From an uncultured archaeon (lineage in GTDB: Archaea; Asgardarchaeota; Thorarchaeia; Thorarchaeales; Thorarchaeaceae): 17,719 nt of DNA. The translations under genes were made by a program, and so were the position numbers. Within the stretch, counting starts at the first letter, position 1; the number at the start of each line of letters is the position of its first letter. Of this stretch, positions 1 through 17,719 are shown one piece after another. The notes under the pieces were generated by a model. That model was not told the DNA's origin. It saw only the letters and a list, made by a program, of their open reading frames with translations, and did not search any database. The stretch covers positions 1 to 17,719 of the forward strand of contig CAZSWP010000059.1 of the NCBI GenBank assembly GCA_964610875.1, read 5' to 3'.

Positions 1-3000
1 CAAATTGTTGATACGGTAGAGTCTGGTAGTGTATCATATCCTTGAACAGTAATGGTGAGATTCTCACATGCCTCGTTGCCTGCCGTATAATGGATTCTTG
101 TGGAAAGATAGTATACTCCCACCATGGATTCAGATGATTGAAGTATCAGTGTATTCTTTGTATCTCCGTTAGGTTGTGACTCTCCATCATTTTCAACATA
201 GTCCGAGGTCTTCAACAACAATTGATAATCAGAAGAAAACAGGTAGAGGTCAACAACTGTTCCAACATCTTGCCAATCTGCTCGTAAAACAAGGTTTCGC
301 ATAGTTGAATCAGTGACTTCTATTTGAAAGACTCTGGGAGTCCCCCATTCTCCTTCGATTACTCCAGGATTACTAATAGAAGGCCAGAGTCCGCCATTCT
401 CATAAGGTGTAAGTTCTGATCCCCATCCATCACTAATTGTTATGATACTTCCATCTCCATCTGTTATCGAAGCGGGTACCATATATGAGTAAGGAATGTT
501 GTGAGAATATCCAGTAGTAGAGTTTTCTAATAGAATATATCCTTCATGGAGACCCCCTTCTTCGTTACTAGGGACAGTAAGGGTGATGTCAATATTACTT
601 CCTGCACCTGCGGCAAATGATAGAGAGCTATCGATGACCTTCTCCCACAGAGTTATTGTTATTGACACACTTGTTGACTCATCGTAACTAATAGTTAAGG
701 TGGGTGTGTGTTGGAAAATGGTTGAGAGTCCATTGGGGTTAGCTATATGCAACATAAGATTACTAGAATGACCTGTCTGCCAGTTTACTAGATTCAGGTA
801 ATCTCCTTGAGATGTACTTGGATTATAATGATTTAGAACACTATCTACATAGGTGTCCTCCCAATCGTACAAGATAATCTCCGTTGAATGTCCTGTTTCG
901 ATTTGATCCGAATGCACGCTTATGGTTGCATACATAGAATCTAGAAATTCTTGATTATAGGCGCTACCTAAGATGTCACTAATATTGAAGAATCCTGGAC
1001 GTAGTTCTTCTGGTGAGAAAATATAATCATAGTATTGATACGTTACTACCTCATAGGTTAATTGTCTACTTTTTCTATAATGCCAAGCTTCGATAGTGTC
1101 AAAATTTGAAAAGCCTCTGCTAATTCTATCAAACGAATATGGTACGATTGTCATGGAAGTGGTTCCTCCTCTCTCAACAGAACCAAAGTATACACTACTC
1201 ATTCCAAAACTATCCGGTTTACTTGCGCTTGCATAAACATCAAAGGGTTGAGAGCCGGGCATTTGTCCTTCCCATACATCATTGAGTTGGTTCATGTAAT
1301 TTGCTGCACTCATTGTGTTGTGAACATAATAAGCTGCATCTGTTTCAGTTTCAATGTTTGTTATCGCTGTTTCAAGATCTATTATTCCATGACCCTGTTT
1401 GTATGAATTGTAACCAAGATCTTTTGCTGATGAGAGAAGGATTTCTTTCAATATGATTGGGTCATACGTCCATCCTGCCCAGTTCAATTTTATTGCATTA
1501 AGCATGACAGCAGCTGCACCAGCTGCTATTGAACCAGACAAGGTATTTTCCATGTTCCAATAGTAAGTATCACCAAAATCTGTCCATGTATTATGGAAGG
1601 CATTTATTGTTGCAATTCCATAACCTGGTGCTATTATATCCGGTTTTGCCATACCTGTGAACGAAGGACCTCCTGTTAATGATGAAAGTTGGTTCATACT
1701 CTTCTGTTGTGGTGTATATTCTGTGCTGTAGTATTGTGGCTGTAATGTAGAGCCAACTGATACAACGGATGCGGCATCACTGGGTGACACTCCCGACATG
1801 TAATTAGAGGTCTGATCGGATGATGACATCACAAAAAGGGTCCCAGGATATGTGGTTTCTATCAGACCTGGTGTTGACATCAAATCATAGCATAGTGATA
1901 TGAAAGCTAGCGTAGACTGATGGTCGTAATCAAGTGCAGAGTACTTCCATGAGTTCACAACAATGTCTGCTTTATGTTCTTCAGTTGCAGTACTATACTC
2001 CCAGTATCCAGATACATCATTATACTCGAAGCCAGATAGCCAGTACATAGAAGTGAGAGCATCAGATACTGTCCCTCCCTTTGTTGCAATAATCTTGGCT
2101 CCTGGTGCAACTCCTGGAAGACTGTAACCAGTTGCATTCTCGTATATGAGGTGATTATTTGCTGTTCCCTCTGATGATATTGATGACACTGCGAGATTTC
2201 CATAATTCGATTCAGAGGGAAACATTAGTGCAAAAGCCCGCGCGTTACTTGAGATTCCACAGAAGAAATCTTCTGTTATATCTGAAACAATATGGTTACT
2301 ATCATAGACCCAGCAGAACGAACCTAGACCAATGTCATCATATCCATCATCATTCAAATCTGCTGAAAGAATATTGTTTTCATCCACAGTATAGAGATAT
2401 CCTTCATTGAAATCATCTACAAAACTCCAATCCATCATATTCGAGTAAAAATCTCTAGTTACAGGATCTGTTAGGTCTGTGAGTTTATAATATCCCGCTT
2501 CATTCCACATTTTCGTCCAAGCTTTTGTGCCGTTCCAATCGATAATGACTGTGTCTCCACCCATGATGATTGCTGGCGCAAAGACCTTTGCATACTCATC
2601 TCTCCTCTGCTGGAGAACCCATCCTACACGATAGTCCTCTCCGGATGGTGCTGGTAGTTCCCAATCCTTCCACATCTCACTATCAACAAACTCTCTGAAA
2701 CTTGATATTCCCCATGCACTTTCGTACAAGGAAATGAATCCATCAAGAAGAGTCCGTGATGTACCTTCCATATGACATTCTGGGTCCCATCCGGTAACAT
2801 TGAGATAGTAATGCCCTCCCAATTCATATGTCAATGCATTTCCTTCAGAGAGCCACTGATTAGTATCTGCAACATATGATGCATTCGCGTAGAACATTTT
2901 GGTTATTCCGTAACCGGTCAAATCGTATGACATCGGTTGACCAAGTGCATCTGTTGCATGAGCATGTTGCAATTCAGGATGACTGAAATCGACTCCAGTA

Positions 3001-5210
3001 TCATGTAGCCCGATAATCACACCCGTTCCATTATATCCTGATGCATGAACATTTTCAATTCCGAGATCATCAATAACTTGAAACATGTCTGGTCTGATTT
3101 GAACTGGAAGGTTTTCTTGGTGCGTTTCTTTTGGAACGTAGGTATTGGCTGCAATATGAATAACCCCTTCTTCCTGCATGATATCATTTAGTTCATCTTT
3201 AGATGAAATTGAAGCAAAAGTCATTTGAAATGCACCTAAGTTGATAGAACCCTTATAATCATGAATACCCTCAACTGATAGAGGATTTGAATCCAGGTCT
3301 GTTATCAAAATTATACTGATTGCACCATTTCTACTCTTTACAACATCAGGACTAAGCTGATCTGAATTGATATAATCTTGAAGATATTTGTCTAGAATGC
3401 CTCTTTCTGAAATTCCCTCTATTATCGGATTCCATCTAGTAATACCTCCTGAATTATCTTCCTTTGCATTATTTGTCAGTGATTCGTAACTAGATTCAGT
3501 TGATGTTTGAAAATTCGGTGGGGGACCAGTCCTAATTCTACCGTTTGGTAATTTGAAATAGTATGGATTGTAGTTCATGTCCACATATTCTCCCGCTACA
3601 TAATCTGAAATATAGAAAGGTCCTGAGGTGACTAATTCATCAAAGCGAGGATTATACAACTGGGGATGAATTCCATTCAGTATATGCTTAGGTAGGATTC
3701 TTGCTATACAAATATCGTACAAATACCAATACGATGCTTTGTCAAATTCTAAAATGCATTTGTAATCTGTCGGTGCAAAAGCTGAATATAGATGTTCAAG
3801 CCAATCTCCACCCCATCCATGGTAATCCTGATGCTCCAAAAGATAATTGTAGGTGAAAGCAACATCTCGTGCTGATAATGGATAGCCATCAGTCCAAGAT
3901 GCATTATTTATGATGTCAAACGTAAATCGGTAATGCCCAACTGGTACAGATGGATTGTCATCATGGGTTTCTATTTGATATGAATCTGCAAGCCAATTAA
4001 TGAGATTGCCATCAGTATCAGTAAGCAGTAATGGATCATATAAATCATCCAAGACTCGTTGTGTATAAGCGCTACTAGATTGGAGTATATTGAATGTATC
4101 AAGGTCAAGTGGATTACTGATTCGAAAGGTTCCACCAAGGGGTCCGCCTGATGATTCTTTAAGCATTATCTTTTGTTTTGTCCACCATCCGTTGACGCCA
4201 ACCATTGGTGAATTTACATGACCTTCAAAAGTATCTGTCCTATATGCATTATACATTAGGTTGGAATAACAGACCACTCTGGGACATTCATAATTCAGAA
4301 TCTTCTGCATCTCGACTGCTGCATTATATACGTCGTCATAACTTGAGGAATAGAGTAATTGATCAATCCAACTATCATAAGTAGAATTTCTAAAATTCGC
4401 GAAGTTGAAATAGTCTTCATCTGCATAAGCTGACCCATATTCGGTTTCCAAGAACTCCAAGCTAAAATCTCCAAATGAAACACCTAAAAAGACAATGTCA
4501 TAGTCTCCATGGAAATACAGTCTATTTAGATATTCGTAGAAATCAGTAGGTACATATTGTGCATCAATTCCTAGAGCAACTAATGCTTCTTCAGCTATTT
4601 GACCACATTCTATTGCAATGCTGGAAGACTGTGCCACCTCAACAAGAACATCAAAATCCACTCCTGATGGAGTTTCTCTATGACCATCATCATCAATATC
4701 CAGAAAACCTGCCTCATCTAGTATCTGATTTCCTAGAGCTACATTTGATTCGTAGTACGAATATGGCAATGTGCCTTCAATAGAAAAAGGATTTACTGCC
4801 GGAACAACACCATCTTGAGGTTCTGCATCTCCATTCCATACTTGTTCAGCAACTCTCTCCTTGTCGAATGCAAAAGCGAATGCTCTACGAAATGCAGTTT
4901 CATTGAATGGATATTTTGCGGTATTTATGGTGAAATATCCATATCCATTTCGAGGAGATGATTCTACCTGGATATTCTGTGCTTCATTTAATGTAGGAAG
5001 AAAAGTAGGGTCAAGCAAGTTTCCAATCAGATCTATCTCGTCATTAATTAGAGCTAGGACCTGTTGATCATTTTGTGTTATTACTGAATATCGAATGGTA
5101 TCAACATAAGGTCCTGTCCCAGCAATGATGGATGTGCCTGAGACATTGGAAGATGCTGGTATTACTATAATCATTAAGAAGCCAATCAGGCATAATATCC
5201 GCTTATACAC
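1..5210 (-). CDS. Partial (3' end outside window) giant secreted fusion protein: family-5 ABC peptide-binding domain + catalytically degenerate S8 subtilase; paralogue of 5482..13242, >1736 aa
   Basis: Manual translation from GTG at 5210 (preceded by GGTGTGGGAG) gives MYKRILCLIGFLMIIVIPASSNVSGTSIIAGTGPYVDTIRYSVITQNDQQVLALIND, matching GTGPFVDKIYYDIITPVDEQVLALQDN of the 2586-aa ORF. Every segment spot-checked is in the same frame: RNGYGYFTINT, GGTFRISN, IIGLHDTGVDFSHPEL, IAAGAAAVML, and LTITVQGYDTLPDSTVSTI at the window edge. The ORF track reports no stop-terminated ORF in this frame, consistent with a frame open to base 1. Confidence 0.93.
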   Translation of the reverse strand, partial: MYKRILCLIGFLMIIVIPASSNVSGTSIIAGTGPYVDTIRYSVITQNDQQVLALINDEIDLIGNLLDPTFLPTLNEAQNIQVESSPRNGYGYFTINTAKYPFNETAFRRAFAFAFDKERVAEQVWNGDAEPQDGVVPAVNPFSIEGTLPYSYYESNVALGNQILDEAGFLDIDDDGHRETPSGVDFDVLVEVAQSSSIAIECGQIAEEALVALGIDAQYVPTDFYEYLNRLYFHGDYDIVFLGVSFGDFSLEFLETEYGSAYADEDYFNFANFRNSTYDSWIDQLLYSSSYDDVYNAAVEMQKILNYECPRVVCYSNLMYNAYRTDTFEGHVNSPMVGVNGWWTKQKIMLKESSGGPLGGTFRISNPLDLDTFNILQSSSAYTQRVLDDLYDPLLLTDTDGNLINWLADSYQIETHDDNPSVPVGHYRFTFDIINNASWTDGYPLSARDVAFTYNYLLEHQDYHGWGGDWLEHLYSAFAPTDYKCILEFDKASYWYLYDICIARILPKHILNGIHPQLYNPRFDELVTSGPFYISDYVAGEYVDMNYNPYYFKLPNGRIRTGPPPNFQTSTESSYESLTNNAKEDNSGGITRWNPIIEGISERGILDKYLQDYINSDQLSPDVVKSRNGAISIILITDLDSNPLSVEGIHDYKGSINLGAFQMTFASISSKDELNDIMQEEGVIHIAANTYVPKETHQENLPVQIRPDMFQVIDDLGIENVHASGYNGTGVIIGLHDTGVDFSHPELQHAHATDALGQPMSYDLTGYGITKMFYANASYVADTNQWLSEGNALTYELGGHYYLNVTGWDPECHMEGTSRTLLDGFISLYESAWGISSFREFVDSEMWKDWELPAPSGEDYRVGWVLQQRRDEYAKVFAPAIIMGGDTVIIDWNGTKAWTKMWNEAGYYKLTDLTDPVTRDFYSNMMDWSFVDDFNEGYLYTVDENNILSADLNDDGYDDIGLGSFCWVYDSNHIVSDITEDFFCGISSNARAFALMFPSESNYGNLAVSSISSEGTANNHLIYENATGYSLPGVAPGAKIIATKGGTVSDALTSMYWLSGFEYNDVSGYWEYSTATEEHKADIVVNSWKYSALDYDHQSTLAFISLCYDLMSTPGLIETTYPGTLFVMSSSDQTSNYMSGVSPSDAASVVSVGSTLQPQYYSTEYTPQQKSMNQLSSLTGGPSFTGMAKPDIIAPGYGIATINAFHNTWTDFGDTYYWNMENTLSGSIAAGAAAVMLNAIKLNWAGWTYDPIILKEILLSSAKDLGYNSYKQGHGIIDLETAITNIETETDAAYYVHNTMSAANYMNQLNDVWEGQMPGSQPFDVYASASKPDSFGMSSVYFGSVERGGTTSMTIVPYSFDRISRGFSNFDTIEAWHYRKSRQLTYEVVTYQYYDYIFSPEELRPGFFNISDILGSAYNQEFLDSMYATISVHSDQIETGHSTEIILYDWEDTYVDSVLNHYNPSTSQGDYLNLVNWQTGHSSNLMLHIANPNGLSTIFQHTPTLTISYDESTSVSITITLWEKVIDSSLSFAAGAGSNIDITLTVPSNEEGGLHEGYILLENSTTGYSHNIPYSYMVPASITDGDGSIITISDGWGSELTPYENGGLWPSISNPGVIEGEWGTPRVFQIEVTDSTMRNLVLRADWQDVGTVVDLYLFSSDYQLLLKTSDYVENDGESQPNGDTKNTLILQSSESMVGVYYLSTRIHYTAGNEACENLTITVQGYDTLPDSTVSTI
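4508..4554. repeat. 47-bp exact direct repeat, copy 1 (copy 2 at 12534..12580)
   Basis: catggaaatacagtctatttagatattcgtagaaatcagtaggtaca is identical at both places. It extends to 56/57 (4498..4554 vs 12524..12580) and encodes VPTDFYEYLNRLYFH in both paralogues. Confidence 0.95.
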
Positions 5211-5250
5211 AGTGCTCCCACACCTGAACTAGAATAGCTGCAAATCATCC

Positions 5251-5258
5251 TAATAAAA
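5251..5258 (-). promoter_or_regulatory. Possible archaeal TATA box for the downstream paralogue
   Basis: TTTTATTA on the minus strand, 41-48 nt upstream of the GTG at 5210 and preceded by purine-rich GAGAAG. The AT-rich background makes this weak. Confidence 0.3.
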
Positions 5259-5272
5259 CTTCTCAGAAATCT

Positions 5273-5403
5273 GGCTCTGTGTGAAAAGTCGATGGAAAGA
5301 TACTGATTGGAACTATTCACTCCATATCTTGCACGAGTACCAACCTCATTGTTTGTTTTTCTGACTGTGCTCATTCACGGTTGCGGACTTTTCACCCAGC
5401 TCC
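5273..5403. mobile_element. 131-bp MITE (non-autonomous IS derivative) with 18-bp terminal inverted repeats and 9-bp target-site duplication
   Basis: Left end GGCTCTGTGTGAAAAGTC (5273..5290) vs reverse complement of right end GGAGCTGGGTGAAAAGTC (5386..5403): 15/18 identical, inner 10 bp perfect. The direct repeat CAGAAATCT abuts both ends exactly (5264..5272 and 5404..5412). No transposase inside. Confidence 0.85.
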
Positions 5404-5431
5404 CAGAAATCTAATATTACTCAATAGAATT

Positions 5432-5462
5432 GATGAGAGCTGATGTTGATTCAACTCTCATC
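5432..5462 (-). terminator. Stem-loop 20 nt downstream of the stop of the 2586-aa gene (possible terminator or 3' RNA structure)
   Basis: Minus strand GATGAGAGTTGA-atcaaca-TCAGCTCTCATC forms a 12-bp stem with one G-U pair. There is no strong U-tract after it. Confidence 0.4.
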
Positions 5463-5481
5463 TATATCATCAATTTGAGTT

Positions 5482-8400
5482 TCATGAACCCATCATTGAC
5501 TCCCAATCAGATGCTTGTGAACTCCGGTATATCTTCACGATGAAATATATGATGATAACAATAGAACCTATGGTGATCACTAGTGAGATTACTACAGTCA
5601 TTGTATCCATTTCACCAGGGTCAACAGTTGATGTATCACTAGTTGTATCAGTTGTAGAGGTTTGTGATGTTGTGCCAGCTTCCTCTACTGTGACCAATAC
5701 ATGGTCAGATGCAATATTGCCAGATGAATCCCGCACAGTGATGTTAAACACATACACTCCTGGTAGTAGGTCATCTACATCTACAGTAATTCCTACTCCT
5801 GATGCCCAATTTCCCATCTGAACTATGGTCCCATTCCGTGTGACTGTATAATCACCCGGATGTGCATCTGTTGGAGTCCAGACAATCTCATTGCCTGTTT
5901 CTCCTTCTGTATACGTGATGTCTTCTGGACTATCAACTTCAGGGTTAGTTACGTCATTTACGTCCACCCAGACTGAATCCGATGCAACATTATCATAATC
6001 ATCTGTCACTACCAATGTGAAATTATATCGCCCTATCTGGAGGAAATCAATACTTGCTTCAAGAGATGAAGATGTTCCTGTCCATGTCCCTGACTGTATT
6101 ATAGAGCCATTTCGATAGAGTGTAAATGTATTTGGATGAGAATCTGAGAAGTTCCACTTAAGCACATGACCTGTTGTTCCTTCATTGTATGAATAATCAG
6201 CAGGTCCTTCAATTGCAGGTGGTGTTCCATCAACAACAGTCACCCACACTATATCTGATGCCGTATTACCATATGTATCTTCAACTACTAATGTGAAATT
6301 GTAATCTCCCAATGCAAGACCATCTATATCAACACTAATTGATTCACTTGAAGAGTTCCAGAGACCATTCACATAGGTACTACCATCAAGATACACCGTA
6401 TATAATGAAGGATTGAAGTCCTCTGGAGTCCAAATAATGGAGTTTCCTGAACTACCTTCACTATAGGTTACATCTTCAGGACTATCAATATCAGGTGCTG
6501 TAGTATCTGGAATCACATAGACAGTAACATTGTCTGTAACGCTTTTACCATCAGTATTGTTCACAAAGCACATGAATTCATATGTCCCTTCCGTAAGCCC
6601 TCCCACATTGATGGTTATTGAGCTCCCATCCCAAACACCACCCTCAACAAATGTACTATCTCTATAAACCTCATAAACCGATGGACTTGACTCTAGGGGT
6701 GTCCATGTGAGATAGACTGTTGCATTTCCAAATTCATAGGTGATGTCATCTGGATGATCAATTATCGGTGCATCACCAAGTACCGTCACAATACTTGTTT
6801 GAATTGTTACAAGTCCATCACTATCAATAGCTTGGATGGTGTAGTTGTATTCTCCTTGAGTCAGTGAGTCAAGACTAATTGTAGTAACATTAACAACATC
6901 GAGCCACACCCAAGTCGAATCAAGAACATCATCGATGTAGAGATTGATTGTTCCTGGATGAAGGTCAGAAATACACCATTTTAGTTCACGACCTATTTCT
7001 CCAAGATTGAAGGTCTGATCACCTCCACCAAAGATGAATGGTGTGACAAGTGGTGTTGCTGCAGAACCCGCAGTAAAGGTTGTATCCGACTCATCCTGAT
7101 TTACCATATTACGATCAGTCACACGGATTATTATACTATAATTTGTCATATACTGCCATGGATCACAATCCCATGAGTATGGAGACGTACTAACATTAGA
7201 TGCAAGAAGCTCATAGGTTGCACCGCCATCATTGGATATCAAGATGTCATAAATTGGATCGTAATCTGATGGATTACCAGAAGATGCCGTCCAGTTAATC
7301 GAATTAGTTCCTGTCCAAACTTCTCCACCATTGGGGCTTGAGAGTGATATGTCTGGCACAAAATAGTTGTTGAATGTGACATTGTTGATTTCCACATAGA
7401 ATTCAACATTAGTATCTGTATAGCCATAGAGATGGACATCTCTTGTGCCATTGTTGCCAAGATAATAGGTATCGTAAGACAAGTTCTTTTCAGTGTTCTC
7501 GATTTTCAATGTTGAACGTGTGTCTACCTCTAGAGAATAATCTACACCTGATTGATATGCCCAAGCCCAATTGAATACAACAATAGCTATGTCCATATTA
7601 TGGTCAGCAGTGAATTGGCCATATTCATCCACATCCGCATCTCCATCATCTACTGAGATGAATGCGCTTACACCTATTTCATCTAAGGTGACAATATCAT
7701 CTAAATTGGAGTCCCACCATTCATAAACTTCGAATGAAGGATCAAGTCCATTTGCATGGAGCGTAACTCGTACACTGTCATATGCACGAATACCTTTGAT
7801 GCCCTCCCAAACATAGATACTGGTTTCAGAAAGTGGGATTGGCCATTGGTCATATCCTTGAGGATCAACATATGTTCCTGTCCGAACCTCGTAAATACCA
7901 GTCACGAAATGGATACTTGATGAAGTAATATCATACTCTGGCAAAGATGGGGGTTGGGTTATTGACCAGGTATTCTCGAAGACAATATGATCTCCTGTGA
8001 GTAAATCATTATCTGTTACTGGCTGAGGCGTAGGTGAGTCATTAGATGTCCATTCTGGGCTAACACTTCCTGTGGGTAATGTATCATAACATGATAGACT
8101 TACTGAAACATTCTCGAATGCTACACTACCGTTGAATTTATGAACAGCGATCTCAACATAGTATGTTCCTTCAATAGAACCACCACCATCATATATAATG
8201 ACATTCTTTGTAGATCCTGTAGGTTCGGGGTGATAGCCACTATCCCAATTATCCTCGCTACTAACAAGCAGGTTATAGGTTGGAGATCTGAGATATACAT
8301 CTATTACTGTACCTTCATTTTGCCATTCTACATCCATGATGAGGTATTGAGCACTAGGATTGGAGATATTCACTTTGAATGTACGTGCTCCACCCCAATC

Positions 8401-11400
8401 ACATTTCGCAGTTGAATCAATATCGAATGAAGCACTTAATGAACCACTTTCATAAGGCGTCATTTCATTACCAACAGCATTTGCTACGATGTGCTCAGAA
8501 CCATCAATCTCCGCGATGTTCTCTATCACCATATACGAGTATGGAATGTTATGAGAATACCCTGAAGAAATGCTTTCGAGGTGCAAGAACCCTTGATGAA
8601 TTCCATTCTCTGCGTTATTTGGCAAATCTAAGGTTACGTTGATTTTCCCAGCAGAACCAGGGGCTACCAGAATATTGGTATCTAACACTTTCTCCCACAA
8701 TGTCACTGTGATATGAATCGGATTGCCATTACCTAAGGATGCTGAACTATCCGCAACAACTAATGTGGGTGTATAATCAAAGACATTGCTCAAACCGCTA
8801 GGATGTGCAACTCTAATCCATTTGTTGTTACAATGATTATAGTCCCATCCAAGTAACTGCAATAGATCTCCATCTGAATAGGTGGTGTTGTAATAGTTCA
8901 TTGTATCATCATCAATGGTGTCATCCCAATCAAACAGTCTTGCGCTACTAATAAAGTCCATATTTGCCTCATCAAAGTGTACATTTATTGTTGCATAAGG
9001 TGCATTCAACATGTTTTGTATAGCTGTATATCCCAGCTCTTCTGTAAGATTGTAGTATCCGTATCTCTCGACACTATCACCAAATGCTAGGTCTTCATAA
9101 AGGAATGTTGTTGTATTGAATGTATACTGATGGCTCCTACGATAATACCATCCTTCAACGTTATCGAAATTAGTGATATTCCTAATCAAACCATCATAAG
9201 AGAATGTAGATAAGAAGACTTCTGAACTAGAACCTGGGTATACACTACCAAAGTAGATGCTGCTCGTTCCTTGACCAACCGGTTTAGTTCCATCTGAATA
9301 CACCCCAAATGGGTCACAATCTATCATCCAATAATCCCATGCTTGATACATGTCACTCATATAGTTTTCAAAACTATCTTCAGTATGAATGAAATACTGA
9401 TTGCTCTGATTAGATTCAATGAACAAAACGGCACTTTCGACGTCAATTAAGCCATGTCCTTGAGCAAATGCATCCAATCCCATATCTGTCGCAGATGAAA
9501 TTAGAATTTCTTTTAGTGTAACAGGGTTGTATATCCATCCACCCCAATTGGTTTCTATTGCATCCAGGATTAGTGCTGCTGCACCTGCTGCAATTGGGCA
9601 AGCTAGACTTGTTCCTTGCCACCACAGGTAGCTCTCGCCCACACCTGTCCATACATTATGGAACGAATCTGGATTTGCTCCTCTAAATCCTGGTGCCATG
9701 ATATCTGGTTTTGATATTCCTGTATATGATGGACCATTGGATGAAAAGCTAATTTGTTGTCCAATCTCTTGGAATGGTCCAAACGCATGTTCATAATAGT
9801 GTGGAGTCATGGCTGCGCCAACTGCCACAACTGACGCTGCATCACCGGGAGCTCCTCCCGTCATATAATCAGCTCCACTGTTACCCTCAGCGAATAGAAA
9901 CAACGTTCCAGGATAGAATGGATCTACGACGCCTGGTGCAGACATCAAATCCCAGAATAATGTAAGATAGGTTAAGTCCAAGTATCCACCATTGACGTAG
10001 CCCCATGAATTTGAAATTATGTCTGCTTTGTGTCTCTGTCCCTCACTCGTATACTCCCAATACGATGAAGTGGCATTATAGTGGAATCCCGCAGCCCAGA
10101 ATTGAGAACCGATATTGGCACCAGAAGTGAGCCCCTTTGATACAATTAGTTTTGAACCATTAGCCACTCCGGGAAGTTTGTAGAGTGTTCCATTCTCGTA
10201 TACATTATGGTCAACTTCTCCTCGAGAAGCGATTGCGGCTGAACACCAATGACCATGATTTGTATCTGATGGGAACATCAGTGAGAATGCTCTCCCGTTA
10301 CTTGAAACACCACAATAGAGGTAATCGGTCACATCAGTTGCATAGGCTTGACTGTCGTATGACCAACTGAAGGAACCTAGTCCAATATCATCAATGCCAT
10401 TATCATCGAGGTCTGCGGCAAATATTGGATTACCTGTTACGGTATATTCGTGCCCTTCATTGATATCATCAACAAAACTCCAATCCATCAAATCTGTATA
10501 GTAATATTGAATAGTTGAATTATTGATATCTTCTGTTTCGTAATGTATCACATTGTTCCACATTTTGGTCCAGGCTTTTGTGCCATTCCAATCAATTACT
10601 ACCTCTGTTCCGTTTACAATAATTGATGGAGCGAATATCTTCGCATACTCCTCCATTCTTTGTTGAAACACCCAACCAACTCTATAGTCCTGTGTAGTGA
10701 CTGAAGGTAGTTCCCAATCTTTCCACATCTGGTCATAGACAAATTCACTGATGTTTTCTATACCATATGCATTTGCATAAGCATCGATGAAGAAAGATAA
10801 TAGATTACTTTCAGTTGCTTGATTATTGCAAATAGGGTCCCAACTTGTAACATTCAGGTAGACTTTTCCTCCTGACTCATAGGTCAAGAGATTTCCGTCA
10901 TCAAGCCATGTCTGCACATCCGCAACAGCTGTAGCATTAGCTATAACCATCTTCGTGATCCCATAAGATGTTGGATCAAAGGATGTCGGATATCCAAGTC
11001 CATCGATATACATTGCATCCTGTAAGTCTGGCTGACTAAAATCAACTCCTGTGTCATCAACACCAACAACAACACCTGAACCATCATAACCCATTTGATG
11101 TACCGCTGTTACTCCAAGTTCATCATTTATTTTGAACATGTCTAGTCCCGAGTCTAATGGTGGATTTGAATTATCTAATGATTTCGAAAGATAAACATCT
11201 GCTGATAGCTTTATGACATTGTCATTAGCAACTAGAAAATCAAGATCCTTGGATGAATCGAATGATGCCAGTACCATCTGGATTGGTCCCAATTCTGCAG
11301 CCCATTGAATCTCATTGAACCCTTCAATATCAAATGGATTAGCATCTCGTTTCAAAAGGGCGATTATACTGATAGAACCATCCCTTCTTTTCACAACATC

Positions 11401-13242
11401 TTGTGATAATTCCTTGAAATTCAGAAAATCATTGAGATAAGAGTCTAGTTTCTCATCTGCTGACATACCATCTACGATTGTGGTCCATTTTGCTTCTACA
11501 TCTGTGATTGGTTCATCAGGTTCGCTTTCGGGTGATATTGCTGCTGGAACACTCGGAGGAGTTCCCGTACCTTCTGCTTCTGATGGCAGTTTGAAATAGT
11601 ATGGATTTCTAGTTAGTTCGATATAATTTCCTGGAGAGTGGTCTGAAACATAAAATGGTCCGGATGAAACCACTTCGGTATAATCTGGATTGTAGGACGT
11701 AGGATCTTGAAGACTCCATATGTGTTTTGGAAGAATTGGAATCTCAGCAATATGACTGAAATGCCAATATGATTCACTTTTGAATTCAACAATGAAGCGG
11801 TAATCTGTCAGGGAATATGCAGCATACAAATCTGAAGTATATGGTGTGGCTTGAGTTAATCCATGTTCATTGAGATAGTTGAACGTAAAAGCAACATCTC
11901 TCGCACTTAGTGGTCTTCCATCTGTCCATGTTGCATTTTTCACTAAATCAATTGTTATTCTTGTATGCCCAGATGGTACTAGTGCATTATCAGCATGAGT
12001 TTCAATGAGATATGAATCTGCAAGCCAGTTCATGAGATTTCCATCTGGATCTCTTCTAAATAGTGAGTCATATAGTTCATCTAGCACATGTTCTGTATAT
12101 AGACTATTAGTTACTAGAGGATTGAATGTGTCTATATCAAGAGCAAGTGATCTTCTGAGAGTTCCACCAATTGGTCCTCCTGATATGAGACTCACCTTTT
12201 GATTGGTCCACCATCCTTTTACGCCATTTACTACATCGTTTGTGAAACCCTCAAATGTGTCCGTTCGATAGGCGTTGATATATTCATTTTCGTAACAAAT
12301 TACCATTGGACAATCATATATCCATATCTTCTGCATCTCAATTGCAGCATCATAGACATCACTATAACTTGTAGAGTACAACAATTGGTCGCGCCAAGAA
12401 TCATATGTTGCATTTTGCCAATTGGGGAAGTTATAATATGGCTCATCTGCATATTCAGACCAATATTCGTATGCCATCCAATCTACGTCGAAATTGCCAA
12501 ATGAGCTTCCAAGAAATGCCATATCATAGTCTTCATGGAAATACAGTCTATTTAGATATTCGTAGAAATCAGTAGGTACAGCTGTTGCAGAGATATTCAA
12601 AGCAGTAAGAGCTTCTTCAGCCTTCATAGCAACTTCAATTGCTATGCTTGATGACTGGGCCGCTTCAATTACAACATCGAATTCAGTACCATCTGGAGCT
12701 TCTCTAATATTATCTGAATCAACATCACCAAATCCTGCTGCATCAAGAAGTTGGTTTGCTATAGCAATATTTGCATCATAGTATGAGTAAGATAGCTGGC
12801 TTTCAACTGAGAACGGGTTGATTTTTGGTATCAGACTATCACATGGCTCTGAAAAACTATCCCAAATATCCGTTGAAATAGCGTTCTTATCTAATGCAAA
12901 AGAAAATGCTCTTCGAAATGAGGTTATGTTGAAAGGGTATTTTGCCGTGTTTATAGTTATGTATCCATAACCATTTCGTAATGTATTCTCGAGTTCAATA
13001 TTAGATGTCTGATTAAGTTGGTCATAAAACGACGGGTCCACATAATCTCCAATCAAGTCGATATTATTATCCTGTAAAGCTAAGACCTGCTCATCAACTG
13101 GTGTAATGATATCGTAGTATATCTTGTCTACAAATGGTCCTGTCCCACCAGACGTTTCGTATGACTCTGCTGAAGCAGTGAATGTTCCAAGGCACAGAAT
13201 GATTATAGTAGATATAACAATGAATTTCAGATAGTTAGACAT
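5482..13242 (-). CDS. 2586-aa membrane-anchored surface protein: family-5 ABC peptide-binding domain fused to a pyrolysin-like S8 serine protease, with Ig-like stalk and C-terminal TM helix
   Basis: Signal peptide (aa 1-~25). SBP_bac_5 motifs aa ~33-552: PFNITSFRRAFSFALDK, ANQLLDAAG, GGTLRRSL, TWTDGRPLSARDVAFTF, SGPF, RNPYYF. Pro/acidic linker, then prodomain-like aa ~585-701. Subtilase motifs: DDTG (D730), HGHWC (H996), SNSWG, EGNSG (N1121), FSSNGP, KPDIMAPG, GTSLACP (S1212), QGHGLID. Then beta-sandwich domains, a Thr/Ser linker and TM VVISLVITIGSIVIIIYFIV. GAGGGA lies upstream of the ATG. Confidence 0.95.
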   Translation of the reverse strand: MSNYLKFIVISTIIILCLGTFTASAESYETSGGTGPFVDKIYYDIITPVDEQVLALQDNNIDLIGDYVDPSFYDQLNQTSNIELENTLRNGYGYITINTAKYPFNITSFRRAFSFALDKNAISTDIWDSFSEPCDSLIPKINPFSVESQLSYSYYDANIAIANQLLDAAGFGDVDSDNIREAPDGTEFDVVIEAAQSSSIAIEVAMKAEEALTALNISATAVPTDFYEYLNRLYFHEDYDMAFLGSSFGNFDVDWMAYEYWSEYADEPYYNFPNWQNATYDSWRDQLLYSTSYSDVYDAAIEMQKIWIYDCPMVICYENEYINAYRTDTFEGFTNDVVNGVKGWWTNQKVSLISGGPIGGTLRRSLALDIDTFNPLVTNSLYTEHVLDELYDSLFRRDPDGNLMNWLADSYLIETHADNALVPSGHTRITIDLVKNATWTDGRPLSARDVAFTFNYLNEHGLTQATPYTSDLYAAYSLTDYRFIVEFKSESYWHFSHIAEIPILPKHIWSLQDPTSYNPDYTEVVSSGPFYVSDHSPGNYIELTRNPYYFKLPSEAEGTGTPPSVPAAISPESEPDEPITDVEAKWTTIVDGMSADEKLDSYLNDFLNFKELSQDVVKRRDGSISIIALLKRDANPFDIEGFNEIQWAAELGPIQMVLASFDSSKDLDFLVANDNVIKLSADVYLSKSLDNSNPPLDSGLDMFKINDELGVTAVHQMGYDGSGVVVGVDDTGVDFSQPDLQDAMYIDGLGYPTSFDPTSYGITKMVIANATAVADVQTWLDDGNLLTYESGGKVYLNVTSWDPICNNQATESNLLSFFIDAYANAYGIENISEFVYDQMWKDWELPSVTTQDYRVGWVFQQRMEEYAKIFAPSIIVNGTEVVIDWNGTKAWTKMWNNVIHYETEDINNSTIQYYYTDLMDWSFVDDINEGHEYTVTGNPIFAADLDDNGIDDIGLGSFSWSYDSQAYATDVTDYLYCGVSSNGRAFSLMFPSDTNHGHWCSAAIASRGEVDHNVYENGTLYKLPGVANGSKLIVSKGLTSGANIGSQFWAAGFHYNATSSYWEYTSEGQRHKADIISNSWGYVNGGYLDLTYLTLFWDLMSAPGVVDPFYPGTLFLFAEGNSGADYMTGGAPGDAASVVAVGAAMTPHYYEHAFGPFQEIGQQISFSSNGPSYTGISKPDIMAPGFRGANPDSFHNVWTGVGESYLWWQGTSLACPIAAGAAALILDAIETNWGGWIYNPVTLKEILISSATDMGLDAFAQGHGLIDVESAVLFIESNQSNQYFIHTEDSFENYMSDMYQAWDYWMIDCDPFGVYSDGTKPVGQGTSSIYFGSVYPGSSSEVFLSTFSYDGLIRNITNFDNVEGWYYRRSHQYTFNTTTFLYEDLAFGDSVERYGYYNLTEELGYTAIQNMLNAPYATINVHFDEANMDFISSARLFDWDDTIDDDTMNYYNTTYSDGDLLQLLGWDYNHCNNKWIRVAHPSGLSNVFDYTPTLVVADSSASLGNGNPIHITVTLWEKVLDTNILVAPGSAGKINVTLDLPNNAENGIHQGFLHLESISSGYSHNIPYSYMVIENIAEIDGSEHIVANAVGNEMTPYESGSLSASFDIDSTAKCDWGGARTFKVNISNPSAQYLIMDVEWQNEGTVIDVYLRSPTYNLLVSSEDNWDSGYHPEPTGSTKNVIIYDGGGSIEGTYYVEIAVHKFNGSVAFENVSVSLSCYDTLPTGSVSPEWTSNDSPTPQPVTDNDLLTGDHIVFENTWSITQPPSLPEYDITSSSIHFVTGIYEVRTGTYVDPQGYDQWPIPLSETSIYVWEGIKGIRAYDSVRVTLHANGLDPSFEVYEWWDSNLDDIVTLDEIGVSAFISVDDGDADVDEYGQFTADHNMDIAIVVFNWAWAYQSGVDYSLEVDTRSTLKIENTEKNLSYDTYYLGNNGTRDVHLYGYTDTNVEFYVEINNVTFNNYFVPDISLSSPNGGEVWTGTNSINWTASSGNPSDYDPIYDILISNDGGATYELLASNVSTSPYSWDCDPWQYMTNYSIIIRVTDRNMVNQDESDTTFTAGSAATPLVTPFIFGGGDQTFNLGEIGRELKWCISDLHPGTINLYIDDVLDSTWVWLDVVNVTTISLDSLTQGEYNYTIQAIDSDGLVTIQTSIVTVLGDAPIIDHPDDITYEFGNATVYLTWTPLESSPSVYEVYRDSTFVEGGVWDGSSITINVGGLTEGTYEFMCFVNNTDGKSVTDNVTVYVIPDTTAPDIDSPEDVTYSEGSSGNSIIWTPEDFNPSLYTVYLDGSTYVNGLWNSSSESISVDIDGLALGDYNFTLVVEDTYGNTASDIVWVTVVDGTPPAIEGPADYSYNEGTTGHVLKWNFSDSHPNTFTLYRNGSIIQSGTWTGTSSSLEASIDFLQIGRYNFTLVVTDDYDNVASDSVWVDVNDVTNPEVDSPEDITYTEGETGNEIVWTPTDAHPGDYTVTRNGTIVQMGNWASGVGITVDVDDLLPGVYVFNITVRDSSGNIASDHVLVTVEEAGTTSQTSTTDTTSDTSTVDPGEMDTMTVVISLVITIGSIVIIIYFIVKIYRSSQASDWESMMGS
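5680..7041 (-). repeat. Five tandem ~91-aa Ig-like/beta-sandwich protein repeats (stalk)
   Basis: Recurring consensus P-x-I-D-x-P-x-D-x-T-Y-x-E-G...W...D-x-x-P...G-x-W...L-x-x-G-x-Y-N-F-T-L-x-V-x-D-x-x-G-N-x-A-S-D-x-V-x-V-x-V. Units start at PFIF, APII, APDI, PPAI and NPEV. Confidence 0.9.
12534..12580. repeat. 47-bp exact direct repeat, copy 2 (copy 1 at 4508..4554)
   Basis: Identical to 4508..4554. Confidence 0.95.
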
Positions 13243-13445
13243 GGAATGTCCCTCTGCCTAAGCGAACACGTGAAATTAATCCTGTTTTTTTGATAAGGAC
13301 TACGACCTATAATTGTAAGATACCCTTATTAATCTTCAAGTTCTCAACCGGGGAAATTATGATTTTACAGATGAGAATTGACCTTGATATTCTTCGATTC
13401 CTTCTATGAGACCGATACTATCACATTACAAGAATCAGCAGGCTT

Positions 13446-13470
13446 ATATGGTTTCCATAACAAACCATAT
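13446..13470. promoter_or_regulatory. Candidate operator: perfect 9-bp inverted repeat in the divergent intergenic region
   Basis: ATATGGTTT-ccataac-AAACCATAT, 45 nt upstream of the ATG at 13516 and overlapping TATA-like CTTATAT (13443..13449). Confidence 0.45.
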
Positions 13471-13515
13471 GTTGGTTATAGTTTACATAACACATTTAAT
13501 GGTGTGTGACAAATA

Positions 13516-14739
13516 ATGGTTGATAAATCAAAAGTTTTCTTCGGCTCTGTTTTTGCAGGAAAACCTGACAGGTTCGCAAATTTGAGCGTTAAATTAGATA
13601 AAATTCTGGAGCATCTAGACCTTAGCACGATTGAAAAGAAAGACAAAGTTGCAATTAAAATGCATCTTGGATTCAACGACGGTTATCAAACAGTTCCGGT
13701 ATTCTTTGTGCGTCGCATTGCTGACGCGGTAAAGAAAGCTGGAGGGTACCCTTTTGTGACAGATAATCCAACAGCGGTCTATAATGCAGTCTATCGTGGT
13801 TATACTTCTGAAACTTGTGGCTGTCCCATCATACCTATTGCTGGAGTTAAGGATGGTTACACAACCGACCAAGAAGTGGGTTACAAAGGTGTGGAAAAAA
13901 TAGCGGCTGCTGGTGCTCTGCTTGATGCTGATGTACTCATTAATCTTACACATTCTAAGGGTCATGGCTCCTGTGGCTATGGTGGCGCTTTCAAGAATAT
14001 TGCATTAGGGGGGTATAGTGGTCCATCACGATGGTACAAGATTCATGGTGTAGTGAATTATGACAAATACTTTGACGAAGAAAAGATGACAAAAGAGCAC
14101 ATGATGAAAATTCGTGAGACATGCCCGCGAGATGCCGCTGAATGGAACGATGAAAAGAACAGCGGCAGAATATTGTTCTATGCCTGTGATCAATGTCATG
14201 GGATTGAAAACAAACCCTGTATAGAAGCAGATGGTGGATTGACAAGTCTCTCAATAAATGAGGATAACTTTTACTCATTCCAGGAACTCATGGCATTTGC
14301 GGCCAAGAATATTCTCGATAGCTTCGACAAGAAGAAATTGTTCCATCTCAATTTTCTGATGGATATCACGCCATTCTGTGACTGTATGGGTATGGGAATG
14401 CCTCCTGTGATTGATGATATTGGAATAGCAGGGAGTAGAGATATTGTTGCAGCTGATGTTGCATCATTAGACCTCATAGCAGAAACCGGACTAAATGAAC
14501 AATTGGTGAAAAAGATTCCAGAAGTCTATATGCGAGTAAATCCCAATCTCTCATCAGACTTGCATCCTTTCCAACTTCTTCATGGTCCATACAAGAATCC
14601 ATACAAAGTTGCAGAGTATGGAGTACAATTAGGTCTGGGTAGTATGGAGTATGAGCTAGTTGAAATCCTATCAGCTGAAGAAACAGCTAAAATGGATGCA
14701 CCAGAGCATGTTTATGAAGGTGGAGCAACTTTCTTCTAG
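13516..14739 (+). CDS. DUF362-family uncharacterised Fe-S centre protein with ferredoxin-like insert
   Basis: Family-typical motifs VAIKMHLG, HSKGHGSCGYGGAFKNIALG, DITPFCDC and DIGIAGSRDIVAADVASLDL. Internal TCP...CDQC-x7-C segment. Confidence 0.85.
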   Translation: MVDKSKVFFGSVFAGKPDRFANLSVKLDKILEHLDLSTIEKKDKVAIKMHLGFNDGYQTVPVFFVRRIADAVKKAGGYPFVTDNPTAVYNAVYRGYTSETCGCPIIPIAGVKDGYTTDQEVGYKGVEKIAAAGALLDADVLINLTHSKGHGSCGYGGAFKNIALGGYSGPSRWYKIHGVVNYDKYFDEEKMTKEHMMKIRETCPRDAAEWNDEKNSGRILFYACDQCHGIENKPCIEADGGLTSLSINEDNFYSFQELMAFAAKNILDSFDKKKLFHLNFLMDITPFCDCMGMGMPPVIDDIGIAGSRDIVAADVASLDLIAETGLNEQLVKKIPEVYMRVNPNLSSDLHPFQLLHGPYKNPYKVAEYGVQLGLGSMEYELVEILSAEETAKMDAPEHVYEGGATFF

Positions 14740-14751
14740 AAATAGTGTGAT

Positions 14752-14807
14752 TGAATTGAATGCACCGGAAAGTCCTGTCCTCTTCAATTCATTTTCTTTT
14801 TGTTTTT
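14752..14807 (+). terminator. Probable terminator of the DUF362 gene: inverted repeat followed by oligo-T tract
   Basis: TGAATTGAA (14752..14760) / TTCAATTCA (14783..14791), immediately followed by TTTTCTTTTTGTTTTT. It begins 12 nt after the stop codon. Confidence 0.6.
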
Positions 14808-14808
14808 C

Positions 14809-14852
14809 AACAAGACGAGAATATTGAACTATATTGTTTTTCACGTCTTGTT
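14809..14852. terminator. Second inverted repeat between the convergent genes
   Basis: AACAAGACG (14809..14817) / CGTCTTGTT (14844..14852), extendable inward with mismatches. It lies 4 nt past the stop of the PRC-barrel gene. Confidence 0.4.
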
Positions 14853-14856
14853 TCTT

Positions 14857-15627
14857 TTACATCCAATATCCGGAACGACTATAGTATTCGTAAAGTATCG
14901 ATTCATCCTCCCGAGTTATTTCACTTTTGTATATGAATTCGGGAGCATTTTCCACTTTTTCTTTAGATACATCTACAGTGATCTTCTGTTCTATCCATTT
15001 CATAGATTCTATCCAATCCACTGGGATTAGTCGGTGTTCTTTATCAAACCAGTCGCTGACATCTATAATGAGATAACGTATCTTCCAATCCATTGCATTG
15101 AAAAGAATATCTTCAACGTTACCAAATTCTTCGGTATTAGATACCACACTGTAATCAAGTATCTCTTTGGAACTTCTTAGATGTATTGTCTTCTCTGGGT
15201 GTTCTTCTTTTCCCTTTGACTTCTTGACTAATTTGTAGCGTGTTGCTCCTGATTCAATCATTGATACTGGTATTATCGGAGTTGGTGCAAGGGGCATTAG
15301 CCCTGGTCTGAATGGTGTCCAGCCATAATATTGGTGAAGTTGAAGTAGTCGCTTCTCTGATACAGGTTCACTCAAATTAATTGTTGGGCTTTGCTCTACT
15401 TTCTTTTTGGTTACATTTGCTTCAATTTGTTCATTGTCCCAGTCAGGTATCTTCAAGCACTGTGTTGACAAAAGAATATGCCTTTCTCTCAGCCAATCCC
15501 CAACATCAATTATAAGATAGTCTATGTCCCATGATCTATCATCGAAAAGGACCGATGATACGTTGCCAATTGTTTCATTATCAATGGTTACTTCTAAATC
15601 ATATAGTCTTTCTAATTCATTAAGCAT
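14857..15627 (-). CDS. Tandem (two-domain) PRC-barrel protein, ~256 aa
   Basis: Two homologous halves: IGNVSSVLFDDRSWDIDYLIIDVGDWL...SPTI...LHQYYG and FGNVEDILFNAMDWKIRYLIIDVSDWF...APEF...LYEYYS. Start moved from 15708 to the ATG at 15627 (MLNELERL), because it aligns with the second half (HLRSSKEI) and has a TATA box at -32..-25. Confidence 0.85.
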   Translation of the reverse strand: MLNELERLYDLEVTIDNETIGNVSSVLFDDRSWDIDYLIIDVGDWLRERHILLSTQCLKIPDWDNEQIEANVTKKKVEQSPTINLSEPVSEKRLLQLHQYYGWTPFRPGLMPLAPTPIIPVSMIESGATRYKLVKKSKGKEEHPEKTIHLRSSKEILDYSVVSNTEEFGNVEDILFNAMDWKIRYLIIDVSDWFDKEHRLIPVDWIESMKWIEQKITVDVSKEKVENAPEFIYKSEITREDESILYEYYSRSGYWM

Positions 15628-15651
15628 TCTTTCTTCTCTCGGTTCTTCACT

Positions 15652-15659
15652 ATATTTAA
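15652..15659 (-). promoter_or_regulatory. TATA box for a probably leaderless PRC-barrel transcript
   Basis: TTAAATAT(A) on the minus strand, 25-32 nt upstream of ATG 15627. This is the usual spacing for leaderless archaeal mRNAs. Confidence 0.5.
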
Positions 15660-15743
15660 GCAAAGCGCCTCTTATAATTCCTGGGGAATCGCCAAAGGAA
15701 CATTTCAAGCTCTTTTTTGAATGGCGATTGAATCTTATGTGAA

Positions 15744-16934
15744 TTATACCTCAAATTCAATGAAGCGTTCAATATGTTTTCTACTGTGTTTCTCACTCAG
15801 TTTTGTTTCCTTATGTTCAATTATTCTCCTCTCTAATCTGTCAAGAGCGAGCGAATAGGTTTCTTCAACACTCCAAGCTTCTGCAGAACTATAATATTGC
15901 GTATGTGCAGTCCTAAATTGAAGTCGGCACTGAATCAACTGATTTCCCTTAGAAATTGAACCGTGTCGTTTAAGATAAACGAATAAATCTCCTACTCCGA
16001 CTACATCCCTGTATCTCTTAGAGAATGACTCAAATTTTCGCTGCATAGCTTTTCGTTCCTCTTCCGTCATCCTAATACCTGGTTTCATAGAAAATTGTAC
16101 TCTTATTCGTCTTGATTCCATGCCTCTCTGAGCAATAGGTTCTAAAAGGTCTCGTTTGGTCACGATTCCAGTTACTCTGTCATCATCAACAACCACAACG
16201 CTTGAGATGTTATATTCTCTCATTTTTCGATGCGCATCGCTGAGAGTTTCTGTTGGTTTAGCAGCTATCACAGGTGAAGACATTACACTACTTACAGGGA
16301 TGTGCAGAAGGTTTGATGTTTCCCCTGCCCTTTCACCATGTCCACCACGATCTAACTGGGAAAAACCCTCTTTCTGTCGCGTCATACTTTTGAAAATGAT
16401 ACTGAATATATCATGAATGCTCACGATACCCACGAGTTTTCCATCATCCTTAACTGGAAGATGTGAAATGCCATAAGTCCTAAACAAATCGAGAATTCTT
16501 GCGACGGTATCATCCCGACGAGCTGAAAGTGGATTCTTTGTCATGATTGATTCAAGAGGAATTGAGTTCCACTCTTCATCGGTACCTTGAGTTATAATAT
16601 CTTGAACTGAGATGAAACCTATATGTTTCTCTCCAGAAAATACTGGCAAAATCGGTGTTTGTACTTCAATCATCAGTCTTGCTGCTTCAGCAAGGGTTTC
16701 TGTATGTTGAATAGATGGAAGAGTTATCATTTGTTTCTCCACCTTGCTGGATGTTGGATCCACTCTTGATTTTCTTAATCTCCTTCTAATAATTACTCCT
16801 TGATAGTTTCCCTTTGAATCCTCTACAATTAGTGCTGGAGGTTCTATTTTCTTCAGTCTACTAATTGCCGCAGAAAGTTGTTCATTCTTGTCTATTTTTT
16901 CATATTCACTAAGTGTAATCTCACTAATGCGCAT
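15744..16934 (-). CDS. Four-CBS-domain protein with C-terminal HPF/RaiA (S30AE)-like domain; probable archaeal ribosome hibernation factor
   Basis: aa 1-~268 holds four CBS repeats (e.g. IMTKNP...GISHLPVKDDGKLVGIVSIHD; VMSSPV...ISSVVVVDDDRVTGIVTKRDLL). aa 277-376 follows the HPF beta-alpha-beta-beta-beta-alpha pattern, ending SAEAWSVEETYSLALDRLERRIIEHKE. Confidence 0.8.
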   Translation of the reverse strand: MRISEITLSEYEKIDKNEQLSAAISRLKKIEPPALIVEDSKGNYQGVIIRRRLRKSRVDPTSSKVEKQMITLPSIQHTETLAEAARLMIEVQTPILPVFSGEKHIGFISVQDIITQGTDEEWNSIPLESIMTKNPLSARRDDTVARILDLFRTYGISHLPVKDDGKLVGIVSIHDIFSIIFKSMTRQKEGFSQLDRGGHGERAGETSNLLHIPVSSVMSSPVIAAKPTETLSDAHRKMREYNISSVVVVDDDRVTGIVTKRDLLEPIAQRGMESRRIRVQFSMKPGIRMTEEERKAMQRKFESFSKRYRDVVGVGDLFVYLKRHGSISKGNQLIQCRLQFRTAHTQYYSSAEAWSVEETYSLALDRLERRIIEHKETKLSEKHSRKHIERFIEFEV

Positions 16935-17047
16935 TTTACTAATTCACACTAAACTATTGTTTTTCAACCTTATTAGTGATTGGAAATCCGATTTTTCATT
17001 TTAGCTAATTATCATTAAGTTCATACTTGAGATGATTTCAACTTATA

Positions 17048-17462
17048 CTAAATAACCCCATAATATGTCAAGCAAAAGAGTGTTCCACCCAAAATTGGTA
17101 TCATCCAAAATAGTAATGCTAGCCACATTTGGACTCTAGTCCCACAGATAAGAGGCTGCCCATCTATTCTAGCGTTGTTGAATCTCAAGCTGAAAAAATA
17201 ATCCTGAAGCAAGTGCTAGTGATCCTACTATAGCATGGATGTAAATTGAATAATCATAAATCATCCAGTTCAGTACTAAGGAAGGTGCCATAATCAATAG
17301 TGTTGTTAGTAATGTAAGCAATGCTACTATTGACATCACTTTCCCATGTAGAATAAATGGTCGTTTTTTGATATATCTAAATATCGGTAGTACTAGAATA
17401 ACATATTGAATAATAAGATTGGCATCAACAATAATTGGAGCTGCGGTTCCAAATAGAGCCTA
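17048..17462 (-). pseudogene. Disrupted DUF420-like four-TM membrane protein gene (~137 codons when repaired)
   Basis: After RBS-like AGGTGG, the expected start position reads TAG (17462..17460), followed by ALFGTAAPIIVDANLIIQYVILVLPIFRYIKKRPFILHGKVMSIVALL...IMAPSL...IHAIVGSLALASGLFF. An extra base in the A6 run at 17193..17198 shifts the frame. Removing it gives SLRFNNARIDGQPLICGTRVQMWLALLFWMIPILGGTLFCLTYYGVI* ending at 17048. Confidence 0.75.
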
Positions 17463-17546
17463 GATTTCCACCTGACAGATACAGTACTATCTTCTCCTAT
17501 TAAATTATGTAATTTTACTTTTCTTTCGCAAATTACTCCATAGATT

Positions 17547-17719
17547 TCAACGAACACGAGAAGCAATATCTATTCCGTCAGTTTCCGCTATTTGGAGCAG
17601 AGTGGGGAGTAGACATAAGTCTATAGAAACTAAATACGCTAATTTCCTTTTTGTATATTTCTTTGCGCCAGTGGAAAGGAGTTCCCACAATCTTCGATAT
17701 GAATACTTCAATTTGTTGT
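17547..17719 (-). CDS. Possible 3' end of a gene entering from the right edge (unidentified)
   Basis: One minus frame is open from the edge: NKLKYSYRRLWELLSTGAKKYTKRKLAYLVSIDLCLLPTLLQIAETDGIDIASRVR*. A second frame is also open for 46 codons, so the frame is ambiguous. Confidence 0.25.
   Translation of the reverse strand, partial: NKLKYSYRRLWELLSTGAKKYTKRKLAYLVSIDLCLLPTLLQIAETDGIDIASRVR

Follow-up and report, generated by a model that had tools for sequence, protein, structure and literature searches.

A tandem pair of giant SBP–subtilase fusion genes in a Thorarchaeaceae genome, one predicted to be catalytically competent and the other lacking catalytic residues

Results

The window, which is the whole stretch of DNA analysed (17,719 nucleotides) and the whole of contig C59 of an uncultured archaeon of the Thorarchaeaceae, carries two co-oriented ORFs on the minus strand (Table 1). 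Their products, P0001 (gene 1) and P0002 (gene 2), were collinear across 1736 residues at 48% identity, and both matched the Pfam profiles SBP_bac_5 (PF00496; 156 bits in P0001 and 163 bits in P0002, cut-off 32.4 bits) and Peptidase_S8 (PF00082; 108 and 60 bits, respectively, cut-off 21.8 bits), which confirmed the paralogue pair with the same fusion architecture that a first-pass annotation of this DNA had described. In gene 1, about 1250 residues lie C-terminal to the S8 domain, including PKD-like repeats and a TM helix. The beta-rich region directly after S8 is common to stand-alone S8 homologues of ~1600 aa and gave a weak Fn3-like match (PF06280), below the cut-off (E 0.001–0.004); the repeats, also seen by eye in the translation, matched K319L-like_PKD over four stretches (E 8e-19). 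Gene 2 has its own TATA-like TTTTATTA ~45 nt upstream.

Table 1 Features of the two fusion genes (nucleotide positions in the window)
Feature	Position	Strand	Description or basis
Gene 1, P0001, 2586 aa, complete	5482..13242	(-)	Permuted-SBP/S8 fusion, predicted catalytically competent, C-terminal membrane anchor; ORF, Pfam, catalytic residues
Gene 1 signal peptide, aa 1-25	13168..13242	(-)	N-terminal hydrophobic segment 3-26, then ASA-ES
Gene 1 circularly permuted family-5 SBP module, aa 28-565	11548..13161	(-)	Pfam, PDB chains, AF2, Foldseek
Gene 1 Pro/acidic linker and propeptide-like domain, aa 566-715	11098..11547	(-)	Position, predicted model
Gene 1 S8 catalytic domain, aa 716-1265	9448..11097	(-)	PF00082 over aa 721-1264; PDB alignments; motif alignment
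Gene 1 D730	11053-11055	(-)	Motif alignment
Gene 1 H996	10255-10257	(-)	Motif alignment
Gene 1 N1121	9880-9882	(-)	Motif alignment
Gene 1 S1212	9607-9609	(-)	Motif alignment
Gene 1 beta-rich region after S8, aa 1266-2066	7045..9447	(-)	Homology to stand-alone S8 on contig C21
Gene 1 five ~92-aa PKD/Ig-like repeats, aa 2067-2521	5680..7044	(-)	Pfam and translation
Gene 1 Ser/Thr-rich linker, TM helix (aa 2545-2573), short basic tail, stop	5482..5679	(-)	Hydropathy scan, translation
Intergenic spacer between genes 1 and 2, 271 nt	5211..5481	(-)	Sequence
Gene 2, P0002, 1736 aa visible, 3' end cut at contig end	3..5210	(-)	Pseudoprotease paralogue, GTG start
Gene 2 permuted SBP module, aa 28-572	3495..5129	(-)	Pfam; 59% identical to gene 1 SBP module
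Gene 2 linker and propeptide-like domain, aa 573-722	3045..3494	(-)	Collinear alignment, 35% identity
Gene 2 S8-fold domain without catalytic set	1383..3044	(-)	Alignment
Gene 2 D737, retained	3000-3002	(-)	Alignment
Gene 2 Y1003 (TAT), at His site	2202-2204	(-)	Alignment
Gene 2 D1132 (GAT), at oxyanion Asn site	1815-1817	(-)	Alignment
Gene 2 T1223 (ACC), at Ser nucleophile site	1542-1544	(-)	Alignment
Gene 2 beta-rich region, aa 1277-1736	3..1382	(-)	Leaves contig end; collinear alignment

By profile comparison and structure prediction, the SBP module is circularly permuted. Residues 33–264 of gene 1 matched positions 143–364 of the SBP_bac_5 profile and residues 406–550 matched positions 5–141 (Pfam), the profile's C-terminal two thirds coming ahead of its N-terminal third, and PDB chains matched the module in the same swapped order. 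AF2 predicted a single compact globule for the gene 1 module (pLDDT 89, pTM 0.86), for which the top Foldseek matches were AppA, DppA and OppA (probability 1.0), and the sequential structure alignment spanned just ~310 of the 550 residues. The earlier assignment to SBP family 5 thus held for the profile match and for the three-domain cluster-C fold (PF00496, AF2, Foldseek), but not for the canonical order of segments. By sequence, the best matches among solved structures were binders of chitooligosaccharides and mannosides, followed by the nonapeptide binder AppA; the ligand could be a peptide or an oligosaccharide.

Permuted SBPs form a large family in Asgard archaea (at least 275 clusters at 50% identity), with about ten such genes in this genome versus three canonical SBP5 genes. 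An Opp-type transporter had been proposed as the partner of the fusions. Neither the window nor contig C22 contains a transporter or permease gene; elsewhere, permuted paralogues do adjoin OppB/OppC genes, as on contig C5, where the permuted SBP gene comes after OppC-OppB-OppC permease genes and encodes the closest stand-alone relative of the fused modules, and stand-alone permuted SBPs were also found beside Opp-type (OppB/OppC) permeases in four further genomes (G008, G024, G019 and G014). The fused modules share 48/48 family-invariant columns with the permease-linked SBPs and are 55–59% identical to them. Moreover, the permuted SBP occurs as a module in many other giant surface proteins without a protease, including a 1260-aa SBP+PKD gene adjoining the fused gene in genome G016, another protease-free SBP protein (P0010), a Laminin_G_3 + SBP protein (P0110), a protein with six SBP stretches (P0023) and a protein of 6240 aa with its SBP at residues 4357–4810 (P0098). 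Searching a protein atlas yielded nothing beyond generic SBP5 clusters, all under 0.8, and no description of SBP–subtilase fusions or of permuted family-5 SBPs was found in the open-access literature.

The segment between SBP and S8, which the first-pass annotation had called prodomain-like, fits that name by its position and by its model, in which a disordered linker connects a small alpha/beta domain to S8 (confidence only moderate), but it had no Pfam match, Inhibitor_I9 included. It aligned with the N-terminus of stand-alone S8 homologues, and pro-subtilisin structures aligned across it over about 700 columns. The S8 fold matched subtilisins, KP-43 and TPP II (3lxu) in PDB and Foldseek searches and showed the features of pyrolysin/cell-envelope proteinases, namely a large insert (265 aa between D730 and H996 of gene 1), a long C-terminal beta-sandwich extension and predicted envelope anchoring.

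Catalytic positions were read off an alignment with 14 homologues. Gene 1 has the Asp-His-Ser order and the oxyanion Asn (D730/H996/N1121/S1212), whereas gene 2 has D737/Y1003/D1132/T1223, so that the claim of one complete catalytic set and of a second copy without three of the four residues stood; gene 2 additionally lacks flanking motif glycines, Thr and Pro. Judged from these residues, gene 2 has the S8 fold yet is no classical serine protease. Sedolisin-like chemistry, considered for the Asp at the oxyanion position, was ruled out because Tyr, not Glu, occupies the His position and the nucleophile is Thr.

An open frame of 522–523 aa at the end of contig C22 was 49% identical to P0001 residues 1788–2251 and terminated in a TM anchor (hydropathy scan) and a stop. 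This frame is probably the missing C-terminus of the dead copy; through this putative C59–C22 join gene 2 would stay open as far as its TM anchor, free of the stops just beyond the window that the first-pass annotation had named as counting against its idea.

We then considered constraint on gene 2. Its pairwise dN/dS was about 0.2 (0.19–0.33), which is only a rough bound since dS was saturated (infinite in two regions), and which lies away from the value near 1 that had been named as telling against a retained copy. Because of this saturation, retained conserved positions were weighted above the pairwise dN/dS. The gene 2 SBP module kept 88% of the positions conserved at 90% or more and 48/48 family-invariant columns, and 95% and 96% of conserved positions were retained in the S8 insert and after S8, respectively; in the catalytic C-half of S8, retention was 74% in gene 2 vs 96% in gene 1. 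The visible frame runs for 1736 codons without a stop in DNA of about 40% GC. On the tree the gene 2 branch had double the length of the gene 1 branch, and N-glycosylation sequons per 100 aa numbered 0.69 in gene 2 vs 1.62 in gene 1. The open frame, the dN/dS and the 88–96% retention of conserved positions beyond the catalytic half support a dead copy that is not decaying, and the combination of catalytic loss with a constrained fold and constrained other domains is that of a pseudoprotease.

Searched for across genomes, the SBP–S8 fusion recurred in 7/87 genomes of the order (6/17 genera) and in further metagenome proteins (P0003–P0009, P0024). The SBP modules of fused proteins formed one clade (support 99/99), faster-evolving than and separate from the permease-linked SBPs, which fits a changed role; the fused S8 parts belonged to at least three S8 lineages, and monophyly of the fused-form S8 was rejected (p-AU 6e-88). 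A contig-level locus search with the propeptide+S8 part gave no match to related loci. These data support the fusion as a recurrent, old and maintained family specific to Thorarchaeota. P0001 and P0002 were sisters on the S8 tree (support 100), the AU test did not reject the same relation for the SBP module (p 0.35), and the nearest relative of the dead copy is its own neighbour, gene 1. Neither the 87 species-level genomes of the order nor a 5.8-billion-protein collection yielded an orthologue of the dead copy, and 12/12 other fused sequences checked, some of them duplicates of one another, had intact D/H/N/S. At genus level and above, to which the 87-genome comparison (with no second genome of the same genus) applies, the suggested conserved active+dead tandem pair was therefore not recovered, an outcome that the first-pass annotation had itself listed as refuting; the pair is a lineage-specific tandem duplication rather than a conserved system, and the dead copy, unique to one genome, is thus no essential part of the family's mechanism.

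Discussion

We tentatively propose that gene 1 encodes a coupled protease and binder and gene 2 its retained non-catalytic duplicate, a reading whose chances, taken as a whole, we put a little below even. Both proteins would have their signal peptide cleaved and would be displayed at the surface through a C-terminal TM helix, with the permuted SBP, the propeptide-like domain, a pyrolysin/cell-envelope-proteinase-like S8 and a beta-sandwich/PKD stalk following one another from the N-terminus. Gene 1 would be an active envelope protease whose SBP keeps an oligomeric ligand, most likely peptides, beside the catalytic domain, and extracellular proteolysis would thereby be coupled to product capture, with uptake via an Opp-type permease encoded elsewhere. 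Gene 2 would be a tandem duplicate, born in this lineage, in which the catalytic His and Ser and the oxyanion Asn were lost; purifying selection would have preserved it, with an intact SBP module and stalk, as a surface protein that binds but does not cleave. What we infer in this scheme is the ligand class, the hand-off to a transporter, the continued attachment of the SBP to the mature protein and the dead copy's role; the 'cut-and-capture' reading of the first-pass annotation is plausible from sequence. Two points count against coupling: about 2000 residues separate the SBP, at the far end of the polypeptide, from the membrane anchor, and propeptide removal of the kind known from other subtilases would cut the SBP loose from the protease. 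We consider improbable the most elaborate form of the idea, an Asgard cut-and-capture machine in which the tethered SBP feeds an Opp permease with two large OppC-like subunits and the pseudoprotease acts as substrate holder or tethered receptor.

The SBP might instead be a targeting or adhesion module on polymer ends or glycans, with no hand-off to a transporter, the dead copy then being an adhesin or binder. This is possible, although we lean against it: its recurrence in giant surface proteins without a protease, the oligosaccharide binders among its nearest solved relatives and the separate, faster clade of fused modules all favour such a role, but the fused modules have kept every family-invariant column and their closeness to permease-linked SBPs, their repeated retention with a protease suits a peptide-related function, and no glycoside hydrolase lies nearby. 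Subtilases generally remove their own propeptide autocatalytically, and maturation could also release SBP and propeptide together, either as a free, co-secreted SBP or as an enlarged intramolecular chaperone or inhibitor; the dead copy, unable to process itself, would then remain a full-length tethered SBP unless cut in trans by gene 1. The alignment of the intervening segment with stand-alone S8 homologues and pro-subtilisins and its predicted domain and linker agree with such cleavage, which we nevertheless judge unlikely given the missing Inhibitor_I9 match, the limited model confidence in this segment and the cost of losing a 560-aa module to sediment pore water.

Two further readings question gene 2 or the locus itself. 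That gene 2 is a non-functional relic of duplication heading for decay would agree with the loss of three of its four catalytic residues, each one nucleotide from an active codon, with its longer branch and fewer sequons, and with its absence from every other genome searched. Against this, its 1736 (probably about 2300) codons are free of stops at just 48% identity to its sister, a divergence that must therefore be old; the losses at conserved positions cluster in the catalytic half, dN/dS is far under 1, and signal peptide and promoter-like TATA box are kept, all of which makes decay very improbable. An assembly chimera or a contaminant contig is scarcely credible, even with a MAG in 124 contigs, an estimated contamination of 5.8% and a contig end that cuts gene 2, since two genes only 48% identical in protein are no collapsed or duplicated repeat; base composition is even along the contig, and the close relatives of both modules all fall within the same archaeal family.

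New here are the permutation of the SBP, the recurrence of the fusion, and the lineage-specific dead copy with its pattern of constraint and its candidate C-terminus on C22. By 'Rosetta-stone' logic, the recurrence of the fusion is evidence for cooperation between an Opp-type binding module and an envelope protease, and the permuted SBP family serves two uses, as transporter receptor and as module of giant surface proteins. The fusion family yields expressible targets for ligand screening, protease assays and maturation mapping, and the active/dead pair, known from one MAG and hence not to be described as a conserved system, offers a natural experiment on the role of the non-catalytic parts.

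Detrital protein is considered to be part of the diet of Thorarchaeota and other Asgard archaea of sediments. In Sulfolobus, SBPs of the oligopeptide class have a bacterial-type signal peptide, a Ser/Thr-rich linker and a C-terminal TM anchor. Signal peptide, ST-rich linker, TM helix and basic tail are likewise found in gene 1, where, however, about 1950 residues of protease and stalk separate the SBP from its anchor and the SBP is permuted. Abundant family-5 SBPs are major glycosylated surface proteins of the cultured Asgard archaeon Promethearchaeum syntrophicum (PMC11284389). The protease part resembles pyrolysin and TPP II, with 3lxu among its matches, in the insert between D730 and H996, the long C-terminal extensions and the cell-envelope binding, while the solved members are only about 15–28% identical over the core. 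We know of no N-terminal SBP module in these enzymes.

An active subtilase with a pseudoprotease paralogue recalls CspBA/CspC of Clostridioides difficile, subtilase paralogues of which one has the triad and the triad-less others are retained and functional (PMC7200643, PMC6636752). The Csp pseudoproteases differ in being conserved across species and acting in spore germination signalling, whereas the dead copy described here belongs to one genome. The classical unfused form of cut-and-capture is the lactococcal PrtP + OppA/Opp system, with an anchored S8 protease, a family-5 SBP and an ABC importer. The likeness lies in a large anchored surface S8 protease with C-terminal beta-sandwich domains and in a family-5 SBP (CEP model, PMC7783315). 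In the archaeal version, as known from sequence, protease and SBP form one polypeptide, the SBP is permuted, the anchor is an archaeal C-terminal TM helix and the transporter genes lie elsewhere.

A tandem pair of SBP-subtilase fusions

Positions 3-13242 of the window, which is the entire contig C59 of a 3.75-Mb Thorarchaeaceae genome (G000; 124 contigs, 95% complete, 5.8% contamination), are filled by two minus-strand ORFs separated by a 271-nt spacer, with a TATA-like TTTTATTA lying ~45 nt upstream of the GTG start of gene 2. The composition of C59 was even from end to end, and the nearest database proteins carry the NCBI names "Candidatus Thorarchaeota archaeon" or "Promethearchaeota archaeon". 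The two products, P0001 and P0002, are 48% identical and collinear across all 1736 residues, each begins with a hydrophobic signal sequence, and in both the solute-binding protein (SBP_bac_5) and subtilisin-type protease (Peptidase_S8) domains scored above the curated Pfam cut-offs, bearing out the first-pass annotation of co-oriented, collinear paralogues with the same architecture. The flanking DUF362, PRC-barrel and CBS-domain genes had no evident link to the pair.

Coordinates of the gene pair, its neighbours and related loci
Feature	Location	Strand
Gene 1 (P0001, 2586 aa, active copy)	C59:5482-13242	minus
Gene 2 (P0002, 1736 aa, cut by contig end, dead copy)	C59:3-5210	minus
DUF362 protein	C59:13516-14739	plus
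PRC-barrel protein	C59:14857-15708	minus
CBS-domain protein, weak S30AE-like C-terminus	C59:15744-16934	minus
Open frame, 522-523 aa, at the end of C22 (last 1.57 kb)	L032:14414-15982	minus
C5 cluster: OppC-like 537 aa, OppB-like 357 aa, OppC-like 534 aa, then permuted SBP 616 aa	L033:4907-12246	minus
Permuted SBP with PKD/Ig repeats, no protease, 1260 aa (genome G016, contig C50)	L028:13875-17654	minus
Frame-broken fused gene (genome G006, contig C47)	L031:239-16649

In gene 1, the S8 domain, whose Asp and His are separated by a 265-aa insert, is followed by a beta-rich region common to stand-alone S8 homologues of ~1600 aa, then by five PKD-like repeats of ~92 aa each, and finally by a linker rich in Ser and Thr, which leads into a TM helix (residues 2545-2573) and a short, basic tail. 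Residues 566-715, between SBP and S8, had no Pfam match. Since they aligned with the N-terminal region of stand-alone S8 homologues, were modelled as a small alpha/beta domain that leads into a disordered linker, and could be aligned throughout with pro-subtilisin structures, we consider this segment propeptide-like, not a proven propeptide.

Alignment with 14 homologues confirmed that one copy has a full catalytic set and the other lacks three of the four residues: D730, H996, N1121 and S1212 are intact in P0001, and P0002 keeps D737 and carries Y1003, D1132 and T1223 at the other sites. In the GN-G and GTS-P motifs, P0002 also lacks the conserved Gly, Thr and Pro that flank these sites. Each catalytic replacement is one nucleotide away from the active codon. 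Three changes at exactly the catalytic sites, accompanied by changes in the surrounding motifs, do not fit the pattern of sequencing error.

The SBP module is circularly permuted

Sequence matches and modelling show that the SBP module of both proteins is circularly permuted, their first 230 residues matching Pfam profile positions 143-364 and residues ~406-550 matching positions 5-141. A profile of 26 permuted modules also matched solved family-5 SBPs in swapped order (for example, profile 392-534 with chain residues 56-192, and profile 75-319 with 264-516). AlphaFold2, run on the alignment of these 26 modules, returned a single compact model (pLDDT 89.4, pTM 0.86) that Foldseek matched to AppA, DppA, OppA and chitin-oligosaccharide SBPs with probability 1.0, over only ~310 of 550 residues, as expected when a sequential aligner meets a permuted fold.

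G000 encodes three canonical SBP5 genes, each adjoining permeases, and about ten permuted ones. The permuted family is large: at E <= 1e-30 it comprised at least 275 representatives of 50% clusters; among the best 150 of these, nearly all were single-stretch matches, most spanning almost the whole query. Permuted SBPs are also modules of other giant proteins, namely P0023 (4308 aa), P0098 (6240 aa), P0010 (2427 aa) and P0110 (1590 aa, joined with Laminin_G_3). One of the six SBP_bac_5 stretches of P0023 is in canonical order (1578-2013), and since abutting tandem permuted modules would yield such a stretch, it suggests that the permutation arose by duplication followed by trimming.

The dead copy is lineage-specific and retained

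The S8 tree placed P0001 and P0002 as sisters with support 100, the P0002 branch being twice as long (0.75 vs 0.37); on the SBP-module tree this relation was neither resolved nor rejected (AU p 0.35). No P0002 orthologue was found in a 5.8-billion-protein collection, where the nearest sequence was P0001 itself (45%). D/H/N/S was intact in all other fused sequences examined, a partly redundant set (database proteins P0003-P0009 and genomes G016, G007, G019, G095, G042 and the frameshifted G006; the G016 sequence, for example, duplicates P0004). Taken together, the sister relation, the lack of an orthologue and the intact catalytic residues elsewhere identify the active/dead pair as a tandem duplication specific to one lineage; the active/dead "system" proposed at first pass did not hold beyond one genome.

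The open frame of more than 1700 codons reported earlier for gene 2 held up, with 1736 stop-free codons at ~40% GC. Its dN/dS against gene 1 (Nei-Gojobori) was not near 1, at 0.19 overall and 0.20-0.33 by region, a rough bound given saturated dS. Of the positions conserved at 90% or more among 17 homologues, P0002 retained 88% within the SBP, 95% within the S8 insert and 96% C-terminal to S8. The catalytic half of S8 stands out, with only 74% retained, vs 96% in gene 1. Thus, by open frame, low dN/dS and retained positions, gene 2 is not decaying, and the loosening of constraint is specific to catalysis.

The frame at the end of C22 is collinear with P0001 from residue 1788 (49% identity) and comprises two PKD-like repeats (five in gene 1), a TM helix and a stop. 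As it begins ~56 residues past the P0002 break-off, it is likely the missing C-terminus of gene 2, which would make a whole protein of ~2300 aa. Genes for PEP carboxykinase and aldehyde:ferredoxin oxidoreductase are found downstream of it. N-X-S/T sequons numbered 1.62 per 100 aa in gene 1 vs 0.69 in gene 2, which hints at unlike glycosylation or exposure of the two copies. In G016, of another genus, the 1260-aa SBP gene stands directly upstream of a 2597-aa fused gene; there, a tethered SBP without protease activity lies beside an active fusion, reached by a different route.

Spread and history of the fusion

A census of 87 species-level genomes of the order (17 genera), requiring a full-length SBP-S8 match, found the fusion in 7 genomes and 6 genera; only G000 had two. 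Metagenome proteins added further fused forms (P0003-P0009, P0024). In the careful tree, SBP modules of fused proteins formed one clade (99/99, 100% of bootstrap trees), apart from permease-linked modules and with longer branches. On the S8 tree, fused forms were scattered among stand-alone proteases, and their monophyly was rejected (lnL difference 569, p-AU 6e-88). These trees fit either a single old fusion with several SBP losses or one SBP lineage moving between S8 paralogues. Under either history, the association has persisted across S8 lineages now only 35-45% identical, which is our best evidence for a putative functional link.

P0003 (1815 aa, ENA metagenome) groups with P0001 by its SBP (96/77) and with P0013, a stand-alone S8 protein on contig C21 of G000, by its S8 part (support 99); it looks like a mosaic from recombination between fused and stand-alone genes. 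Within the S8 insert of the G006 gene, at about locus position 2660 near GGGCGG, the frame shifts by one base, a break that may be an assembly error or real; read through, the gene would encode ~5500 aa with His/Asn/Ser intact. One fused protein is annotated by NCBI merely as "ABC transporter substrate-binding protein", and the literature library searched held no papers on fusions of an SBP with a subtilase, nor on family-5 SBPs of permuted order.

Transporter link and proposed function

The search for a cognate permease found no transporter genes on C59 and succeeded for a stand-alone permuted SBP on C5, another contig of G000, which shares 56% identity with the module of gene 1 and is the final gene of a permease cluster; no ABC ATPase gene was present among ORFs of at least 150 aa within 16 kb. 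Permeases also adjoin permuted SBPs in G008, G024, G019 and G014, and from this repeated adjacency the permuted family is predicted to include transporter receptors. Ranked by sequence, the best solved relatives were proteins that bind chitooligosaccharides (E 1.6e-37), one that binds a mannoside (4.9e-34) and AppA, which binds a nonapeptide (7.4e-34); OppA and DppA followed at a great distance.

We tentatively favour a model in which gene 1 would act as an active protease anchored in the membrane at the cell envelope, its N-terminal permuted Opp-type module holding oligomers as ligand (peptides, probably) close to the catalytic domain, with uptake through an Opp-type permease encoded away from the pair and gene 2 retained as a binder without catalysis. 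The module could instead serve only for targeting or adhesion, possibly to glycans, the main alternative though a less likely one, to which the many giant surface proteins carrying it without a protease (the G016 SBP-PKD protein, P0010, P0023, P0098, P0110) lend weight. Quite improbable is a propeptide-type processing that cuts the SBP off the mature protease, a cut that the dead copy could not make on itself.

Comparison with known systems

Of the earlier interpretation, the fusion family stands, real and interesting, while its active/dead "system" reduces to the duplication in G000. As a working analogue of the proposed arrangement we take the lactococcal PrtP/Opp pair, here combined in a single polypeptide. 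The protease part belongs to S8 and shows pyrolysin/TPP II-like features, subtilases of that type likewise having a large insert between Asp and His. The binding module shows the SBP family 5 fold and matches its profile, with the segments out of canonical order. Family-5 SBPs are already known to be abundant on the surface of a cultured Asgard archaeon, where they are glycosylated (PMC11284389). The likeness between the active/dead pairing and the C. difficile Csp subtilases is one of principle only.

Follow-up and report, generated by a model that had tools for sequence, protein, structure and literature searches.

A subtilisin-like paralogue that has lost most of its catalytic residues and is probably retained beside an active-looking copy in an Asgard archaeon

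Introduction

To our knowledge, the only well-studied case of a subtilase pseudo-enzyme located beside an active paralogue is the Csp system of Clostridioides difficile. There, CspA and CspC are folded pseudoproteases that have been retained in non-catalytic roles (PMC7200643). At the positions of the catalytic His and Ser, CspC carries Thr170 and Gly485 and CspA carries Gln757 and Ala1064, with the Asp kept; the prodomain of CspC stays uncleaved, and the protein acts as a sensor (PMC7200643). The other point of reference is the pyrolysin group of subtilases, a grouping by Siezen and Leunissen (1997) that, in the summary given by PMC9549277, includes pyrolysin, the STABLE protease, TPP II, KP-43, and Tk-SP, all with large inserts and C-terminal extensions.

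The locus described here recalls both. As in the case of CspA and CspC, a subtilisin-fold paralogue is encoded beside an active-looking copy (in the Csp system, beside it or fused with it, CspB being the active one) and, as in the pyrolysin group, an S8A domain has a long stretch inserted between Asp and His and is followed by a long C-terminal extension. Unlike the members of this group, which are active enzymes, the protein has kept only one of the four catalytic residues. A search of the literature on Thorarchaeota and subtilisin found nothing relevant.

Genomic context and domain architecture

The window, i.e., the whole stretch of DNA analyzed, is a complete contig (C59) of 17.7 kb that belongs to a 3.75-Mb metagenome-assembled genome (bin 95% complete, with 5.8% estimated contamination). 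The closest named proteins all come from “Candidatus Thorarchaeota” (Asgard archaea). Most of the contig is filled by two long frames on the minus strand, P0001 and P0002. The upstream gene, P0002 (5482..13242, minus strand), codes for the active-looking paralogue, a protein of 2586 aa laid out as an SBP_bac_5 domain, an S8 domain, PKD-like repeats, and a C-terminal membrane helix. Downstream lies the dead copy, P0001 (3..5210, minus strand), with 1736 codons, a GTG start, and a signal-peptide-like N terminus; its frame is open at the 3' side and leaves the contig end. Both proteins are collinear along all of P0001 (48% identity by BLASTP, 1736 aa, 28 gap positions), and each carries SBP_bac_5 in permuted order together with Peptidase_S8. 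The N-terminal SBP_bac_5 fusion was found in a handful of relatives only (P0002, P0003, P0005, P0110, and P0112). There are just three S8 copies of this type in the genome, the third one located on contig C21 and provided with canonical catalytic residues.

The spacer between the two genes (5211..5481, 271 bp) contains a hairpin (5429-5465) immediately past the stop codon of P0002, an element at about 5261-5412 that combines inverted and direct repeats, and, at 5251-5258, a TATA-like box rich in A/T, with AGGTG between it and the GTG start of P0001. The box may be part of a putative promoter for this gene. The missing C terminus of P0001 is very probably the frame of 523 codons found at the end of another contig, C22, which is open at the 5' side, has the right orientation, shares 51% identity with the corresponding region of P0002, and finishes with a membrane helix and a short tail. 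We assign it to P0001 because there are only three S8 copies and the one on C21 has its own C terminus. No overlap was found between C59 and C22, and direct abutment produces a stop codon (TGA), so that ca. 70 codons would have been left unassembled, judging the gap against P0002. If the assignment is right, P0001 would reach roughly 2300 aa and, like its neighbor, be anchored to the membrane.

Within P0001, the SBP_bac_5 (peptide-binding protein) domain covers aa 33-560 (3531..5114, minus strand) and is 59% identical to that of P0002. It matches Pfam PF00496 with 163.4 bits (cut-off, 32.4) in two stretches whose order is permuted, with aa 33-247 fitting profile positions 145-349. Ahead of the S8 domain there is a propeptide-like segment (aa 601-715; 3066..3410, minus strand) that has 37% identity with P0002 and no Pfam match; its role is suggested by where it lies, given that ~160 aa precede S8 in relatives that have no binding domain. 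The Peptidase_S8 domain itself (aa 728-1275; 1386..3029, minus strand) scores 60.2 bits against PF00082 (cut-off, 21.8). It includes the Asp-to-His insert of ~215 aa (aa 771-985; 2256..2900, minus strand), 57% identical to that of P0002. By catalytic lobe we mean the rest of the domain from the His motif on (aa 986-1280; 1371..2255, minus strand). Beyond S8, P0001 has more than 450 aa, in domains (aa 1281-1736; 3..1370, minus strand) that are probably beta-rich and have 36 to 40% identity with P0002. By its insert, its C-terminal extension, and its sequence matches, the protease family of P0001 is pyrolysin-type: the best matches to solved structures were SubHal, KP-43, Tk-SP, and TPP II, and the homologue P0050 is named “Pyrolysin precursor” in one public record.

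Loss of the catalytic residues

The S8 domain of P0002 (9373..11142, minus strand) has the complete catalytic set, made up of Asp730 (11053..11055), His996 (10255..10257), the oxyanion Asn1121 (9880..9882), and Ser1212 (9607..9609), all on the minus strand. In P0001, the Asp-His-Ser triad is reduced to its Asp, and the oxyanion Asn of G-N-x-G is missing (the positions that follow are also on the minus strand). The residue kept is Asp737 (3000..3002, GAT), within HDTG. Tyr1003 (2202..2204) stands at the position of the catalytic His, with TAT versus CAT in P0002. The oxyanion motif G-N-x-G has turned into S-D-Q-T (1809..1820; Ser1131, Asp1132, and Thr1134), i.e., the Asn is now Asp1132 (1815..1817, GAT), and the Gly just before it and the Gly two residues after it have been replaced as well. 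In the Ser motif, G-T-S-x-x-x-P has become E-N-T-L-S-G-S (1530..1550; Glu1221, Asn1222, Thr1223, and Ser1227), so that Thr1223 (1542..1544, ACC) occupies the place of the nucleophile, and the Gly and Thr that precede it and the Pro four residues past it are gone. Lys1089 (1944..1946, AAG) is found at the Gly of SNSWG. Those replacements that were compared codon by codon are each one nucleotide from the P0002 codon, except for Lys1089, Asn1222, and Thr1223.

Most of these changes had been picked up by a sequence-only reading of the contig. The motif pairs that it gave (P0001/P0002: HDTG/DDTG, NYGN/NHGH, VNSWK/SNSWG, SSSDQT/AEGNSG, and ENTLSGS/GTSLACP) are seen in the translations and in the BLASTP alignment, and its codon coordinates for Asp737, Tyr1003, Lys1089, Asp1132, and Thr1223 all match. 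It was also right in that 266 residues separate the Asp from the His position in both P0001 and P0002 and that the flanking motifs LMFPS, YPGTLF, DAASVV, KPDI[IM]APG, and IAAGAAA are common to both copies. The blocked substrate groove that it proposed, which rests on the Gly-to-Lys change in SNSWG, is unsupported as stated. This Gly, by its motif presumably Gly127 of subtilisin BPN', belongs to a column with 90% Gly, in which Ser or Asn appears in three relatives (P0005, P0028, and P0003), all with intact triads.

No P0001-specific His or Ser aligned near the catalytic columns in the alignments with P0002 and the 32 nearest homologues. Having lost the general base, the oxyanion Asn, the nucleophile, and the motif residues surrounding them, P0001 is, judging from its sequence, devoid of the Asp-His-Ser mechanism and thus cannot work as a serine protease.

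This state is rare among its relatives. In the alignment of the 32 nearest homologues, P0001 is alone in it, and the other 31 have D/H/N/S wherever they are covered. Widening the comparison to 242 homologues from two database searches, we found five others, more distant, that deviate at at least one of the four columns, among them P0153 and P0098, each of which has lost two catalytic-column residues. A further check of about 40 copies from 30 related genomes, second copies included, gave three deviant sequences whose alignments are unverified: a close relative (L011) with Asp at the Asn column, a near-identical sister of which has Asn, and two distant ones, L067, deviating at the Asn column, and L034, at Asp, Asn, and Ser. 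The remaining close relatives among these copies keep all four catalytic residues. The replacements in P0001 are also concentrated, as the sequence-only reading had proposed. Out of 42 columns invariant in the other homologues, 9 have changed in P0001 and 1 in P0002, and the invariant residues replaced in P0001 amount to 7/11 in the catalytic motifs versus 2/31 elsewhere (Fisher one-sided p=3.6e-4, a value that is indicative only, given that the motif windows, taken from PROSITE-style subtilase patterns, were set after seeing the data). As far as these alignments go, the pattern of substitution is beyond chance.

P0098 deserves a comment of its own. It is a separate S8 protein of ~1460 aa encoded in the same genome (C2:75804-80171), and its family is present as a single copy in 15 of the 15 same-family genomes searched and in some beyond. 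Every orthologue examined has A-G-D-D-G-P at the oxyanion motif and D-T/S-T at the Ser motif, i.e., the same pair of Asn-to-Asp and Ser-to-Thr replacements as P0001, with the His kept in most; more distant homologues are canonical. As an ancient and conserved variant, this family may merit attention beyond that given to the singleton P0001.

Predicted fold

The S8 domains of both copies were modeled with AlphaFold from the same 26-sequence alignment, and although the models have nearly identical secondary structure and comparable confidence (pLDDT 83.0 and pTM 0.87 for P0001; pLDDT 84.7 and pTM 0.90 for P0002), this likeness is partly built in. Superposed on subtilisin BPN' (1lw6_E), the P0001 model gave a Z of 31.9 and an rmsd of 2.2 A with 271/281 residues, and its best Foldseek matches were subtilases throughout. 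The S8 domain of P0001 thus very probably adopts an intact subtilisin alpha/beta fold, as predicted by these models and as the sequence-only reading had anticipated. We considered the low-confidence segments by the oxyanion loop as a sign of disorder in the dead copy and rejected this idea; they are also found in the model of the active copy. In the structure searches, only the subtilisin core was matched and the insert was not, and a language-model search for look-alikes of the insert fold gave only scores of <0.9, to unnamed clusters.

Origin and evolutionary constraint

In the phylogeny, P0001 and P0002 are sisters (SH-aLRT, 98 to 99), and the next branch is a copy from a different genus (G006), from which it follows that the dead copy would have arisen by tandem duplication within this lineage. 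No orthologue of P0001 was detected by a word-indexed search of 5.8 billion proteins, which gave nothing nearer than P0002, nor by a full HMMER scan covering 15 billion proteins through 1.84 billion representatives, in which the best match was again P0002 (52%). Neither was there one in 41 genomes, its own included, where the closest sequence is the neighboring gene. P0001 is a singleton, known from one metagenome-assembled genome, and on the basis of the tree and these searches it is a lineage-specific duplicate.

A singleton with dead catalytic motifs could be a gene on its way to degradation. The pairwise dN/dS between P0001 and P0002 is about 0.2, a value that by itself cannot exclude neutrality on the P0001 branch because dS is saturated (1.7 to 2.5) or undefined. 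We used frame survival and relative-rate tests instead. In P0001, ~4.5% of random substitutions would create a stop codon, and a drift simulation leaves its 5208-nt frame open with P<0.05 past about 0.013 substitutions per site. The number of changes expected over that distance among the 11 invariant residues of the catalytic motifs is only ~0.3, versus 7 observed. The excess of motif changes together with the open frame indicates that the catalytic loss is old and that the frame has been held open since.

Relative rates were obtained from Tajima counts of unique changes in P0001 and P0002 with three different outgroups. In the catalytic lobe, P0001 has 60 unique changes and P0002 has 19 (p=4e-6, with the three outgroups in agreement). 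The counts for the Asp-His insert are 24 and 31 (p=0.35) and those for the binding domain 73 and 51 (p=0.048); the other domains are borderline at most (aa 1501-1736, p=0.04 with one of the three outgroups). Maximum likelihood branch lengths give the same picture. The catalytic-lobe branches are 0.87 for P0001 and 0.18 for P0002, a ratio of 4.75, to be compared with 0.93 for the insert, 1.7 for the binding domain, and 1.5 to 2.4 outside the lobe and insert. Only in the catalytic lobe is P0001 strongly accelerated. Removing the motif columns leaves the lobe ratio practically the same (4.73), which implies that the whole substrate-facing half has lost constraint and not the triad alone.

Considering frame survival and rates together, P0001 is best described as a coding gene kept by purifying selection and not as a decaying pseudogene. 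The sequence-only reading, which had argued for a fold kept against random decay, is in this respect borne out by the clustering of the unique substitutions, the long open frame, and the intact predicted fold. It had also invoked selection for the loss of catalysis, which is not required by the data: release of the catalytic constraint suffices, since 7 of 11 motif changes are about what is expected from a lobe branch of 0.87 changes per site.

Possible function and alternative explanations

The explanation that we consider probable is that P0001 is a pseudo-subtilase kept as a folded non-catalytic protein after tandem duplication. The duplication would have copied a giant membrane-anchored surface protein combining a peptide-binding domain with a pyrolysin-type protease. 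The downstream copy would then have lost the His (to Tyr), the oxyanion Asn (to Asp), and the Ser (to Thr), along with neighboring motif residues. This loss would be old, with constraint released only on the catalytic lobe and the peptide-binding domain, the Asp-His insert, and the later domains still conserved. Without catalysis, P0001 would be unable to remove its own propeptide-like segment; unless P0002 cleaves it in trans, this segment is probably left occupying the cleft, as it is in CspC. The binding domain would then remain covalently attached to the rest of the protein. A cleft permanently occupied by this segment would account for the loss of constraint across the whole lobe.

Other explanations have to be weighed against this one. 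A young pseudogene, recently active and decaying, that has not yet acquired a stop codon would be consistent with the lack of orthologues and with P0001 branches that are somewhat longer than those of P0002 in most domains, and the repeat-flanked element located 54 bp upstream of the start codon might disturb expression. However, with 1736 codons, and a further 523 if the C22 fragment is part of the gene, the frame would survive neutral drift up to only ~0.013 substitutions per site, far too little for the 7 motif changes seen when ~0.3 of 11 are expected; besides, there is not one frameshift along 5.2 kb, relative rates outside the lobe are nonsignificant or borderline, and the insert has no excess at all. 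We find this scenario very unlikely. Similarly poor prospects await the idea that P0001 is still an enzyme, with a non-canonical chemistry based on Thr1223 as nucleophile and another base. Asp737 is certainly kept, Ser to Thr and Asn to Asp are the most conservative replacements possible, and both are also the fixed state of another S8 family, that of P0098, in the Thorarchaeota-like genomes searched. Sedolisins (S53) have an Asp at the oxyanion position, which would provide a parallel. But the His has become Tyr, the alignment shows no His or Glu peculiar to P0001 in the vicinity (the closest His, residue 1019, has a counterpart in P0002), and around the nucleophile the preceding Gly and Thr and the following Pro have been lost too. 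Moreover, an enzyme should have a constrained cleft, and the lobe is released even when the motif columns are left out. Finally, the case could be an artefact of chimeric assembly, of a contaminating contig, or of sequencing errors, an idea that comes to mind with a metagenomic bin that has some estimated contamination and a gene cut at the contig end. We give it almost no weight, as both copies sit on a single contig and each is the other's nearest relative, the closest sequences after them are all proteins of Thorarchaeota type, and the copies differ at about half of their residues, so the catalytic changes are not read errors.

The most difficult distinction concerns what the non-catalytic protein does. 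P0001 could be an independent receptor or adhesin with a function unrelated to its neighbor, the tandem position being just a relic of the duplication. The conservation of the binding domain and the later domains agrees with this, CspC sets a precedent as a sensor (PMC7200643), and P0001 may be preceded by a TATA-like box and a ribosome-binding site of its own. We regard it as unlikely, albeit worth keeping in mind. The insert evolving at the rate of the active copy fits a surface shared by both proteins without proving it, and otherwise an independent receptor and a partner of P0002 are indistinguishable. Being equally conserved in both copies, the insert suggests a shared interaction surface, and by analogy with CspA and CspC beside CspB, we favor a binding or scaffold partner of P0002 over an unrelated new function. 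As such a partner, P0001 would most likely be a non-catalytic component at the cell surface, possibly associated with the active neighbor through the conserved insert. A more specific and rather doubtful proposal is that P0001 and P0002 make up a single machine at the surface, in which the dead subunit assembles via the insert and holds substrates or products by its permanently attached binding domain. If this were true, extracellular proteolysis would be coupled to peptide capture in an Asgard archaeon, and the combination of Asn to Asp and Ser to Thr, recurring in the P0098 family, would suggest a preferred route from subtilase to binding module.

Comparison with known systems

Pseudo-enzymes adjoining active paralogues are a recurring way to regulators and binding subunits. 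P0001 would represent the same path in an Asgard archaeon and in an unusual fusion of a peptide-binding protein and a protease, and it offers a clean view of constraint released on the catalytic lobe and retained on the insert, the binding domain, and the domains after S8. Being a sequence-based reading of one gene without orthologues in one metagenome-assembled genome, the case has a limited reach. There is also a practical warning, in that annotation pipelines would label P0001 “S8 family serine peptidase,” as public records do for its close relatives, a name at odds with the loss of its catalytic residues.

The likeness to CspA and CspC extends to the catalytic residues, given that P0001 also keeps the Asp and replaces the His and the Ser. 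The differences are nevertheless considerable. In Firmicutes, the Csp proteins belong to the spore, are small and soluble, and have a dead state conserved through a whole bacterial family, whereas P0001 is a giant Asgard surface protein, seen in one genome, that carries a peptide-binding domain and a 215-aa insert and is probably anchored in the membrane. It also falls outside the Csp clade, its nearest relatives being Thorarchaeota proteins. A pseudo-subtilase beside an active paralogue was therefore already known; what is new here is the Asgard host, the architecture, and the domain-by-domain picture of constraint.

Peptide-binding domain of the tandem subtilases

Both tandem subtilases, the dead copy (P0001) and its active-looking upstream paralogue (P0002), match SBP_bac_5 in permuted order, at window positions 3531-5114 and 11563-13146, respectively. 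Protein residues 33-247 cover profile positions 145-349, and a second matched stretch was also reported. Within this domain, a tract of 47 nt is 100% identical in the two genes (4508-4554 in P0001 and 12534-12580 in P0002), the next longest exact match between them being 19 nt. Such a tract is compatible with a short gene conversion event. Only a few relatives carry the SBP_bac_5-S8 fusion (P0003, P0005, P0110, P0112, and P0155), and the S8 tree does not unite them in a single clade: P0005 clusters there with copies devoid of the binding domain. This scattered distribution suggests that the domain has been repeatedly gained or lost among the relatives.

Intergenic region and neighboring gene

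The spacer between P0002 and P0001 contains a repeat-flanked element (5261-5412), with inverted arms of 14 nt and a direct repeat of 12 nt. Since a second copy was not found in its own genome assembly at an E value of ≤0.001, it can be called a MITE only by its shape. Next to it, starting 17 nt past the stop codon of P0002, there is an inverted repeat of 15 nt (5429-5465, 87% complementary, with a loop of 7 nt) that may act as a terminator-like or regulatory hairpin preceding the dead copy. Elsewhere in the window, a CBS-domain protein is encoded on the minus strand (15747-16934; 137.7 bits). Its C terminus has a weak match (21.7 bits, slightly below the cutoff of 23.7) to Ribosomal_S30AE, a family of ribosome hibernation factors.

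Incomplete and divided reading frames

The missing C terminus of P0001 is probably encoded at the end of another contig of the same genome, C22, by a frame of 523 codons, open on its 5' side (59413-60982; positions 1312-2883 of locus L070, minus strand). This frame is 51% identical to residues 1788-2245 of P0002 and closes with a membrane helix. It has no sequence overlap with the window, and joining both end to end would produce a stop codon. The closest relative in another genus (L068, G006:C47:1-9000, also L008) is divided, directly past the Asp motif, into a first frame of 836 aa and an open frame of 4,666 aa. The split could stem from a frameshift or from faulty assembly, or the gene could be very large.

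Altered catalytic residues in other S8 proteins

Two distant S8 homologues also appear, as aligned, to be devoid of catalytic residues: P0153 would have His replaced by Gln and Ser by Ala, and L034 (G040:C4) would have Asp replaced by Gly, Asn by Asp, and Ser by Ala.

The genome of P0001 and P0002 also encodes P0098 (L042, G000:C2:75804-80171), which belongs to an S8 family (orthologues L035-L052) separate from P0001 and P0002. Its members, of ca. 1,460 aa, do not have the insert between the Asp and His motifs, and they have a weak GIFT-domain match and a C-terminal membrane helix. One copy per genome was present in 15 of the 15 same-family genomes, and some genomes outside the family also have it. 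Every orthologue carries Asp at the oxyanion Asn position (AGDDGP) and Thr at that of the nucleophile Ser (ADTT or ADST). The catalytic His is mostly retained (Pro or Arg in three), as is the catalytic Asp (Gly in one); remoter homologues have the canonical residues. The family represents a Thr-variant subtilase or, alternatively, a pseudo-subtilase that has been conserved.
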